Assembly (NCBI GenBank): GCA_965205945.1 | Contig: CBDBIB010000003.1 | Location: 224,001-288,000 of the forward strand | Direction of reading: 5' to 3' | DNA: 64,000 bases | Origin: Bdellovibrionales bacterium | GTDB taxonomy: Bacteria; Bdellovibrionota; Bdellovibrionia; Bdellovibrionales; UBA1609 | Shown here: positions 1 through 64,000 of the stretch, piece after piece | How the letters are laid out: each line of letters begins with the position of its first letter | How positions within the stretch are numbered: the stretch's first letter is position 1 | Program-made: the position numbers and the translations under genes | Notes under the pieces: model-generated | Databases searched by the model: none | What the model was told of the DNA's origin: nothing | The model's input: only the letters and a program-made list of their open reading frames with translations

Positions 1-1053
1 GTTCATAACTCCTTCAAAAAAAGTATAATCTAACACCTCTCCTGCTAGATTGATGTTTATTTCACAGCAAAAACATAATCTATCTACGTTAGGTTTTAAA
101 GAACATAGTCCATTACTGAGCTCTTCTGGGAGCATTGGGCAAACATAGTTTGCCAAATAAACACTTGCTCCTTTTTCATAAGCTTCAATATCTAAAGAAG
201 ATCCTTTAAGAACGTAATGACTTACGTCTGCAATGGCAACTAAAAGCTTATACCCTTTAGAATTTTTAGATACACAAATAGCATCGTCAAAATCTTTTGC
301 TGTAACACCATCAATTGTAATTAGGGGTGTACTACGCAAATCCTTACGGTTTATTTTATCACTTTCTTTAACTGAATCACCGTGGTGTCGGGCATTTTTT
401 AAAGCTTTTTTAGAAAACTCAATGGGCACAGAGTGTTCATATAAAATTCTAATATTGTCTGTGTTTGGATCAAATTCACTGCCAATACTGCTAATGATTT
501 CTCCTGTAAAAGTGTTTTTAAAATCCTTTTTTTTATTTGAATTTGGTTTTTCACAGGGATTTGGATATTTAGTTACTTTAACTAATACAAGCTCCCCTTC
601 AGCGGCTTTAATTGGATTTTCGACTAAGAGTTCTTGTCCCCAATTATAAGAGCTATCTTTTAAGAAAAAGTTATTCTCTATACTATTAAAGTAAAGTCTT
701 CCAATAAATTTTTGACAAGCTCTTTTAACAACTCTAAGTACTTTTCCTCTGCGACCAAATTTATTAATACTATTGTTTACAGTGATTTCAACAAGGTCGT
801 TTGAAAATACTCCAAACATCTCTTCCTTTGGGATATAGACATCTTCTAGGGTCTTATCTTCGTAAACAAAGAAACCAAAGCCATCAGGGTTTCTTTTGAC
901 TCTTCCTAAGAAAATTTGTTTAAAGGATTTTTTAGCATTTAAGGTTTTTGTTAAGGATTTTTTTTTACGATCTTTTTTTTTAAAAGAAGCTTTTTTTAAA
1001 AAACTTCGTTCCTCCTTTACTGTAACATTCCTTGTTTTTTTTTTATTACTCAT
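1..1053 (-). CDS. rnr: Ribonuclease R, 5' part (runs off the window edge)
   Basis: Not in ORF track. Manual minus-strand translation from ATG at 1053 (MSNKKKTRNV...) is open to base 1 and contains cold-shock motif KRNPDGFGF and RNB motifs ITIDGVTAKDFDDA, VAIADVSHYV, PMLPEELSNGLCSL. Confidence 0.95.
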   Translation of the reverse strand, partial: MSNKKKTRNVTVKEERSFLKKASFKKKDRKKKSLTKTLNAKKSFKQIFLGRVKRNPDGFGFFVYEDKTLEDVYIPKEEMFGVFSNDLVEITVNNSINKFGRRGKVLRVVKRACQKFIGRLYFNSIENNFFLKDSSYNWGQELLVENPIKAAEGELVLVKVTKYPNPCEKPNSNKKKDFKNTFTGEIISSIGSEFDPNTDNIRILYEHSVPIEFSKKALKNARHHGDSVKESDKINRKDLRSTPLITIDGVTAKDFDDAICVSKNSKGYKLLVAIADVSHYVLKGSSLDIEAYEKGASVYLANYVCPMLPEELSNGLCSLKPNVDRLCFCCEININLAGEVLDYTFFEGVMN

Positions 1054-1063
1054 TGTTTCCTTA

Positions 1064-3733
1064 TTAATTATCTAGGCTTAGACGTGATAAATGTTTTATT
1101 AAAAATTGTTTTTTTTCTTCTAATATCAAAATTTGTTTCTTGTCTTCTTTAATAAGATGTTTAGGAGCATTTTGTAAATATCTTTTGTTTAAAAGTTTTT
1201 CTGAAATTAATGTTAAGTTTATTTTAATTTTTAACATATTTTTTTTAATTCTTTTAATTTCTTCAGCTATATCAACAAGTCCTTTTAATGGAACTACAAC
1301 TTCAACTGTGCACTCTGATATTTTAAGAGGTGTGACCGCACAATTTTTTAAAGATGCAGGTTCAACAAAGCTAAGGTTTTTAATTAATGCAAGTTTCTTA
1401 ATGATGACTTTGTGAATTTGTAGTGTTTTTTCTGATTTTTTATCTCTAGGAATTAAGAAGACATCAACAGGCTGGCTCACTTTAATTTGATTCTCACCCC
1501 TAATATTTCTAACTGATGAGATACACTGTCTAATCACATCAGTATTTAAATTTGAATCTTTACAGGTACTAATCATTTTAAAGGTTTGCTTATTTGGGTA
1601 ATTCACTAGTGCTAAACTTTCGTGGTTGTTTGTTGGCAAGCTTGAATAAATTTCTTCAGTTACGAAAGGAATGAAGGGGTGGAGGAGCTTGATTATATTG
1701 TCTAAGCAAAAAGATAAGACGCTAAGAGCAGTTTCTTTTTTTTTAATATCTTCACCATAAACTCTTATTTTGGAAAATTCTAAATACCAATCACAAAAGT
1801 CATTCCAAACAAATAAATAAAGACTTTGTGTAGCTTCTGAAAACCTTAATGCTTTGATTTTTTCATTAACATCTTTTGTGGTTACTTTTAAGGCGTCTAA
1901 AATCCAGAAATCAAACGTATTAAAATCTGAGGCTATAAATTTATCTTGATTAAATTTATAGTTATTTTCTTCCACTAAGTTTAAATAAAAACGCGTTGCA
2001 TTCCAGATTTTGTTGATAAAGTTTTTATATCCTTGAAGTCTTTGTTCGGAAAACTTAATATCTTTTCCTGAGGCCATTTGAGATATTAAAGTAAACCTTA
2101 AAGAGTCGGCGCCATAATCTTTAATAAGTTTTATTGGATCAATTGAGTTTCCTAAAGATTTTGACATTTTTCTTCCTTGGGAGTCTCGGATTAAACCGTT
2201 TAAATACACTGTTTTAAATGGCACATCTTTTTGGTACTCTAAACCCTGCATGATCATTCTAGCTACCCAGAAAAAGATAATATCAGGTCCTGTAATTAAA
2301 ATATCAGTTGGATAAAATGTTTTTAATGCTTTAGTTTTTTGAGGCCATCCTAATGTACTAAAAGGCCACAGTGCTGAACTAAACCAAGTGTCTAAGACAT
2401 CGGTTTCTTGGATTAAGTTCATACTTTTACAAGAAGTACACTTTGTTGGATTAGTGTCTTTAACAGTATACTCCTTACAATCTAGACATTGCCATACCGG
2501 TATTCTGTGGCCCCACCAGATTTGTCTTGAAACACACCAATCTTGAATGTTATTCATCCAGTTAAAATATGTTTTAGTCCACTTTTCTGGATAAAACTTT
2601 GTTGTACCCGCCTTAACTGCTCTTATAGCTGGCTTTGCAAGTTCATTCATTTTAATAAACCACTGATTAGATAAGTAAGGCTGTATAACACAGCCAGATT
2701 TTTCACAATGACCCACAGACTGCTTATGAGGTGTTACTTTTTCTAACAAGTCTTTAATCTTTAAATCCTTAACAATCCTCTTTCTAGCTTCTTGAACATG
2801 AAGTCCTTGATATTTACCACAGTTTTCATTTAACGTTCCATCAGGATTTAAAAGATTTACTTGTTTAAGATTATGCTTTAACCCAACTTTATAATCGTTA
2901 AAATCATGGGCTGGAGTGATTTTTACAACACCAGTTCCGAACTTAGGATCTACATAATCATCTTTAATAATTGGAATTTGTTTTTTTGTTAAAGGAAGTG
3001 CTACAGTTTTTCCTACTAAAGCTTGATACCTTTTATCATTAGGGTGAACACAGATTGCAGTGTCTCCTAGTAGAGTTTCTGGTCTTGTTGTTGCCGCTAT
3101 TAAAAACTTATCTGTTCCTAAAACCTTATATTTTATGTGCCACATAGAGCCTTTTACATCTTTATATTCAACTTCAATATCAGAAATTGCAGTTTGAAGT
3201 TGAGTGCTCCAGTTAACAAGCTTTCTTCCTTTATAAATAAACCCTTTTTTATATAGATCTACAAAAGTTTTACGAACAGCCTTTGAAACATTATCATCTA
3301 ATGTAAAGGTCAGTCTATCCCAGTCACAGGAGTCTCCTAATTGCTTCATTTGTGAAATGATTCTGTCTTCGTATTCTTTCTTCCATTTCCAAATTTCTTT
3401 AACAAATTTTTCACGACCTAAATCTAAACGATTAAGGCCTTCTTTTTTTAGCACCTTTTCGACAACAGACTGTGTTGAAATACCTGCATGGTCTGTTCCT
3501 GGAAGCCATAATGTGTTATAACCATGCATTCTATGCCAACGCACTAAAACATCTTGAATAGTATGATTAAGAGCATGTCCTAGATGTAAAAATCCTGTAA
3601 TATTAGGAGGTGGAAGGATGATTGAAAAAGAAGGTTTTGTAGAAACATCTTGAGCTTTAAAATCACCACGATTTGCCCAAAACTTTGCTATTTTCTCTTC
3701 AACATCTTTTGAATTGTATTTACTCTCCAACAT
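1064..3733 (-). CDS. valS: Valine--tRNA ligase
   Basis: PPPNITGFLHLGHA (HIGH), GTDHAGI, DWCVSRQIWWGHRIP, KMSKS, C-terminal coiled coil; 889 aa. Confidence 0.98.
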   Translation of the reverse strand: MLESKYNSKDVEEKIAKFWANRGDFKAQDVSTKPSFSIILPPPNITGFLHLGHALNHTIQDVLVRWHRMHGYNTLWLPGTDHAGISTQSVVEKVLKKEGLNRLDLGREKFVKEIWKWKKEYEDRIISQMKQLGDSCDWDRLTFTLDDNVSKAVRKTFVDLYKKGFIYKGRKLVNWSTQLQTAISDIEVEYKDVKGSMWHIKYKVLGTDKFLIAATTRPETLLGDTAICVHPNDKRYQALVGKTVALPLTKKQIPIIKDDYVDPKFGTGVVKITPAHDFNDYKVGLKHNLKQVNLLNPDGTLNENCGKYQGLHVQEARKRIVKDLKIKDLLEKVTPHKQSVGHCEKSGCVIQPYLSNQWFIKMNELAKPAIRAVKAGTTKFYPEKWTKTYFNWMNNIQDWCVSRQIWWGHRIPVWQCLDCKEYTVKDTNPTKCTSCKSMNLIQETDVLDTWFSSALWPFSTLGWPQKTKALKTFYPTDILITGPDIIFFWVARMIMQGLEYQKDVPFKTVYLNGLIRDSQGRKMSKSLGNSIDPIKLIKDYGADSLRFTLISQMASGKDIKFSEQRLQGYKNFINKIWNATRFYLNLVEENNYKFNQDKFIASDFNTFDFWILDALKVTTKDVNEKIKALRFSEATQSLYLFVWNDFCDWYLEFSKIRVYGEDIKKKETALSVLSFCLDNIIKLLHPFIPFVTEEIYSSLPTNNHESLALVNYPNKQTFKMISTCKDSNLNTDVIRQCISSVRNIRGENQIKVSQPVDVFLIPRDKKSEKTLQIHKVIIKKLALIKNLSFVEPASLKNCAVTPLKISECTVEVVVPLKGLVDIAEEIKRIKKNMLKIKINLTLISEKLLNKRYLQNAPKHLIKEDKKQILILEEKKQFLIKHLSRLSLDN

Positions 3734-3821
3734 ATAACCTTCATTAGGGTGAATAGGTGCTATTTATCTATTATAACTAAAAGGGAACAATAGTGCATTA
3801 AGTTACATAAAGGCAATGTAC

Positions 3822-4838
3822 TCAGCGCTCATGAGGATTTGCATAATTTTTAAGCCTTTTTGGGCCGTTATTGTTTTGGATTTTACTCTTTCTTCTATTT
3901 ATTTTTATATAAGGAAAGCTATGGCCAGAAGGTATTACATAAAATAATAGTTTTAAAGTCATAAAAACCCTAAGTCCGCGAGGGGCAGAGCTACCAAATA
4001 AGTTCTCACTAAAGCCCATCTTAATTGTTGTTAAAGGCGCTGGATTAAAACCAAACCAAACATTTGCTGCAATAAATTTAGGATTAATTGGCTGATAATA
4101 AAGACTGCCCCCATTGTACTCATCAGTTATTCTTAATCTATTTGTTGGATTATCTCCAGCTTTATCTTTGATTATTGGTGTTTGTCCTTTTAAACCAACA
4201 CTAAGTCTTGCATTCCAAAGTTTAAATTCAGGCTGTAGAATAAAAACAAAGTTTTTTGAAAGTTCTTTAAAAGGCCAATTTACTCCACCATATAACCAAA
4301 GGTAAAAGTCCTTAAAAGAGCTTACCCTTGTCCATATGCCAGCCTGAAGCCATCCTGTTCCGTCTCCAAGAGAAACATCATCTGAGCCATAGGAGTTTTC
4401 ATAAAAATTGATAAAAAACTTTAAATCACTAATTACATGAAAAGCTTGAGGGTTTGAGTTTTTTAAATTAGTTAAAGCTTGATTTATTCCAAACTGAAGA
4501 CCTTTAATATTTATGTTTCTACGAACTTCTTTTCCAAAAGTACTTTTAGACAATCCAAATAAAAAACCTGTAGAAAATGACCGTTTTAAAGACAGGCTAT
4601 TTTCTACACCTAAATAAAAATTATAAGCTTTAAAGGAGCCTAATAAGTCTCCATCGCCTTTAAAAAAATTATCTTTAGCCTGAAACCTGTCCATTTCATA
4701 TTTTACAGCAAGTCTGCCCATTTTAAAATGTGGAGGTTCCATTTGACCGTACACTCTTTCTGCAAAAGCTGGTGTTATATTAAATAAGCTTGAAATGGAG
4801 CTAAGCAGCAAAATACTATAAAGGTTATTTCTCAACAT
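3822..4838 (-). CDS. Secreted hypothetical protein, possibly an outer-membrane beta-barrel
   Basis: ORF track gives 4982, which overlaps the MFS gene. ATG at 4838 gives a signal peptide (MLRNNLYSILLLSSISSLFNITPAFA) followed by amphipathic aromatic-rich strands. Start uncertain (4865 also possible). Confidence 0.6.
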   Translation of the reverse strand: MLRNNLYSILLLSSISSLFNITPAFAERVYGQMEPPHFKMGRLAVKYEMDRFQAKDNFFKGDGDLLGSFKAYNFYLGVENSLSLKRSFSTGFLFGLSKSTFGKEVRRNINIKGLQFGINQALTNLKNSNPQAFHVISDLKFFINFYENSYGSDDVSLGDGTGWLQAGIWTRVSSFKDFYLWLYGGVNWPFKELSKNFVFILQPEFKLWNARLSVGLKGQTPIIKDKAGDNPTNRLRITDEYNGGSLYYQPINPKFIAANVWFGFNPAPLTTIKMGFSENLFGSSAPRGLRVFMTLKLLFYVIPSGHSFPYIKINRRKSKIQNNNGPKRLKNYANPHER

Positions 4839-4863
4839 AGATTTAAAGGGTAACAAGAAGTTC

Positions 4864-6069
4864 ATGATTAAAACAACTGCTTCTAGAAAACCTTCTTTAT
4901 TAGTTTTGTTTCTTGTTGTTCTTATTGATCTTATCGGTTTTGGCATGATACTCCCGCTCATTCCTTTTTTAGGAAAAAGCACTGGGGTGGCAGCTCCTAT
5001 GGTTGGTCTTCTTATGTCTATTTATTCGATTATGCAGTTTTTATTCTCTCCTTTTTGGGGGGGGATAAGTGATCGTTTTGGTAGAAGGCCTGTTTTGCTT
5101 TTGAGTATTTTAGGTGCTTCAGTTTCACATATAGCATTTGCTTTTACTACAAGTTACTGGGCTTTATTTTTAACTAGAATGTTTGCAGGTTTTTTCAGTG
5201 CTAATATTTCAACAGCAATGGCATCAGCTGCAGATTTATCCGATGAAAAAAATCGAACTCAAACTATGGGGCTTATTGGGGCAGCTTTTGGTTTAGGTTT
5301 TGTATTAGGGCCGTTTTTAGGTGCACAAGGTTCTGTATTTGGAAAAAGTTTTGGATTTGGTGATCAGTTCTCTTCTTTTTTGGCTGGGATTTTGTGTCTA
5401 TTAAATTTTATTTTTTGTTTTTTTGTTTTTAAAGAAACTCTTAAAGAAAAGCAAAATACTTTAAAAATAAATTTTAAAAAACTAAATCCGTTTTCAATTT
5501 TAAAAAATGTGAGCAGTACTTTAAAAAATGCTATTCTTTTATTTTTCGCAGCAACGATGGCCTTAGCTATTATTGAAATAGTTTTGTTCTACGCTGTAAA
5601 AGAGCAGTTTAATTGGGGCTATCAAAAAGCCGCTCTGGGCTTTGCTGTAGTTGGTTTAGTCATGGCTGTTACCCAGGGTGGTATTATCAGGCCTTTAAAG
5701 AAAAGACTTTCGGAAATTCAAATCATCTGTATTGGAGGTGTTTTATTCTGCCTAGGTTTACAGGGTGCGTTTTTATTCTCAAGCCTTTTTTTATTTGGAA
5801 GCTCTATTTTACTTATGAGTTTAGGCTACGCATTATTAAACCCGGCTTTAAATGGTTTTATAAGCCTTCAATCAAGTAAAAATTCTCAAGGTCAAATTTT
5901 TGGTGTTACTCATGGGTTTTCAGCCTTATCTAGAATCATAGGCCCCATATTAGGAACTTATATTCTTCAAGAGTACACTGTTAAAACTCCCTTTTTACTA
6001 TCTTCTATCCTTATAGGACTTTGTCTTACAGCTTTTTTTATCTTTATTTCAAAAAATGTTTTAAAATAA
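4864..6069 (+). CDS. MFS transporter, TetA/DHA1 family
   Basis: DLIGFGMILP, motif A GGISDRFGRRPVL, motif C GAAFGLGFVLGP; about 12 TM segments. Confidence 0.92.
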   Translation: MIKTTASRKPSLLVLFLVVLIDLIGFGMILPLIPFLGKSTGVAAPMVGLLMSIYSIMQFLFSPFWGGISDRFGRRPVLLLSILGASVSHIAFAFTTSYWALFLTRMFAGFFSANISTAMASAADLSDEKNRTQTMGLIGAAFGLGFVLGPFLGAQGSVFGKSFGFGDQFSSFLAGILCLLNFIFCFFVFKETLKEKQNTLKINFKKLNPFSILKNVSSTLKNAILLFFAATMALAIIEIVLFYAVKEQFNWGYQKAALGFAVVGLVMAVTQGGIIRPLKKRLSEIQIICIGGVLFCLGLQGAFLFSSLFLFGSSILLMSLGYALLNPALNGFISLQSSKNSQGQIFGVTHGFSALSRIIGPILGTYILQEYTVKTPFLLSSILIGLCLTAFFIFISKNVLK

Positions 6070-6248
6070 GAATATATGATGATGTAAAGGAAGGGAGCTC
6101 TGGGGTTAAACTTATATGTTTAAATAGTATTTTTTTAAATGAGTTAATTAGGGTTAAAAATTGTTACCCATCTTACAGTCATTAAGAGCGCTATTATGAC
6201 TAATGTTTATAATAGGTTAGGTAAAGTTCTTTGTCATAACAAACAGAA

Positions 6249-6809
6249 CTAAAGGTCTAAGTCTGGTGCATCTTGAAGGTTTGAAACCTTAGGTTTTAAA
6301 TCTTTTAAATCCTTTTTAAGTTTTTGATCATCAATAATAGGATCTGGAATTGTTCTTTGCCCCTGTTCAAGCATTGAAATATGAGAGTTTAAAATAGCTT
6401 TTAAATTATTTTCAAATTGTAAACGAACTCTGCGAAGTTCAGAAATATCTTGATAGATACGTTTTAAAGAGTCCTTAGCGTCTCTTGTGATCATTTCAGC
6501 CTTATGGTGAGCATCACTAGTAATAAGTTTTGCCTCTTTATTTGAATCATCTTGAATTCGCGTCGACATTTTTGTTGCGTTAGCTAAAGTCTTTCGTAAA
6601 AGATCTTCTCTTTCTTGAAACTCTTGGAGTTTAACTTCAACTTGCTTAAGGTTTTTTGTCATATCTTGATAGTTTTCAAAATTTTGCTCAAGGCTTCTAA
6701 CTACTTTTCTTAAAAATACGTTGACCTCAACAGGATCAAATCCTCTAAAAACTTTTGAAAATTTCTTGGTATTGATTGAATTAATAATTTCAAAAAAGTT
6801 TGATTTCAA
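6249..6809 (-). CDS. divIVA: DivIVA domain protein
   Basis: N-terminal KKFSKVFRGFDPVEVNVFL followed by coiled coil; TTG start at 6809 with AGGAGG RBS at 6817-6822 (ORF track start 6869). Confidence 0.88.
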   Translation of the reverse strand: MKSNFFEIINSINTKKFSKVFRGFDPVEVNVFLRKVVRSLEQNFENYQDMTKNLKQVEVKLQEFQEREDLLRKTLANATKMSTRIQDDSNKEAKLITSDAHHKAEMITRDAKDSLKRIYQDISELRRVRLQFENNLKAILNSHISMLEQGQRTIPDPIIDDQKLKKDLKDLKPKVSNLQDAPDLDL

Positions 6810-7133
6810 TTTAAAGCCTCCTAACTCACTGTTAATATGAGAACATATTAAAACCCTTATAGGCAACAATTTTAAAATTGATAAAACTCTTTATAGAGGC
6901 GGTGCGTCTTTGGTCTGTTCTTATTTTAATCAGATAAAGGGCTTAAAGAAGACACTGTATTTTTAGATATTAAAGAGTCTTTAGAAAAAAATATTAGACT
7001 TAAATTTTATTCATCAGGCTTTTAAAAAAGATAAAGAGAATAAGGAGTAGATTAGATGTAAGTCTAGTTTATAGGTTTTGCTTAAGTTAAGTTTTAACTA
7101 ATGAGAAAAGAAAGTAAAAAAAATTAGTTTATT

Positions 7134-8120
7134 TTATAAGCTTAACTTATTATCGATTTTATTTTGAATCGCTTGAAGCACACGTCTCGTTTTTAAACTT
7201 ATGTAAAGTTCTTCATTAACAAGAGTCTTTAATTCTAGACTAATTGTAGACATTGGCACCATATAATTAAAATTACTCCACATACTGTCCGTACTTAATG
7301 AAACCAAACTTTTACTAGCATTTGTTTTAGGGTATTTACCCGTCCATAAAACACCCACTAAACCTGAGTTTTGATCAAAAACAGGGGCTCCTGAGTCCCC
7401 ATGCTTACCATCACATCCAATTGGCAAAGACCATGAAAGTATTTTATTGGATGTTTCCTTACTCACACTGCTATCTAGATCTTTAAGATATCGGCTAGTA
7501 TCTGCTAACAACATACAATCTTTACTGTTGTCTATAAACCAATTAAAATTAAAATTTGGCATCAAGCGTTCTATTGTAATCATTTTTAAAGCCGCACCTG
7601 TTACTAAATTTTCATTTGAGAATTGAGCAGGGATCAGCTTATCAAAAGCATCGTCATGATTGGAGTTTATTTCAAAAAATAATATATCATTTTTTTTGAG
7701 TTGAAAACTCCAGCCAGAACAATAAAAATATAGATTTAAACCCTTAGGTTTAGCAATAAAACCTATCTCATCTTGACAAGAAGATAACTTATTATAGGTA
7801 TGTGCGGCTGTCATAACTAAATGTTTACCTTCAATTTTACCTATATAAGTTCCAATGCCTACCGCACCCATGCCGTGTCTATAAAGTTGAAAGATCTGTC
7901 CAGCAGTGTTGCTTCTATCTATAAGTATTTGACGATCCCAGTTTTGACCAATTTGATAAGGGTTTTTTCTTGGAGTAGAGTCTTTTTTAACAGCTTTTTC
8001 CTCTATATTTTTTAAACGGTTAATATTTTTAGTAAATACTTGGCTTTGGTATCCATTACATCCTATTAATGAGTAAAAAAAAGCTATAAAAAAGAGTGTG
8101 TTAAAGTATTTTTTATCCAT
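7134..8120 (-). CDS. Trypsin-like serine protease, predicted lipoprotein
   Basis: Lipobox-like LIGC; catalytic motifs MTAAHT, NDILFF, GDSGAPV. Confidence 0.8.
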   Translation of the reverse strand: MDKKYFNTLFFIAFFYSLIGCNGYQSQVFTKNINRLKNIEEKAVKKDSTPRKNPYQIGQNWDRQILIDRSNTAGQIFQLYRHGMGAVGIGTYIGKIEGKHLVMTAAHTYNKLSSCQDEIGFIAKPKGLNLYFYCSGWSFQLKKNDILFFEINSNHDDAFDKLIPAQFSNENLVTGAALKMITIERLMPNFNFNWFIDNSKDCMLLADTSRYLKDLDSSVSKETSNKILSWSLPIGCDGKHGDSGAPVFDQNSGLVGVLWTGKYPKTNASKSLVSLSTDSMWSNFNYMVPMSTISLELKTLVNEELYISLKTRRVLQAIQNKIDNKLSL

Positions 8121-8122
8121 GG

Positions 8123-9085
8123 TTAGATCGTTAATAAGTTATTAGTTTGAGTAGATTGTTTAGATTCGAATTCAGCCATACAAGCTTCTGGATTTTCATC
8201 AATCTGACATGCAAATGCTACAATCTCTAGTGTATACCAATCTTCTACACAAGTATAAGTCATGGGTATAAAAAGATCCCTATTTACTGTCCTTATGACT
8301 TTTCTTAAATAGTTTCTAATGCCCCTGCCATTGTATCTTGCTATACCTCCTGGTCTAGATCCGGGTATTATATAACCTCCTGCTATGGCAGCGTTGAATT
8401 TTAGGAAAATAGCTGATGCTAAAATATCCACATGCATTGCGGTTGCTTTTTGAAAAACTATCTTTAAATTTTTATGAGAGCGGTTCATAACATTATAAAA
8501 TAACTCTTCATTGCCAGGCCCTTCAGAGCCATCAACTATTCCATCATAACTTTCGTAACAAGATTTAACCATATTCTCCATGGCTTTTGTACTTATAGAG
8601 CTTGCAGTGTCAAGTTTTCCCTTAGGTCTACTCTTAAGTTTTAACTGTAATTTTATTGAATCGATTGCGGCACCTGTAAATTGACCACAACCTGAATCTC
8701 CACCTTTTCCAAGACGAGATTTACAATATAGTGACTCATTTCCAATAATTCCTGCAAACCATTTAAAATCATTTCCTGTGCAATCAGAAGCCCATATAAT
8801 AGCTTTTGCAATCTGTTTAGTAGTATAGTTGTCTACACCAGAATGATATTTTTTAATTGCGCTGTTAACAACAGCTACTCTTTGTTCTTTTGTGTATTGT
8901 TCATTTTCTGGTTCCGTTAAATTTGATATGAAAGTAGAACGTGTTTTTGAATTCATCTGCCATGCAGCATTATGTAATGTGGGTTTATTACATATCATTT
9001 TTGGAGAAAACTTAGCCACACTTAAAGAGGAAATCATTAATGTTATCATGCCCAATACTGTAGAAGCTATTCTTATGGTAATCAC
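8123..9085 (-). CDS. Secreted protein with divergent lysozyme-like/lytic transglycosylase motifs
   Basis: GTG start at 9085 with AAGGAG RBS (ORF track start 9151); signal peptide; IIGNES...GCGQFT...ASAIFLK...ARYNG parallel the SLT ES, GLMQ and AYN motifs. Confidence 0.55.
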   Translation of the reverse strand: MITIRIASTVLGMITLMISSLSVAKFSPKMICNKPTLHNAAWQMNSKTRSTFISNLTEPENEQYTKEQRVAVVNSAIKKYHSGVDNYTTKQIAKAIIWASDCTGNDFKWFAGIIGNESLYCKSRLGKGGDSGCGQFTGAAIDSIKLQLKLKSRPKGKLDTASSISTKAMENMVKSCYESYDGIVDGSEGPGNEELFYNVMNRSHKNLKIVFQKATAMHVDILASAIFLKFNAAIAGGYIIPGSRPGGIARYNGRGIRNYLRKVIRTVNRDLFIPMTYTCVEDWYTLEIVAFACQIDENPEACMAEFESKQSTQTNNLLTI

Positions 9086-9333
9086 AGTAATCTCCTTATA
9101 ATTTCTAATTAAATAGCTATTCAAGAAAAGTGCCAGAGCATATAAGTACAATAAACGCTTTTAGCACTTGATTTATGTTTAAACCTTCTTATATTTTGTG
9201 ACATTTTTTGTCATTAAGAGGTCCCTTTTTGTAAAAGATCAGGGTTTAGGCATACTGTAGAAAAGATGTTTAGCATCGATATTAGTCGAGTTTAAGAAGC
9301 CGCATCTCTGCAAAATTTTCATCCTAAAACTAG

Positions 9334-9801
9334 TTACTCTCTTTTTAAAAAAGTATATTTCCACTTTTTTAAACCCACACCGTAGTCATACATCGTCTCC
9401 CAGGCTTGACGGGAAGCTTTTCTAGAATCATTAAATTTTATTTGTTTTGACCTATAATAAGGGCGGTTTTTTAATTTTTTAAGTTCTATAAAACGTCCAT
9501 TTATAATAGCATTTGAACCTCCTGGAACATCTTTAACATAAACTTTAATTTGAATACTTGATTTTTTTGTAATATCATAAAAATCAGTTATGAATGATTT
9601 TGTATCTTCATCGGTTTTTAAAAAGTAAAAATTTTTTTCAAGAGCCCTTTGTTTTAAATCTTTATAAAACTCCATAGCAGTTTTATTTGATGCTAGAACA
9701 ATTGTATTTATACCATTTTTAATTTTCTCATTATTAAACATACTATGTTGTCTACTGATACAACCTGTTAGTAATACTATTAATAGGGCGATTTTTATCA
9801 T
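9334..9801 (-). CDS. Hypothetical lipoprotein
   Basis: AGGAGG RBS; MIKIALLIVLLTGC lipobox. Confidence 0.75.
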   Translation of the reverse strand: MIKIALLIVLLTGCISRQHSMFNNEKIKNGINTIVLASNKTAMEFYKDLKQRALEKNFYFLKTDEDTKSFITDFYDITKKSSIQIKVYVKDVPGGSNAIINGRFIELKKLKNRPYYRSKQIKFNDSRKASRQAWETMYDYGVGLKKWKYTFLKRE

Positions 9802-10338
9802 ATTTCCTCCTATACAAATATCGGGAAAAACATAAAAAATCGATACTAGTTTTAAGGATAGTTTAATTTTTTAAATCAAATTCATTTAAATTAATGAAAT
9901 AAAATAAGCCCGATAAAAAGATCTTGTCTAGGAGGTTATTTTTATAATTGTTAATTAAAGATAAGCAGATTTACATGAAAAAACAAAAGAGCAAAAGTAT
10001 TTAAAGAAACAATTAAAAGCGTAACAATTTTTTTTGCTTTAAAGGAGGGCCTGATTTTTACTAAGGACGTTGGAGTGGGTAAGAGTTATTTGACTCAAGT
10101 TATAAGATAGTAATCTTGTTTTTATGGAATTAAAATTTTATTTCTCTATTAATAGATAAGTTTTAAAAAATTAAGGGAAATATCAAGAAACTATTTTAAT
10201 CTAAATTAAAACCAAATTTTATAAAAACTACTTTTTTTAGTTAAATAATAATAATCTTATAGATTAAGGTTTAAAATAGTAATTGTAAAAAACTATGGAC
10301 TTTTGTAAATCTTTAATTATATTAGAAAAATCTAAAGT

Positions 10339-10429
10339 GAAGAGGTGGCTGAGTGGCTGAAGGCGTGCGCTTGGAAAGCGTATAGGCGTTAATAGCGTCT
10401 CGAGGGTTCGAATCCCTCTCTCTTCGCCA
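10339..10429 (+). tRNA. tRNA-Ser (GGA)
   Basis: Acceptor stem GAAGAGG/TCTCTTC plus GCCA end, D arm TGGCTGAGTGG, anticodon arm TGCGC-TT-GGA-AA-GCGTA, long variable arm, T arm GAGGGTTCGAATCCCTC. Confidence 0.97.
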
Positions 10430-10658
10430 CTCATCAGGATAAAGCTTTTTTAAAAACTTATTATAAACTTGGGTTTGAAGGGCTAAGAATTTTTCCATAT
10501 TCTTAATGTTATTATCAGTAAAATTTCTTAAAAAATTGCTCATGGTTCTTAGAGAAACAGTTTGACCTTTCATGACAGCTTCTAGATTTGGGCCTTGTCT
10601 AAACTCAATTAAATCATCTAGACAATCGTTGGTTTTTTTTAGGGTTTAATATAGGCAT
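10430..10658 (-). pseudogene. Frameshifted gene remnant abutting the tRNA 3' end
   Basis: AAGGAGA RBS and ATG at 10658; removing one base from the 8-T run at 10633-10640 joins it to the 10573 ORF, which then reads into the antisense of the tRNA. Confidence 0.4.
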
Positions 10659-10785
10659 AAATAAATCTCCTTTCCATCTATTTAGTAAAATTTTAGTGAA
10701 AAATATATAAGATTGTTAGGGAGTTTTTTTATATTTATTGTAATATCAAGCAGGTAGGGTTAAAGCAAGGCTCTTAGGAGTAAAG

Positions 10786-12132
10786 ATGAGCGCAGTTTTA
10801 GCTTATTTGGTTGATTTAGTTTGGGGACCAGTTCTTGTAGCCTTATTGTTTTTAGGTGGAGTGTATTTATTTGTTTTATCTAAAGGAAAAGCACTTGCTC
10901 ATTTTGGTTTAGCAATTAGGCTTTTATTCGGATTTTCAGATTTTGGGAAGGATAAACATGCTAAAGGGCAATTGTCGCATTTTAAGGCTTTATCTAATGC
11001 TCTAGCTTCAACAATAGGGTTAGGAAATATTGCAGGTGTGGCACTTGCAATCTCTCAAGGGGGCCCGGGAAGTCTTTTTTGGATGTGGGTTTCTGGTTTT
11101 ATTGGAATGAACACAAAGTTTTTTGAAAGTACGTTGTCGCTGTTGTTTAGAGGTGTGGATGTTAAAGGTCAGATTCAAGGTGGTCCAATGTATTATATTC
11201 CTAAAGTATTTAAAGGTTCTTTAGGAGTATATTTAGGGATATTTTTTGCTGTGGTTGGACTTATTGGTACTCAGGCAATGTTTCAGACAAATCAACTTGC
11301 AGGTTATTTGAATCTAGAAGCACAGGTTCCTACTTGGGTGACAGGCATGGTCATGGCAATAGCTACGGCAATTATTTTATTAGGGGGGTTAAAAAGAATA
11401 GCTCAAGTTACATCAGCAGTGGTTCCAGTAATGTGTATTCTTTATGTAGGTGCGTGTTTAACAATTATAGGAATGAATATTGGAAAAGTTTTGGAAGTTT
11501 TTATACTGATTTTTACAGAAGCATTTTCATTTAATGCAGTTGGAGGTGGTGTAGGGGGTTATGCAATTGTGCATGTTTTTAAGGTTGGTATTAAAAGAGG
11601 GACGTTTTCTAATGAGGCTGGGACAGGTACAGCACCGATGGCTCATGGAAATGCAAAGACATCAGAACCTTTGAGCGAGGGGTTGGTTGCAATGCTTGGG
11701 CCTTTTATTGATACTGTTATTGTTTGTACTATGACAGCTTTAGTGATTTTAACGTCTATTGATTTAACAACATTAAATGCAGATATTAAAGGGGTTCTTC
11801 TTACAGCCAGAGCATTTCAAAATAACCTTGGAAGTTTTGGAGTTTTTATATTAGGTCTTTCGATTTTCTTTTTTAGTTTTTCAACAATGATCGGAATGGC
11901 AAACTATAATGAAAAGTGCTGGGTTTATTTATTTAAAAATAATAGAGTGTTAAATAATAAGGTGTTTATTGCTATGTTTTCAACAATGTTATTTTTAGGA
12001 GCTATTGGAACAATAACTGATATTATTAACTTTATTGATCTGGGATTTGGCTTAATGGCATATTTAAATATGTTGGCAATACTATTTGCAGCTCCTTTAG
12101 TTATAAAGGAGCTTAGGTTAAAATTAAAATAG
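10786..12132 (+). CDS. Alanine/glycine:cation symporter (AGCS family)
   Basis: IGLGNIAGVALAISQGGPGSLFWMW, GGPMYY, FSNEAGTGTAP, DTVIVCTMTA. Confidence 0.95.
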   Translation: MSAVLAYLVDLVWGPVLVALLFLGGVYLFVLSKGKALAHFGLAIRLLFGFSDFGKDKHAKGQLSHFKALSNALASTIGLGNIAGVALAISQGGPGSLFWMWVSGFIGMNTKFFESTLSLLFRGVDVKGQIQGGPMYYIPKVFKGSLGVYLGIFFAVVGLIGTQAMFQTNQLAGYLNLEAQVPTWVTGMVMAIATAIILLGGLKRIAQVTSAVVPVMCILYVGACLTIIGMNIGKVLEVFILIFTEAFSFNAVGGGVGGYAIVHVFKVGIKRGTFSNEAGTGTAPMAHGNAKTSEPLSEGLVAMLGPFIDTVIVCTMTALVILTSIDLTTLNADIKGVLLTARAFQNNLGSFGVFILGLSIFFFSFSTMIGMANYNEKCWVYLFKNNRVLNNKVFIAMFSTMLFLGAIGTITDIINFIDLGFGLMAYLNMLAILFAAPLVIKELRLKLK

Positions 12133-12134
12133 TA

Positions 12135-12800
12135 TTAGGCAACACTAAGTGCAGATTGTCTTCTTAAAACTCGATTAATTGTAATATCTGCTTGTGTTGT
12201 AAAAATAATTTCACGAATTTTGTTTTTTAAAGTCTCTTTTTCAGAAGAATTTGCAAGCTTAAACTTTACTCCGATTAGATCGTAATAGGAAGAGCCTTCT
12301 TTTAGCCTTTCTGCAGAGAGTATTCGAACAGCTTCTCCGGAAATATTAAAAGCATTAAGTTTTATGCTATTATTTGTATAAAAATGTATTTTAATCTTTG
12401 AATCAGGTCGAACTTTTCCTCGAGGGAGTTTAATTAGACATCCTCCAGTGCTTAGTTCAATGCACTCACTTTTAAATGTGTAATCGCCAAGAATTGTAAG
12501 TACTTCAGAAGAAAGTGGGATTCGTATAGATCTTCTAAAAGGGATATCATCGTTCTCATTTTTGGTAATATTGTTTTTAGAAAGAGCGTGTTTAATATTT
12601 TCAAGAGTAAAGTTTTTAAAATCTAGAGCTGAATGCCAAGCTCCTAAGCCACGGTAGGTGATAAAATGATCCTGTTCAATATCTTTATTATCTAGCATGC
12701 TTAGAATCTCTAGATAGCTGTATGGACCACTCTCACGAGTCTTAATTTGAATATACCAGTGAAGATTTTTTGCTATGTCATTTGGTATGAGCTTAATCAT
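12135..12800 (-). CDS. PilZ domain protein with N-terminal GYF_2-like domain
   Basis: N-terminal WY...GPYS...W pattern; PilZ motifs RRSIR and ELSTGG; C-terminal IGVKF; AGGAGG RBS. Confidence 0.8.
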   Translation of the reverse strand: MIKLIPNDIAKNLHWYIQIKTRESGPYSYLEILSMLDNKDIEQDHFITYRGLGAWHSALDFKNFTLENIKHALSKNNITKNENDDIPFRRSIRIPLSSEVLTILGDYTFKSECIELSTGGCLIKLPRGKVRPDSKIKIHFYTNNSIKLNAFNISGEAVRILSAERLKEGSSYYDLIGVKFKLANSSEKETLKNKIREIIFTTQADITINRVLRRQSALSVA

Positions 12801-12972
12801 ATTCCTCCTTTTAATAATATACTTTCATTATTAACCTCGGTGAAACTGGACTTAAGGTTTAATTTTTAAAATAAATGTTTTAAAATGAGTTACTTTAAAG
12901 GGAGTTTTTAATTTAAATCATTGTATAAATCATTGACGATTTTTTAAGAACTTTAGAGACTATAACAAATCT

Positions 12973-13731
12973 GTGGAGGATATTTTGTCTGTAATATCAA
13001 TTATTAATCAAAAAGGCGGAGTAGCAAAAACAACGACGGCTGTAAATGTGGCACATGCTTGGGCTAAAAATGATAAAAAAGTATTGTTAATAGATCTAGA
13101 CCCTCAGGCATCAGCAACAAAAGCAGTTTTTGGTGATAGAGAGTTTGATTATACATCATTTGATTTAGTGAGCGGTAAAGTAGGGGTTAAACAAATTATC
13201 CAGTATTCAAAGAATTTTGAATGTGATGTTATACCTGGTGAGATTTTACTAAGTGGGATTGACATTCAGTTAGCGGCTCAATTTGGAAGAGAAAAATTTT
13301 TAAAAAGAAGTTTGATTCCTGTAAAAGCACAGTATGATAAAATTATTATAGATTGTTCACCAACGCTGGGGCTTTTAACAATCAATGCGTTGATGGCATC
13401 AGATGATATTCTTATTCCTATTTGTCCTGAGTACTTCTCATTAAAAGGTATTGAGCTAATTTTAGATACTCTTAGAAATATTAGAGCTGGATTAGGGCAT
13501 CAAATTAATATTAAAGGTATTTTAATAACGAGATTTAAAAATAGACGTATTGTTAAATCAGTGATTCAAGAAGTAGAAGATCGTTATGGACTTAAGGTTT
13601 TTAAAGACTATATTCCAGATAATATTGTTGTTGAAGAGGCTCATCATAACCATCTTCCGGTTGCTAGTTATGCTCCTCGTTCAAAGGCTGCAAAATCCTA
13701 TGAGGCTTTAGCAGAGGATTTAATGTTATGA
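12973..13731 (+). CDS. ParA/Soj family ATPase (orphan)
   Basis: NQKGGVAKTTT, IDLDPQASAT, IIDCSPTLGLLTINAL. Confidence 0.95.
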   Translation: MEDILSVISIINQKGGVAKTTTAVNVAHAWAKNDKKVLLIDLDPQASATKAVFGDREFDYTSFDLVSGKVGVKQIIQYSKNFECDVIPGEILLSGIDIQLAAQFGREKFLKRSLIPVKAQYDKIIIDCSPTLGLLTINALMASDDILIPICPEYFSLKGIELILDTLRNIRAGLGHQINIKGILITRFKNRRIVKSVIQEVEDRYGLKVFKDYIPDNIVVEEAHHNHLPVASYAPRSKAAKSYEALAEDLML

Positions 13732-14174
13732 AATCAAATCCATTATTTCATGATTCAACAGTTACTCAAGGTGCAAATGTTCAAACTCAATTTGAATTAA
13801 CAAGGGTTAAACTAAAAAACAAACAGGTTTTGTGTTTAAAGCTTATTATTGGCAATGATATTCGTTATATAGAAATGAACTTAAAACAAGAAGGAGTTTT
13901 CCATGCTTCAGCTTGGATTCAACATAGAAAACATATTTCCTATCAGTTTTTTATTCAAATAGGTGGAGAGCCTTTGTATGCTTCTAAGTTAAAAAAATCA
14001 TTAGCACTTCATACAGTATCTGAAGTTTGGGAGCCTTTAAGCGATACGGATTGGAAGAGAGATTTTCAAAAAATTCCAGATATAGAAAGAAAGAAATTAA
14101 ACTTTGTAGGTACTCAGAAAATAACTCCTCAAGAAACATATTTAGATAATTTAATAGAAAAATGGGATTTATAA
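13728..14174 (+). CDS. Hypothetical protein coupled to the ParA gene
   Basis: ATGA start/stop overlap with ParA; 148 aa; no ParB motifs. Confidence 0.75.
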   Translation: MKSNPLFHDSTVTQGANVQTQFELTRVKLKNKQVLCLKLIIGNDIRYIEMNLKQEGVFHASAWIQHRKHISYQFFIQIGGEPLYASKLKKSLALHTVSEVWEPLSDTDWKRDFQKIPDIERKKLNFVGTQKITPQETYLDNLIEKWDL

Positions 14175-14271
14175 TTAAGTCTAAGAAGAGAGGTTTTTTT
14201 TAGATGAATAATTTATATTTAAAATCACTTTTAATTTTACCGTTTAAATACTAAAAAATTTTTATATGGAG

Positions 14272-15321
14272 TTAGTTTTTTTTATTTAAATCTCTCCAAG
14301 ATTTTCCAGCCCTTGCACGCTTAGAAAGTTGAAATTTTCTTACTGCTGCAGAATGCTCTGCATAAGTTTTAGAAAAATAGTGGGTACCATCATTTTTACT
14401 TACAAAGTATAAGTAATCTGTTTTTGCAGGTTCGCAAACGGCTTTCATAGCTTTAAGTCCTGGATTAGATATGGGCCCTAAAGGCAAGCCTTTAAACGCG
14501 TACGTATTGTATTTATTTTTTTCTAATAAGTGTTTTTGTTTAATGTTAAACAGTCTTTTACCTGTTTTTACCCATTCTCCATATATTGTTGTTGGATCAC
14601 TCTGTAAGCGCATTCTTTTTTTGAATCTATTTAAGAAAACAGAGGCAATTAAAGGTCTTTCATGGGAAGCTCCTGTCTCCTTTTCAACAATACTTGCAAG
14701 TGTAATTAATTGATGTTGATTAAAGCCTATGGGTAAAGATGAGTTTTTCATTAAAAGTTGAAAGTTGTTTTGATGTGTCTTAATTAAAGTTTTAAGAATA
14801 AAGGTCTCTTTTGTGTTTTTAGAAAATTCATAAGTTGCTGGAAATAAATATCCTTCAAAGCTTTGAACATTATATCCTAAATTTTTAGAAGCTTGTTTTT
14901 GAGATCTTAAAAGCTTTAAAAATTTTTCTTTTGAAGAAATAATCTCTTTCTTTTTTAAAAGGTCGGCTATTTCAAATATGTTATAGCCTTCAGGGATAGA
15001 AACCTTATATTTTACAACTTTACCAGTAGAAAAATCTTGAAGTATTCTTTTTAAACTTGTTCCTTTTTTAAAAAAATACTCTCCAACTTTTAATGATCTT
15101 TCTAATTTATTTAATTTAAGATAAATTTTTAATACTTGAGGTGAAATTTTAGACTCTTCTTTTATAAGTTTATAAATTACTGCATAAAAACTTTCACCAT
15201 CATCAACAACAATCCTTATATTTTTAGAAATTGGGTGAGATAAACTATTTTGATATAGTACAGTCGCTCCGCTTAATAATATACCTACACAGATTGTTAG
15301 AAGCACTACAATTTTTTTCAT
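14272..15321 (-). CDS. mltG: Endolytic transglycosylase MltG
   Basis: N-terminal TM, IPEG, EGYLFPATY, ASIVEKET, LQSDPT, YNTY, GLPLGPISNPG, YLYFV. Confidence 0.96.
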   Translation of the reverse strand: MKKIVVLLTICVGILLSGATVLYQNSLSHPISKNIRIVVDDGESFYAVIYKLIKEESKISPQVLKIYLKLNKLERSLKVGEYFFKKGTSLKRILQDFSTGKVVKYKVSIPEGYNIFEIADLLKKKEIISSKEKFLKLLRSQKQASKNLGYNVQSFEGYLFPATYEFSKNTKETFILKTLIKTHQNNFQLLMKNSSLPIGFNQHQLITLASIVEKETGASHERPLIASVFLNRFKKRMRLQSDPTTIYGEWVKTGKRLFNIKQKHLLEKNKYNTYAFKGLPLGPISNPGLKAMKAVCEPAKTDYLYFVSKNDGTHYFSKTYAEHSAAVRKFQLSKRARAGKSWRDLNKKN

Positions 15322-16805
15322 AAACTTATTCCCGGAGGAGGTACGATCTTACTGTAATTAGTGTAATCTTCTAATGAAGCCATTGGAGTTGTACAGTAGT
15401 AGACGGCATGATGAGCTGATGGGCGGTCATTTCCAGATTTTTTTGTTCCTCCAAAAGGAAGTCTTGAGCTTGCACCATTTGTTGTTCTATTCCAGTTAAG
15501 AAGTCCAATATTTAAAGTTTTATATGTTTTCTTATATAAATCTTTGCTTTTTGTGAAAATAGAAGACACTAAACCAAAATGAGAAGAATTAATACAGTCT
15601 AGAGTGCTGTCTAAATCACTGACCTTAATAATCGCAACATTAGGTCCAAAGATTTCTTGTGTTAAGTATATTGAATTTGGGTTATAGCTTTTCATGGCAT
15701 AAATACTTGGACTCACATAGTTTCCAGGTCTTTTCATCTCTAAGTGCTTTCCTCGCATTATACATTCAGCTCCTTCTCTTACGGCAATTTGTTGAAAGGT
15801 AAGATATTTTTCAACAGATTCTTTACTTATAAGCGGCCCCATAAATATGTTTTCTTCTGCCCAGTGACCGATCTTAATTTTTTTAGCAGCTTGATAAAGT
15901 TTATTTAAAAAATCATCGTATATGTTGTTATGGACAAAAAGAATACTTGTACACGAACATCTTTGTCCTGCAGATAAAAAACTACCCATTAAAGATTCAA
16001 ATACAGCTTTATCAAGCTGAGCATCCTCCCAAATTATAGATGTGTTTTTCCCACCCATTTCTAAGGCTAAAGTTTTCCAATAATGTGTAATCGTATTCTG
16101 CTTAATTTGAAGGCCCACATCATATGAACCAGTAAATAAGACACCGTCTACATTTTTATGAGAAACCAATCTTTTTCCTATTTGAGCTTTTCCCTGAACT
16201 AAATTAAACACACCTTTTGGAAAATTTGCTTTTTTATAACAGTCAGCCATTAATTGTCCTGTAAAAGGTGTTTTATCCGAGGGTTTAAACACAACCGTAT
16301 TTCCTGTTAATAATGCTGGAACCATATGTCCATTGGGCAAATGAGCAGGGAAATTAAATGGTCCTATAACAGCCATCACCCCCTTAGCTTTATAGCGGAT
16401 AACACCGTCTACTCCAGGTAAAGCGTTTTTAATTTTTTCCTCATTAACAAGTTTTATAGAGTAATTAGTTGTTATATTAATTTTTCCACAAAGAGCTTTT
16501 GCCTCCGTTCTTGATTCCCACAGAGGCTTACCTGTTTCTCTACTAATAATTCTAGCAAAGTCTTCTTCTTTAGAATTAAAAATTTCAGCCAATCTATTTA
16601 AATATGTCATTCGTTCATTTAAATCTAATTTTGACCATGTTTTAAAGGCTTTTGATGCTGACTCTATGGCCCGATCTACATTTAAATACTTAACACCTAC
16701 AGTGCCTATTAGATCTGTATAATTTGCAGGGCTTTTTACTTTAAAAGATTCATCTTCATCTTGAAAAGAATCAAATGATCCATTAATATAATCACCTAAA
16801 TACAT
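15318..16805 (-). CDS. astD: Succinylglutamate-semialdehyde dehydrogenase
   Basis: GPFNFPAHLPNGH, FTGS, LEMGGKN, GQRCSC, GASSRLPFGG, GNDRPSA; adjacent to astA. Confidence 0.88.
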   Translation of the reverse strand: MYLGDYINGSFDSFQDEDESFKVKSPANYTDLIGTVGVKYLNVDRAIESASKAFKTWSKLDLNERMTYLNRLAEIFNSKEEDFARIISRETGKPLWESRTEAKALCGKINITTNYSIKLVNEEKIKNALPGVDGVIRYKAKGVMAVIGPFNFPAHLPNGHMVPALLTGNTVVFKPSDKTPFTGQLMADCYKKANFPKGVFNLVQGKAQIGKRLVSHKNVDGVLFTGSYDVGLQIKQNTITHYWKTLALEMGGKNTSIIWEDAQLDKAVFESLMGSFLSAGQRCSCTSILFVHNNIYDDFLNKLYQAAKKIKIGHWAEENIFMGPLISKESVEKYLTFQQIAVREGAECIMRGKHLEMKRPGNYVSPSIYAMKSYNPNSIYLTQEIFGPNVAIIKVSDLDSTLDCINSSHFGLVSSIFTKSKDLYKKTYKTLNIGLLNWNRTTNGASSRLPFGGTKKSGNDRPSAHHAVYYCTTPMASLEDYTNYSKIVPPPGISL

Positions 16806-16815
16806 AAATTCCCCT

Positions 16816-17838
16816 TTAATACTCTACTGGTAGTATAAACGTTTCTTGGTTAGAAACAAACTCTAAGGGTCTGTTTTGTTCTTCACTTATAGAAACTTGA
16901 TTTTTTGAAATTTTAGGACAACATAATATTGCTCTAAATTCTTTAGACGATACACCGCCAACTAAATACATTTTTTTTTGCGGTGCAAGATTTTTTTTGA
17001 CCTTAAGTTTTAATCTCTTAAAAGCCTGGATGGGTTTAGCAAGCTTTGTTTGTACACCAAGGTGTGGGCCGCCATCAAAGGGGTCTATTTCATTCTTATA
17101 GGTAAAGCCAAGTTTTTGCATAAGAGCTTTTGCAGGCTTGGTACTTTTTCCAACTTTGCCAATAAGGGTTTTGGCCTTTGATTCTAACAGAGTTATATAG
17201 ATTTTATCTTCTGGAAATAAGTCTTTAATGAATTTTGTATTTGTATGACTCAAACGGTCTGCTTTTTTATAGGATAAACCTGTAAAGCGTTTTCCTAAAG
17301 CCTCCCAGAATTCGCTTTGTCCATGAGCTGTTAAAGGAGGGGCTAGTTCACAGTGTAACTCTTCTTGGAATTTTTTTTTATGTGCGGCAATAAACATAAA
17401 ACGAACAAGGCTTATTATTTTGCCAATTTTTTCAGGTCTTTGCCTATAATTCTTATCAACAATTAAACCGCCTAATTCAGTAGGACCATCATAGTTTTCT
17501 TTAAGATTTAATATTTGATGGGTAAGCTTTAATCCTAAGTTTGAGCTAGATTTTTCCTTTTCTTCAATCTTATAAAAAATATGAGGGTTATTTTTAGTTC
17601 CATGCTTAGAAACTATTTTAGAAGCTGCAATTACTTTATTAATTTTACTATCTTCTGCTACAAAGAGAAACTTACTTTCATTAAAGGGAAGTTTGCATTT
17701 AAAAGATTTCTCACTAATTCGTAAAATTTTTTTAAGTTTTGTTTTATTAGCGGGTAAATTTAAGAGTGAAAATTGATTTGCTAATATATATAAATCTTTT
17801 AAGTCACTTATTCGAGATTGCCTTAAGTATATACTCAT
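16816..17838 (-). CDS. astA: Arginine N-succinyltransferase
   Basis: NLPAN, GPTELGGL, SEFWEALG, ADRLS, IDPFDGGP motifs. Confidence 0.92.
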   Translation of the reverse strand: MSIYLRQSRISDLKDLYILANQFSLLNLPANKTKLKKILRISEKSFKCKLPFNESKFLFVAEDSKINKVIAASKIVSKHGTKNNPHIFYKIEEKEKSSSNLGLKLTHQILNLKENYDGPTELGGLIVDKNYRQRPEKIGKIISLVRFMFIAAHKKKFQEELHCELAPPLTAHGQSEFWEALGKRFTGLSYKKADRLSHTNTKFIKDLFPEDKIYITLLESKAKTLIGKVGKSTKPAKALMQKLGFTYKNEIDPFDGGPHLGVQTKLAKPIQAFKRLKLKVKKNLAPQKKMYLVGGVSSKEFRAILCCPKISKNQVSISEEQNRPLEFVSNQETFILPVEY

Positions 17839-19130
17839 GTGTATCCTTTACTAATTTCTTTAAAAAGTTTTCTATATGAATGACAAGAATCGATTAACGT
17901 ATCTATTAGAATAGATTCATTTGGTTTTTTTGCTAAGCCCTCTTCTCCTGCTCCTAAAATAACAACATCATCACAAACTTTGGAGAACAAACTTGCCTCA
18001 GTAGCGTTTAAACAATAAAGGTTTTCACCTTGAGCTCTTTTTTTATTTACGTAAGGTGCTTGTGCATCTACGATGACAACTTCTCCCCCCACAGATTTAA
18101 CCATGTTTTCAAACTCTTTAAACCAAGCGTCTAAAGCTCTAGGGCTGGTATGTGCAGGGATTAGATTAAATCCAAAAAAAGTTACACCTTTTTTTGAATC
18201 AAAACACTGTCCAATGTGTATTGCTCGTTTTAATCTTGAGTTTTTAAATTTTTTCCTTAACTTATGATCAAGCTTAATAAGTTTTTCACTAAAGCTTTCA
18301 AATTTTAAAGTCATTGAATCTTTAAATGGAGGTAGAGAGTCAATTTCAAAATAAGTTGTTTCAGGCTCTTTTGTAGTCTCCACACCTCCATCTAGATCAA
18401 GTATTAAAGTTCCTTTTGGTAGGTGTTTACAAGATTCTATCATTTGAAATATTGTGTTATCGGCTAAACCATCGCCGCCTACATAGCTGTAAACCTTGCT
18501 TTGAGAAGATATGTTTTCTTTTAAATCATGTTTTTTTCTAAGTTCTTTTTCTTTATCTGAGAAAGGGAAAAAGACTTTTATTTTTAATCTTCCCGCACTT
18601 CCATGTAAGACTTTGTTTTCTGTTGGATGAGCAACACAAACCTTATTGATTAATCTATTTATTAAAACTTCAGAAAGAAGTCGTTTTGCTCCACGCATTT
18701 TATTCTCTCTGCCATGACCAATGGCAATTAGAATATTTGTATCTTTAAAATCATCTTCATTAAGAATCGATTTTAATGCCAATACCTGTGATACCAATGA
18801 TATTTTTTCATGAGCTGCACCTAATCCATACATACGTCCACTTTTTACAGTAATAGATAAGGGATCAAAATTTGTCTCTGACCAAAGAGACAATTGACTA
18901 GGGCTTGCGGTATCAGCATTAACATAGCAAACTAGATCAATTTCTTTTTTTGCAGGGTTGGTTTCAATATAGTATGTTGTTGTTTCACCATGAACAGGAA
19001 GACTTTTCCATTTTAATTCAGGAAAAACATAATCTAATGTTTTTCCAAATAAAACTGTGCCTGATCTTTCACTAGACTCTGAGCTTAATATTTTTTGACT
19101 GACATTAAGTATATTAACTTTATTAAACAT
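17835..19130 (-). CDS. M20/ArgE-like metallohydrolase homolog with degenerate metal ligands
   Basis: Fold cues DT...W...DP...GRMYGLGA, HPT, TEASLF, LGAG...PNESI; lies within the ast-like operon. Confidence 0.7.
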   Translation of the reverse strand: MFNKVNILNVSQKILSSESSERSGTVLFGKTLDYVFPELKWKSLPVHGETTTYYIETNPAKKEIDLVCYVNADTASPSQLSLWSETNFDPLSITVKSGRMYGLGAAHEKISLVSQVLALKSILNEDDFKDTNILIAIGHGRENKMRGAKRLLSEVLINRLINKVCVAHPTENKVLHGSAGRLKIKVFFPFSDKEKELRKKHDLKENISSQSKVYSYVGGDGLADNTIFQMIESCKHLPKGTLILDLDGGVETTKEPETTYFEIDSLPPFKDSMTLKFESFSEKLIKLDHKLRKKFKNSRLKRAIHIGQCFDSKKGVTFFGFNLIPAHTSPRALDAWFKEFENMVKSVGGEVVIVDAQAPYVNKKRAQGENLYCLNATEASLFSKVCDDVVILGAGEEGLAKKPNESILIDTLIDSCHSYRKLFKEISKGYT

Positions 19131-19135
19131 AAAGC

Positions 19136-20470
19136 CTACTTTAACTCTAGAAAAGTTTTTTCTATAATTTCTTTAATTTCTTTAATATGTTTATTTTCAA
19201 GTATTGCTGGTAATAAAAAACGTGCTTTATATGGATCTCTTCCACAACCAAAGCACAGAACACCATTATCAAAGAGTTTTTTAACAAATGTGAGCATTTT
19301 ATTTTTCTCGCCATTAAATGGAGTGAAAGCCACCATTAGGCCCATGCCTTCAACATCATTTATAAGATTTTTACATGTAGTCTTGCCCAAATCTTTTAAC
19401 ATATTGGTAAAGCTTTTATGAATAATCTGGATTTTTCCACTAGAACCCATATAGCCCTTATCTAAGGTGTCTAAAATCCTACGTCCTGCGGCTAAAGAAG
19501 TTGTTGACCCTGAAAAAGTTCCTGCAATTAAACCTGGTTTAGGGTTAAACTCTTCGGTATAAAGAGTGGCCCCTGTTTGTAAAGCTTTTGCAATTGATAC
19601 AACATCCACGTAGTCTGCTAAATCAAGGGTTTCAAAAGCAAAAAACTCGCCTGTTCTACAAAAAGTTTGAACCTCATCTAAAAATATTGGGATTCCTTCT
19701 TTTTTACAAATATCAAGTATTGGCACAAAGAATTCTCTTGGTGCCACTTTATAGCCTCCTTCTCCTTGCATGGGTTCAAACATAAAACATGAAATGTCAC
19801 CTCTGTGTTTTTCAACATGAGTTTGAAAAATTTTAAGAGATTTTTTAGAGGACAAAGGATCATTTGAATCGTAAAATGGAACGCGTAAAATTTCGTTATA
19901 CCTTGGAAGCCCTTGTCTATAATTATCATTATCTGTAATTTCTGCCATCATAGTTGTTCTGCCTGCAAAGCAACCTTTCATGGTAATAACCATTCTTGAA
20001 CCATTTTTTTTCTGACGACATATTTTAAGTCCATTCTCATTTGCCATGGAGCCTGAGGGGCAAAGCCAAGCATGTCTTAATTTTGATAAACGAGATCCAA
20101 GATCAACAAGTTTTTCTAAAAGCCTAATATATTCTTCATTCGGTTGTAGGTGGCCTTGCATAACCGTATCAGAAAGTGATGCTTGAACTGTTGATTCTAA
20201 AATATAAGGGTGGGAGTGACCTAAAATATGGATTCCAATTCCATTAATTAAATCAATCTTAATACTCCCATCTTTAAGTTCAACATAAGGTCCTTGCCCT
20301 CTACCTGAGCCAATATAATTAAAGAAAAGAGGTCGCCCTCTGTATTTGCTTAGAGCATCAGCTTTTGATTCTAAGTTTTTAAGATCACTGTTTCTTACTT
20401 TCTGTAAATGAGCACAATCCTTTAAATACATTTTAACTAGACTTTTAACTTGTGTTTTTATTGGCATCAT
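19136..20470 (-). CDS. astC: Class III PLP aminotransferase, probably (succinyl)ornithine aminotransferase
   Basis: SGSMANE, FAGRT, EPMQGEGG, DEVQT, IAKAL, GTFSG; symbol inferred from operon context. Confidence 0.7.
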   Translation of the reverse strand: MMPIKTQVKSLVKMYLKDCAHLQKVRNSDLKNLESKADALSKYRGRPLFFNYIGSGRGQGPYVELKDGSIKIDLINGIGIHILGHSHPYILESTVQASLSDTVMQGHLQPNEEYIRLLEKLVDLGSRLSKLRHAWLCPSGSMANENGLKICRQKKNGSRMVITMKGCFAGRTTMMAEITDNDNYRQGLPRYNEILRVPFYDSNDPLSSKKSLKIFQTHVEKHRGDISCFMFEPMQGEGGYKVAPREFFVPILDICKKEGIPIFLDEVQTFCRTGEFFAFETLDLADYVDVVSIAKALQTGATLYTEEFNPKPGLIAGTFSGSTTSLAAGRRILDTLDKGYMGSSGKIQIIHKSFTNMLKDLGKTTCKNLINDVEGMGLMVAFTPFNGEKNKMLTFVKKLFDNGVLCFGCGRDPYKARFLLPAILENKHIKEIKEIIEKTFLELK

Positions 20471-20521
20471 TTTCTCCCATTACTTTTATACCAGTGTTCT
20501 TTTATGTATTATTATTTAAAT

Positions 20522-21250
20522 ATGGCCCTTAAAACTTTTATCACTGTTCTATTTTATTTACTACCTACGGTGGTTTTTACTACGCAAACAGAAAATATTT
20601 CTGCACAAAAAATAGTCGACTCAGTTTCATTATACAATACAGCGCTTAAAAAATTTAATAATAATGAGTTGGGCTTTGCAAAAGGCTATATTGAGCAAAG
20701 TCTTTTTTTTAATCCTTTAAATTCTTTATCTCAAAAGCTTCACTTAAAAATTAAGAAGTCTTTGGCTAAAAATCTGGGTACACAAAGAAGGGAGGAGGTC
20801 TCCTTTCTTACCTATGTCTTTGACATGATTCCCTCATGGTTTTCTTATATTCTCTTAATTGGTGCTGCTTTACTGCTCTTTTATTCTTTAGCAAGGCTTC
20901 ATTTTAATGAGGCCTCTTTTTATAAGAAAAACCCCCAACAAAGCCTTAAAGTTCTTGGTTTTACTGCTCTTTTTTTTCTATCAGCATTACTCCATATAGC
21001 TAAAGAATCTTTTTACCTCACTAAATGGGCCTGCACCACAGCTCCTACAACTTTTTTATTTACAGGTCCTAGTGCTCAAAACTTTGTTCAAACATCATCT
21101 CTTTTAGAGGGAAGTTGTGTTCAAGTTGTTTCAATTCTACCTCAATGGGTTTCCCTTAAGCCCTTAAACCACCCTTCTGGATGGGCAAATTTAAAGGATC
21201 TTATGATTGTGCGTGACTATAAAATTGACCCCTCTTGGAACAAAGACTAG
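20522..21250 (+). CDS. BatE-like membrane protein (TPR-like repeat, TM segments, SH3-like C-terminus)
   Basis: YNTA...GFAKGYIEQSLFFNP repeat, two TM segments, C-terminal LEG..V...WV....SGW; ATG at 20522 (ORF track start 20450). Confidence 0.55.
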   Translation: MALKTFITVLFYLLPTVVFTTQTENISAQKIVDSVSLYNTALKKFNNNELGFAKGYIEQSLFFNPLNSLSQKLHLKIKKSLAKNLGTQRREEVSFLTYVFDMIPSWFSYILLIGAALLLFYSLARLHFNEASFYKKNPQQSLKVLGFTALFFLSALLHIAKESFYLTKWACTTAPTTFLFTGPSAQNFVQTSSLLEGSCVQVVSILPQWVSLKPLNHPSGWANLKDLMIVRDYKIDPSWNKD

Positions 21251-21259
21251 ACTGGCTTA

Positions 21260-21934
21260 GTGATGCTTAGACTATTTTTATGCATTTTATTTATGCCCTT
21301 AATATCTTTTGGAAAGCTTAAAAAAGCCGAGCTTGTATTTAAGCATGCAGAACAGTTATATAAATCTTCTCGTTACGAAGAGGCATTGTTAGAATTTCAA
21401 GATATTGAAAAAGAGTTTCCGTATTCAAGATTTTCAAAAATATCAAAATTAAAAATTGCTGATGTTTATTTTGATATGGCTAACTATGTTCAGGCTCAAT
21501 ATCAATATCAATACTACTTTGATCTTTATCCTAAAAAAGTTAATAGCGATTACGCTCTTTACCGTGTTGGATTAAGTATGTACAAACTTCTTCCAAAAAC
21601 AATTGATCGTGATCTTACCGGGACGGTTAAGATTTTAAAGGCATGGAGAAATCTTTTAGTTAGATTTCCTAATAGTAAATTCACACCAGAGATTTTAAAG
21701 AATCAAAAACAACTTCTTAAAAATCTTGGGAAAAAAGAACTTTATATTGCTGATTTTTATCTTAAACAAAAAAAATATATTAGTGCTCAAAAAAGACTTC
21801 ATAGTTTATTTAAACAGTTTCCGTCTTTTAAAGAAAATAAAAAGGCTCTTAAATCTGCCCTTGCATGTGCTCAAGGGCTTGGCGACGGTCCTGCAGTTAA
21901 AAAATACTTAAACCTTTTGCAAAAAGTAAATTAA
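21260..21934 (+). CDS. bamD: Outer membrane protein assembly factor BamD
   Basis: FPYSRF, YFDLYP, YALYRVG, DRD, RFPNSKF, KELYIADFY, YISA..R. Confidence 0.88.
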   Translation: MMLRLFLCILFMPLISFGKLKKAELVFKHAEQLYKSSRYEEALLEFQDIEKEFPYSRFSKISKLKIADVYFDMANYVQAQYQYQYYFDLYPKKVNSDYALYRVGLSMYKLLPKTIDRDLTGTVKILKAWRNLLVRFPNSKFTPEILKNQKQLLKNLGKKELYIADFYLKQKKYISAQKRLHSLFKQFPSFKENKKALKSALACAQGLGDGPAVKKYLNLLQKVN

Positions 21935-21937
21935 GTT

Positions 21938-22696
21938 GTGCAATTAACTCAAAAACAAACTGCACTTTTAAATTCCGCTAAAAGATATTTTGAAGAGGGT
22001 TTTTATGATAAAGTCTCTCCTCTTTTAAACAGCCTAGTTGTTCAAAGAGTCAATGTTGCTGATGTGTTTCATATGCTTGGAACAATTTACTACGAGCACG
22101 GTCAGTTTAAGGCCTCTATTAATAGCTTTAAGCAAGCATTAAAAATTGATCCGGATTTTACAGATAGTTCAATAGGTTTAAGTGTTGTTCTTAATGATCT
22201 TGGTAAATATGAGCAAGCGAGTCTGGTTTTTAAAGAAGCACAGAATCGGCTTAAGAATCAAAGTGCTAAGAACTCTATAAATAGCTTAACTCAAAAAATT
22301 GCTTTAAAGCACTTAGAGCTTTCTGAGCTTTATAAGAAAAACAAAGATTTACAAAGAGCACTTCAGAATATTATAATGCATGAAGAGTTTGTAGGGGAAA
22401 GCGAAGAAAGCCTTCTTAAAAAAACTTTTATTCTACGTGCTTTAAACAATTTTAAATCTTCAATCCAGCTTTTAAAAGCATGGCTTAAAAAAAATTCATC
22501 CTCTAATAAGATCAATATTCAAATTTATATTAGTCTTGTAGAATCATATTACTTAGATCGACAGCTTCTTTCTGCGTTCTTTGTTTGTGAAAAAGCTTTA
22601 AAAATAGCACCGGATAACTTAAAGCTTTTAAAAATATATGAAAATTTAAAAACAACAAAATTTAACCTTAGACAACCAGAAGGGATGACGCTATGA
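21938..22696 (+). CDS. Tetratricopeptide repeat protein
   Basis: ADVFHMLGTIYYEHGQFKASINSFKQALKIDP and further TPR repeats. Confidence 0.85.
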   Translation: MQLTQKQTALLNSAKRYFEEGFYDKVSPLLNSLVVQRVNVADVFHMLGTIYYEHGQFKASINSFKQALKIDPDFTDSSIGLSVVLNDLGKYEQASLVFKEAQNRLKNQSAKNSINSLTQKIALKHLELSELYKKNKDLQRALQNIIMHEEFVGESEESLLKKTFILRALNNFKSSIQLLKAWLKKNSSSNKINIQIYISLVESYYLDRQLLSAFFVCEKALKIAPDNLKLLKIYENLKTTKFNLRQPEGMTL

Positions 22697-23208
22697 AACT
22701 ACATGAGCAGGGGATGGTTCCTTTTTTAACTGCCAATGAGATACAAAAGCTTGTAAGAACTATAGCTCAGGATATTCAAAACAAACATCCTAACGAATAT
22801 CTTTATTTAATCTGCCCTTTAAAAGGTTCTATTATTTTTTTAACTGACCTATCAAGACATCTTAATAGTTCATTAGTAACTATTGATTTTGTTAAGGTGA
22901 AATCTAAGGGCAAGGGTTTTATTATTGAAAAAGATGTTGAGAGTGATTTAAATGCAAGGACTGTTATTATTGTTGAAGAGATTATTGATGCGGGGAAAAG
23001 CCTGTCGTTTTTAAAAAACTATTTGTCATTATCGTATCCAAAATCTGTAGAGATAGCATGTCTTTTAGATAAGCCTGCAAGAAGGGAAATGCCAATTTCA
23101 CCTGATTATACCGGTAAAACCATTGATGACAGATATGTTATTGGTTATGGCCTAGATTCTGATGAAGTGGGCAGAAACTATACTAATATTTATAACTTTC
23201 TTCAATGA
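22693..23208 (+). CDS. hpt: Hypoxanthine phosphoribosyltransferase
   Basis: LKGSIIF, PRPP motif IIVEEIIDAGKSL, LLDKP, YVIGYGLD. Confidence 0.9.
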   Translation: MKLHEQGMVPFLTANEIQKLVRTIAQDIQNKHPNEYLYLICPLKGSIIFLTDLSRHLNSSLVTIDFVKVKSKGKGFIIEKDVESDLNARTVIIVEEIIDAGKSLSFLKNYLSLSYPKSVEIACLLDKPARREMPISPDYTGKTIDDRYVIGYGLDSDEVGRNYTNIYNFLQ

Positions 23209-24110
23209 TTTTTAGCTGCGCAATCAACTTTTTTATTTTCAAATTCTAATGTTGAGTGGTTTATTTTAAACTCATCATTTAAAATAGTTCTTAAAGTTTT
23301 TTTAATCTTTTCTATATCCAGTAAACTATCTGTTTCAACTTGAATATGACCTTCTAAGGATCTTGTTTTTTCATGAATAGCCCAAATATGAAGATGGTGA
23401 ACACCCACCACACCAGAAACAGTTAAAAGCGCTTGTTTCACCTTAGCACTGTCAATATCTTCTGGGACTGCTTGCATTAAGGTTTTTATACAAGATCTTA
23501 TTAATCCCCAAGAGTGCCATACTACATAAATTGCAATAATAATAGTAGCTACAAAATCAACCCAATAAACCTTAAATAACAAAATCAAAGTTCCAGAAAT
23601 AATCACGACTACAGAGGCCATGGCATCACATAAATTGTGAATAAATGCTGCTCGTATATTGATGTTATCTTTAGAGCCCATATATGTAAGCCAAGCAGTA
23701 AACAGGTCCACGATTAACGCAATAAAAGCAACAAGGATGACCATCCAACCGTCTATGGGCTTGGGGTTTAAAAGCCTTTGACTAGCCTCTATTAAAAGAT
23801 ATAGGCCAACAAGAACGAGGGTGACACTGTTTATTAAAGCACCTAGAATTTCTGCCCTTCCGTAACCAAAGGTCATTTCCTTATCCGCAGGGCGCCCTGA
23901 AATTCTTTGAGCTAAATAGGCAATAATTAATGCGCCAGCATCACTAAAATTATGAAGAGCATCTGCGATTAAAGAAATACTTCCTGATAATATTCCACCT
24001 AACACTTGAATAACAGTAAGTAAAATGTTTATAACAATTGCTCCAAAAAGTGCTGAACCATGTTTATTGTGGTTTTGCTCACAGTGTGAATGTTCATGAT
24101 GATGCTTCAT
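23202..24110 (-). CDS. czcD: Cation diffusion facilitator (CzcD/ZitB-like)
   Basis: His-rich N-terminus, ADALHNFSD, TFGYGRAE, AAFIHNLCD, HHLHIW, HSTLEFE. Confidence 0.9.
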   Translation of the reverse strand: MKHHHEHSHCEQNHNKHGSALFGAIVINILLTVIQVLGGILSGSISLIADALHNFSDAGALIIAYLAQRISGRPADKEMTFGYGRAEILGALINSVTLVLVGLYLLIEASQRLLNPKPIDGWMVILVAFIALIVDLFTAWLTYMGSKDNINIRAAFIHNLCDAMASVVVIISGTLILLFKVYWVDFVATIIIAIYVVWHSWGLIRSCIKTLMQAVPEDIDSAKVKQALLTVSGVVGVHHLHIWAIHEKTRSLEGHIQVETDSLLDIEKIKKTLRTILNDEFKINHSTLEFENKKVDCAAKNH

Positions 24111-24875
24111 GGAAGGAGTCTATCAAATAATATTCAAATTTTAAAGAACCCTTTTTACTAGATTACGATTTTAAAGCTTTAGTGGTTAAACTTAAAGGAT
24201 ATTAGAAAGATTGTTTATATATCTATGTATTTACTCTATGGACTTTTCATTTAAGTTTTTAGTTTTAGAGGCTGACAATACAGGTCTTGAGTATAATCTA
24301 GTGTAAAAGGATTTAAGAGCGTCATTATACACAACTTTTTCGCCAAGGTTATCTAAAAATACTTTTACTTTAAGTGAAGCTTCTAAATAGTCATTAACTC
24401 TGTGTTGTTTGCCTAGACTAAGCTTTTTTTAGAGAAAGGGTTTTATTTAAGTATACGTCTTAAATTTGTTGATTCAAAGAGCGCCATAGTTAAGTACATG
24501 TTTAATCGAATTTGAGTAATAGTAAGGGCTTGATTTTTGTGATTATAGACAACCTGTTCATATTCAGCTAGGTTAGAATAATGAAGAAGACCCTTTTTAA
24601 CCATTTGGATTTGGGTAAGCGCTTGTTTAATCAACTCATACACAGAAAGTGCTTTTAAAGGTTTTGTTGTAAAAAATCTAAGATATTTTGAAAAATATTC
24701 AAGACTTTAAGAGGTTTTTTTAGTAATCTATTTTAAAGGGTGAGTATGTTCGTATATTTAAAATCTAATATTTTATACTTTAAAAAAAAACATTTTCTAC
24801 ACTTATATTTAAAAGTATTCTTAACTTTAACAAAGGCACTTGACTAAATAAGCATCTAACTATCTATATAGCGTC

Positions 24876-26738
24876 ATGAATAATAAAACCCCTAATTTTT
24901 CAACATTTTTAATTATAAATATCGTTTCTATTTTAATTTCTTTAGGGGTTATTCTAACAGCATTTAAATATATGCCTAACGTAACAAATTTTATTTCAGG
25001 TTTGTATTTTTTCTTTACTCTAATTAGCTACACTGGACTTATTTGGTTTTTGTTGTCAGTACTTTGTTTAATTGTTTATAAAATTTTTAACACCCTTTTA
25101 GCTCCTTCTTTGCTTATTGTATTTTCAATTATGGTACTTTTTTTAGATATTAAGGTGTATGCTTTATATCGTTATCATTTAAGTCGCGGTCTTCTTGAGT
25201 ATATTCTTTTAGAAGCTTCGGGTGAATTAAAAAGAGTTATTTATACACAGATTGTTCCCATCATTTTTGTTTTTTCATTTTTTGTTCTTATCACTTATTT
25301 TTTATTAAAATTTTTTATTAAAAAACTTAACAAACGTTTAAGGCCTTTGAATTTTCATTTATTTTATGCAGGCTTTCTTTTTTTCTTTTTAATATCCCAG
25401 ATAGCTTATGTATATGTTGATGTAATAAACTACATTCCTATTAAAAAATGGACTAAACATATTCCTTTATATCAACCTCTTACAGCAAGAAGGGCGCTTA
25501 TTAAGTTAGGAGTGATCAATTCATCTCACGTTAGAAACTTTGAAATAAAATTTAATTACAAAGACTCTTCTATAAACTATCCTAAGGAGCTTAAATGTGG
25601 AGAAAATAATGTTAAGCCTAATATTCTTTGGATTTTTATAGATTCTTGGAGATTTAAAGATTACAATAAAAAGACCACTCCAAATATTTATAAATGGGCT
25701 CAGACAAATGGTACACATGCTTTTAAAAATCATTGGAGTGTTGGAAGTGCAACGGCTCCAAGTCTTTTTTCTGTTTTTTATGGAATTCCAGGGTTTCACA
25801 TAAAATCTTTTACCGAATCTGGGGTAGCACCGATATTTATTTCAAAACTTTTAAAAGAAAACTATGAATTACAAATTTCTACAGGGTGGCCTATAGATAG
25901 CACCAGTTTTTCAAGAAATATTTTTAAAGAAGTCCCTAATTTACGAATGAATTTAAAAGAAAAAAAGGCTTGGAAAATTGATGCTTATATGAAAGATGAA
26001 GTCTTTTCTTTTTTACAAAAACGAAACATCAACAAACCCTACTTTTCTTTTATAATTTTTGATTCTGCTCATGACTACTCTGTGCCTGATAATTATGATG
26101 CCCCTTTTAAACCTTATGGTGATCGTATAAACCACTTTTCTTTAGGACCTAATACAGACCCTAAAGAGTACCATAATAGGTATAAAAACTCTGTTTATTA
26201 TATAGATTCTATAATTGGAAAGATTTTAAGCTCCCCACTTATTCAAGACTCTAAAAGACCTTCTGTGATTTTAATTACAAGTGATCATGGGGAAGAGTTT
26301 AATGATCTTAAAAAAAATTTCTGGGGTCACAATAGTAACTTCTCAACGTTTCAACTTAGAGTTCCTATGTTTATTAATTGGAATGGTCATAAATCAAAGT
26401 TTAAAACGGATTTAAAATCAAAGAGTTTAAAAAAAGATTTTAAACACATGACCACACATAATGATATATCCCATACATTCTTAGAAAATGTTTTTAACTG
26501 TTTGCTAAGTCCTCAGCAGTCTGTTGGGTTTAACTTATACTCTTTAAAAAAAAGATTTCCCTTGTTAGTGAGCACATACTCAAGGCATGGAATTCTTACA
26601 GAAGATAAAATCTATTCTTATGAAAGAACTCAAGGGTATGAGGTTTATGATTATAACTACAATGAGCTTAAAGATCAGAATGTGCCAAAACAGATCTTTA
26701 AGAAATATTTGCGTGAGAGTGTAAGATTTTATAATTAA
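24876..26738 (+). CDS. YejM/PbgA (LapC)-like membrane protein with sulfatase-fold periplasmic domain
   Basis: Five N-terminal TM segments, YRYHL, PLYQPLTARR, NILWIFIDSWR, DSAHDY, TSDHGEEFND, WGHNSNF. Confidence 0.82.
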   Translation: MNNKTPNFSTFLIINIVSILISLGVILTAFKYMPNVTNFISGLYFFFTLISYTGLIWFLLSVLCLIVYKIFNTLLAPSLLIVFSIMVLFLDIKVYALYRYHLSRGLLEYILLEASGELKRVIYTQIVPIIFVFSFFVLITYFLLKFFIKKLNKRLRPLNFHLFYAGFLFFFLISQIAYVYVDVINYIPIKKWTKHIPLYQPLTARRALIKLGVINSSHVRNFEIKFNYKDSSINYPKELKCGENNVKPNILWIFIDSWRFKDYNKKTTPNIYKWAQTNGTHAFKNHWSVGSATAPSLFSVFYGIPGFHIKSFTESGVAPIFISKLLKENYELQISTGWPIDSTSFSRNIFKEVPNLRMNLKEKKAWKIDAYMKDEVFSFLQKRNINKPYFSFIIFDSAHDYSVPDNYDAPFKPYGDRINHFSLGPNTDPKEYHNRYKNSVYYIDSIIGKILSSPLIQDSKRPSVILITSDHGEEFNDLKKNFWGHNSNFSTFQLRVPMFINWNGHKSKFKTDLKSKSLKKDFKHMTTHNDISHTFLENVFNCLLSPQQSVGFNLYSLKKRFPLLVSTYSRHGILTEDKIYSYERTQGYEVYDYNYNELKDQNVPKQIFKKYLRESVRFYN

Positions 26739-26914
26739 TTTTTACAAAATTTATTATATTCTAAGCAAATTTAAGACTTAGTTTTAGATAAAATCTTATA
26801 AAGCAAGCATATTTTATGGAATACGGACAGTTATTTTTTACCAAATAAAAATCTTTTATACCTATGGTTTTTATCTTATTAGAGCTTGACGACTTATCAA
26901 GCAGTGCTTAAATC

Positions 26915-27202
26915 ATGAGTATGATTAATCAAGAAGTAATAAAAAAAGTAGCCAAACTATCAAGCCTTCTTCTGACTAAAGAGGAAGAAAAAAGAATTTT
27001 TAAAGAGATGTCTAAAATACTAAAGCACTTTAAGGAGCTAGAAAAAGTTGATACAAAAGATGTAGAGCCTTTGTATACACCTGTAGATATGCAGAATGTA
27101 TGGCGTGTTGATGAAATTGCTGTGGAAGAGACTCTAGATTCAATGCTTGACGCTCTTGTTGAAACAATGGAGGGTCAGCTTAAAGTGCCACAGGTGGTGT
27201 AG
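26915..27202 (+). CDS. gatC: Asp/Glu-tRNA amidotransferase subunit C
   Basis: KVAKLS.L, VDTKDVEP, WRVD, KVPQVV; upstream of gatA. Confidence 0.93.
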   Translation: MSMINQEVIKKVAKLSSLLLTKEEEKRIFKEMSKILKHFKELEKVDTKDVEPLYTPVDMQNVWRVDEIAVEETLDSMLDALVETMEGQLKVPQVV

Positions 27203-27203
27203 A

Positions 27204-28688
27204 GTGTTGGATTTTAAATTTACTTGTATTAAGGATTATCATAAGGCCTTAAAAGAGGGCGCTATTACAACAGTTCAAGTTGTTCAAGATTGTTTTAAAA
27301 GAATTAAGGCAACAAAAGATTTAAACAGTTATATAACTTTAAATTTAGATAAGGCTTTTTTAGAGGCAGAAAAAATTGATGTTAAAATTAAAAAAGGTGA
27401 AAAGCTGAGTCTTTTAGACGGAGTGCCTTTTTCTATTAAAGATATGTTTTGCACGAAAAATCTAAAAACTACAGCAGGTTCAAAGATGTTAGCAGATTTT
27501 ATCCCTCCATATGATGCCACAGTTATTAGAAAATTAAAGAATTCTGGGGCTATAATTCTTGGTAAGGTGAATCAAGATGAATTTGCCATGGGCTCGTCTA
27601 ATGAGACTTCATATTTTGGACCAGTGTTAAACCCATGGAATAAAGAGCATGTTTCAGGTGGATCATCAGGCGGATCAGCTGTAAGTGTTGCAGCAAGGAC
27701 AGCACTTTGTTCTTTAGGCACGGATACGGGTGGATCTGTTAGACAGCCTGCACATTTTTGTGGAACAGTGGGTTTTAAACCCACTTATGGCAGAGTAAGT
27801 AGATATGGGGTTGTGGCTTTTGCTTCAAGTTTAGATCAGACAGGGTTTTTTTCATTAAAAGTTGAAGATTCCTTTAAAGCAGCACAAGTGTTGTCAGGAA
27901 AGGATCACTTTGATAACACCACAGCATCAATTAAAGTGCCTGACTGGATTAAAGAGTCTAAAAAATTTAATAGCGATTTAACTGGAAAAAAAATTGGTGT
28001 TGTTAAAGAGTATTTAGAATATGAAATTGATTCGTTTGTTGAAGAAACAAATAAACAAGCTTTAAAAGCTCTTAAAAAAAGAGGAGCCAAAATTGTAGAA
28101 ATCTCCCTTTCTTTGGCTCAATATGGAGTTTCAGCGTACTATTTAATTGCAACAAGTGAGGCTGCAAGCAACCTTTCAAGGTATGATGGTGTTAGATATG
28201 GACATAGATCAAAGGCTGGAGCAAAAGGGAGTCTTTCTTTAAAAGATTTTTATGCACAAAATCGTACGCAAGGTTTTGGAGATGAAGTGAAAGGAAGAAT
28301 CCTGCTTGGGAATTTTTCCTTATCTAGTGGTTACTATGATGCTTATTATAAAAAAGCTTGTCAGATTAGGAGACTGATTAGGCAAGAGTATATAGAAGCA
28401 TTTAAAAAAGTAGATTGTATTCTTACACCAGTTGCAGCTTCAACGGCGTTTAAATTTAAAGAAAATTTTAACGATCCACTTAAGAAATTTTTAAATGATT
28501 ACTTTACAGTGCCTATTAACCTTGCAGGCCTTCCTGGCTTAACAGTACCTATACAAAAAACAAAAAACCAACTTCCTTGTGGAGTGCAACTAATTGCAGA
28601 TCAGTTTAAAGAAAATGAACTTTTTCAAGTCGGTTTAGCATTAGAAGATGAATTTAAATTTTACAACGAGGTGCCGGGTGTTAAGTAA
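27204..28688 (+). CDS. gatA: Asp/Glu-tRNA amidotransferase subunit A
   Basis: Amidase signature KD...DEFAMGSS...GGSSGGSA...DTGGSVRQPA; likely GTG/TTG start at 27204/27207 (ORF track start 27147). Confidence 0.97.
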   Translation: MLDFKFTCIKDYHKALKEGAITTVQVVQDCFKRIKATKDLNSYITLNLDKAFLEAEKIDVKIKKGEKLSLLDGVPFSIKDMFCTKNLKTTAGSKMLADFIPPYDATVIRKLKNSGAIILGKVNQDEFAMGSSNETSYFGPVLNPWNKEHVSGGSSGGSAVSVAARTALCSLGTDTGGSVRQPAHFCGTVGFKPTYGRVSRYGVVAFASSLDQTGFFSLKVEDSFKAAQVLSGKDHFDNTTASIKVPDWIKESKKFNSDLTGKKIGVVKEYLEYEIDSFVEETNKQALKALKKRGAKIVEISLSLAQYGVSAYYLIATSEAASNLSRYDGVRYGHRSKAGAKGSLSLKDFYAQNRTQGFGDEVKGRILLGNFSLSSGYYDAYYKKACQIRRLIRQEYIEAFKKVDCILTPVAASTAFKFKENFNDPLKKFLNDYFTVPINLAGLPGLTVPIQKTKNQLPCGVQLIADQFKENELFQVGLALEDEFKFYNEVPGVK

Positions 28689-30108
28689 ATGGGAGGCGGT
28701 TATAGGTTTAGAGATACATGCTCAGCTTCAAACACAAACAAAAATTTTTGCAGGAGAGGGGAGTTTTTTTAAGAGCGCACCTAATAATAATATTTCAGTA
28801 GTGACATTAGGAATGCCAGGGGCATTGCCAGCTATTAATGAGAATGCCTTAAAGCTTGGTGTAAAGATAGGTTTAGCTCTTGGTTGTGATATTAAAAAAA
28901 AATCAGTTTTTTCAAGAAAACATTATTTTTATCCAGATTTACCAAAAGGATATCAAATCTCACAATTTGATCTGCCTATTTGTGAAAACGGTTTTGTTGA
29001 ATTTGCTTTAAATGGTGAGCTTAAAAAAGTAAGGATTCAACGAGCACACTTAGAAGAAGATGCTGGAAAATCTATTCATAGGGGCGGGTACAGTTTGATC
29101 GATTATAATAGGGCAGGAGTGCCTCTTTTAGAAATCGTAACAAAGCCAGATATAAGATCAGCAGCAGAGGCGGCTGAATATGTAAGAACAATTAGAGGTA
29201 TTGTAAGGTATCTTGATGCCTGTGATGGAGATCTAGAAAAAGGTTCAATGCGTTGTGATTGTAATGTAAGTGTAAGGCTTGCTGGACAAAAACAGCTTGG
29301 CACAAGAACAGAAATTAAAAATGTGAATTCTTTTAGATTTGTAGAAAAAGCAATTGAATATGAAATTTCTAGGCAAATTGCATTATTAGAATCTGGAAAA
29401 AAAATTATTCAAGAAACACGCTTATATGACTCAACTAAAAATAAAACTTTTTTAATGCGAGTAAAAGAAGATGCAATGGATTACAGGTATTTTCCAGACC
29501 CTGATTTGTTGCCAGTAGTATTAACTGATGAATTTATTCAAAATATACGAGACTTTATGCCAGAACTACCAAGAGCGAAAGCACTAAGGTTTCAAAAAGA
29601 CTACAAACTTCCTGAGTACAATGCATTGGTTTTAACAACAGATAAGACTATGGCCGTTTACTTTGAACAAGTAAGTCAAATTTGTCAGAATCCAAAATTA
29701 GCTTCAAACTGGATTATGGGCGAGCTGTTAAAGAATTTAAAAGAGGACAGTCTTGATTTTAAAGACATTAAAGTTAAAGCCACATCTTTAGGTTTGATGA
29801 TTAAGATGATTGATTCTGGTGAAATCTCTGGAAAAATTGCTAAACAAATTTTTCAAGAGATGTGGAAAAATGGAGGTGATCCTAAGATTATCGTGGAAAA
29901 AAAGGGTTTAGCTCAAATTTTAGATCCTGTAGTTATTAAGGCCATGGTAGATAAGGTACTTTTATCAAATTTAAATCAGGTTAAGCAGTATCAAAGTGGT
30001 AAGGTTAATCTTTATGGTTTTTTTGTTGGGCAAGTTATGAAAGAATCTAAAGGACAGGCAAACCCTGAATTGATTAATAAAATTTTAAAAGAAAGGTTAG
30101 CTATTTGA
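28678..30108 (+). CDS. gatB: Asp/Glu-tRNA amidotransferase subunit B
   Basis: VIGLEIHAQL, YFYPDLPKGYQISQ, HLEEDAGK, DYRYFPDPDL; GTG start at 28678 after GAGGTG. Confidence 0.97.
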   Translation: MLSKWEAVIGLEIHAQLQTQTKIFAGEGSFFKSAPNNNISVVTLGMPGALPAINENALKLGVKIGLALGCDIKKKSVFSRKHYFYPDLPKGYQISQFDLPICENGFVEFALNGELKKVRIQRAHLEEDAGKSIHRGGYSLIDYNRAGVPLLEIVTKPDIRSAAEAAEYVRTIRGIVRYLDACDGDLEKGSMRCDCNVSVRLAGQKQLGTRTEIKNVNSFRFVEKAIEYEISRQIALLESGKKIIQETRLYDSTKNKTFLMRVKEDAMDYRYFPDPDLLPVVLTDEFIQNIRDFMPELPRAKALRFQKDYKLPEYNALVLTTDKTMAVYFEQVSQICQNPKLASNWIMGELLKNLKEDSLDFKDIKVKATSLGLMIKMIDSGEISGKIAKQIFQEMWKNGGDPKIIVEKKGLAQILDPVVIKAMVDKVLLSNLNQVKQYQSGKVNLYGFFVGQVMKESKGQANPELINKILKERLAI

Positions 30109-31004
30109 AAACAGCAGCTCTAGATTTAGGAAGTAATTCATTTCTTTGTTTAATATCTGAAAAACAGCCAGATGGAAGTTTAAAGGTGTTAAGTGATGGG
30201 TCAATTATTACTCGAATAGGGGAGGGTGTTCAAAAAGAAGGAAAGCTTACAAGGCAGGGTCTTTTAAGGGCAGCACAAGCCTTTAGTAGGTTTAGAGAGA
30301 CTATGGACAAATTTGTTGTGGAGCGAGTTCAAGCGGTTACAACATCTGCGGCAAGAGAGGCCTCTAATTTTTTAGAATTAAAAAATCTTGGTGAACAGTA
30401 TGGAATTCCAATAAAATTAATTTCGGGGGAAGAAGAAGCACAGCTTAGTTTTTCTGGAGCTGTGTTAGATAAGGCAAAGGAAAACTCCTTACTTTTAGAT
30501 ATTGGTGGTGGTTCTACTGAAATAGCTTATTTAAAAGAGGATGGTGGGTTTTTTTTTAAAAGCTTACCTTTAGGTAGTGTAAGGCTTGGAGAAATGTTTA
30601 TTTCAGATTGGGCAGGTTTAAAAAAAAAAGATTTGGAGAAAATGAGGGATCAAATTTCTAAGGTTTTAGAAGTTTCTTGGGGTAAAAAAAGACCATTAGA
30701 GAAATCTTGGATTGCTGTTTCTGGAACTCCAACTTCTTTAAAGGCTGTTGAGTTAAAAGGTTTTGATCCTGCTGTAATCAACAATTCTGTTATGAAAATA
30801 AAAGATATAAAGCGTATTAATCAAGAACTTGTTGCAATGCCACTTTTTCAACGTAGGAAAGTTCCAGGCCTAGAAGCAAAGCGAGCAGACATTATTCCTG
30901 TTGGAGGATTGATTTTAGAGGCGCTAATGAATTGGGCTGATATTAAAAGTATTAGAATTTCTACAGGGGGTTTAAGGTATGGTCTTGCTAAAGATTTTGT
31001 GTAG
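30105..31004 (+). CDS. ppx: Ppx/GppA family phosphatase (short form)
   Basis: DLGSNS, TSAAREASN, ISGEEEA, DIGGGSTE, GLRYG. Confidence 0.9.
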   Translation: MKTAALDLGSNSFLCLISEKQPDGSLKVLSDGSIITRIGEGVQKEGKLTRQGLLRAAQAFSRFRETMDKFVVERVQAVTTSAAREASNFLELKNLGEQYGIPIKLISGEEEAQLSFSGAVLDKAKENSLLLDIGGGSTEIAYLKEDGGFFFKSLPLGSVRLGEMFISDWAGLKKKDLEKMRDQISKVLEVSWGKKRPLEKSWIAVSGTPTSLKAVELKGFDPAVINNSVMKIKDIKRINQELVAMPLFQRRKVPGLEAKRADIIPVGGLILEALMNWADIKSIRISTGGLRYGLAKDFV

Positions 31005-31416
31005 TTTTTTTATATTTTTTACTGCTGCAGATCAAAAAATTGAGTTTGAAACAAAAAAAATTATTATTCAAGGTGTAAGCATTAAGGTTGCAATAGCAGA
31101 TACTGCACAAAAAAGAAAGCAGGGTTTAATGTTTGTTGATAATTGGGATAAATATCAAGGAATGTTGTTTTCTTTTAAAAAGGATCGAGTCAGATATTTT
31201 TGGATGAAAAATACTTTTTTACCCTTAAGTATTGGGTTTTATGGATCAGATAAAAAATTATTTGAAATAAAAAAAATGAACCCAGCTAAAAGTCTAGCGC
31301 AAAAAAATGTGGCTAGGGTTTATAGCTCAAAAGCGGCAAAGTATGTTCTTGAGGTTCCACAAGGGTGGTTTAAAAAGCATAAAATTGTTATAGGTTCAAG
31401 TTTTAAGGAAATATAA
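30979..31416 (+). CDS. DUF192 domain protein
   Basis: IADT...GLMF...GMLF...FWMKNT..PLSI...YVLEV..G. Confidence 0.9.
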   Translation: MVLLKILCSFFIFFTAADQKIEFETKKIIIQGVSIKVAIADTAQKRKQGLMFVDNWDKYQGMLFSFKKDRVRYFWMKNTFLPLSIGFYGSDKKLFEIKKMNPAKSLAQKNVARVYSSKAAKYVLEVPQGWFKKHKIVIGSSFKEI

Positions 31417-31538
31417 AGGTCAAGCCTTTAGGAGTATAAAGGATGAAAAATATTTTTAATTAAGATAAAGTGTGCTTTACTGTTAAAACAAACCTCTAAA
31501 GTCTTTTTTTAAAGAGGTTTTAAACTTAGGAGCAAGAA

Positions 31539-33170
31539 ATGTTTAAAAAGGGATTTTTCTACATAGTGTTTATTATAATTATTCTTGGTGGTGTCGGTTG
31601 TAATTCGAGCAACAAACACGAGGGGGATGATTTAGATATTTCTGAAATACAAGAAATTGAAGAGACTGGAGAGTTTAGTGAGGATGAATTTTTCTCAGAT
31701 GAAGGAAATCCCCTTATAGAAGAAGAACAATTGGTTGATATTGTTCCTGGTTTAGAGGATGAGTTAGAAGGTGAAGTAGTAGGGGTAGAAAAAGATCTTG
31801 ATCTTACTGAAGATGAACTGGATTTAGGCAGTGTAAGCAAAAGTGATGAAGAGGATGCCATTGCATTTGATGATTTGTTTTTTAAAGATGATGTTAAAGA
31901 AAAAGAGGTTTCTGTTGTAGAAAATGATTTAGACTCATCAGATTTGAATTTAGATGATACTTCTTCTAGCTTAGAAGATGAAGTTGCAATAACTGATAAA
32001 GATGAAGTTCAAAGTGATAAGCTAGAGCCTGATTCTGGTAAAGACGATATTTTTAATGCAAACATAGAGGCTGCTGAACCTGACCTGCTTGTAACAGATA
32101 TTACTGTTGATAATGACTATAAAGATGCTCCTATAGACGTGAATTACGAAAAACCTTTAAGTGTAGGGGTTTTAAAAAGTTTAGTTCCTGTTAAAAAAAT
32201 GAAGACGGTTCCTTATTCAGTAAGTGGAGTTTTAGTAAATGCTATTTATTTTGTAAGAGAAGGGGATTCTTTAAGAAAAATAGCTGATCGTATTTACGGT
32301 CAAGGAAGTGCTGTAGATTTTAAATTAGTGAATCCTCACTTAAAAGAGGGCGGGTTAAAAGTAGGTCAAAAGGTTTATTATAATTCACCTACACGATCAC
32401 AAGATAGATCAAGACTTTTAACATATTATGAAGATATTCGTTCGCCAGTTCAAGTGTACAGTGCTCAAAAGGGTGAGAACATTAGAGCAGTTTCAAAATC
32501 TTTATTAGGTCACAGTAGAAGTTGGATGGAAGTTTGGGCAACAAATCAACAAATTGAATCAAAAGGCAATTTAAAGGTTCCGTATCAGATTCGTTATTGG
32601 GAAGCCGGAGCTTTAAAAGCTCCAATACTGGTTAAAAATAATAAACCTACTTTAACACCGAAAGAACCGGTATTAAAAGCACAACCTTTAAAACCCAAAA
32701 CAGCAGATCAGGCAAAACTTAGTCTTAATAAAGAGTTACCCTTAAAGAAAGAGCCTGTAGGGGATGTTGCTGCTGCTATTGAGCCGGATGATAATATAGA
32801 GTTTGATGAGCCGGATATGGAGCTTGATGAACCTGCTCTTACTGATGCTGCATTAAAGGATGATGATAGGTTTGATAAAAATACTGCTGCTAGAGGGGCT
32901 GTGACAGACGCTGCTGTGCCAGGAGTAGAGGGAAGAGATATTGCAAGAAATGAGGCTGCTTTTCCAGCAAAAACTACAAGTCTTGCAGGTAATGACACAA
33001 TAAAAATGGGGATCATTGTAGTGGCTTTGCTCTTACTTTTAGTCGTGGGTTTTCTTGTGGTTAAGAGAAGGAGAGCTTTGCAGGGTTCTGAGTCAATAGA
33101 ATCTTTTGATTTTGGTGGAGAGACTACTATTGAGGAACAGCAAGCAACAAAAACTCAGATTGATTTGTAG
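31539..33170 (+). CDS. Acidic LysM-domain envelope protein with lipobox and C-terminal TM anchor
   Basis: GGVGC lipobox, long D/E-rich tract, LysM-like YFVREGDSLRKIA and YSAQKGENIRAVS, TM MGIIVVALLLLLVVGFLVV then KRRR. Confidence 0.75.
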   Translation: MFKKGFFYIVFIIIILGGVGCNSSNKHEGDDLDISEIQEIEETGEFSEDEFFSDEGNPLIEEEQLVDIVPGLEDELEGEVVGVEKDLDLTEDELDLGSVSKSDEEDAIAFDDLFFKDDVKEKEVSVVENDLDSSDLNLDDTSSSLEDEVAITDKDEVQSDKLEPDSGKDDIFNANIEAAEPDLLVTDITVDNDYKDAPIDVNYEKPLSVGVLKSLVPVKKMKTVPYSVSGVLVNAIYFVREGDSLRKIADRIYGQGSAVDFKLVNPHLKEGGLKVGQKVYYNSPTRSQDRSRLLTYYEDIRSPVQVYSAQKGENIRAVSKSLLGHSRSWMEVWATNQQIESKGNLKVPYQIRYWEAGALKAPILVKNNKPTLTPKEPVLKAQPLKPKTADQAKLSLNKELPLKKEPVGDVAAAIEPDDNIEFDEPDMELDEPALTDAALKDDDRFDKNTAARGAVTDAAVPGVEGRDIARNEAAFPAKTTSLAGNDTIKMGIIVVALLLLLVVGFLVVKRRRALQGSESIESFDFGGETTIEEQQATKTQIDL

Positions 33171-33325
33171 CTTATAACCTAAAGTTCGGGCTTTTATCGG
33201 TTTGTTGTTTAAAGAGTAAGAAACCTAAGGTTAACAAAGAGCCAAAGCAGATTTTTAATTTAAGCTTTAAAAAGTGAAAACTTTTATGAGTCGTATGTTT
33301 AAGAATACAACTTTAGCACCAATAA

Positions 33326-33481
33326 TTAGTCTTTGGAGTTGTTTATATTTGAGATTCCATCATAAAAGGCATGTTCATCTGTATTAGGTTTGAAGTTGTT
33401 TTTGTTTCCACAGTTTTGAAAAAATAAAATGACAAGTACTAAGGGGATAAGGGTATATATTTTTTGTAATATGAATTTCAT
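33326..33481 (-). pseudogene. Truncated FQNC-type lipoprotein remnant (51 aa)
   Basis: AGGAG RBS; translation MKFILQKIYTLIPLVLVILFFQNCGNK... stops after 51 codons. Confidence 0.45.
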
Positions 33482-33725
33482 AAGCTTTTTCTAATCTCCT
33501 AGAGCTTTGTCGACAGATTAGAAAAAAACTTTAGGCCTTAAGGGGATAAAGTTTAAAAAAATATTGGAAAGACGCAACGAAAACCACTGAACGTGTTCGC
33601 AAACGTAGAGGGGAAGCTGACAAAAGCTATTTGTAATATAATTATCCGTTTCATTAAATGAGTTTCCTTTGCTACCAGCCTCGTATCCGCGTCCTGGGTA
33701 ACCCATTAAGTGGGTACGGATGAGA

Positions 33726-33797
33726 GTAGGTTTTTAGGATACTTTAAGGCTGATATGTCTAAAATACCCTGTTAGTGTAGTTAAGTGCATATTCTGG
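33726..33797 (-). mobile_element. Isolated left-end fragment (about 72 bp) of the IS1595 element at 36534, inverted orientation
   Basis: Near-identical reverse complement of 36534-36605, with about three substitutions seen by eye. Confidence 0.9.
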
Positions 33798-34163
33798 AAA
33801 ATCAAATATGAAGAATAGGTTTGTTCCACTATTTGACAAACTATTGCTGAGGAAAAAATATATTGTTGAGACTGTTTTTGGAATTTTAAAAGAAGAGTTT
33901 CACATTGAACACTCTTGACATCAAAGTCTAAAAAACTTTGTAATGAATGTTTTGTCAGCACTAACAGCATATTTTCTGTGTCCTTTTAAACCATCAATCC
34001 GTGTTCAAACCCATGAAAATAGAATGTTACAGTAGATTTAAAAAGTTCGAATTCGGGTTACCAAGAATAATTAATCTTGTATTTGATTGTGTTAAATGGG
34101 ATAAGTATTAGTGTAGAAAATTTTTTAGAATTTTATGATGTAGTAATATAGAGGAGTTATTAT

Positions 34164-34598
34164 ATGAATTATATAAAATGTTTTTTTTCTCGTCCTGAAA
34201 TTTCAAAATCTTTATCTATTTATTTGCTAGTTTTAAGAGTGCTTGTTGGTGTGGCATTCATACTTCATGGGTGGGGTAAAATTCAAAACCCATTTAATTG
34301 GATGTCTGCAGAATCTGGTGTTCCAGGGGTGTTACAATTCTTAGCAGCTTTTTCAGAGTTTGGTGGGGGCTTATCGCTTATTATAGGTTTAGTAGTGCCT
34401 TTATCTATGTTAGGCCTTGGCTTTACAATGGCTGTGGCAGTGGTTATGCATGCATTTATTTGGGGTGATCCCTTTGTTGCTTCTCAAGGTGGATCCTATG
34501 AGTTACCTCTTATATATTTAGCATTATGTGTATTGTTTGGAGGAGTGGGTCCAGGGCGTTATTCGCTAGATTCTAAAATATTTTCTAAAGCAAGTTAG
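34164..34598 (+). CDS. DoxX family membrane protein
   Basis: [30 protein letters not shown]. Confidence 0.92.
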
Positions 34599-36328
34599 AG
34601 TTCTTCAATAAAAATTTTCTCTGTTATTTTCCAAAATTTGTTTTGTTTTCGAGCAATTATAAAAACAGGCATTCTAAAATATTTTTGAGCCTTAATGATT
34701 TGATTGATAGAATCAATGTTTAATTTCATTTCAGGTCTTTTCATATGAGATCTTAGAAAGTTAATATTGAATTTTTTAATACTTGTTTGATCATTAATAA
34801 AATGAGTTTCGGATAAATACTCAGCATTATAATCATAGTATTTTATTTTTAAGTAAGTGTTTTTATTTTTATCAGTGCACTCAAGCATCTGAATGGAGTC
34901 AGGTTGGAGGATATGAGAATTTTTAGATAAACGTGCTTGCTTTAGTTTAGCGCGGGTATCAATAAGAATACATTTACAGTTTGCACATTGGCGGGCATTG
35001 ATATCGTTATGGTAAGAACATTGATTACAGATTTTAAATCTAAAACGATACCCGCAAGGGGTGAAATCAAAGGAATCAATATTTTCTGTAGCGCCCTTGC
35101 ATTTTTGACCAAAGTGTTCAGTAACATTACCGTTTAAATCTACTCGTCCCCAAAAATTATTGCAGAATCCGCAGTCAGGACAAATCACTTGAACAGGGGT
35201 AGAATCAGAAGTTGTTTTTTTATTACCAATTTCCGGGCTGTATATATCATACCCCATACCAGTGTAATCAAGAATAAAACAGTCTTTTTTTTTAGAGTTT
35301 AGGCGTAAACCACGCCCAATAATTTGTTGATATAAACTTACAGATTCAGTGGGTCTTAAAATAGAAATAACATCAATATGAGGTGCATCAAAACCTGTTG
35401 TAAGAACTGAAACATTGACTAGATATTTAAACTTTTTATTTTTAAAATCTTGAATGATTTGATTTCTTTTAAAACTGTCTGTTTCACCAAGGATAAGGCG
35501 AGCATCTTTTTTAGGAAGGCTTGCCATGATGTCTTCAGCATGCTTTACAGTACTACTAAAGATTAGAACTCCTTGTCGGTCGTAGGCTGTGGTAATATCA
35601 ATAATATTTTTAATAATTAGTGGCGTAAGGTGTCGTTGTTGTTGAAGAGCTGCTTCAACTTGAGCTGTTGTATAAGTTTTAGATTCCATGAGCTCAGAAA
35701 AATTATAACAAGTGACAGGAATATCTACTCTTACAGGAGTTGTAAGGTACTTGTTTTTAATCATGTATTCAAGAGAGAGTTCATAGATGCATTGTTTAAA
35801 GAAACGTTTTTTTTGAGTATGAACAATACCTAAATGATTGTAGTTGTAAATCCAGCCTATTTCAAATCTATATGGAGTTGCAGTTAGACCAAGTATATAA
35901 AGATTCTTATTTTTAGTTTTTAGTTTTGTAATAACTTTTTGATATTGAGTATCTAGTTCAAGGCTGACTCTGTGACATTCATCAATTACGAGTAAGGTAA
36001 AATCATTAAAAAAAAGATCCTCAGCATTTGCGACAGATTGAATACTTCCAAAAATAACTTTTTGTAGGGAGTCTTTTTGATTAAGGCCTGCTGAATAAAT
36101 ACCGGCCTTAATGCCATAGGCTTCATATTTTAAATGATTTTGTTCAACAAGTTCTTTTACATGAGCAAGCACTAAAACGCGACCTTTAGCAATTCTTGCA
36201 AGTTCAGCGATGATTAAACTCTTGCCAGCCCCTGTGGGAAGCACAATAACAGCAGGGTCTTTCTTTTTTTTAAAGTACTTTATAGCGCTATGAACGGCTT
36301 CTTGTTGGTAGGGGCGAAGGTTATACAT
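34595..36328 (-). CDS. radD: RadD/YejH-like superfamily 2 DNA repair helicase
   Basis: [41 protein letters not shown] and CNQC..CANC Zn fingers, YejH-like C-terminus. Confidence 0.9.
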
Positions 36329-36533
36329 GAGATTTATGGTATAAGTTTAATAGATAAGGTCAAGATTCAAATAATATTTAGACAAATATAATAACTAAAA
36401 CATCTTAAGTTCCTACGATTGTAATAAAAAATTATAGCTATAATTATTCAAGAATAGGATGATTTATCGTTTTTTATAGAGTCAGCAGCCTAGCTTAGGC
36501 TGTTCTTATGTAAAACAACACTGTTTTATTTTA

Positions 36534-37523
36534 CCAGCATATGCACTTGACTACACTAACAGGGTATTTTAGACATATCAGTCTTAAAGTATCCTAAAAA
36601 CCTACGAGAATTTGATCAAATTTTTAAAGATGATGACGCTTGCTTGGCTTTTCTTAAGGAGCAGCGTTGGGGTAAAGACTTTAAATGCCAGGCCTGTGGC
36701 AACAACACATACTGGTTAATTTCAACTAGACTTTGCAAATGTAAAACTTGTCTTTTTGCAAATTCAGTCAAAGTTGGTTCTATTTTTGAGCCCTCAAAAC
36801 TTCCGATTAAAACATGGTTCTATGCAATCTGGTGGATCACTGCACAAAAAAACTGGAGTAAGCGCACTAAGCCTTCAAAGAATTCTGGGTCTAGGAAGTT
36901 ATGGAGCAGCCTGGCTACTTCTACATAAAATTCGAAACGCTATGGTCCATGGGGACTAGAGTCTTTTGCGTGGAGAGGTTGAAGTTGATGAAGCTTTTAT
37001 TGGTGGTTTTAGGTCTAAAAAGCGCGGTAGAGGAGCCGAAGGCAAAGAGCTTGTGGTGATTGCAGCTGAGTGCTCAGGAAAAAAGCGAGTTAGCAGAATC
37101 AGAATTCAAAGAGTTCCTGATGCTTCTACTGGAAACCTAGAAACATTTATTTTGGCAAATATAGAGCCTGGTTCGACCATCCATACTGATGGCTGGAAAA
37201 GTTATAATGATGTTGGAAGTTTAGGATACAAGCATTTGCCAAGAAAACCAGCGAGTGTAGATCCTGATGAATTGTTTCCGAGAATAAATACTGTAACAGC
37301 ACTTTTAAAAAGATGGTTGATGGGTACGCTCCATGGAAGATTGGACTCAAAACATATTAGATAGTTATTTTGAGGAGTTTATTTTTAGGCTTAACAGGAG
37401 AACATCTAAGGCGAGAGGTCTTTTATTCCAAAGAGTTATAGAAAACTCAATGCGTGTAGCTCCCACTCCCTACAAGGAAATAACGGCTAGAAAACGCTAA
37501 GTGTAGCTATGTGCATATGCTGG
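36534..37523 (+). mobile_element. IS1595-family insertion sequence, 990 bp, full length
   Basis: Terminal IRs CCAGCATATGCACTTGACTACACT (36534-36557) and AGTGTAGCTATGTGCATATGCTGG (37500-37523); 8-bp direct repeat TTATTTTA at 36526-36533 and 37524-37531. Confidence 0.95.
36576..37500 (+). pseudogene. IS1595 (ISXO2-like DDE) transposase pseudogene
   Basis: YPKNLREF, Zn ribbon CQAC..CKTC, EVDEAFIGG, IHTDGWKSY, YFEEFIFRLNRR; broken by a frameshift in an A-run near 36850 and TAG stops at 36957 and 37362. Confidence 0.92.
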
Positions 37524-37694
37524 TTATTTTATTAATGCTGTAGACTAATCTAGTAAAAAATTTGTTAATTTAATAAAATTAAGCAATAGTGTAATATTTT
37601 TAAGGAATGAGTTTGAATTTAGAGGTTTTTATATAGTCCTTATTGAGAAAATTTTAAAATAAGGGTAAGAAAATATGAGAATAAAGGATTTAAT

Positions 37695-38567
37695 ATGGGA
37701 CAGATTGTAGCAGGTTTACTAGCTCCACATCCACCACACTTAGTGTATGCAGAGAATCCAGAGCAGAATATTCCGCGGGCTGAATGTGGTTGGGAAAATC
37801 TACGTTGGGCTTATGAACGTTTAAGGAAAAGCTTAGCAGAACTAGAGTATGATACCATTGTTGTTCACTCTCCTCATTGGAGAACACAAATAGGAACTCA
37901 TTTTTTAGGAGTAAAACATTTTAAAAACCTTTCTGTAGATCCAATTTTTCCACATCTTTTTAGATATCATTATAATTTAAAAGTTGATGTGGAGTTGGCC
38001 AACAAACTTTGTAGTCAAGCTTTTAAAGCAGGGTTGATGACAAAGATGATGAAAAACCCAGATTTTAGGGTGGACTATGGTACAATTACTAGTTGTCATA
38101 TGGTGAATCCATTATGGGATAAGCCTATTGTTGGAATTTCTTCTAACGGAGCATCTAAGTACTATAGTATGGATGTCATGCAGGAGCAAATGGCTGTTTT
38201 AGGAAAAGCCACAGCTAAAGCTATTAAAGAATCTGATAAAAAAGTTATTCTTATTGCAAGCCACTCATTATCCCATCGTCATTATGTTAAAGAGGCAGAT
38301 CCACCAGAGGATATGTCAAAAGAACATGTGGATCATCATGGTCAGTATCTTTGGGATATGAAAATGATTGATCTTATGAAAAAAGGAGACGTTAAAGAAA
38401 TTTTTAATACTATTCCAGATTTTACTGAACAGACTAATGCTGAAACTGAAGCTGGTGGGCTTTCGTGGATGCTTCAAGCTATGGGTATGAAAAATATAAA
38501 AGCTCAAGTTCACGGTTATGGAACGGTTATTGGTACAGGCAATGCTGTTGTTGAATGGAGGTCTTAA
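37695..38567 (+). CDS. amnB: 2-aminophenol 1,6-dioxygenase beta (catalytic) subunit homolog, LigB family
   Basis: APHPPHLVYAENP.QN, WENLRWAYER, VHSPHW, SVDPIFP, FRVDYGTIT, LSH.H, PEDMSKE, GYGTVIGTGNAV match AmnB/CnbCb as recalled. Confidence 0.88.
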   Translation: MGQIVAGLLAPHPPHLVYAENPEQNIPRAECGWENLRWAYERLRKSLAELEYDTIVVHSPHWRTQIGTHFLGVKHFKNLSVDPIFPHLFRYHYNLKVDVELANKLCSQAFKAGLMTKMMKNPDFRVDYGTITSCHMVNPLWDKPIVGISSNGASKYYSMDVMQEQMAVLGKATAKAIKESDKKVILIASHSLSHRHYVKEADPPEDMSKEHVDHHGQYLWDMKMIDLMKKGDVKEIFNTIPDFTEQTNAETEAGGLSWMLQAMGMKNIKAQVHGYGTVIGTGNAVVEWRS

Positions 38568-39509
38568 ATGATTGATGAAAATTTTAAAGAAATACCTGAG
38601 CGCCCAGAAGTTTTAAAATCTTATGTGGTGCCAGGACTTCCTCACTTGCTACTTTGTCCTGAGAAAAAACCTGAGTGGCAAAGATTAAACGATGCTTTTA
38701 AAAAAGTAAAGGATGAGATTAAAGAGTTAAGCCCAGATGTGATTTTAATTTATTCAAGCTATTGGTTTAGTATATTAGGGCACCAGTTTCAAGCTAACCC
38801 AAACCCTAATTGGATTTTAGTTGATGAAGAGTGGCATGAACTAGGCTCTATTCCTTATGAAATGACCATTGATACAAGTTTTGCTTTAGAGAACAAGGCT
38901 TTTGCAGAAAAACGTGGTCTCCACACAAGAGCTATAAACTATGAGGGTTTTCCAATAGATACAGGGTCAGTGGTAGCATCAAAATTATTAAATCCAGATA
39001 ACAAATTTAAAACGGTAATTGTTTCATCAAATATATATTCTGATCGAGCTGAAACCGTAGTTTTAGCAAAATCATCTTTAGATACGCTAAAAAAACAAGG
39101 TAAAAAAGCTGTGGTGATTTTAGTCTCATCACTATCAAATCGTTATTTAGAAGAACCTTTGGATTTTAATAAGCCTGAAAGAATTCATTCACAAAAAGAT
39201 CAGGAGTGGAATTTAGAATTTTTAAAATTTTTGTCACAAGGTCGACTTGAGGACGCTTCACAGTTATCAAGGCAATTTCATAAAGAAGCTAGAGTAACTA
39301 AAAAAGTAGTGGCTTTTAAGCCTTATTGGTGGCTTTCAACAATGATGGGCGAGACTAATACTTTAAAAGGTGAGGTTATGGCATACGAGCCTATTCATGG
39401 AACGGGCGCTGCAATTGTATCTTTTACTCCAGCAGGTATAAGTGAAGGTGGTTTAGAGTTTGATGAAGAGGATGCTGAATTTTATAAAGGAAACCGTAAT
39501 GTCCTCTGA
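38568..39509 (+). CDS. amnA: 2-aminophenol 1,6-dioxygenase alpha (non-catalytic) subunit homolog
   Basis: LigB fold; VPGLPHL, PDVILIYS, VDEEW, GFPIDTG, GTGAA; starts immediately after the amnB stop. Confidence 0.8.
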   Translation: MIDENFKEIPERPEVLKSYVVPGLPHLLLCPEKKPEWQRLNDAFKKVKDEIKELSPDVILIYSSYWFSILGHQFQANPNPNWILVDEEWHELGSIPYEMTIDTSFALENKAFAEKRGLHTRAINYEGFPIDTGSVVASKLLNPDNKFKTVIVSSNIYSDRAETVVLAKSSLDTLKKQGKKAVVILVSSLSNRYLEEPLDFNKPERIHSQKDQEWNLEFLKFLSQGRLEDASQLSRQFHKEARVTKKVVAFKPYWWLSTMMGETNTLKGEVMAYEPIHGTGAAIVSFTPAGISEGGLEFDEEDAEFYKGNRNVL

Positions 39510-40614
39510 TACTGAATATTATGATATAAAAAATTTAAAAACTTTTCCAAAGAGTCCACTTGGAGAAAAAATTAAAGGGCTTTCATCAGGGCATGATGTT
39601 GAGTGGGTGCCCTTAGTTGATTTTAGAAGAAATGGCGTTAGTGAGAACACAATTCACGGTGCTATATCTTGGTTTTCAGGGGATAAAACAATTCATTCTT
39701 TTGGGGGGAATGTTCTTTGTTATGGTAGATCTATGATGAAGCCTTTTTACATAAAAGCTTTTCAAAAAGAACTTGCTAATACAACAAGCTGGAAACAAAA
39801 AACTATATCTATTTCATCACACAATGGAACAGCAGAACATGTATCCTGTGCTCAATCACTACTTCCTAAAGGGGAGTGGGGTTTAATGCTCACACCCCTT
39901 GATTTACCTCTTGTTCAGTTTGGAAGGCAAGTTAGACGTCCAAGAAGATGGCTTAATAACTCCTCAGGTCATCATGCTGCTCTTTTAAAAGGTTTAAGGT
40001 TAAAGGGTATAAATAGGGCAGGCTATATGCTACCAAATCATGAACTTTTTAAAGAATATTTAAAGGTCATGGGAAAATATTTAAATCAAGATGGCGCTAT
40101 TTATAAACCTAGGAGAGTAGCTCGTGATGGAGATGGTTTACCAACATGTGCAATGACAGTGGATGAGTTAGCAAAATGTTATGCGGCTTTGACCGTCGAT
40201 AAAGATAAGGATTGGATTTGGGAGGCTTTTTGTAAAGAACCTGATTTACTTGGAGGTTTTAATCGTTTAGACACAACGGTGATTAAATCTTGTAAAGGTA
40301 AAGTGATTGCTAAAGAAGGTGCTGATGGTCTTTTAGGTTTAGGTATCATTCATCCAGACTATCCAGGTGGATTAGGTGTGGTTATTAAGATTGCTCATGG
40401 CTGGAATCCTCAAGCAACTTGGTATGTGGCAAGAGCTATATTAGGTGTTTTAGGTTTTCAGCTTAGAAACCCTTATCCATTAAAAAGACAAAAAGCTTTT
40501 ATAGTAGAGGGGCTTGTTCCTCCACAGTATTTAAAAACTTTGGAAAAGATTTCTACCTGGGATGAATGGGATCCAGATCATGATCGTTGGTATTTTGAAG
40601 AAGATTTTTTATAG
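39499..40614 (+). CDS. Class 3 (Rhizobium etli-type, Asparaginase_II) hydrolase homolog with altered metal site
   Basis: RRNGVSE..IHG, RSMMKP, SSHNG, NNSSGHH, DGDG.P, IAKEGADG, VIKIAHG; ATG at 39499 with AAAGGA RBS. Confidence 0.8.
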   Translation: MSSDTEYYDIKNLKTFPKSPLGEKIKGLSSGHDVEWVPLVDFRRNGVSENTIHGAISWFSGDKTIHSFGGNVLCYGRSMMKPFYIKAFQKELANTTSWKQKTISISSHNGTAEHVSCAQSLLPKGEWGLMLTPLDLPLVQFGRQVRRPRRWLNNSSGHHAALLKGLRLKGINRAGYMLPNHELFKEYLKVMGKYLNQDGAIYKPRRVARDGDGLPTCAMTVDELAKCYAALTVDKDKDWIWEAFCKEPDLLGGFNRLDTTVIKSCKGKVIAKEGADGLLGLGIIHPDYPGGLGVVIKIAHGWNPQATWYVARAILGVLGFQLRNPYPLKRQKAFIVEGLVPPQYLKTLEKISTWDEWDPDHDRWYFEEDFL

Positions 40615-40630
40615 GAAGGAAGAAAAAAAT

Positions 40631-41047
40631 ATGTCGATTAATAGCGAAAAAGCACCAGAGCCTGTAGGTGCATATCCTCATGCAAAAAGAATAGGAGACC
40701 TGCTTTTCTTATCCGGTGTTGGCCCTAGAGTAAAGAATTCTAAAAAAATTCCAGGAGTAGAGATTTCATTAGATGGTGAAATTTTAAGTTATGATATTAA
40801 AATACAAACTCATGCAGTTATTAATAATATTAAATTAATTTTAGAATCTTCGGGTTTGGAATTAAAAGACTTAGTGGACTGTCAGTGTTTTTTAACAAAT
40901 ATGAAAAAAGATTTTAAAAAGTTTAATCAAGTTTATGCAGAGTATTTTTCAATAAAAAATGGTCCGTGTAGAACTACAGTAGAAATTGGCGCTTTACCAA
41001 CTCCAATTGCTGTTGAATTTAAGTGCATTGCTAAATTAAGAACGTAG
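40631..41047 (+). CDS. RidA family protein, 2-aminomuconate deaminase-like
   Basis: APEPVGAYPHA, LFLSGVGPR, PCRTTVE (catalytic Arg), LPTPIAVEFKCIA; ATG at 40631. Confidence 0.85.
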   Translation: MSINSEKAPEPVGAYPHAKRIGDLLFLSGVGPRVKNSKKIPGVEISLDGEILSYDIKIQTHAVINNIKLILESSGLELKDLVDCQCFLTNMKKDFKKFNQVYAEYFSIKNGPCRTTVEIGALPTPIAVEFKCIAKLRT

Positions 41048-41227
41048 CTATTTTCTAACATGTTTATGTTTAAGCGTCATAATTAAAATCAGCAGATTAG
41101 AGAAAGTACTATTTAGTGTTAAATAACTTTAAATCTTTATTTGTCTAATATGAGAATTTGATTTTTTTAGTTTATGTGGTTGTAAAATAGTTTGACTAAT
41201 TTAAATAATGTTTATATTTTTTTAAGA

Positions 41228-41530
41228 ATGATGGAGAAAAAAATAAGTCAAAAAATAAAAAATAAATTTAAACCCACTGTATTTTTTTTAGAAAATGAAA
41301 GTCATAAGCACTCAGGATCAAGAACAGAAAGTCACTTTAAAGTTTATTTAGTGTCTAATGAATTTAATACCTTGTCTAAAATACAAAGGCAAAGACTTGT
41401 TAATGATTTGATGAAAGAAGAGTTTGATAAAGGTCTTCATGCACTTTCTTTAAGATTAAGGACAGTAAAGGAGCATTCGTTAAAAGGTGTAGGAGATTTT
41501 ATTAGTCCATCTTGTGTTTCTAAAAGCTAA
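41228..41530 (+). CDS. bolA: BolA family protein
   Basis: NESHKH, ESHFKV, RQRLVN, GLHAL, SP.C. Confidence 0.9.
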   Translation: MMEKKISQKIKNKFKPTVFFLENESHKHSGSRTESHFKVYLVSNEFNTLSKIQRQRLVNDLMKEEFDKGLHALSLRLRTVKEHSLKGVGDFISPSCVSKS

Positions 41531-41601
41531 TTATGTGTGGTGGGTTTAGTACAATAGTTTTTTAAATTTTTAGGCAGAATGTAACTGTTAGATAAAAAAT
41601 A

Positions 41602-43527
41602 TTAGTTTAGAGCAGAGCTTTTTTCTAAAGCGGTGTAAATTTCTTTATTTCTTAAAACTAATTTAACGTATTGTCGGGTTTCTCTATAGGTTATTTCTTC
41701 TATAAAGAGCATCCAATCACCTTTATAAAAACGACGCTCCCACTCTTCTACTTTATTTATTGAAGCATTATAAGCAGCAATGGCTAAAGGAAGCTTTTCA
41801 TCAAAATTCCTTAAATTTTCTCTTAAAAGCCAAGCCCCTATAAAGATGTTAAAAATAGGATTGTATAGTTTAAAAGGGTTTATTGCTTGAATAGGGGCAG
41901 TATTTGGGTTTTTCCTTGTGTCATTTAAAAAGTTTATAGCTCTTTTGGGAAGAATTTGCATTAAGCCAAAGGCATCGGCCCAACTTCTTGCGTAAGGATT
42001 AAAATTAGATTCTTGTTTTATAATAGACCAAATAAGTTCTTTTTTAATAGAAAATTTTAAACTTGCAAGAAGAATTTCTTTACTAAAGCCTCTTGAGAAA
42101 AAAAACTGTAAATTTCTAGAAATGTTGATTTTACCAGCTTTTAAATCAAGAAATAAATCTGCATACATGCCGTTTAAAGCTTTTAGTTTTTTCCAACTTA
42201 AAGTTTTTTTAAATTTTTTAGTATTTTGAATGTGCTTGATGTAAGCTTGAGCCAGTGAAAGTTCTTTTGATTCCATAATGTGAAGTAAATTTTTCTCATG
42301 GATTGTTGATAAAGATTTTTTAAACTTAAATATGTTTTCAGCTTTAATTTGAACACTCTTTCCTATGGCAAATTTACTCCAAAGGTAAAAACTCATTGGG
42401 TGATGTTTAGTGATTAGATCTAGGTATTTATTTTTTTCTTGCTCGCTGTCACTCCAGCGATACATCCAATAGTAGAGTTTTGGTAGAATCTTTTTTTCAC
42501 TAATGTTAGTAAGATTAAAAGAGGCATGGGAGAGTGCTTGTTTAGAACCTAGAAGTTTACTCTCTAACCAAACAAGATTCCAAACTCTATTTTGATATTC
42601 AGGGTCAGTTAGAGGAGTTGTTTGCACAGCTTTTTTAAGCCAAGTATGAGCTTTTTTAAGTTCACTTAAGTCTTCATAAATACGTCCTTTAACCCAATAA
42701 TGCTCAGAGCACATTCTTACCGGATTGCAATGAAATTTGATTAGGGTAGTAAGCTTATTTAAAGCAAGGTTTGTAGATTGATAAGTCCAAATTCTGCGAA
42801 TGTTTTCTAAAGCCTCCGTGAGGTAGAGTTCTTTATAGTAAGAACTTGATCTGTTCTTACGGTATCGTTTGTAGATAGAATCTATATATTTTTGTGAATA
42901 CATTAAATAATCAACATTTCTGTTAATTTTTTTTTGAGTAGAGACCATAGCTTTTTGAAATTTTAAATTAGAGGGGTGTTTTGTGTTTAGAATTTTTAAT
43001 AAATCTAGAGCACGGTTGTTTTGTCCACGGCGATTTAAATCTTTAACAACAGAGAAATTAGGTGCTTTTAGCCTATTTGGATTATGTGAAGGAAACTTAG
43101 ACCAAAGACTACTAAGCTCTTTTTGAGCTGATAAAGAGAGTTGATTTTTAATGTTAATACTTTTTAATAAGTATTTTTCGATTTCTGAGTTTTCTTTTAT
43201 ATATGGTAAAAGTTGAGAGATTATTTTTAATTCATCTTCATTGGTTAAAGGGGAGAGTATTCTAAGCTTTGCAATTTCAGATAAGAGCCAGTGCTCTAAA
43301 GGGTGCTCTTTAAAGAGGTAAGTTAGGGATTCTAAAGGAAAGCAGGGAAAAGATTGATATGCTGTAATTAATTGATCCATAGTGGTTTTTTCTTTTAAGA
43401 TGTTTTTAGAAAAACTCCCCTTACAGTCTTTAAAAGTAAGGGGCTGTTTTTTTTCATTTTTAATAACTTTTGAAGAAAACCCAGTAAAAATAGATGTTAG
43501 TAAAAGGAGTAAAAATATTTTTCTCAT
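41602..43527 (-). CDS. slt: Soluble lytic transglycosylase (helical N-terminus plus SLT domain)
   Basis: IIKQESNFNP, AFGLMQILP, AAYNA, IEEITYRETRQYVK. Confidence 0.9.
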   Translation of the reverse strand: MRKIFLLLLLTSIFTGFSSKVIKNEKKQPLTFKDCKGSFSKNILKEKTTMDQLITAYQSFPCFPLESLTYLFKEHPLEHWLLSEIAKLRILSPLTNEDELKIISQLLPYIKENSEIEKYLLKSINIKNQLSLSAQKELSSLWSKFPSHNPNRLKAPNFSVVKDLNRRGQNNRALDLLKILNTKHPSNLKFQKAMVSTQKKINRNVDYLMYSQKYIDSIYKRYRKNRSSSYYKELYLTEALENIRRIWTYQSTNLALNKLTTLIKFHCNPVRMCSEHYWVKGRIYEDLSELKKAHTWLKKAVQTTPLTDPEYQNRVWNLVWLESKLLGSKQALSHASFNLTNISEKKILPKLYYWMYRWSDSEQEKNKYLDLITKHHPMSFYLWSKFAIGKSVQIKAENIFKFKKSLSTIHEKNLLHIMESKELSLAQAYIKHIQNTKKFKKTLSWKKLKALNGMYADLFLDLKAGKINISRNLQFFFSRGFSKEILLASLKFSIKKELIWSIIKQESNFNPYARSWADAFGLMQILPKRAINFLNDTRKNPNTAPIQAINPFKLYNPIFNIFIGAWLLRENLRNFDEKLPLAIAAYNASINKVEEWERRFYKGDWMLFIEEITYRETRQYVKLVLRNKEIYTALEKSSALN

Positions 43528-43823
43528 ATTTTAATTACATCATTAGTTTTAATGTTGTGGTAGTTATTAAAGAGCAGTTATTAAATCAAAATTTTATGGA
43601 AATTTACAGGTGTTTTAGTTAGAGACATTAAATATTATAAAGCCTTTTGGTGTTTGAATTTAATAATAAAATGCCAGGTTAAAAACCATAATTACAGCAC
43701 TAGACCTTTGTCTTAATTTAGAACATTTTAGTGTCACTAGTTTTAGATCAATAGGGGCTTTTATTGGTAATCTATTAGTAAACCTTTCTACTTAAAATTC
43801 CGATCCATTCTAAAGGAGAATGG

Positions 43824-45587
43824 GTGAGGATAGTTTTAATAGTTTTAATTGTATTGCTTTCAGGCTGTGTAACAAAGCCATTTTCCGTTAAAAGAGAAAT
43901 AAGCTTAATTAAGTTAACTCAGGAGCAAAGAGATCAGATTTTTTTAACAACTCAGCTATATATATTTTCAAATAAGATAGAGGAAGCAGAAGCAGAGCTT
44001 ACATACGCGGTTAAACATTTAACAGGAGAAGAGGGTTTAGAGTTTAAACTTATGCTTGCAAGAGTTGAAACTGGGCTTGGTAAAGTTAAAAGTCCATACA
44101 AAAGATATATGCAGATGGTTAACGAATTTCCTATGAATGAGATGGTTTTTAAGGAAGCTGCACAGTTCTTATACCGTATTGAGTTAAAGGATGAGGCGTA
44201 TAAGCTATATTTAAGGTTAGTTAAGATGAATCCAAAAAAAAGTAATTATTGGATTTATAAGGGCCTGCTTGCTTTAGAGCTTGAAGATACAAAAGAGGCT
44301 TGGGATAGTTTTGATTTTTTAATTCATAAGTCTTTAGATGCAAAACACCTTGGGCATTTGTATATGGGAAGGCTTATACAGATGGTAGGGCTTCAAGGTG
44401 AAGCAATATTTGAATTTAAAAAATGTTTAAAGATTAAACCTGAAACTAAAGACTGTGCTTTAGAGCTTGCAAGAGAAATATATGGTTTTGGAAGAAAAAA
44501 AAGAGCGATTAAGGTCATAGAAAAATATTTAGATAAGTATAAATTTCAAGGAAATCAGAAGTTAGTGGAGCAGTTGGTTGATTGGCATATTAAAGAAGGG
44601 GATTTAAAATCTGCAATTGCAGATTTTCAAAATCTAGAAAGAGTTAACCCTGCGGATATTAGAATAAAAAGAAAAGTAGCTATGCTTATGGTAAAAGATA
44701 AAAATTATGCAGAGGCACTTAAGAGAATGAAACTAATTGTAAGTTATGAGCAATCTGATGAAGAAGATGGTTTAAATTATATAGATACGCTTAGACTGCA
44801 AGGGGATCAGATTGGGGCTGATAGGTATATGCTATCAATTCTTGATTCAAATAAAATAGGTGAAAAAACATTTTTTAAAAAATATGAAATGGATGAGGAA
44901 AAGATAGGGTTTAAGAAAGCATCTAAAGAATTAATGAAAGGGTGTAAGAAAAGCGTAAATAAGACAGATTGTTTTTATATTTACGCTTATATTTTATGGA
45001 GTAATGGAGATAAGAAGAAAGCAGTGAAAAGTTTAAAATCTATTCTTAAAAAGAATAAAAGCAATTCACATAAATTAGAATATTTATTAGGTAAGATATA
45101 TTATGAACAGGATAAGGAAAAAAAAGCACTTAAGCTTATGGATAAAATAATATTTGAAGATGAAAATTATGCGCAAGCATTAAATTTTAAAGCATACTAT
45201 TGGGCAAAGAAAAATTTGAATATGAATCAAGCAGAAGAACTTTCATTAAAAGCTCTTTTTAAAGATTCAAGAAATGGTCACTACTTAGATACATATGGGT
45301 ATATACTTGCTAAGAAAGGTAGGTTTAAAGAGGCGATAATAGTTTTAAAAGAAGCTGCAAAGTTAAACCCAGAGGAACCAGAAATTTTAGAACATCTTGC
45401 AGATGTTTATGTGCAGGTTAAGAATATTAAGGAGGCAATTAGATTTTATGTACTTGCTATTAAGTTATATAAGGGAGAGAATAAAGTACGTATCGGAGGT
45501 AAAATTGTTGAAATTCGATCAAAGAATAAAATCCTTAAAAGGGAAATTGGTTCTACTCCTATTGGTAGTAAGCCTTCTTTTAAGTAG
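43824..45587 (+). CDS. TPR-repeat lipoprotein
   Basis: LLSGC lipobox; C-terminal ALNFKAY, YLDTYGY, PEILEHLAD repeats typical of the TPR gene found upstream of lolB. Confidence 0.85.
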   Translation: MRIVLIVLIVLLSGCVTKPFSVKREISLIKLTQEQRDQIFLTTQLYIFSNKIEEAEAELTYAVKHLTGEEGLEFKLMLARVETGLGKVKSPYKRYMQMVNEFPMNEMVFKEAAQFLYRIELKDEAYKLYLRLVKMNPKKSNYWIYKGLLALELEDTKEAWDSFDFLIHKSLDAKHLGHLYMGRLIQMVGLQGEAIFEFKKCLKIKPETKDCALELAREIYGFGRKKRAIKVIEKYLDKYKFQGNQKLVEQLVDWHIKEGDLKSAIADFQNLERVNPADIRIKRKVAMLMVKDKNYAEALKRMKLIVSYEQSDEEDGLNYIDTLRLQGDQIGADRYMLSILDSNKIGEKTFFKKYEMDEEKIGFKKASKELMKGCKKSVNKTDCFYIYAYILWSNGDKKKAVKSLKSILKKNKSNSHKLEYLLGKIYYEQDKEKKALKLMDKIIFEDENYAQALNFKAYYWAKKNLNMNQAEELSLKALFKDSRNGHYLDTYGYILAKKGRFKEAIIVLKEAAKLNPEEPEILEHLADVYVQVKNIKEAIRFYVLAIKLYKGENKVRIGGKIVEIRSKNKILKREIGSTPIGSKPSFK

Positions 45588-46146
45588 TGGGTGTCAACAG
45601 TTGTTAAAAAGGTTCCAAGGAAATAATGAGGGTCAGATGGCTTTACATAGCTGGGTGTTGAGTACTAATTATCAAGATAAAAAAAAAGATAAAAAATATC
45701 CAGGAAAAACTAAGGTTTATATTCTTGGCAAAGATAAATTTAGAATGGATGTTTTTGATCCATTTGGATTTTTAAGAGTAGGAACACTTATTATTAATAA
45801 AGATCGCATGTCTTTGGATTTAATTTATGGAGAAGATTATAAAGGCCCTATTAATAGTGATCGAGTAAAAACTTTGCTTAAAGTAGATATTAATCCTAAA
45901 GATTTATTTTCTTTATTCACTCAATCTGGCTTTAAAGATAAGCACTGGAGTTGTGCTGTTAATGAAACAGGATCAGCATTTAAGGAGTGTATTAGTGATT
46001 TACATAAAATTAGTGTTTTTTGGTTTGGGTTAATGACTCAAAATGGAACAAAGGTTTTACTTAAACATGCTAAGGCTAAAATGACTTTTAAAGTAAAATC
46101 GTATAAAGCTTACTATGACTATGATGAGAATCTTTTTAAGCTTTAA
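45508..46146 (+). CDS. Hypothetical lipoprotein, possibly LolB-like
   Basis: GGAGGT RBS at 45495, TTG start, LLLSSGC lipobox, RMDVFDPFG resembling the LolB L..PLG segment; ORF track start 45397. Confidence 0.5.
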   Translation: MKFDQRIKSLKGKLVLLLLVVSLLLSSGCQQLLKRFQGNNEGQMALHSWVLSTNYQDKKKDKKYPGKTKVYILGKDKFRMDVFDPFGFLRVGTLIINKDRMSLDLIYGEDYKGPINSDRVKTLLKVDINPKDLFSLFTQSGFKDKHWSCAVNETGSAFKECISDLHKISVFWFGLMTQNGTKVLLKHAKAKMTFKVKSYKAYYDYDENLFKL

Positions 46147-46241
46147 TAAAAAGTTTTTTAGTATAATAAAATATTAGGCCTTAAGCTTATTTGTTATTTA
46201 TTTAAAAGCCTTGAATAATAGATTTAGGAGACTATTAAAAT

Positions 46242-48323
46242 ATGGATGATAAAAAATTAGATCTTAGATCAATAATCTCAAAGGTAGGTGGTAGTGATAA
46301 AGATCAAGATCTTATTTGGGTTGGAACTATGGCTGACTACTTAAATAAAGTTAAGAGTGATTTAAAAATTACAAGGAACGCTTATCAACGACTCTTTGAT
46401 CTTATTATAGAGCATGGAGTTAAGAATTATATTGATGCTAAAAAACAAGTTGTACATTATAATTTTTTTGATGATGAGGTTAATGGCGGTCAAGATGCGG
46501 TATTTGGTTTAGATATTCCATTAATGAAATTAATGAATGTTTTAAAAGCTGCTGCTCTTGGTTATGGGACAGAAAAAAGAGTTATTTTACTACACGGTCC
46601 TGTTGGAAGCGCAAAATCTACAATATGTAGGCGTATAAAAAAGGGTGTGGAGGCTTATTCTAAAACTCCTCAAGGACAATTATATACATTTGAATGGATT
46701 GACTTAAATGGTGAAAATGAGGAAATTTTCGGTAAGGACGTTAGGGTTTTCTTAAGTCCTATGAATGAAGAACCACTGTTATTATTTCCTAAAGTCTATA
46801 GAGAGGAAATTCAAACCCAACTTAATAAGGGGGCTCAAGGAGAATTTAGAGTAAATGTAAAAGGCGATGTTTGCCCTGCCTCAAGATTTATTTTTAAAAA
46901 GCTTAGTGAAAAATATGATGGGAATATTGAAAAAATACTAGAACACGTAAGAATTAAAAGAATGATTTTAAGTGAAGCAGATAGAATTGGAATTGGAACA
47001 TTTCAGCCTAAAGATGAAAAAAATCAAGACAGCACAGAGCTTACTGGAGACATCAATTATAAAAAGATTGCCCATTATGGTTCAGACTCTGATCCAAGGG
47101 CTTTTAATTTTGATGGTGAATTTAATATTGCAAACCGTGGAATTATTGAATTTGTAGAAGTTTTAAAGTTAGACGTAGCATTTTTATATGATCTTTTAGG
47201 TGCATCTGAAGAACATGTAATCAAACCAAAAAAGTTTGCACAAACACATATTGATGAAGTAATTATTGGTCATACAAATGAGCCAGAGTATAAAAGACTC
47301 CAGGATGATGAGTTTATGGAGGCGTTACGGGATAGAACGGTAAAAATTGACATTCCGTATATTACTAAACTTAAGAATGAAGTTTTAATTTATAAAAAAG
47401 ACTTTAACAGTCAGGTTTTAAGAGAAGTAAGTATTGCACCACATACTATTGAAGTTGCCTCTATGTGGGCTGTAATGACAAGGCTTGAAAAACCTAAGAA
47501 AGCTAATTTAAATAGGCTTCAAAAAATGAAACTTTATAATGGGAAAAATTTGCCTAATTATACAGAAGATAATATTAAAGAGCTTCGAAAAGAAACTGTT
47601 AGAGAAGGGTTGCAAGGAATTAGCCCAAGGTATGTTCAAGAAAAAATTTCAAATGCTATTATTTTTGCTCAACAGTCAAATAAAGGTTCAGTAAACCCAT
47701 TTATGGTTATAAATGAGCTTGAATCGGGTCTTAAAAATCATTCTCTGATTTCTAATGAAGAGGTTAAAGCTGATTATAAAGAGCTATTAAGTATTGTAAA
47801 GCAAGAATATGAGGAGATTATTAAAGCAGAAGTGCAAAGAGCAATAAGTGCTGATGAAAGGGCTTTAGCAAGCCTTTGTGGCAACTATATTGATAATATA
47901 AAAGCCTATACTCAAAAACAAAGAATACAGAATCCATTTACAGGTGAGTCTAAGGATGCAGATGAGCGTTTGATGAGATCTATTGAAGAAAAAATTGATA
48001 TTCCAGAGTCTAGAAAACAAGATTTTAGAAGAGAAATTATGAACTATATTAGTGCTATTTCTTTAAAGGGGCGAGAGTTTGATTATAAGGTTAATGATCG
48101 TTTACATAAGGCTTTAGAGCTTAAGCTTTTTGAGGATCAAAAAGACAGTATAAAACTAACCTCTTTGGTGATGTCTGCTACTGATTCTGATACAGAAGAA
48201 AAAATCAATGTTCTTAAAACAAGATTGATTAAAGATTTTGGCTATGATGAAGTGTCGGCAAAAGATGTTTTACATCATGTGGCAAGTATATTTGCAAGAG
48301 GTGATGTAAAGGATAGGCCTTAG
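46242..48323 (+). CDS. yeaG: PrkA/YeaG AAA+ serine protein kinase family
   Basis: [42 protein letters not shown]. Confidence 0.95.
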
Positions 48324-49420
48324 TGGGAATACAAGAAGATCATAAAAGATTTAATGAAATCATAAGAGGTCATATTAAGAAAGAGTTTAAAAAGTACATC
48401 GTCCATGAAGAGATGATGGGAAAATCTGAAAATAATTTTATTAAAATTCCTATTTCAAAAATAAAAATTCCTAAATTCATATATGGCTCTAAAGAAACAG
48501 GAGGAGTGAGCCAGGGAGTGAGCCAAGGAGAGGGACAAGGGGATGAAGAGGTTTTATGCCAGGGTCAGGAAGCCGGAAATGCGCCTGGAGAGCATAAAAT
48601 TGAAGTTGAATTAGAGATTCAAGAGCTTGCAGATCTTTTAGGTGAGCAGCTTGAGTTGCCAAGAATTAAACCTAAGGGTGTTAGGAAAATTGAATCATTT
48701 CAAAAAAAATACACAAATATTTCCGATCAAGGGCCTAAAGGTCTTCATCATTTTAAAAAAACATATAAAGAAGCGTTAAAAAGATCTATTTTAACAGGAA
48801 CATATGATTCTAAAGACCCTATAATTATACCAATTAAGGCTGATTTTAAATATAAATCACCTAAAAAAGTTTTAAAGCCAGCAACTAACGCTGTAGTTAT
48901 TTATATGATGGATGTTTCTGGTTCTATGGGGGCAGAGCAGAAAAAAATAGTAAGAATGCAAAGTTTTTGGATAAATGTGTGGCTTAAGCATAATTATAAA
49001 GGACTTAAAACCAGATTTATTATTCATGATGCTGCAGCAAAAGAAGTTAATGAAGAGACTTTTTTTAAAACAAGTGAGTCCGGTGGAACTTTGATTTCAT
49101 CAGCATATAAAAAAGCTGTTCAAATTATTAATAAAGATTATGTTGGGGAAAACTGGAATATCTATTTGTTTCATTTTAGTGATGGAGACAATTGGAGTAA
49201 TGATGATACGATTCTTTGTAAAGAAATTATTAAGAAAGATTTTACAAGAAAAGTGAATCTTTTTGGCTATGGACAAGTTGAAAGTAAGTATGGAAGTGGT
49301 CAGTTTATTAAAGATATAGAGCAAGATTTTAAAGATAATGAGATCGTGGTGTGTAGCCCAATTAAAGATAAGACTGAAATTATGAAATCGATTAAAGATT
49401 TTTTAGGAAAAGGGCAATAG
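48323..49420 (+). CDS. yeaH: YeaH/YhbH (DUF444) vWA-like protein
   Basis: MMDVSGSM, ESGGTLISSAY, WNIYLFHFSDGDNW. Confidence 0.93.
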   Translation: MGIQEDHKRFNEIIRGHIKKEFKKYIVHEEMMGKSENNFIKIPISKIKIPKFIYGSKETGGVSQGVSQGEGQGDEEVLCQGQEAGNAPGEHKIEVELEIQELADLLGEQLELPRIKPKGVRKIESFQKKYTNISDQGPKGLHHFKKTYKEALKRSILTGTYDSKDPIIIPIKADFKYKSPKKVLKPATNAVVIYMMDVSGSMGAEQKKIVRMQSFWINVWLKHNYKGLKTRFIIHDAAAKEVNEETFFKTSESGGTLISSAYKKAVQIINKDYVGENWNIYLFHFSDGDNWSNDDTILCKEIIKKDFTRKVNLFGYGQVESKYGSGQFIKDIEQDFKDNEIVVCSPIKDKTEIMKSIKDFLGKGQ

Positions 49421-50895
49421 TGAACAGTTTGTCTAAACCGCTTCAAAAGGAGCAAGCACGTATTAAAAAGTTAGCTAAAAGTTTAGGGCTTGATTTTTTT
49501 GAAACAGTTTTTGAAATGATTGATTATAAGGAGATGAATCAAATTGCTGCATATGGAGGGTTTCCTGTTCGCTACCCTCATTGGAAATTTGGAATGGAAT
49601 ATGACTCGCTCTCAAAAAATTATGAGTATGGACTTTCTAAAATATATGAACTAGTTATTAATAACAATCCTTGTTATGCCTATCTTTTAGAAGGAAACTC
49701 TTTTTTAGATCAAAAATTAGTGATGGCTCATGTTTATGGGCATTGTGATTTTTTCAAGAATAACAAATGGTTTTTAAAAACAAATAGAAAAATGATGGAT
49801 CAAATGGCTAATCATGCTACAAGAATTCGTCGCTATATTGATAAGTATGGCCTTAATGAAGTTGAAAAATTCATAGATATTTGTTTATCGTTGGATAATT
49901 TAATTGATTGTCATGGTCCATACAATGAGAAAAAAACAGATTTGATTAGAAATGAAAATGAATTGATTCAAAATGTAGATTTTGAAAAAAAAGAATATTT
50001 AAAAAATTATGCAAAAAGTGTAAAGAAAGAGAATGAAGGTTTACTAACGTCGCAGCTAAGTTTTTTAAACAACAAACCTTATCAGGCTGAAAAAGATATT
50101 TTAAAATTTTTGATTTCTAATGCACCATTAAAAGCTTGGGAACAAGATGTTTTAAGTATTCTAAGAGACGAGAGTTATTATTTTGCACCACAGGCAATGA
50201 CTAAAATTATGAATGAAGGATGGGCTTCATATTGGCACGTAAAAATGATGACAGATTATATTTGTACAGACAGTGAGATTGTTTGCTTTTGTGATACACA
50301 CAGTGGAACTATGGCAGTAAATCCTAAGGGACTAAACCCTTATAAAATAGGAATTGAATTATTTAAGGATATAGAGAAGAGATGGGATAAAGGTCAATTT
50401 GGATCAGATTGGTTAGAGTGTGATGATCTTTTGGAGAAAGTAAATTGGGATAAGAACTTAGGCTTGGGTAAAGAAAAAATTTTTGAAGTTCGAAGAGATT
50501 TTAATGATGTGATGTTTATTGATCATTTTTTAACAAAAGAGTTTTGTGTAAAGAATAAGTTTTTTGTTTATAAATATAATGAACAAACAAAAACCTTTAA
50601 GGTAGACACTAAAGATTTTAAAGCTATTAAAGCTAAGTTCTTATTTCAACTTACAAATTTAGGGCAACCTATTATACAAGCTGTGGAGTCTAATTTTGAA
50701 AACAAAGGGGGATTGCTTTTAACTCATATGTTTGAAGAGGTTGAGCTTGAACCAAATTATATGAATGAAACGCTACAAAGAGTACAGGCTCTTTGGAGAA
50801 AACCAATTTATTTAGCAACAGTTTTAGATAAATCGCCCTCACTGGTTTCCTATGATGGAGTAGAATTTAATGTTAAAAAGTTAGAGAGCATGTAA
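49420..50895 (+). CDS. ycgB: SpoVR/YcgB family protein
   Basis: RYPHWKFG, IYELVIN, AHVYGHCDFFKNN, TKIMNEGWASYWH, NPYKIG. Confidence 0.95.
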   Translation: MNSLSKPLQKEQARIKKLAKSLGLDFFETVFEMIDYKEMNQIAAYGGFPVRYPHWKFGMEYDSLSKNYEYGLSKIYELVINNNPCYAYLLEGNSFLDQKLVMAHVYGHCDFFKNNKWFLKTNRKMMDQMANHATRIRRYIDKYGLNEVEKFIDICLSLDNLIDCHGPYNEKKTDLIRNENELIQNVDFEKKEYLKNYAKSVKKENEGLLTSQLSFLNNKPYQAEKDILKFLISNAPLKAWEQDVLSILRDESYYFAPQAMTKIMNEGWASYWHVKMMTDYICTDSEIVCFCDTHSGTMAVNPKGLNPYKIGIELFKDIEKRWDKGQFGSDWLECDDLLEKVNWDKNLGLGKEKIFEVRRDFNDVMFIDHFLTKEFCVKNKFFVYKYNEQTKTFKVDTKDFKAIKAKFLFQLTNLGQPIIQAVESNFENKGGLLLTHMFEEVELEPNYMNETLQRVQALWRKPIYLATVLDKSPSLVSYDGVEFNVKKLESM

Positions 50896-50901
50896 AAAAA
50901 A

Positions 50902-51445
50902 CATGCTTATCCGGTTGTTGCACATATAGGATTAGGTTTAGCCAATGAACATGCAGTGAGCGCGCCATCAAATAACTTTAAGACATCATGACGGCGGTTA
51001 AATTCATAGGTATATTCTGCTAAGTAAAGGTCTAAATATTTACTTCTAACACCATGGTGAGTCCCTAATATCCAAGATTTTGCATTTGATATAAATTTAT
51101 GAACCCATGGTTGCTAGCTGTCTAATATTTTTTGATTCCCATGGGTATAAAATACTACCAGCCCTTAAACGTTGTTCTTTGTTATAGCCTTTACACCGCC
51201 TCACCTCTGGTCGGGTTTTAAATCTATAATATTTTGTATGAGAGCACTCTGTGCATGTAAAACCATGCTTGCTAAAACGGTGGCGCCAAACAAGCTCTCA
51301 GGCTTTGGACTCACAATCAACATTTTTAAAAAAATGAACTAATCCGTACTGTTTATATCCCATAACATCTCTCCTTGATGCTAAATTGTAAACTTTGTTT
51401 AGTATTACATTGTAATTTTTATTGTGCAACAACCAGATAAGCATG
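50902..51445 (-). mobile_element. Internally deleted IS1595-family element (544 bp, non-autonomous)
   Basis: 23-bp IRs CATGCTTATCCGGTTGTTGCACA and TGTGCAACAACCAGATAAGCATG (one mismatch), A8 on both flanks. Minus strand encodes a Zn-ribbon N-terminus (ATG 51363, early TGA) and the C-terminus PWVHKFISNAKSWILGTHHGV..KYL..YLAEY.YEFNRR; the DDE core is missing. Confidence 0.92.
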
Positions 51446-51508
51446 AAAAAAAATATACGTTGCTTCTTACTGTTAGGAGAATATAAAATTTTTTCTTAAA
51501 AAAATAAT

Positions 51509-52234
51509 TTATTTCTTCTCAAGGATATAAATATAACTAGCGCCAAACATAAGGCTTTTATAAGAAGCTTTTTTTATCTTTTTAAGATCTTTTGTAAGTT
51601 GTAAGAATTTTTTTTTTGAAGGAAAAGCTTGAGAAGAATGGCTTAAATAAGAGTAAGCATGTTTTTTTTTACTAATTAATCCACCTAATATAGGGATCAC
51701 GTATTTAGTATAAATAGTTATGGGAAGGTTAATTAGACCCGTTCCCTGTCCTGTTTCTAAGATTAAAAGTTTCCCGCCAGGTTTTACCGTCCTCCACATC
51801 TCAGTAATTCCATCAACAGTGTTAGCAACATTTCTAATTCCATATGCAATGGTTACAGTGTTAAAAGTTTCATCATCAAATTTTAAATTTAAGATATCAC
51901 CTAATTTAAATTCTAGATTAAGGTTTTTGTGCTGAGATTTTTTAAATGCAAGATCTAACATTTCTTTACAAAAATCAACTCCAGTAACTTTAGCTTTTGG
52001 TCCAAGCGTTTGTTTAAACTCAATGGCTAAATCTCCAGTGCCCGTAGCACAGTCTAAAACCTTACTATCCTTAGGTGTGTTTGAGAGTTTTACAACCTTC
52101 TTACGCCAAAGGTGTACAAGTCCAAAAGTCATAGTATTGTTAACTGTGTCATAAGAGTTTGCAATATCTGAGAAGATATTGTGTATTTTTTTAGGGTCAG
52201 GTTTTGTTAAAGTAGTGGTATTAGGTTCGTTCAT
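51509..52234 (-). CDS. menG: Demethylmenaquinone methyltransferase (UbiE/MenG)
   Basis: FSDIA.SYD..N, LDCATGTGD, AYGIRNV, AYSYL..S...FP; ATG at 52234 (ORF track start 52249). Confidence 0.93.
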   Translation of the reverse strand: MNEPNTTTLTKPDPKKIHNIFSDIANSYDTVNNTMTFGLVHLWRKKVVKLSNTPKDSKVLDCATGTGDLAIEFKQTLGPKAKVTGVDFCKEMLDLAFKKSQHKNLNLEFKLGDILNLKFDDETFNTVTIAYGIRNVANTVDGITEMWRTVKPGGKLLILETGQGTGLINLPITIYTKYVIPILGGLISKKKHAYSYLSHSSQAFPSKKKFLQLTKDLKKIKKASYKSLMFGASYIYILEKK

Positions 52235-53003
52235 AAAGACTTCTCCCAAGAGTTTTAAGGATTAAATTAGCTTTATTTAAAAGTTGTTTAAGGCTATTAA
52301 TTTTTAAAGCCTGCTGGCCATCAGAAAGAGCATGAGCAGGATCGTTATGGACTTCTATGATAAGGCCATCTGCCCCTGCAGCTATAGCAGCCAAAGCCAC
52401 AGGCTCTACAAGTTTAGCAAGCCCAGTTCCGTGACTAGGGTCAGCTAAAACAGGAAGGTCTGTTCTGCTTTTTAAAAAAGGAATGGCATTAATATCAAAA
52501 GTGTTTCGTGTATCAGTTACAAAAGTTCTAATACCACGTTCACACAGTAAGACATTTTTATTTCCTGCAGCTAAGATATATTCGGCAGCATTTAAAAGTT
52601 CTCCATAAGTTGCAGAAAAAGCTCTTTTTAGTAAAATAGGTTTTGAAGTTTTTCCAAGCTCTTTTAAAAGGCTATAGTTGTACATATTTCTTGTACCTAC
52701 TTGAAATATAGAAGTGATTTTATCTAGCTCTTCAATTTGTCTAGGGTCAGTGACTTCACAAATAAAGGGCAGGGCTGTTTTATCAGAAACCTCTTTTACA
52801 ATAGTGTAGGCTTTTTTGCCAAGACCTTGGAAAGAGTTTGGGCTTGTACGTAATTTATGTAGGCCCCCACGTAAGAAAGCAACCCTCATTTTTTTTAGCT
52901 CTTTAGCTAAGCCAAGGATTTGTTCTTTGGACTCAATTGAGCAAGGTCCTGCGATAATAGGGACGCTATTTCCGCCAAAAGGGACTCCAAGAATGTTAAC
53001 CAT
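52221..53003 (-). CDS. aroF: 3-deoxy-7-phosphoheptulonate (DAHP) synthase, type I-beta, no regulatory domain
   Basis: IAGPCSIES, RTSPNSFQG, CERGIRTF, DPSHG, EVH...ALSDG.Q; 260 aa. Confidence 0.92.
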   Translation of the reverse strand: MVNILGVPFGGNSVPIIAGPCSIESKEQILGLAKELKKMRVAFLRGGLHKLRTSPNSFQGLGKKAYTIVKEVSDKTALPFICEVTDPRQIEELDKITSIFQVGTRNMYNYSLLKELGKTSKPILLKRAFSATYGELLNAAEYILAAGNKNVLLCERGIRTFVTDTRNTFDINAIPFLKSRTDLPVLADPSHGTGLAKLVEPVALAAIAAGADGLIIEVHNDPAHALSDGQQALKINSLKQLLNKANLILKTLGRSLYERT

Positions 53004-53019
53004 CGATTAGGCTCCTTTA

Positions 53020-54069
53020 TTGTGTTATGTTCCTACCGTGGCATTACTTAAGAAACAAGCAGATTTAGTAAATGGTGGCTTCTATATATTAGAGGAGCCG
53101 AATAAACTTTTAAAAAGATACATAGTAGGGCCGCTGGCTGGTGTAGGGGCTTTAAAGAGCTCTTATTTTGGGCAGTTTAATGGTTTTAACTTAAGCTTAA
53201 ATCAGGCTTTTTTAAAACAAAGCTTTATTTTTACTAAGGAGGAGTTAAAGGCGTTTTTAATGACGGGTTTAGAATCAAGAAAAACGTTATCATTGTCTTT
53301 AACAGAAGAGGAAAAAAAAAATTACTTTAAAATATTTTTTAATATTAAAGAGGAGATGAAAAAGGCAGATTTATTTAAGGCGGTCCTTTATATTAAAGTT
53401 GAGCAAAGCCTTAAGGGTTTTGTTTCCCTTAATGAATTTTCTTTTCAGGCCTTAATGGGGTTAAAGAATAAAAAATCAGGTTATCTTTTTGGATTTTATA
53501 ACCCATTAAAGAAAAAAGCTTTACTAGGTTGTTCACCAGAATTTTTATTTAAAACAACAGCTCAAGGAAATTGTATTACTACTGCTATTGCAGGAACTTT
53601 AAAAACTGCTGACGTATTAAAATGGGATAAAAAACTTACTACAGAGCATCAAATGGTAATGGATGGAATTAGTAAAGATTTAGAGTTTAAGGTGCAGTGG
53701 GGGCCTGTTAAAAGCTTTGAATATGGAAAATTATCACATCTTATAGCAGAAGGAGTAGTGGATAAAGCTGTAGATATTAAAAAACTAAGTGGTTTATTGC
53801 ATCCAACCCCTGCAGTAGGAACTTTTCCAAGGCAATATTGTAGAGATTTAAAGCTTGGACCTGAGGGTAGGGGGTACTTTGGAGGTTATGTAGAGGGATT
53901 TGGTTTTCAAAGGCCTTTTTCCTTAGTTTCTATTAGGTGTTTTGAGTGGATAAATTCAAAAGTACAAGTTTGTATAGGAGGGGGGGTTTTAAAAGAAAGC
54001 CTTGTGGATCAGGAGTGGGCTGAATTAGAAAATAAATGGATCACGTTTAAAAGTATTTGGGAGATATAG
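53020..54069 (+). CDS. menF: Isochorismate synthase (chorismate-binding enzyme)
   Basis: GCSPE, AIAGT, EH, LHPTPAVG, RGYFGG, SIRC, EW.E...K; first gene of the men operon. Start may be GTG at 53038. Confidence 0.85.
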   Translation: MCYVPTVALLKKQADLVNGGFYILEEPNKLLKRYIVGPLAGVGALKSSYFGQFNGFNLSLNQAFLKQSFIFTKEELKAFLMTGLESRKTLSLSLTEEEKKNYFKIFFNIKEEMKKADLFKAVLYIKVEQSLKGFVSLNEFSFQALMGLKNKKSGYLFGFYNPLKKKALLGCSPEFLFKTTAQGNCITTAIAGTLKTADVLKWDKKLTTEHQMVMDGISKDLEFKVQWGPVKSFEYGKLSHLIAEGVVDKAVDIKKLSGLLHPTPAVGTFPRQYCRDLKLGPEGRGYFGGYVEGFGFQRPFSLVSIRCFEWINSKVQVCIGGGVLKESLVDQEWAELENKWITFKSIWEI

Positions 54070-54072
54070 TAT

Positions 54073-55500
54073 ATGGTTTTAAGTTTTATAGAATCACTGT
54101 TAGATCTAGGAGTGGAGGAGGTTGTTTCTTGTCCAGGTGCAAGGAGTGCAGAAATTTTAAAACAAATTTTAGAAACTAAAAAAATTAACATTCAAACATT
54201 TTATGATGAACGCTCTGCAGGGTTTTATGCGTTAGGGAAATCTTTAAAAGTAAATAAGCCCGTAGTGGTATTGACAACATCAGGCTCTGCTGTTGTGGCT
54301 TTGTATCCAGCACTCTTAGAGGCAAAGTATCAAGAAGGTGGAAAGCTTATTGCGGTGACTGCAGATAGACCAGAAGCATTTGTGGGGACCGGAGCACCTC
54401 AAACAATAGTTCAAGAGAATATTTTTTTAGAAAATAAGATAAAGACAATATCATACTCTAAAAATACAAACCTTAAAAATATTCAATACCCAGTTCATAT
54501 AAATCTTTTTCTTAAAGATCCTAATCCTGTTAAGAAAATTCAAGAAAAATATGAATATGAATCTTTGATCATAATTTCTAGCTTAAAACCTTATGAAAGA
54601 GATGAGGTGAAAAGGCATTTAGGAAAATATAAGGGTGCTTTAGTGCTAGAGCCATTATCAAATTTATCACATAAGGATTTTCCAGAGGCATTGGTTATTA
54701 AGTATGCAGAGTCATTTATACTTAAAAGTGGTATAAACAGTTTTAAAAAAGTTTATAGAATTGGTGGAGTGCCAGTACTTAAACCATGGCGTAAAGCGCA
54801 TAAGCATTTAAATGTATTTTTCTGGGATAGATATAAATACGCAGGAACTATTAGAGCAAGAGGAGTTTCTTTAAAAAAGATTTCAGAAGAAATTACTGGT
54901 TTTAAAAAGAGTAAAGAATTTAAGAATAAACTTTTAAAGTATAATAAAAGTGTTAAAAATATAATTAAAAAAAATATTTTTTCTGAAGTTTCTATGCTTA
55001 TAGAGTTAAGTAATGAAATTTTAGTTGGATCTAGAGTTTTTATTGGAAACTCTTTGCCTATTAGGCAGTGGTCTTTTGTTGATTGGTCTAGATTTAAAAA
55101 TATGGGTCAGCGTGGTGTAAATGGAATAGATGGGAGTTTAGCGCTAGCCTTGGGTTCTTTGGATAAAAAACTTGATAATTGGATTATTCTTGGAGATTTA
55201 ACAACTTTATATAATTTAAATGATTTACAGGCGTTAAAGTATTTAAGTGGTTATAGTATAAAAATTGTAGTGATAAATAATTCTGGTGCAAGAATATTTG
55301 AAAATATTTTTGATGAAAATAAAGAATACTTTATTAATGAACAAGAGCGGTCTTTTAAGAAACTAGCATCTTTTTGGAATCTTGATTATATTAGATACTT
55401 AAAAGGTGTTAAGTTGTCAAAACAGTGTTTAATAGAACTTGTGGTTGATCCAGCTAAATCTAATGAATTTTGGTTTGATTTAGATAAGGTTAGATTGTGA
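54073..55500 (+). CDS. menD: SEPHCHC synthase
   Basis: CPGARS, DERSAGFYALG, TTSGSA, TADRP, GNSLPIR, RGVNGIDG, GDL, VINN. Confidence 0.93.
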   Translation: MVLSFIESLLDLGVEEVVSCPGARSAEILKQILETKKINIQTFYDERSAGFYALGKSLKVNKPVVVLTTSGSAVVALYPALLEAKYQEGGKLIAVTADRPEAFVGTGAPQTIVQENIFLENKIKTISYSKNTNLKNIQYPVHINLFLKDPNPVKKIQEKYEYESLIIISSLKPYERDEVKRHLGKYKGALVLEPLSNLSHKDFPEALVIKYAESFILKSGINSFKKVYRIGGVPVLKPWRKAHKHLNVFFWDRYKYAGTIRARGVSLKKISEEITGFKKSKEFKNKLLKYNKSVKNIIKKNIFSEVSMLIELSNEILVGSRVFIGNSLPIRQWSFVDWSRFKNMGQRGVNGIDGSLALALGSLDKKLDNWIILGDLTTLYNLNDLQALKYLSGYSIKIVVINNSGARIFENIFDENKEYFINEQERSFKKLASFWNLDYIRYLKGVKLSKQCLIELVVDPAKSNEFWFDLDKVRL

Positions 55501-56156
55501 AAAAAGCTCTTTACTTGCACGGTTTTTTAGGAACATATCAAGATATGCAGCCATTATATTTAGATGGATATAAATGTGACTCCTTTAATTTAAGAACATT
55601 ATTATTTAAAAAAGATTATATTAAAGAGCTTTCAAAAAATATTAAAGAATATGATTTTATTGTGGGCTATTCTTTTGGCGGACGTATACTTAAAGAGCTT
55701 AAACTTTGTTTTCCTGAAAAATCTAAAACCTGGGTTTTTGTATCATCTAGACACACCCCTTATTCAAAAGCAGAAGCGTTATTAAGAGAATCTTTTAGAC
55801 AAAAGCTCTTTTTAAAATTAGAGGATAGGGTTAAATTTTTAAATTATTGGAAAAAACTGTCGTTATTTTCTGGGCATCAAATGGATGAGTATCGAGCTAA
55901 ATATAAACTTGGCTATACACCATGGACAGTTGATGAAATTAAAAAGTATTTAGAGTGTTTTTTTATAAGTTCTCAAGTTAAACCACAAAAATGTGATAAA
56001 AGTATTTTTGTACATGGTAAGAGTGATGAAAAATATTTTAAGGAGGGGAAAAAACTTAACAAAATTTTTGATGTTTATTCTTTACCCGGTGGACATAGGT
56101 GTTTGTTTGAAAATCCTGATGAGTTTAAAATTTTTTTAAAAAAGGTGCTGTTATGA
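55497..56156 (+). CDS. menH: SHCHC synthase (alpha/beta hydrolase)
   Basis: LHGFLG, GYSFGGR, G..DEKY, GGH; follows menD. Confidence 0.85.
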   Translation: MKKALYLHGFLGTYQDMQPLYLDGYKCDSFNLRTLLFKKDYIKELSKNIKEYDFIVGYSFGGRILKELKLCFPEKSKTWVFVSSRHTPYSKAEALLRESFRQKLFLKLEDRVKFLNYWKKLSLFSGHQMDEYRAKYKLGYTPWTVDEIKKYLECFFISSQVKPQKCDKSIFVHGKSDEKYFKEGKKLNKIFDVYSLPGGHRCLFENPDEFKIFLKKVLL

Positions 56157-57034
56157 GGTTTTTTTTAAGTTTAGTAAGCGCAAGTAGATTAAAAACGTTA
56201 ATTGTTGGAATTTGCCCTGTAATATTAGGAACATGTTTTTCGTTTTATTTTTTAGGCTATTTAGATATGACTTATTCTAGCCTTATTTTAATAGCAGTTG
56301 TTTTTATTCAGATTTCAACTAATTTTTTTAACGATGCCATAGATGCGGAAAAAGGTAGAGACACAGGGGCTAGAAAAGGCCCTAAAAGAATGGTTCATAG
56401 TGGACAACTTTTGGGTAAAACTTTAAAGTTATGGGCTTTAGGGCTTTTAATCTTAGCTTTTATTATTGGATTAATACTTTTTTGGAAATCAGGATGGTTA
56501 GTGCTTTTTATAGGTGTGCCGGCGTTATTTTTAGCTTATTTATATACAGGAACAAAGTACTCATTATCAGCAAATGGTGTTGCTGATTTATTTGTAATTG
56601 TATATTTTGGAGTTATTCCAGTTTGGGCAACAAATTATATCATATCAGGGGTTTATTCTTTTTATGCAAGCTTAACAGGGCTTCAATGTGGTCTTTTATG
56701 CAATACTTTTCTTTTAGTTAACAATTTACGGGATAAAGAAGAAGACGCTCAAACAGGAAAAAATACATCTGTGGTAAAGTATGGACGTAAGTTTGGAGTA
56801 AGGGCATTAGCCTTATGTTTGTTTCTTCCATATGTGATAAATGTTTTGATAATGAATAGTATATTTTTTCGATCAGGTTTTTGGAGTTTTTTAAGTTTAC
56901 CTTTTGCTATGTATATTTTTATAAAGATTTTTAAAGAAAACCCATCTAAAGCATATAATAAATATTTAAGTTTGCTGGGCCTACATTTAATTTTATTTAC
57001 CTGGATGTATGTTATGGGAATTTTATCTTCATGA
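56153..57034 (+). CDS. menA: 1,4-dihydroxy-2-naphthoate prenyltransferase
   Basis: RLKTL, NFFNDAIDAEKG.D, YTG, VNNLRD..ED...GK.T. Confidence 0.93.
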   Translation: MRFFLSLVSASRLKTLIVGICPVILGTCFSFYFLGYLDMTYSSLILIAVVFIQISTNFFNDAIDAEKGRDTGARKGPKRMVHSGQLLGKTLKLWALGLLILAFIIGLILFWKSGWLVLFIGVPALFLAYLYTGTKYSLSANGVADLFVIVYFGVIPVWATNYIISGVYSFYASLTGLQCGLLCNTFLLVNNLRDKEEDAQTGKNTSVVKYGRKFGVRALALCLFLPYVINVLIMNSIFFRSGFWSFLSLPFAMYIFIKIFKENPSKAYNKYLSLLGLHLILFTWMYVMGILSS

Positions 57035-57891
57035 GAATGTGGTTTTCCTTATATGAATTAAAACCTATAAGAGATTTAAGAGGATTAAGTTTTTTGAGTA
57101 AAGGGGTGTTGTTAAAATTTGAAGAAGAAAGGTACTCCCTTTACCATCCCATAAATAATCTTGGAGATAGATCATTAAAAGATTTTTTTAAAAATCTATC
57201 TTTACAAGATGATTTGTTTAAAAGAGTTAAAGAGGCATCTGTTTCAATAGATGATTTTAAAAAACAAAAAGAAAATAAAATTTCTTGTTACTACTCTGCC
57301 CCAAGCTTTGATTTTTTTTTAAAAAACCAAATAAAGATTAAAAATAAAGGATTTAAAACGATTAAAATAAAAGTATCTTCAGTAAATGAAATTAAGGAAA
57401 ATCTTTGTTTTATTAAAAAAATACCGTTTAAGTTTATATTTGATTTTAATGGTAAAGGTGTTAGAAAAGATTTTATAAATTGCAATAAGGATTTAAAATT
57501 TTTTTTCAAAGATCAAGTCATATATGTTGAAGATCCTTGCTTAGAAAAACTTAAACTTTCTTATTTAAAGGTGGCATCTGATTTTAATAAATATGATGGA
57601 GAAGAGAATTATATTATAATAAAACCTACAGGATTTAATCACAGCCTTCCAGATTTTAATCCAGAGAATTCAGTAGTTACTAGCTATTTGGACCACCCAT
57701 TAGGACAGATAATCGCAGCTTTATGGGCTGTAAAGCATAAGATTAAACTTGAATGTGGTTTGTTTTCACATTCATATTATGAGAAAACTGCCTATAGTGA
57801 AATTTTAGATGAAATGAAAACTGAAATTAACTTTTTAAAACTTTTACCTTTTTTTAAATTACTTAAAAATGAGCCATGGGTAAAGGTTTAG
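57031..57891 (+). CDS. menC: o-succinylbenzoate synthase (divergent)
   Basis: Enolase-superfamily KIK, DFN, VEDP, ASD, IKP, VVTSYLDHPLGQ, CGL. Confidence 0.78.
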   Translation: MRMWFSLYELKPIRDLRGLSFLSKGVLLKFEEERYSLYHPINNLGDRSLKDFFKNLSLQDDLFKRVKEASVSIDDFKKQKENKISCYYSAPSFDFFLKNQIKIKNKGFKTIKIKVSSVNEIKENLCFIKKIPFKFIFDFNGKGVRKDFINCNKDLKFFFKDQVIYVEDPCLEKLKLSYLKVASDFNKYDGEENYIIIKPTGFNHSLPDFNPENSVVTSYLDHPLGQIIAALWAVKHKIKLECGLFSHSYYEKTAYSEILDEMKTEINFLKLLPFFKLLKNEPWVKV

Positions 57892-58343
57892 GGCCCGAAC
57901 TTCCAATTTTAAGGGGAGAACCCAATTTTATTTATAAGCTTGAGCAAGAGGCCTAGGGCTAGGCCCCTATTATTAAATATGCGTCTTGGGCCTGGGTAGA
58001 GATTTTTAGTCTACCTTATTAAACTCATTAACTATGTGTTTTGGGTAGAGGCTTTTATTGCAGAATCAGAATAATTTTTTTTAAAATCCGGACCCTGTAG
58101 TCTGTTCAAGCCAGGATTATTTTAGTTTTTTAAGAAAATGAAAGGTTATGGAGCCATGTCCTATGAGTTTTTTATTATAGTTTTTTAAGCTAACTTGTTT
58201 AAGTTTTTTTACCTATTTTAACCATCCTTGGTATGTTTAACTAAGTGTTTGTTTTAGGATGAGTGGGCAAAGATTTTTAAGTTGTTGGCCTAGGTTGAGT
58301 GCTCATGTGCAACAAGGCTAAACTAAAGGGGCTTTTAAAATAT

Positions 58344-59399
58344 ATGGATTTTATGGATTTTAAAGAAAGTATAAATGAAAATAAATTGCATATGCTTTCA
58401 GAGAAATCTTTGTTTTATATAAAGGTTGATGAACCTACATACTTGCTAAAAGCATCAGGAGGTACGAGTCAAAAAGCTTATTTACATAGGCTTTCAGATA
58501 TTAAAGCTGCCACAAAATCTTTTTTTAAAACAATCTCATTAACACAGGATGATCGATGGGGTATTTGTCTTTCAACAAAGCATGTAGCTGGGTTTTCAAT
58601 TTTAGCTAGATCATATTTTGGTAACTTAAAGGATCCATATTTCTTTACATGGTCAGTGGAGTCAGTATGTTCTAAAATTGTTGAAAATAAATTGTCTGTT
58701 TTATCTTTGGTTCCTACACAAATTTTTGATTTAGTTTTTAAAGGAGTAAAGGCGCCTGAAAAATTAAAATATGTTTTTGTAGGGGGCTCTCATATATCAA
58801 AGAAACTTTTTCAAAAAGCTCAAGAGCTAGGTTGGCCTGTTGTGGGGTGTTATGGTTTAACAGAAACTTTTGCGCAGATGTCTTATTCAGTTGATGGAGT
58901 AAATTTAAAAGCTTTTCCTGGATGGGAGGTGTCTTTAAGTGCTGATGAAGAAATTACTCTTAAGGGTCCTGGCCTTTATTGGGCAAAGCTTAAGGGAAAA
59001 TCAAAATTGATAATTAGAGATAAAGATATTTTTTATACAGGAGACCAGGGAAAACTTGGTAAGGATAGCTTTCAAATTCTAGGTAAAACTACAGGCAAAG
59101 TTAAAATCAAAGGAAGTTATTTTGATTTTAATAAGTTTAAAAAAGATTTTTCTGCAAAACTTTTAGAATCTGGGTTTAGTAATCAACAGCTTTTCCCCCT
59201 TGTACTCAAAGAAGAAAGAAATGGTGCAGGGTTATACTTAATTACAACTCAACCCTTATTTAAATTAAAAAAAATATTAAACAGCACCCCTCAGTTTAGA
59301 GGTGTTTTTAAAATGAATTTAAATATTTTTTCTGAAATAGGAAAACCTATTAAATCTAAGCTTGAAGATGAGCTTTTAAAGACTGTCGTATCTTTGTAG
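58344..59399 (+). CDS. menE: o-succinylbenzoate--CoA ligase (short, divergent)
   Basis: HVAGFSILARS, SLVPTQ, VGG, YGLTETFAQ, TGD.G; ATG at 58344 (ORF track start 58299). Confidence 0.85.
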   Translation: MDFMDFKESINENKLHMLSEKSLFYIKVDEPTYLLKASGGTSQKAYLHRLSDIKAATKSFFKTISLTQDDRWGICLSTKHVAGFSILARSYFGNLKDPYFFTWSVESVCSKIVENKLSVLSLVPTQIFDLVFKGVKAPEKLKYVFVGGSHISKKLFQKAQELGWPVVGCYGLTETFAQMSYSVDGVNLKAFPGWEVSLSADEEITLKGPGLYWAKLKGKSKLIIRDKDIFYTGDQGKLGKDSFQILGKTTGKVKIKGSYFDFNKFKKDFSAKLLESGFSNQQLFPLVLKEERNGAGLYLITTQPLFKLKKILNSTPQFRGVFKMNLNIFSEIGKPIKSKLEDELLKTVVSL

Positions 59400-59757
59400 G
59401 TATGGGTATTTTTGTACGGCTGTTAATATTTACAAAACAATGTGTTATATGAGTAAACGCGTGGCATTTTTCATCAGTTCCTATTTCAAAATGAAATGTT
59501 ACAGAGCTTTCACCTAATTTTTTAATCCAAAGATTTGCAATATAATCATCTCCAAAAACTAAGGGATGGTCATATTGAACAACTGCACCTCTTATGGGAG
59601 CTGCGGCAGTGTCTAAAAACCAAGCCTCCCAGGCAATGCCCATATTAGGAAGCTGTTCTTCTAAAAATATATGGTAAATTTGAAGGAAACTTGCAAAAAA
59701 CATAATGCGTGCAGGGTCGCAAAGGTGAAATGGAATTTTCATGTTTTTAGTTAGCAT
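59356..59757 (-). CDS. 4HBT-family acyl-CoA thioesterase, probable DHNA-CoA hydrolase
   Basis: F..CDPARIMFF, PL.FGD, LGESSV.F hot-dog motifs; adjacent to menE. Confidence 0.75.
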   Translation of the reverse strand: MLTKNMKIPFHLCDPARIMFFASFLQIYHIFLEEQLPNMGIAWEAWFLDTAAAPIRGAVVQYDHPLVFGDDYIANLWIKKLGESSVTFHFEIGTDEKCHAFTHITHCFVNINSRTKIPIPTKIRQSLKAHLQA

Positions 59758-60010
59758 TTAAACCCTTATTTTAGTTCATTTTAAGGGAGGAATTAGGTGG
59801 GGAGCAAGCTTTATTGTAAATCTTAATTTTTAAAAGATCATATATAGGTATTTTTTTTCATATAGACTGTTAGTTGGCATTAACTTAAAGTTTTTTCGCA
59901 AGAGCTTAGTTATGAGATTTTAACATATTCTGGGTAAATCTTAATCAAAATAAAGAATTTCATAATCAAACTATATTGACTTAAAAATAAGGTGCTTGTT
60001 TAGTGATTTT

Positions 60011-60937
60011 ATGATTTTAGATCAAAATTTAGTGCCTAATGATATTCCGTCTTATTTAAGAAAAATGAAGGAGATGTATGAGGATTTATTCTCAGGGGGC
60101 AAAGCTTATAGGGGAGCTTTAGTTTTTTCTATTTCTAAAGAACTAGGTTTACTTAAAGAAAAAGCGGAACTATTATCAACATGTATTGAATATATTCATA
60201 ATTCGTCCTTATTGCATGATGATTTTGTAGATGATGCAAAGCTTAGAAGAGGAAAAACCGCGGTTTGGAAAAAATATGGTGGAGGATATGCTATTTTAGG
60301 TGGCGACTATCTTTTAGCAAAAGTTATTAAAAACTTGTGTGCTCATAATTCTATTAAGCTTATAGCTTATACAAGCAGTGTGATTTTGGCTTTAGTTGAG
60401 GGAGAGTGGCTTCAAGATGCTTGTCATAATAGAGGTGATGTGAGTAAAGAGGAGATGTCTTATGTGCATGCTTTAAAAACTTCAGCACTGTTTTCTTGGT
60501 GCTTTAAAGCGCCTGCCCTTTTAATGGATGAATCACTGCCTAAAAAAGATTTAGATCAGTTTCAAAGGATAGGGGAGGTCTTAGGAGCACTACTTCAAAG
60601 AAGTGATGATCTACTAGACTATAATATTAGGAATGGTGAGGGTAAGGCTTATTTTAAAGATCTTCCTTCAGGGTATTTTAATCTTTTTACGATTCATCTT
60701 TTAAAAGATCTTAGCTTAGATGAAAAAATGAAAGCCTTTGATTGTAAGAGTTTACAGGACTTTATTAAAATATTTAATATTAATATGAGTACTGCACTTA
60801 AGGGTTTTGACCAAGAAAGTGAAGCTATTTTGGCAGAAGTTATGAATCTAATTGATGAGAATAAGTTTTTTTCAAGAAAATTTAAGCAAGAACTTAAAGA
60901 AGCAACATATAAGATTTATTGGAGATCTAAGGTTTGA
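60011..60937 (+). CDS. Polyprenyl diphosphate synthase
   Basis: GGK..R, SLLHDDFVDDA.LRRG, GDYL, KTSALF, QRSDDLLD. Confidence 0.92.
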   Translation: MILDQNLVPNDIPSYLRKMKEMYEDLFSGGKAYRGALVFSISKELGLLKEKAELLSTCIEYIHNSSLLHDDFVDDAKLRRGKTAVWKKYGGGYAILGGDYLLAKVIKNLCAHNSIKLIAYTSSVILALVEGEWLQDACHNRGDVSKEEMSYVHALKTSALFSWCFKAPALLMDESLPKKDLDQFQRIGEVLGALLQRSDDLLDYNIRNGEGKAYFKDLPSGYFNLFTIHLLKDLSLDEKMKAFDCKSLQDFIKIFNINMSTALKGFDQESEAILAEVMNLIDENKFFSRKFKQELKEATYKIYWRSKV

Positions 60938-61677
60938 GTTTAATTTTAGATGCTTCATTAAAAACTTATAAGCATTGCAAAGATTTAGAGAAACAAATTG
61001 CAGAATCTAAATATATTCTTAAGGTAGAAAATAAGACGATTTTATCTTATGAAAATAAGGTTTTTCAAATCAGCTCGAGTGCTTTTCCTGGAGTTTATTG
61101 TGACTTTTTAAGTGAAAAATTTTTAAAAGAAGTAAGGCAAAGTTTTAGTAGCTCTAAAGGAGTGTACTCTTTTTTAAAGCCTTTGGCTAGAAATGAAAGA
61201 ATTAAAATCTGTGATTTAACTGTAGGAATGGGGAAAGATTTATTTAAGTTTGTTTTAGCGGGACATCAAGTTGTAGGTTATGAGAGAAACCCTATTTTTT
61301 ATCACCTTGTTTTAAATGGAATCCAGAGATTTAAAGCTTCTAAGAAATTAGAAGAGTTAAAGAGAGCGTTTAAAATTAAAGAGTTTAAGGTAGATGTAAG
61401 GTTTGGTGAGGCTACACCAGAGGTAGAAAAATATGATTTAGCCTATTTTGACCCAATGTTTTTAGATTCTTCTAAGAAAGCAGCGCCTAAAAAAAATATG
61501 CAAGCATTAAAAGCTTTAGTAAAACCTTTAGAGCAAAAAAATAAACTTAAAACATTAAAACTATGGAAAAAGCATTCAAAATATTTAGTTTATAAGTGTT
61601 CAGGAAGAAAAAAAGACTTTTCAATGACAGTGTTTAAAGAGGTTAAGGGTAAAGGTTTTTCTTATTTAATTCTATGA
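60934..61677 (+). CDS. rsmJ: RsmJ-like class I SAM methyltransferase
   Basis: DLTVGMGKD, ERNP, YFDPMF, AAPKKNMQ. Confidence 0.8.
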   Translation: MSLILDASLKTYKHCKDLEKQIAESKYILKVENKTILSYENKVFQISSSAFPGVYCDFLSEKFLKEVRQSFSSSKGVYSFLKPLARNERIKICDLTVGMGKDLFKFVLAGHQVVGYERNPIFYHLVLNGIQRFKASKKLEELKRAFKIKEFKVDVRFGEATPEVEKYDLAYFDPMFLDSSKKAAPKKNMQALKALVKPLEQKNKLKTLKLWKKHSKYLVYKCSGRKKDFSMTVFKEVKGKGFSYLIL

Positions 61678-62849
61678 AGAATGCTAAAGTGATTATTTTA
61701 TTTAATTTTTTATGGATGTTTATTCCAGTGATCTCAGTGCTTGTGCCCTTTATAATAAGTCTAGGGATTTCAATGACAGATTTTTTTTTACTCCAGTCAT
61801 TTTTCGGAGCGGTGATTGTAATCATGGAAATTCCTTCAGGATATGTTGCTGATCTTTTTGGAAGAAAAAAGGTGTTAATCTTTGGTGCTTTAACAAGTGG
61901 CTTAGGCTTTGTAGTCCTTTATTTTACAACTAAGCTTTGGCACCTTTATATTCATGAGTTTTTAGTAGCGACCTCTATGTCGCTTATAAGTGGTGCTGAT
62001 TATGCCTTATTTTTTGATTCAATAAAGGATCAAATAAAAACTACAAACAGAAGTGTTCAAGTAAAGTGGACTTCTTATTTTATGGCGGCAAGTTTTGTTG
62101 GAGAGGCTTGTGCGGCTTTGCTTAGTAGTATATTGAGTTTTTTTAGTATATCTTATGTAATGCTTGCAACGCTTATTGTGGGGTGGTTTCCATTTGTTAT
62201 CTCTTTTTTTCTTAAAGAGGTTAAAGTTAATAAAATGAACAAAAAAAAACATAAAGAAAATTTTAAATTGGTGTTTAAGTGTTTATTTATGGATTCAGTT
62301 TTTTTAAGACGGTTGATTCTAAATTTTGTTATTTGGTCACTGTCTACAATGTGTGTAGTATGGCTTATTCAAAAGTATTGGGAAGAAAATCACCTGCCTC
62401 TTATGTGGTTTGGTCTTTTATGGGCGGCCTATTCGGTTATAGGGGCTTTATCAAATCACTATTCTTATGAACTTGAAAATAGGTTTGGTTCAAAAGTAAT
62501 ATTAATGGTTTGTGCACTGTTGGTCTCGTGTGCTTACCTTATGGTTCCTCATGTAGGCTTTATTTTTGGAATTATAACGCTGTCTCTTTTTTATATTTCT
62601 AGAGGTATTTTTCAGCCATTGTTTAAAGAAGGTTTAAACCATAGACTTAGGGAGGAGTTTAGGGCTACAGCAAACTCAATTTATTCATTGATTTTTAGAC
62701 TAGCATTTGTAGTTATAGGACCGTTTTTAGGTTTATATGTAGATAAATTTGAATTAATGGGATTGTTTACAGTTTTAGGGGTTGTGTTTTTAAGTTTTAT
62801 AGTTGTCTTTCTTCTGCCTTTTTTAAATATGAAAGAGAACAAGATTTAA
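61674..62849 (+). CDS. MFS transporter
   Basis: MEIPSGYVADLFGRK, SGAD.A..FDS, RATANS; about 12 TM segments. Confidence 0.9.
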   Translation: MKNAKVIILFNFLWMFIPVISVLVPFIISLGISMTDFFLLQSFFGAVIVIMEIPSGYVADLFGRKKVLIFGALTSGLGFVVLYFTTKLWHLYIHEFLVATSMSLISGADYALFFDSIKDQIKTTNRSVQVKWTSYFMAASFVGEACAALLSSILSFFSISYVMLATLIVGWFPFVISFFLKEVKVNKMNKKKHKENFKLVFKCLFMDSVFLRRLILNFVIWSLSTMCVVWLIQKYWEENHLPLMWFGLLWAAYSVIGALSNHYSYELENRFGSKVILMVCALLVSCAYLMVPHVGFIFGIITLSLFYISRGIFQPLFKEGLNHRLREEFRATANSIYSLIFRLAFVVIGPFLGLYVDKFELMGLFTVLGVVFLSFIVVFLLPFLNMKENKI

Positions 62850-63061
62850 GGGAAACTTGGCTTTTTTAATAAGAAAGAATTTACAAAAATAAGTATTTTA
62901 TTGTTTGTATGGTTAAGGGCTTAAGTTTAAAAGGTAGCGTACTTATAATATTTAAAAGGAAAGATGAAAAACTAAGGAGCATTCATGACATCATCTAACT
63001 TGTAGGGCTTAATAATTGATTTTATTTTTTTAAAGTGAAGTTTGTTAAACAGGTAGTGTGT

Positions 63062-63544
63062 ATGGAATTAAAGTTAAAAAAAAATATCAATGTTGTACTT
63101 ATAGAGCCAGAAATCCCTAATAATACAGGAAATATAGGACGAACTTGTGTGGCTTTAGAGGCAAGGCTGCATTTAGTGGGCCCCTTAGGATTTGATTTGC
63201 ATGAGAAGAAGGTGCGTAGAGCTGGACTAGACTATTGGCCATATTTAAAACTACAGTATTACACCTGTGAGGAGGAGTTTTTTTCTAAGCTTCCTAAAGA
63301 AGATAAGAAAGCTTTTTTTTCTACGAAAGCTAAACGTTATTACTATGATTGTGATTTTTCTCATAGAACTCAGAATGTGTGGTTGATTTTTGGTAAAGAA
63401 ACTAAAGGATTAAGTGTGCAAGTTTTAAAGCGGTATCCAAACGATTTGTATAAAATTCCTATGCCGGGGCAGACAAGAAGTCTAAATTTGGCCAACTCTG
63501 TAGCAGTTGGTCTCTATGAGGCCTTTCGTCAAATCAAATCCTAG
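63062..63544 (+). CDS. trmL: tRNA (cytidine/uridine-34 2'-O)-methyltransferase
   Basis: EPEIPNNTGNIGR, RRAGLDYW, FGKETKGL, RSLNLANS. Confidence 0.95.
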   Translation: MELKLKKNINVVLIEPEIPNNTGNIGRTCVALEARLHLVGPLGFDLHEKKVRRAGLDYWPYLKLQYYTCEEEFFSKLPKEDKKAFFSTKAKRYYYDCDFSHRTQNVWLIFGKETKGLSVQVLKRYPNDLYKIPMPGQTRSLNLANSVAVGLYEAFRQIKS

Positions 63545-63576
63545 CACTTTAGTAAATTTGGGTTTAAAGTACTTTT

Positions 63577-64000
63577 ATGAAATTAATAACTAAAATATTT
63601 GGAACCCAGCATGATCGTGAGATGAAGAGACTTCGTCCACAGATTAATAGAATAAATGAGCTTGAGTCAAAATTTGAAAAACTACCAGATCAAGAGATTC
63701 AAAGGCAAACTCAACTTTTTAAAGAGCGACTTAGTAAAGGTGATGCTATAGATCAGCTTTTACCAGAAGCCTTTGCCGTATGTCGAGAGGCTGCAAAACG
63801 TGTTATGGGTATGCGTCATTATGATGTGCAGTTAATTGGTGGCTTAATTTTAAACCGAGGCTCAATTGCTGAGATGAGAACGGGTGAGGGTAAAACCTTA
63901 ATGGCAACACTCCCTATGTTCTTAAACGCCTTAACAGGCAAGGGTGCTCACGTTGTTACTGTGAATGACTATCTTGCTACTCGTGATGCTGAATGGATGG
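63577..64000 (+). CDS. secA: Preprotein translocase SecA, 5' part
   Basis: Not in ORF track. Manual translation [10 protein letters not shown]...LPEAFA...[11 protein letters not shown]...[11 protein letters not shown]...[17 protein letters not shown]. Confidence 0.97.

Follow-up and report, generated by a model that had tools for sequence, protein, structure and literature searches.

The four-gene operon and its products

The window, a stretch of 64,000 nucleotides from a Bdellovibrionales bacterium, carries four intact, closely spaced genes on its plus strand (Table 1). The TAA of amnB (38565-38567) directly abuts the ATG of amnA, the hydrolase ATG at 39499 precedes the amnA stop (TGA, 39507-39509) to give an 11 bp overlap, and a 16-nt spacer (40615-40630) separates the hydrolase from the RidA ATG, ahead of which a Shine-Dalgarno-like run, AGGAAGGAAG, spans the hydrolase stop. 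We found no plus-strand terminator-like site within 37695-41047. A mechanical list of open reading frames gave longer versions of the hydrolase (from TTG 39460) and of RidA (from ATG 40562), but ATG 39499 and ATG 40631 are the better starts because alignments with homologues begin at residues 1-16 of these versions. The coordinates and all three junctions are as the first-pass annotation had described them.

Table 1. Genes of the operon and the neighbouring transposase remnant (window coordinates)
Feature	Position	Strand	Description
Broken IS1595-family transposase	36644..37364	+	Context; 330 bp upstream of amnB
amnB	37695..38567	+	290 aa; catalytic beta subunit, 2-aminophenol 1,6-dioxygenase type (LigB, class III extradiol)
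amnA	38568..39509	+	313 aa; alpha subunit of that enzyme, non-catalytic
Hyd	39499..40614	+	371 aa; class-3-asparaginase-like serine hydrolase; proposed beta-aspartyl aryl ester/anilide hydrolase
RidA gene	40631..41047	+	138 aa; RidA/YjgF family; proposed 2-aminomuconate deaminase (AmnD/AmnE-like)

AmnB (Pfam LigB, 94 bits) matched the beta subunit of 2-aminophenol 1,6-dioxygenase in a PDB sequence search (8ihg_A, E 4e-112; 3vsg_B, E 6.5e-106) and is approximately 65% identical to characterised enzymes that act on plain 2-aminophenol. His12, His61 and Glu250, which from the solved enzyme we take to be the iron-ligand positions, and His194, presumably the catalytic histidine, are invariant in 16/16 aligned orthologues, in agreement with the earlier observation that the iron ligands of the beta subunit appear intact. 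In AmnA (LigB, 41 bits; alpha subunit 7txy_A, E 1.6e-44), G, Y and V occupy the iron-ligand positions and N replaces the catalytic His. The RidA protein (Ribonuc_L-PSP, 85 bits) scored 91 bits against TIGR00004, under its 106-bit cut-off, and its top PDB match is 2-aminomuconate deaminase (6izh, E 5e-23).

The hydrolase, Hyd, is an Asparaginase_II protein (Pfam, 123 bits) that matched ReAIV by sequence (8cly, E 2e-12). The sole strong fold matches of its AF2 model (pLDDT 76) are ReAV and ReAIV (TM 0.65-0.69), the class 3 L-asparaginases of Rhizobium etli (PF06089), to which it is only 20-25% identical. All three proteins have the same catalytic set, Arg-Ser-x-x-Lys, the Ser of SHNG and the Lys of K-x-G-A-[DE]-G, represented in Hyd by Arg77-Ser78-x-x-Lys81, Ser107 and Lys272. 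In ReAV, Ser48, Lys51, Ser80 and Lys263 are described as forming a beta-acyl-enzyme, with Arg47 holding the alpha-carboxylate of the substrate (PMC12292245), and the counterparts of all five residues are kept in Hyd. This complete asparaginase-type apparatus, including the carboxylate-binding arginine, favours a substrate of the beta-aspartyl type. However, the Zn ligands of ReAV and ReAIV (Cys, Lys and Cys), the loss of which is reported to abolish asparaginase activity in ReAV (PMC11024299), are replaced in the window Hyd by Ser, His and Asp, although some Hyd orthologues keep them. Furthermore, unlike the Rhizobium enzymes, Hyd ends in an acidic tail, contains an extra Arg-rich loop that is invariant, and is always set within kynurenine/aminophenol genes. 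The loop tracks the dioxygenase, being present in 10/10 Hyd proteins with AmnBA and in 0/4 without.

A conserved seven-gene module and its link to kynurenine

The four window genes make up one half, that for ring cleavage, of a module of seven genes that comprises a short-chain-dehydrogenase-type protein (SDR), a luciferase-like monooxygenase (LLM), an AmnC-like aldehyde dehydrogenase (ALDH), AmnB, AmnA, Hyd and RidA. In this genome the module is split over two contigs, with SDR-LLM-ALDH at C1:559946-563397; the seven best PDB matches of this ALDH are all 2-aminomuconate semialdehyde dehydrogenases (best E 3e-126). Thus, the earlier proposal of a four-gene pathway was right in placing the four genes together but not in treating them as self-contained, and the AmnC-type dehydrogenase noted as missing is indeed absent from the operon but encoded elsewhere in the genome. 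The transposase remnant lies on two separate ORFs (Zn_ribbon_IS1595, 36644-36928; DDE_Tnp_IS1595, 36966-37364; Pfam) and probably marks the rearrangement that parted the two halves, which are still joined in a relative of the same genus (L040).

Hyd has 1652 homologues, the best 119 of which, besides the query, are 70-85% identical to it. A species-genome collection yielded 528 confirmed places among 546 pattern matches, and 80 loci from bacteria and archaea were kept. Over these, Hyd is the most conserved member of the module (63-88% identity); AmnA is found in 73, RidA in 72 and LLM in 60, most absences being loci cut by contig ends. Although the loci were fetched via the hydrolase alone, 37 of the 47 bacterial ones contain AmnB-AmnA-Hyd-RidA in that order within 4.2 kb, an association far beyond chance, and 20 have all seven genes contiguous. 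LLM-Hyd-ALDH occurs in 33/33 archaeal loci. No pair is adjacent as constantly as LLM and Hyd, which lie side by side in archaea and in at least 10 bacterial genomes; SDR is constant in the full module. The association of AmnAB with the hydrolase is therefore not peculiar to this genome but recurs widely. Bdellovibrio-like bacteria, Acidobacteriota and Marine Group II archaea share the conserved gene set, which fits the first-pass suggestion of a natural rather than a xenobiotic pathway.

Genes for tryptophan 2,3-dioxygenase (TDO) and kynurenine formamidase (KynB) share an operon with module genes in several lineages. One locus (L098) reads TDO-SDR-LLM-Hyd-ALDH-AmnB-AmnA-RidA-KynB, all nine on one strand, and another (L100) has the same array with KynB at its end. 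Elsewhere, TDO directly follows RidA with KynB-LLM close by (L078/L095), KynB directly follows RidA (L037), TDO-SDR-LLM are adjacent (Sulfidibacter, L089), or LLM-Hyd'-KynB-TDO form a single operon (L093; the Hyd' and TDO ORFs were confirmed by Pfam). The window's own genome (97% complete) contains TDO and a KynB-type arylformamidase (199 bits). Kynureninase is absent from it, 3-HAO was not found, and it lacks a KMO-like FAD_binding_3 protein, the one weak match being a protoporphyrinogen oxidase. As a control, the 3-HAO search was positive in 6/6 kynureninase-bearing genomes and in 0/8 genomes with Hyd/LLM.

A class sample of 201 genomes (76 genera) contains Hyd in 60, LLM in 62 (including all 60 with Hyd), AmnB in 57, TDO in 166 and kynureninase in 37. 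TDO accompanies Hyd in 60/60 genomes. Hyd and kynureninase are never found together, either by genome or by genus (29 and 20 of the 76 genera, respectively, zero overlap), a complementary pattern whose independence is overstated because the genomes are kin. TDO alone implies neither route, as 67 of the 166 TDO-bearing genomes have neither the module nor kynureninase. Among 31 cluster-bearing archaeal genomes, 30 have TDO and none has kynureninase. Taken with the physical linkage, this content agrees with the first-pass idea of a tryptophan/kynurenine variant, as does the inventory of the own genome, and the operon very likely belongs to a catabolic pathway linked to TDO and kynurenine.

Proposed route and alternatives

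It is rather probable that the four genes form the ring-cleavage half of a kynureninase-independent pathway of tryptophan catabolism. The link to the pathway is well supported, whereas the chemistry that follows is inferred, and we give about even chances to LLM and then Hyd acting on kynurenine as set out here. TDO and KynB, whose genes are present elsewhere in the genome, would supply L-kynurenine. LLM would then oxidise its aryl ketone in Baeyer-Villiger fashion to the 2-aminophenyl ester of the beta-carboxyl of aspartate, which could rearrange to N-(2-hydroxyphenyl)asparagine. Ser78 of Hyd would attack the beta-aspartyl carbonyl, as class 3 asparaginases attack asparagine, releasing L-aspartate and 2-aminophenol. 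By family assignment (and, for the dioxygenase, by its identity to characterised enzymes), AmnBA would convert 2-aminophenol to 2-aminomuconate 6-semialdehyde, the AmnC-like dehydrogenase on C1 would oxidise this to 2-aminomuconate, and the RidA protein would deaminate the latter to 4-oxalocrotonate and ammonia. The SDR accompanies the genes for ring cleavage and might act further downstream, for example in reduction of the oxo-enedioate. The LLM model (pLDDT 88) has luciferase-family flavin monooxygenases as its top fold matches, including RutA and the type II Baeyer-Villiger enzyme 3,6-diketocamphane monooxygenase, but LLM is only approximately 15% identical to any solved enzyme and its reaction type is not readable from the fold.

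The order of the steps is suggested by four genomes (G020, G044, G051 and G061; 97-100% complete) that contain TDO and LLM, three of them with Hyd and two with KynB beside LLM, but no LigB-family gene or AmnC-like ALDH. LLM and Hyd therefore probably act before ring cleavage, in line with the first-pass placement of the hydrolase upstream of the dioxygenase. Where AmnBA is missing, the LLM-Hyd loci have no SDR either, and the first steps therefore do not require this protein. However, two of the genomes without the dioxygenase carry Hyd' copies that have only 35-40% identity to the window Hyd and may differ from it in function. The Arg-rich loop is also unexplained by the aryl-ester model and could instead serve a polyanionic, ring-opened substrate.

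Such a substrate figures in a different reading, which we regard as decidedly unlikely. Here LLM would replace KMO by hydroxylating kynurenine at C3, AmnBA would cleave 3-hydroxykynurenine directly and ALDH would oxidise the product; Hyd would then strip the ring-opened beta-dicarbonyl of its beta-aspartyl side chain in a retro-Claisen-type reaction via a beta-aspartyl-enzyme, yielding L-aspartate and 2-aminomuconate for RidA. This accounts for the same genome-content data, and also for the occurrence of the loop only with AmnBA, since a polycarboxylate substrate would need it; the position of Hyd between AmnA and RidA and the archaeal Hyd-ALDH coupling fit it as well. It is opposed by the four nearly complete genomes without a LigB dioxygenase: as this enzyme is absent there, and 3-HAO in those tested, Hyd is not acting on a ring-opened substrate in them. 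The constant adjacency of LLM and Hyd and the resemblance of AmnB to enzymes for plain 2-aminophenol also argue against it, and hydroxylation of an aromatic ring is untypical of the luciferase family. Unlikely, but conceivable, is some other chemistry on kynurenine or N-formylkynurenine, in which Hyd cleaves another amide, or LLM acts on N-formylkynurenine or an SDR-reduced intermediate. The pathway link is strong while the individual steps rest on inference, SDR is constant yet has no assigned role, and no cluster examined contains a flavin reductase partner for LLM, all of which would suit this reading; against it stand the asparaginase-type apparatus of Hyd and the dispensability of SDR in the first steps.

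There are two further readings. One is quinolinate/NAD supply: with AmnBA in place of 3-hydroxyanthranilate dioxygenase, the module would feed NadC. This might be entertained because the own genome has NadC and no NadA, kynureninase or 3-HAO was found in it. It is highly improbable, since NadA is kept in 56/60 Hyd-bearing genomes (the exceptions being G000, G035, G017 and G098), and because the two constant partners (an AmnC-type ALDH and a 2-aminomuconate-type deaminase) belong to catabolism. In one family (f6), moreover, all 11 genomes with Hyd have NadA and the 7 with kynureninase lack it; thus kynureninase replaces NadA there and the module does not. Scarcely credible is an ordinary xenobiotic 2-aminophenol or nitroaromatic operon of the amn/cnb/nbz type with the asparaginase as an unrelated nitrogen-scavenging passenger, even though the best solved relatives of AmnB, AmnA, ALDH and RidA come from such operons. 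Hyd is never apart from the gene set in the 80 loci and has replaced Zn ligands reported as essential for ReAV asparaginase activity (PMC11024299), TDO and KynB lie within the same operons, the module is hosted by predatory bacteria and oligotrophic marine archaea, and the lower meta-pathway genes were not found in the own genome.

Relation to described pathways

The canonical bacterial kynurenine pathway comprises TDO, KynB and kynureninase, with KMO and 3-HAO for quinolinate or the 2-amino-3-carboxymuconate semialdehyde branch. The proposed route would share its beginning (TDO and a KynB-type formamidase) and, with that branch, its end (2-aminomuconate semialdehyde to 2-aminomuconate, then deamination). 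It differs in dispensing with kynureninase, KMO and 3-HAO, and would release the side chain as aspartate instead of alanine. Its logic, from aryl ketone to aryl ester, phenol and ring cleavage, is that of the 4-hydroxyacetophenone route, in which a Baeyer-Villiger monooxygenase is followed by an esterase and a ring-cleavage dioxygenase; that monooxygenase, however, differs from LLM in fold and is a type I FAD/NADPH enzyme. With the type II enzymes LLM has the luciferase-like TIM-barrel fold in common, but no reductase gene lies nearby and LLM would act on an amino acid.

The closest described clusters are the 2-aminophenol meta-cleavage loci amn (Pseudomonas sp. AP-3, Burkholderia xenovorans LB400), cnb (Comamonas) and the Actinobacterial ARO locus (PMC3790839, PMC6742747, PMC10470539). 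Like the module, they encode a two-subunit LigB-type dioxygenase, an AmnC-type dehydrogenase and a RidA-family 2-aminomuconate deaminase. In contrast, the module has three extra constant members (Hyd, LLM and SDR), and its linkage is to TDO and KynB, not to genes for nitroarenes or aniline; the own genome, with its dehydrogenase on another contig, lacks the 4-oxalocrotonate decarboxylase/hydratase/aldolase set of the classic lower pathway, having one FAA_hydrolase gene and no 4-OT tautomerase. Our literature search found no description of the module, which is widespread and apparently unpublished. Most likely it allows tryptophan breakdown in predatory bacteria and abundant marine archaea, with kynurenine split into aspartate and 2-aminophenol and no need of kynureninase.

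The four-gene operon and the module to which it belongs

The four genes and their junctions proved to lie exactly where the first-pass annotation had placed them, all of them intact on the forward strand. The TAA of amnB directly abuts the ATG of amnA, amnA overlaps by 11 bp the gene for Hyd, a class-3-asparaginase-like hydrolase, and the RidA gene is preceded by a 16-nt gap with a AGGAAGGAAG run. A promoter and terminator scan of the operon region found no terminator-like site on the forward strand inside 37695-41047, and the promoter-like sites were fewer than in shuffled sequences, with none usefully placed. An unrelated bolA-like gene lies downstream of the operon. The window also carries a three-gene PrkA, DUF444 (YeaH-like) and SpoVR operon, a conserved starvation-associated set.

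Coordinates of the operon, its partner genes and related features (window positions unless a contig, C, or a fetched locus, L, is named; G000 is the window's own genome)
Feature	Position	Strand	Remarks
amnB	37695-38567	+	intact
amnA	38568-39509	+	intact
Hyd gene (Asparaginase_II family)	39499-40614	+	intact
Arg-rich loop of Hyd	39916-39951		residues 140-151
RidA-family gene	40631-41047	+	intact
Broken IS1595-family transposase	36644-37364, possible continuation to ~37500		directly upstream of amnB; Zn-ribbon ORF and DDE ORF in different frames
PrkA-DUF444-SpoVR operon	46242-50895
SDR-LLM-ALDH, G000	C1:559946-563397 (LLM, C1:561402-562625)
ALDH-side neighbourhood, G000 C1	L081 36-6654		ammonium transporter directly after the ALDH gene
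TDO operon, G000	C3:162-167 kb (L083 7375-11728)		three genes, TDO last
NadC, G000	C3:790563-791054
Reduced module, genome G044	L093 7462-11266		LLM-Hyd'-KynB-TDO, one operon
Reduced module, genome G020	L090 7696-9975		LLM-Hyd alone, syntenic RNase T site
Reduced module, genome G061	L094 6294-9166		KynB-LLM, divergent TDO, no Hyd
AmnA + RidA frame, Poseidoniaceae	L042 13650-15077		476 aa

Hyd homologues numbered 1652 in the protein collection, and the best 119 listed besides the query are all 70-85% identical. When one genome per species was scanned, 528 places proved to encode a Hyd relative. The best 80 of these were fetched, comprising 47 bacterial loci (from Bdellovibrionales and Pseudobdellovibrionaceae MAGs, Sulfidibacter corallicola and two MAGs labelled Pseudomonadota) and 33 from Marine Group II archaea (Poseidoniales), whose Hyd is 63-69% identical to that of the window. 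Sulfidibacter corallicola and Acanthopleuribacter pedis are cultured carriers. By tblastn, AmnA was found in 73 of the 80 loci, all seven misses being loci cut by a contig end, and RidA in 72, the misses being seven cut loci and Sulfidibacter, which truly has no RidA nearby. The linkage of the dioxygenase to an Asparaginase_II gene is a recurrent one, with the order AmnB-AmnA-Hyd-RidA preserved within 4.2 kb in 37/47 bacterial loci (tblastn).

Three further genes recur with these four, encoding an SDR, a luciferase-like monooxygenase (LLM) that is ~410 aa long and matches Bac_luciferase weakly, and an AmnC-like aldehyde dehydrogenase (ALDH). All seven are contiguous, as SDR-LLM-ALDH-AmnB-AmnA-Hyd-RidA, in 20 of the 47 bacterial loci, and six further genomes show a second layout (SDR-LLM-Hyd-ALDH-...-AmnB-AmnA-RidA). 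Every archaeal locus (33/33) has LLM-Hyd-ALDH and, contig permitting, AmnB-AmnA-RidA at a distance of ~3.7 kb, together with an alpha/beta-hydrolase-SDR pair. The cluster flanks were also searched for a flavin reductase or a regulator. A divergent gene that recurs upstream of SDR encodes an RNase T-type exonuclease and reflects synteny only.

In the window's genome (1.87 Mb, 97% complete), SDR-LLM-ALDH are on another contig than the operon. There they adjoin RNase T and AdoHcy hydrolase genes, the same flanks that the module has in relatives, and in a relative of the same genus (L040; 85-88% identical) the two halves of the module are still only 3 kb apart. The operon in the window is therefore a relocated half. 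The IS1595 remnant upstream of amnB fits such a relocation and is probably a trace of the event by which the seven genes became separated here. On contig C1, a marine-subtype ammonium transporter gene directly follows that for ALDH, and is itself followed by an RsbW/STAS/SpoIIE-type partner-switching set and an ankyrin-fused glutaminase; this stretch is possibly a nitrogen-metabolism neighbourhood.

Assignment of the enzymes

The beta subunit of the dioxygenase is closely related to characterized enzymes. AmnB (Pfam LigB, 94 bits) matches over residues 2-289 the solved 2-aminophenol 1,6-dioxygenase beta subunit (8ihg_A, E 4e-112 in a PDB sequence search) and also the 2-amino-5-chlorophenol enzyme (3vsg_B, E 6.5e-106). 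The His/His/Glu ligands noted as apparently intact in the first-pass annotation, His12, His61 and Glu250, are invariant in 16/16 orthologues, as is His194; we take the former to be the 2-His-1-carboxylate iron site and the latter to be the catalytic His, on ligand identities that we presume for the solved enzyme. AmnA, the alpha subunit and a paralogue of AmnB, matches 7txy_A at E 1.6e-44 and has G, Y, V and N in the four corresponding columns. A LigB beta subunit close to characterized enzymes, with the iron site present in beta and lost in the adjoining alpha, marks a 2-aminophenol 1,6-dioxygenase, and AmnBA has all of these features. It is predicted to turn 2-aminophenol into 2-aminomuconate 6-semialdehyde.

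RidA (Pfam Ribonuc_L-PSP, 85 bits; TIGR00004, 91 bits and under the 106-bit cut-off) has as its top PDB match the 2-aminomuconate deaminase 6izh (E 5e-23). The absence of an AmnC gene from the four-gene operon was correctly noted before, but AmnC is not missing from the genome: the ALDH on contig C1 has only 2-aminomuconate 6-semialdehyde dehydrogenases among its seven best solved relatives (E 3e-126 to 9e-123), and thus an AmnC-type enzyme does exist here. In one Poseidoniaceae locus (L042), AmnA and RidA form a single open frame with LigB and Ribonuc_L-PSP domains, possibly a natural fusion in Marine Group II archaea.

Hyd (Pfam Asparaginase_II, 123 bits; E 2e-12 to 8cly) is distantly related to the class 3 asparaginases of Rhizobium etli, and the only strong fold matches of its AlphaFold model (pLDDT 76) are two of these, ReAV and ReAIV (Foldseek TM 0.65-0.69). 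Arg77, Ser78, Lys81, Ser107 and Lys272, which include the motif Arg77-Ser78-x-x-Lys81, are invariant in 20/20 sequences and align with ReAV Arg47, Ser48, Lys51, Ser80 and Lys263. In ReAV these residues are reported to hold the substrate alpha-carboxylate and to form the beta-acyl-enzyme (PMC12292245). Hyd therefore has the fold, the two Ser-Lys tandems and the Arg47 equivalent of a class 3 asparaginase. It does not have the Zn site, the ReAV ligands Cys135/Lys138/Cys189 being Ser, His and Asp in the window's protein; in ReAV, the C135A and C189A variants show no asparaginase activity (PMC11024299). In six other bacterial orthologues fetched for comparison (L096-L101), the full Cys/Lys/Cys set is present in five (L096-L099 and L101) and Cys/Glu/Cys in L100, as also in the Poseidoniales orthologues. 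Replacement of the Zn ligands is thus no family trait. The genomic context of Hyd argues for a beta-aspartyl substrate other than free L-asparagine. Hyd also carries an invariant Arg-rich loop, Q-F-G-R-Q-V-R-R-P-R-R-W, which is predicted to be flexible or disordered (pLDDT below 50 in the AlphaFold model).

LLM is matched by Pfam Bac_luciferase at only 30 bits, over the N-terminus, and a PDB sequence search gave no match at E up to 1, so that it was placed by fold search only. The AF2 model (pLDDT 88) has a luciferase-like TIM-barrel fold with target-normalised Foldseek TM of up to 0.78 to luciferase-family enzymes at ~15% identity, the best matches being luciferases, RslO1, 3,6-diketocamphane monooxygenase (a type II Baeyer-Villiger enzyme), RutA and SsuD. 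No flavin reductase gene was found in or beside the module clusters examined, including the cluster flanks. For the SDR, PDB and NCBIfam searches gave generic SDR matches only.

Association with tryptophan and kynurenine genes

In several lineages the module adjoins genes for tryptophan 2,3-dioxygenase (TDO) and kynurenine formamidase (KynB). One locus (L098) has TDO-SDR-LLM-Hyd-ALDH-AmnB-AmnA-RidA-KynB on a single strand and L100 has the same array, again with KynB last. TDO immediately follows RidA in L078/L095, with KynB-LLM 3 kb upstream, and KynB directly follows RidA in L037. A second locus of Sulfidibacter (L089) has TDO-SDR-LLM adjacent, and the operon of L093 joins LLM and a hydrolase, Hyd', to KynB and TDO, the Hyd' and TDO ORFs being confirmed by Pfam.

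The distribution of these genes was then compared across 201 genomes of the window's class, among which Hyd is present in 60, LLM in 62, AmnB in 57, TDO in 166 and kynureninase in 37. Every one of the 60 genomes with Hyd also has TDO and LLM, and none has kynureninase. Nor do Hyd and kynureninase overlap at the genus level, where 29 of 76 genera have the former and 20 the latter, and within one family (f6) TDO is present in 18/18 genomes, with Hyd in 11 and kynureninase in the other seven. Among genomes with TDO, the nominal Fisher p for Hyd versus kynureninase is 7e-9, a value that overstates independence because the sampled genomes are kin. Furthermore, 67 of the 166 genomes with TDO, including all 33 of genus g30, have neither the module nor kynureninase, and these speak against a simple picture of module or kynureninase. 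In cluster-bearing archaea, TDO is found in 30/31 and kynureninase in 0/31.

The window's own genome has TDO (312 bits) and an adjoining KynB-type arylformamidase (199 bits, under the 223-bit cut-off), as well as the AmnC-type ALDH. Searches of this genome gave no TIGR01814 match for kynureninase, no protein like kynurenine 3-monooxygenase (KMO), the lone weak FAD_binding_3 match being protoporphyrinogen oxidase, and no PF06052 match for 3-hydroxyanthranilate dioxygenase (3-HAO). As a control, PF06052 was found in 6/6 genomes with kynureninase and in 0/8 with Hyd/LLM. TDO here is the last gene of its operon, after an arginase-family gene (HutG-like, 166 bits) and a threonine-aldolase-like Beta_elim_lyase gene, with KynB and methyltransferase genes divergent; the arginase-family, Beta_elim_lyase and TDO genes recur with a divergent KynB in L085.

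These gene-set data support the earlier suggestion of a natural pathway, possibly a tryptophan/kynurenine variant, in which the hydrolase frees o-aminophenol.

A proposed route from kynurenine to 2-aminophenol

The order of steps is suggested by reduced forms of the module. Four genomes of 97-100% completeness (G020, a closed chromosome, G044, G051 and G061) have TDO and LLM, with zero LigB-family genes and zero AmnC-like ALDH; Hyd is also present in the first three, and G061 has LLM without it. SDR is absent from the reduced LLM-Hyd loci. LLM directly adjoins Hyd in every archaeal locus, as it does in at least 10 bacterial genomes. The upper module (TDO, KynB, LLM and Hyd) can therefore exist alone, and AmnBA, ALDH, RidA and SDR form the lower one. 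As LLM and Hyd occur without dioxygenase genes, we place them between kynurenine and the substrate of the dioxygenase.

Kynurenine is a 2-aminophenyl ketone with an acyl part that is the aspartate skeleton, and luciferase-family enzymes attack carbonyl carbons with a flavin peroxide. The family assignments are what the data show, and the reactions of both LLM and Hyd are inferred. LLM would carry out a Baeyer-Villiger insertion with aryl migration, giving the 2-aminophenyl ester of the aspartate beta-carboxyl, which can shift to N-(2-hydroxyphenyl)asparagine, and Hyd would cleave the ester or the anilide to L-aspartate and 2-aminophenol. An asparaginase-type enzyme in which the alpha-carboxylate Arg and the Ser nucleophile are intact would be expected to suit cleavage of either form. 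From there, AmnBA, the AmnC-like ALDH and RidA would follow the known amn pathway, taking 2-aminophenol to 4-oxalocrotonate and ammonia.

This aryl-ester model has no need of the Arg-rich loop of Hyd, which could serve either to cover a polyanionic substrate as a lid or as a docking element. Were it such a lid, a role for Hyd after ring opening would be favoured, and the loop does accompany AmnBA, being kept in 10/10 checked orthologues from genomes with AmnBA and absent in 4/4 from genomes without. However, Hyd and LLM are also present together in genomes that have no LigB-family gene. A predicted complex of AmnB, AmnA and Hyd scored 0.01 (mark 0.32), which counts neither for nor against docking by the loop. 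The module was also considered as a source of quinolinate for NAD, as NadA, kynureninase and 3-HAO were not found in the 97% complete window genome despite the presence of NadC. This reading was rejected: NadA is kept in 56 of the 60 genomes with Hyd, and in family f6 it is missing from the kynureninase-bearing genomes and not from those with Hyd. On this distribution, the module serves catabolism and not quinolinate supply. Three other genomes (G035, G017 and G098) likewise have Hyd and no NadA.

The proposed catabolic route from kynurenine shares features with two known systems. As in the amn/cnb/nbz operons, an AmnC-type dehydrogenase and a 2-aminomuconate deaminase go with the dioxygenase (RidA in the operon, ALDH on contig C1 and adjacent in relatives), and the lower half of the module is homologous to that pathway and would work alike. 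Unlike those operons, the module has three extra constant genes and is without the lower pathway, defined here by 4-oxalocrotonate decarboxylase, 2-oxopent-4-enoate hydratase, aldolase and acetaldehyde dehydrogenase, no gene for which was found in any module cluster examined. In the window's genome, a search for two components of the classical meta-cleavage lower pathway, FAA_hydrolase-domain and 4-OT tautomerase genes, found one of the former and none of the latter. TDO and KynB are shared with the canonical kynurenine pathway, whereas kynureninase, KMO and 3-HAO are not.

To our knowledge, the aerobic exits from kynurenine described so far all pass through kynureninase, KMO or an aminotransferase, and we know of aminophenol dioxygenases only from pollutant degraders. 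A search of full-text literature, from which subscription journals were mostly absent and which is thus no proof of an unpublished route, gave no paper joining kynurenine to 2-aminophenol via such enzymes. Judged from sequence, the module would be a new route in tryptophan catabolism, assembled from known enzyme families and with two predicted new activities. In its full form, the proposal is that Baeyer-Villiger cleavage of kynurenine by LLM, with an asparaginase homologue as beta-aspartyl-aminophenol hydrolase, forms a third exit beside kynureninase and KMO; that this is the main tryptophan route of Marine Group II and many Bdellovibrio-like predators and a possible reservoir of xenobiotic aminophenol dioxygenases; and that 2-aminophenol is an end product in genomes with TDO-KynB-LLM-Hyd only. 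We give this whole a little less than an even chance of being correct.

If true, this exit to aspartate and 2-aminophenol, a fourth when the aminotransferases are counted, adds two enzyme activities to textbook tryptophan catabolism, explains the absence of kynureninase in many organisms that have TDO, and lends a second function, other than that of an asparaginase, to the class 3 family. Genomes G044, G020 and G061 would end at 2-aminophenol, from which phenoxazinone-type pigments or antibiotics could be made. The aminophenol dioxygenases would gain a natural role and origin, and the module may be the source from which the xenobiotic enzymes were recruited. Marine Group II archaea rank with the most abundant surface-ocean heterotrophs, and predatory bacteria live on prey protein; in both, the model would provide a function for this very highly conserved gene set.

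Follow-up and report, generated by a model that had tools for sequence, protein, structure and literature searches.

Introduction

The closest described relatives of the protein studied here are ReAV and ReAIV of Rhizobium etli (PF06089; PDB 7os3, 9g66, 8cly), class 3 asparaginases found in a context of asparagine use. Their zinc ligands, Cys135, Lys138 and Cys189, are 99%, 97% and 99% conserved among ReAV orthologs, and activity is abolished in the ReAV mutants C135A and C189A (PMC11024299). In work on ReAV, the zinc is described as anchoring L-Asn by its alpha-amino and alpha-carboxy groups, and Arg47 as binding the substrate alpha-carboxylate.

Two further systems are relevant. In the amn/cnb clusters for 2-aminophenol meta-cleavage (AmnBACD; PDB 8ihg, 3vsg, 7txy, 6izh), the established amn pathway leads from 2-aminophenol to 4-oxalocrotonate with AmnBA, an aldehyde dehydrogenase (ALDH) and a RidA-type deaminase, and involves no amidase. 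The known clusters are fed by nitro- or chloro-aromatics, and none is known to contain an asparaginase-fold or luciferase-like gene. The 4-hydroxyacetophenone monooxygenase and aryl-ester hydrolase of Pseudomonas fluorescens ACB offer an analogy of mechanism only: an aryl ketone undergoes Baeyer-Villiger oxidation to an aryl ester, which is then hydrolysed to a phenol whose ring is cleaved, but the type I Baeyer-Villiger monooxygenase and esterase families differ from those considered here and act on something other than an amino acid.

The window analysed here, a stretch of 64,000 nucleotides from a Bdellovibrionales bacterium, encodes a hydrolase, P0001, that is like ReAV and ReAIV in its fold and both Ser-Lys tandems. 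It differs from them in having Ser/His/Asp at the zinc-ligand positions and an extra conserved acidic, Trp-rich tail, and its gene context is amn/tryptophan catabolism. We propose, with a probability of about one half, that P0001 acts in a kynureninase-free gene set for tryptophan catabolism, where it would split a beta-aspartyl product of kynurenine into L-aspartate and 2-aminophenol.

A class 3 asparaginase-fold hydrolase beside 2-aminophenol dioxygenase genes

P0001 (371 aa; positions 39499..40614, forward strand) is encoded by a stop-free reading frame, and the opposite strand across the same positions contains many stops. The start codon, ATG at 39499, is preceded by AAAGGAAAC, and the gene overlaps the end of the one before it, which stops at 39509. 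PF06089 was the sole Pfam match (1.4e-35, 123 bits against a cut-off of 25), so that the cyclase-family domain of KynB-type enzymes (PF04199) was not present; a search of NCBIfam with P0001 gave no match. Against the PDB, phmmer ranked ReAIV 8cly (2.2e-12) and ReAV 7os3 (2.5e-9) at the top. When the AlphaFold2 model (pLDDT 92.1) was searched with Foldseek, E-values of about 1e-18 were reached by ReAV and ReAIV only, with TM scores of 0.66-0.74 and 20-25% identity in the structural alignment. Pfam, the PDB alignments, the model and Foldseek thus all uphold the ReAV/ReAIV-like fold suggested in a preliminary description of this DNA. P0001 is predicted to be an active serine hydrolase, and the host genome has no other PF06089 gene.

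The genes on either side belong to aminophenol catabolism. Upstream, on the forward strand, lie an amnB-like gene for the catalytic beta subunit of 2-aminophenol 1,6-dioxygenase (37695..38567; Pfam LigB; full-length matches to PDB 8ihg_A at 4.3e-112 and 3vsg_B at 6.5e-106) and an amnA-like gene for its alpha subunit (38568..39509; 7txy_A, 1.6e-44; 3vsg_A, 1.5e-43). Downstream, also on the forward strand, is a RidA-family deaminase gene (40631..41047), the best PDB match of which is a 2-aminomuconate deaminase (6izh_A, 4.8e-23). Its reading frame is open from 40562; the ATG at 40631 is the probable start, and the Pfam Ribonuc_L-PSP match begins at residue 29 of the long frame. A scan for promoters and terminators remained at the level of shuffled sequence (14 promoter-like sites against 18.3 expected).

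The catalytic residues are kept and the zinc site is remodelled

Alignment to ReAV and ReAIV located both Ser-Lys tandems, as the preliminary description had stated. In RSMMKP (residues 77-82, positions 39727..39744, forward strand), Arg77, the nucleophile Ser78 and Lys81 correspond to ReAV Arg47, Ser48 and Lys51, with roles taken from the ReAV papers. SSHNG (residues 106-110, forward strand) contains Ser107 (ReAV Ser80), which makes up the second tandem with Lys272 (ReAV Lys263) of AKEGADG (residues 271-277, positions 40309..40329, forward strand). P0001 also retains the equivalents of ReAV Arg47, His139, Tyr156 and Asp187. Across 200 aligned relatives, Ser78, Lys81, Ser107, Lys272, His159, Tyr176 and Asp210 were invariant and Arg77 was found in 199.

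The Cys/Lys/Cys zinc trio of class 3 enzymes was absent from P0001, which carries Ser155/His158/Asp212 instead. In NNSSGHH (residues 153-159, positions 39955..39975, forward strand), Ser155 takes the place of ReAV Cys135 and His158 that of Lys138, while His159 equals His139. In DGDG (residues 210-213, positions 40126..40137, forward strand), Asp210 is the kept ReAV Asp187 and Asp212 stands for the zinc ligand Cys189. The phmmer alignments set NNSSGHHA over nnCSGKHa and DGDGLPT over DGCSIPT, confirming the swap as first noticed. It is rare among ordinary class 3 enzymes: when 120 relatives of a ReAIV-like protein were compared, 118 had CKC and 2 CNC, and none had Ser or Asp at these sites. Among the 200 aligned relatives, Ser155 was paired with Asp212 in 50/50 and Cys with Cys in 150/150, and the trio was identical across the whole of a 47-row clade.

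Since ReAV C135A and C189A are inactive (PMC11024299), P0001 could be a catalytically dead or regulatory subunit whose zinc site was broken by loss of function. We consider this barely credible: the same trio throughout the clade, together with the invariant catalytic residues, argues for selection rather than decay. The inactivity of the two mutants nevertheless weighs against our proposal, which has to assume a working replacement of the zinc site in P0001. On this assumption, Ser/His/Asp is probably the ReAV head-group anchor rebuilt without cysteine. As Arg77 is retained, an aspartyl-type head group would still be expected. It would most likely be anchored by Ser155/His158/Asp212 with the retained Arg77, His159 and Asp210, either free of metal, with Asp binding the ammonium and His and Ser the carboxylate, or through a metal held by harder ligands.

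The C-terminal tail, TWDEWDPDHDRWYFEEDFL (residues 353-371, positions 40555..40611, forward strand), carries the motif [PT]W[DE][DE]WDP..DR[WY] of the crown-clade alignment, which reads TWDEWDPDHDRW in P0001 (residues 353-364). Model confidence falls to a pLDDT of 57-76 in this part. The presence of the tail agrees with the preliminary description, but its implied tie to the Ser/His/Asp site does not hold, because crown-clade proteins carry the tail whether their site is Ser/His/Asp, Cys/Glu/Cys or Cys/Lys/Cys; among the 200 aligned sequences, it is missing from the basal and ReAIV-like representatives.

Distribution of the Ser..Asp state

Three trees (FastTree, a quick IQ-TREE run and a careful one) each put the Ser..Asp state in two places, and none of 200 bootstrap trees recovered it as one clade. 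An AU test did not reject a single Ser..Asp clade (p-AU 0.897 with the quick tree and 0.536 with the careful tree), and the tree constrained to a single clade scored higher than either, by 41.6 log units for the quick tree and by 2.84 for the careful one. An independent double origin was therefore not upheld, and one or two origins are both consistent with these results. As to the question raised earlier, whether NSSGHH/DGD homologs form a clade that co-occurs with amnAB, the co-occurrence stood (see below); the single clade was neither recovered in the trees nor rejected by the AU test.

A conserved gene set links the hydrolase to tryptophan and aminophenol catabolism

We counted gene linkage over 159 related loci with an assigned site state, and tryptophan 2,3-dioxygenase (TDO) and kynurenine formamidase (KynB) over 160 loci. 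The conserved set comprises a luciferase-like monooxygenase, an ALDH, amnB/amnA and a RidA deaminase, together with a short-chain dehydrogenase-type (SDR) gene and often TDO and KynB. It has amnB, amnA, ALDH and a RidA-type deaminase in common with the amn/cnb clusters, and the archaeal ALDH of the set has a 2-hydroxymuconic-semialdehyde dehydrogenase as its best match. Unlike the known clusters, it is linked to TDO and KynB.

An amnA-like gene lay directly upstream of the hydrolase gene in 46/46 Ser/His/Asp loci, and in all 46 the hydrolase gene stood between amnA and RidA, with the monooxygenase not adjacent. In Cys/Glu/Cys orthologs (Marine Group II archaea, Acidobacteriota, Myxococcota and others), the gene lies between the monooxygenase and the ALDH. 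These proteins share the tail and partner genes of P0001 but differ in retaining the two cysteines; Glu replaces the Lys ligand, and residue 153 is His. Among the 101 loci of this kind, 88 contained the monooxygenase, 87 the ALDH and 73 amnB/amnA-like genes; all 12 Cys/Lys/Cys loci contained the monooxygenase, which was directly upstream of the hydrolase in 67/101 and 12/12 loci, respectively. One locus (L167) holds the monooxygenase and the hydrolase as a lone pair, and no amn gene lies within 7 kb of them. Culturable carriers of the gene include Sulfidibacter corallicola M133 and Acanthopleuribacter pedis. Because both groups of orthologs have the same partners, the earlier supposition that the Ser/His/Asp site marks the subfamily or its substrate finds no support. 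Marine Group II orthologs are 67-69% identical to P0001 and keep both cysteines at 33/33 loci, and identity between bacteria and archaea is 67-77%, which indicates a tightly constrained, specific role.

P0001 might still be an ordinary L-asparaginase with another metal or none, merely travelling with amn genes, and it does share the ReAV/ReAIV fold with its full complement of catalytic residues and is the host's one PF06089 protein. We regard this as unlikely: the linkage holds in bacteria and in archaea, at high identity, the site is absent from the 120 ReAIV-like relatives, and loss of either ReAV cysteine abolishes asparaginase activity (PMC11024299). The gene context argues against L-asparagine hydrolysis as the physiological reaction, in support of the earlier suggestion of a distinct subfamily.

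The preliminary description had also considered a formamidase, and an amide hydrolase encoded among tryptophan genes could in principle be a third type of N-formylkynurenine formamidase. This is highly improbable, as a KynB-type formamidase gene adjoins TDO in the host genome and KynB occurs in 30/160 related loci (TDO in 12/160; by Pfam, both on the strand of the hydrolase save one TDO). In one relative, P0133, the hydrolase is fused to a KynB-type cyclase, and gene fusions usually join different steps; at archaeal loci an alpha/beta hydrolase is also present.

The gene set in the host and related genomes

In the host genome, which is 97% complete, the gene set is split over three places. AmnB, AmnA, a semialdehyde dehydrogenase and a RidA-type deaminase were all found; TDO and KynB are adjacent (KynB at G000:C3:162398-162838), and SDR, monooxygenase (561402-562625) and ALDH genes lie together on contig 1, away from P0001. 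Kynureninase was not found in this 97% complete genome, and a search for 3-hydroxyanthranilate dioxygenase (PF06052) gave no match, with its controls equally silent. Among 41 related genomes, which are kin and not independent samples, 4 had a kynureninase above the cut-off, and all 4 lacked both a P0001 ortholog and amnB. TDO was present in 16 of the 17 that carried a strong ortholog; 11 of the 41 had TDO but lacked both a strong ortholog and a kynureninase above the cut-off. The complete genome G027 encodes a 59%-identical ortholog and gave no amnB match.

The model of the monooxygenase (pLDDT 88.8) matched flavin monooxygenases of the bacterial-luciferase fold, including the type II Baeyer-Villiger enzyme 4uwm, a fold match that is compatible with Baeyer-Villiger, hydroxylation or other chemistry.

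A proposed route from kynurenine to aspartate and 2-aminophenol

From the gene content we infer the following route. TDO and KynB would make kynurenine, and the luciferase-like flavin monooxygenase would carry out a Baeyer-Villiger oxidation of its aryl ketone to give a beta-aspartyl 2-aminophenyl ester, which could rearrange to N4-(2-hydroxyphenyl)asparagine. P0001, using Ser78/Lys81 and Ser107/Lys272, would hydrolyse the beta-aspartyl compound to L-aspartate and 2-aminophenol, after which AmnBA, the ALDH and the RidA deaminase would carry out ring opening and deamination. Of the initial guesses, that of a kynureninase substitute comes closest, although P0001 would be only half of it, paired with the monooxygenase.

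Within the same tryptophan/aminophenol set, the substrate could be another amide, ester or lactam, such as hydroxylated kynurenine or N-formylkynurenine, or an amide or cyclised compound that arises once the ring has been cleaved. We hold this to be less likely but deserving of real weight, since linkage fixes the pathway and not the step, the Ser/His/Asp gene is set apart from the monooxygenase in all 46 loci, the conserved SDR has no place in the proposed route, and the fold search cannot name the chemistry of the monooxygenase. The tightest pairing among Cys-type loci is nevertheless that of monooxygenase and hydrolase, also without amn genes at L167; AmnBA, ALDH and RidA already span the steps to 4-oxalocrotonate, and Arg77 favours an amino-acid head group.

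Two other routes were considered. In one, the ring of 3-hydroxykynurenine would be cleaved and aspartate then set free by a retro-Claisen reaction; it was dropped, since AmnB matches true 2-aminophenol dioxygenases at about 4e-112 and the pairing of monooxygenase with hydrolase suits an earlier step. The other, a pyrimidine pathway resembling Rut with a luciferase-like monooxygenase, an amidohydrolase and RidA, was rejected because the RutC/RutA matches were weak or generic and because of the TDO/KynB linkage.

Conclusions

Our literature search found no paper on the proposed pathway. On a broader view, which we put forward tentatively and think rather doubtful, an asparaginase-fold enzyme and a luciferase-like Baeyer-Villiger monooxygenase would jointly replace kynureninase in predatory bacteria and abundant marine archaea, and the two-cysteine zinc anchor would have been swapped for Ser/His/Asp, possibly as an adaptation to the enzyme's own product, 2-aminophenol, whose quinone-imine chemistry is thiol-reactive. 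The zinc site has been reported as almost invariant in class 3 asparaginases (PMC11024299), and the large natural clade described here departs from that. With all three ligands swapped, every catalytic residue kept and close Cys-bearing orthologs at hand, it is a natural experiment on the role of the metal in this fold, and it is tied to an apparently undescribed, kynureninase-free degradation of tryptophan in Bdellovibrio-like predators, Acidobacteriota and Marine Group II archaea.

P0001 is a variant of the class 3 asparaginase fold

The 371-aa hydrolase P0001 is encoded at 39499-40614 on the forward strand by an open frame of 371 codons, and the opposite strand is closed. Its ATG (39499), with AAAGGAAAC in front of it, overlaps the end of the upstream gene (stop at 39509) by 11 bases; a longer ORF from a TTG at 39460 is possible. 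Pfam assigned P0001 to PF06089 (Asparaginase_II, 1.4e-35), and an NCBIfam search gave no match. The best solved sequence relatives are the Rhizobium etli class 3 asparaginases ReAIV (8cly, 2.2e-12) and ReAV (7os3, 2.5e-9). Alignment to these placed NNSSGHHA of P0001 over nnCSGKHa and DGDGLPT over DGCSIPT, and every motif quoted in the preliminary description is present at its position. When an AlphaFold2 model built from 59 sequences (mean pLDDT 92.1, pTM 0.90) was compared with the PDB using Foldseek, ReAV and ReAIV chains alone matched at E ~1e-18 (TM 0.66-0.74, identity 20-25%); penicillin-binding proteins, beta-lactamases and glutaminases followed, all with E >4e-3. P0001 has its fold and catalytic apparatus in common with ReAV and ReAIV but lacks their Cys/Lys/Cys zinc site, a defining feature, and we do not class it with the ordinary class 3 asparaginases. 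The known fold occurs here in a genuine and clearly defined natural variant, and the function discussed below is one that we infer.

The zinc site is remodelled in the Ser/His/Asp clade

An alignment of 200 full-length sequences combined the query with 159 relatives encoded at genomic loci and 40 database representatives. In it, seven positions of the catalytic site were invariant (Ser78, Lys81, Ser107, Lys272, His159, Tyr176 and Asp210), and Arg77 was kept in 199/200 rows. The zinc-ligand positions 155/158/212 showed six states: Cys/Glu/Cys in 108 rows, Ser/His/Asp, as in P0001, in 49, Cys/Lys/Cys in 40, and Ser/Asn/Asp, Cys/Asn/Cys and Cys/Gln/Cys in one each. Ser155 was always paired with Asp212 (50/50) and Cys with Cys (150/150). 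Ordinary class 3 enzymes were represented by the 120 best relatives of P0251, a protein that matches ReAIV at 5e-37. These read Cys/Lys/Cys in 118 cases and Cys/Asn/Cys in two, with Ser or Asp at the zinc-ligand sites in 0/120, which agrees with the conservation of Cys135, Lys138 and Cys189 among ReAV orthologs (99%, 97% and 99%; PMC11024299, section 4.1). The substitutions are therefore not common in ordinary class 3 enzymes; the preliminary description had named the opposite result as one that would speak against its reading.

Members of the crown clade share an acidic Trp-rich tail under every site state, and this tail is absent from the basal and ReAIV-like representatives of the 200-row set. 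Eight positions separate a 47-row Ser/His/Asp clade from the 111 tail-bearing Cys-type relatives (Tyr84, Asn153, Asn154, Ser155, His158, Asp212, Cys227 and Thr259); the two zinc-site motifs account for five of these. The alignment indicates that the zinc site was remodelled as one unit in this clade. Position 153 (codon 39955-39957) is His in 111/111 of the tail-bearing Cys-type relatives, within H-x-C-S-G-E/K-H; the Ser/His/Asp clade has Asn-Asn at that spot, as do ReAIV-type enzymes (NN in 119/120). His153 might be an additional metal ligand in the Cys/Glu/Cys forms.

Gene partners are shared across site states

P0001 follows genes for the 2-aminophenol 1,6-dioxygenase beta subunit (amnB-like, 37695-38567; 8ihg_A, 4.3e-112) and alpha subunit (amnA-like, 38568-39509; 7txy_A, 1.6e-44), and the best solved relative of the adjacent RidA protein is 2-aminomuconate deaminase (6izh_A, 4.8e-23). 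In a first set of 80 loci, those of close relatives, the order in many Bdellovibrionales is SDR, luciferase-like monooxygenase, aldehyde dehydrogenase (ALDH), amnB, amnA, P0001 ortholog and RidA. Marine Group II archaea carry the monooxygenase, ortholog and ALDH, with amnB and an amnA::RidA fusion a few kb off; all 33 archaeal orthologs of this set read CSGEH and DGC and are 67-69% identical to P0001. The fusion unites LigB and Ribonuc_L-PSP in one protein of 477-529 aa (L055:826-2259, reverse strand; L070:5331-6920, forward strand). An alpha/beta hydrolase of BD-FAE/Abhydrolase_3 type adjoins the SDR in Marine Group II loci (e.g. L043:1066-2702, forward strand) and could be a eukaryote-type kynurenine formamidase. 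A second set of 80 further loci held more distant relatives, 43-50% identical to the representative P0126; representatives of this kind share 33-52% identity with P0001. Its sources include Acidobacteriota, Myxococcota, Planctomycetota and Thermoplasmatota, and its order is SDR, monooxygenase, P0001 ortholog, ALDH, amnB, amnA.

Partners were counted by site state in 159/160 loci, one with an ORF <280 aa being left out. An amnA-like gene was present in all 46 Ser/His/Asp loci, where the hydrolase gene directly follows amnA (46/46) and precedes RidA (41/46). The 101 Cys/Glu/Cys loci contained amnB/amnA-like genes in 73, the monooxygenase in 88 (directly upstream in 67) and ALDH in 87; the corresponding numbers for the 12 Cys/Lys/Cys loci were seven, 12 (directly upstream in 12) and 11. 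The Ser/His/Asp state is accompanied by an altered gene order, and the zinc-site state does not define the job of the family. The proposal that the substitutions set apart a subfamily with its own function was right in part: the site state as a mark of function did not stand, the same partners being found in Cys-type loci.

Further genes lie 3' of RidA (L008, L009, L014, L016, L020, L021, L023 and L026). A family-5 solute-binding protein (SBP_bac_5) follows the gene set in eight Bdellovibrionales loci and a ~940-aa putative M1-like protein in 11 loci; eight others carry a confirmed M1 aminopeptidase (L002). These neighbours fit peptide or amino-acid scavenging.

Origin of the Ser..Asp forms

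FastTree (200 rows) and both the quick and careful IQ-TREE searches (70 rows) placed Ser..Asp in two positions. The larger clade (47 rows, support 100) is nested in the Cys/Glu/Cys crown beside the Marine Group II clade; the smaller (P0122, P0131, P0139 and L167) branches earlier. Bootstrap trees united the groups in 0/200 cases. The AU test nevertheless did not reject a single clade: a tree constrained to unite them was slightly more likely than the best free tree, by 2.84 log units (p-AU 0.536), and scored 41.6 log units above the quick tree (p 0.897). The small clade has no tail and retains His153, which leans towards two origins, although one origin may also account for the pattern.

In L167, from a Bdellovibrionales MAG (L167:5858-8927, forward strand), the monooxygenase adjoins the hydrolase (coordinates 8000 and 8001), and amn genes are absent within 7 kb of the pair. 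This second, tail-less Ser/His/Asp form is accompanied only by the luciferase-like monooxygenase and a transporter of the Vut_1 vitamin-uptake type. The suggestion that the variant travels with amnAB is borne out by the amnA-like gene in the 46 Ser/His/Asp loci.

Link to tryptophan degradation

Tryptophan 2,3-dioxygenase (TDO, PF03301) was present in 12 of the 160 loci and a KynB-type cyclase (PF04199) in 30, with Pfam confirmation, and all but one TDO share the strand of their gene set; the close-relative set contributes only two of these loci. In the database representative P0133 (498 aa), a Cys/Lys/Cys asparaginase-fold domain is fused to a KynB-type cyclase (PF04199, 9.5e-17).

In the window's genome (1.87 Mb, 97% complete), the TDO and KynB genes are neighbours and lie ~60 kb upstream of the window. 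The genome has P0001 as its only PF06089 gene and gave no match to kynureninase; in a search for 3-hydroxyanthranilate dioxygenase the controls gave no response. Its seven-gene set is split, with SDR-monooxygenase-ALDH away on contig 1. Directly 5' of amnB (36644-37364, forward strand), a transposase of the IS1595 family is left as two ORF fragments, a zinc ribbon followed by a DDE domain, and this remnant may mark the break.

We compared this genome with 40 related ones; since all 41 are kin, the following counts describe a pattern and not a statistic. A strong ortholog was found in 17, amnB in 17 and both in 16, and TDO was present in 16/17 genomes with a strong ortholog. Kynureninase exceeded the curated cut-off in 4/41, all without ortholog and without amnB, and 11/41 had TDO but neither such a kynureninase nor a strong ortholog. 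The complete genome G027 has a 59%-identical ortholog and no amnB match, the frame of the G019 ortholog is interrupted by one TGA, and the 724-aa frame of the G004 match by one TAA; such irregularities may be pseudogenes or sequencing errors.

A proposed route from kynurenine to 2-aminophenol

The monooxygenase matches PF00296 weakly, and its model (pLDDT 88.8) adopts the TIM-barrel fold of bacterial luciferases. Structural neighbours include luciferases, RutA, SsuD, RslO1 and a Baeyer-Villiger enzyme of type II, 3,6-diketocamphane monooxygenase; these fold matches do not fix the reaction. Kynurenine, the putative starting compound, is a beta-aspartyl aryl ketone. Baeyer-Villiger oxidation would convert it into the 2-aminophenol beta-aspartyl ester, from which an N4-aryl asparagine could arise by rearrangement. 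Cleavage by an enzyme of asparaginase type such as P0001 would yield L-aspartate together with 2-aminophenol, on which AmnBA acts. P0001 would presumably resemble the hydrolase half of aryl-ketone Baeyer-Villiger/esterase pairs.

Two studies describe the ReAV zinc as non-catalytic, anchoring L-Asn by its alpha-amino and alpha-carboxy groups (PMC12951835), and Arg47 as binding the alpha-carboxylate (PMC12292245). The remodelled site would therefore bear on the substrate's amino-acid head rather than on its leaving group, and such a role fits a substrate that is still aspartyl. In a third, the ReAV variants C135A and C189A lost both zinc and activity, and a ~40-fold loss was seen for K138A (PMC11024299), so a natural Ser/His/Asp variant must compensate somehow. 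That it does so is supported by the three residues themselves, which are strictly conserved across the 47 rows of the clade. The head group might be bound directly, with Asp212 contacting the ammonium and His158 and Ser155 the carboxylate; alternatively, a metal might be held via His158, Asp212 and perhaps His159 or Asp210.

Full-text searches of a collection with few subscription journals turned up nothing published on a route from kynurenine to 2-aminophenol, or on amn clusters that include an asparaginase-fold gene; the pathway context of P0001 is probably new.
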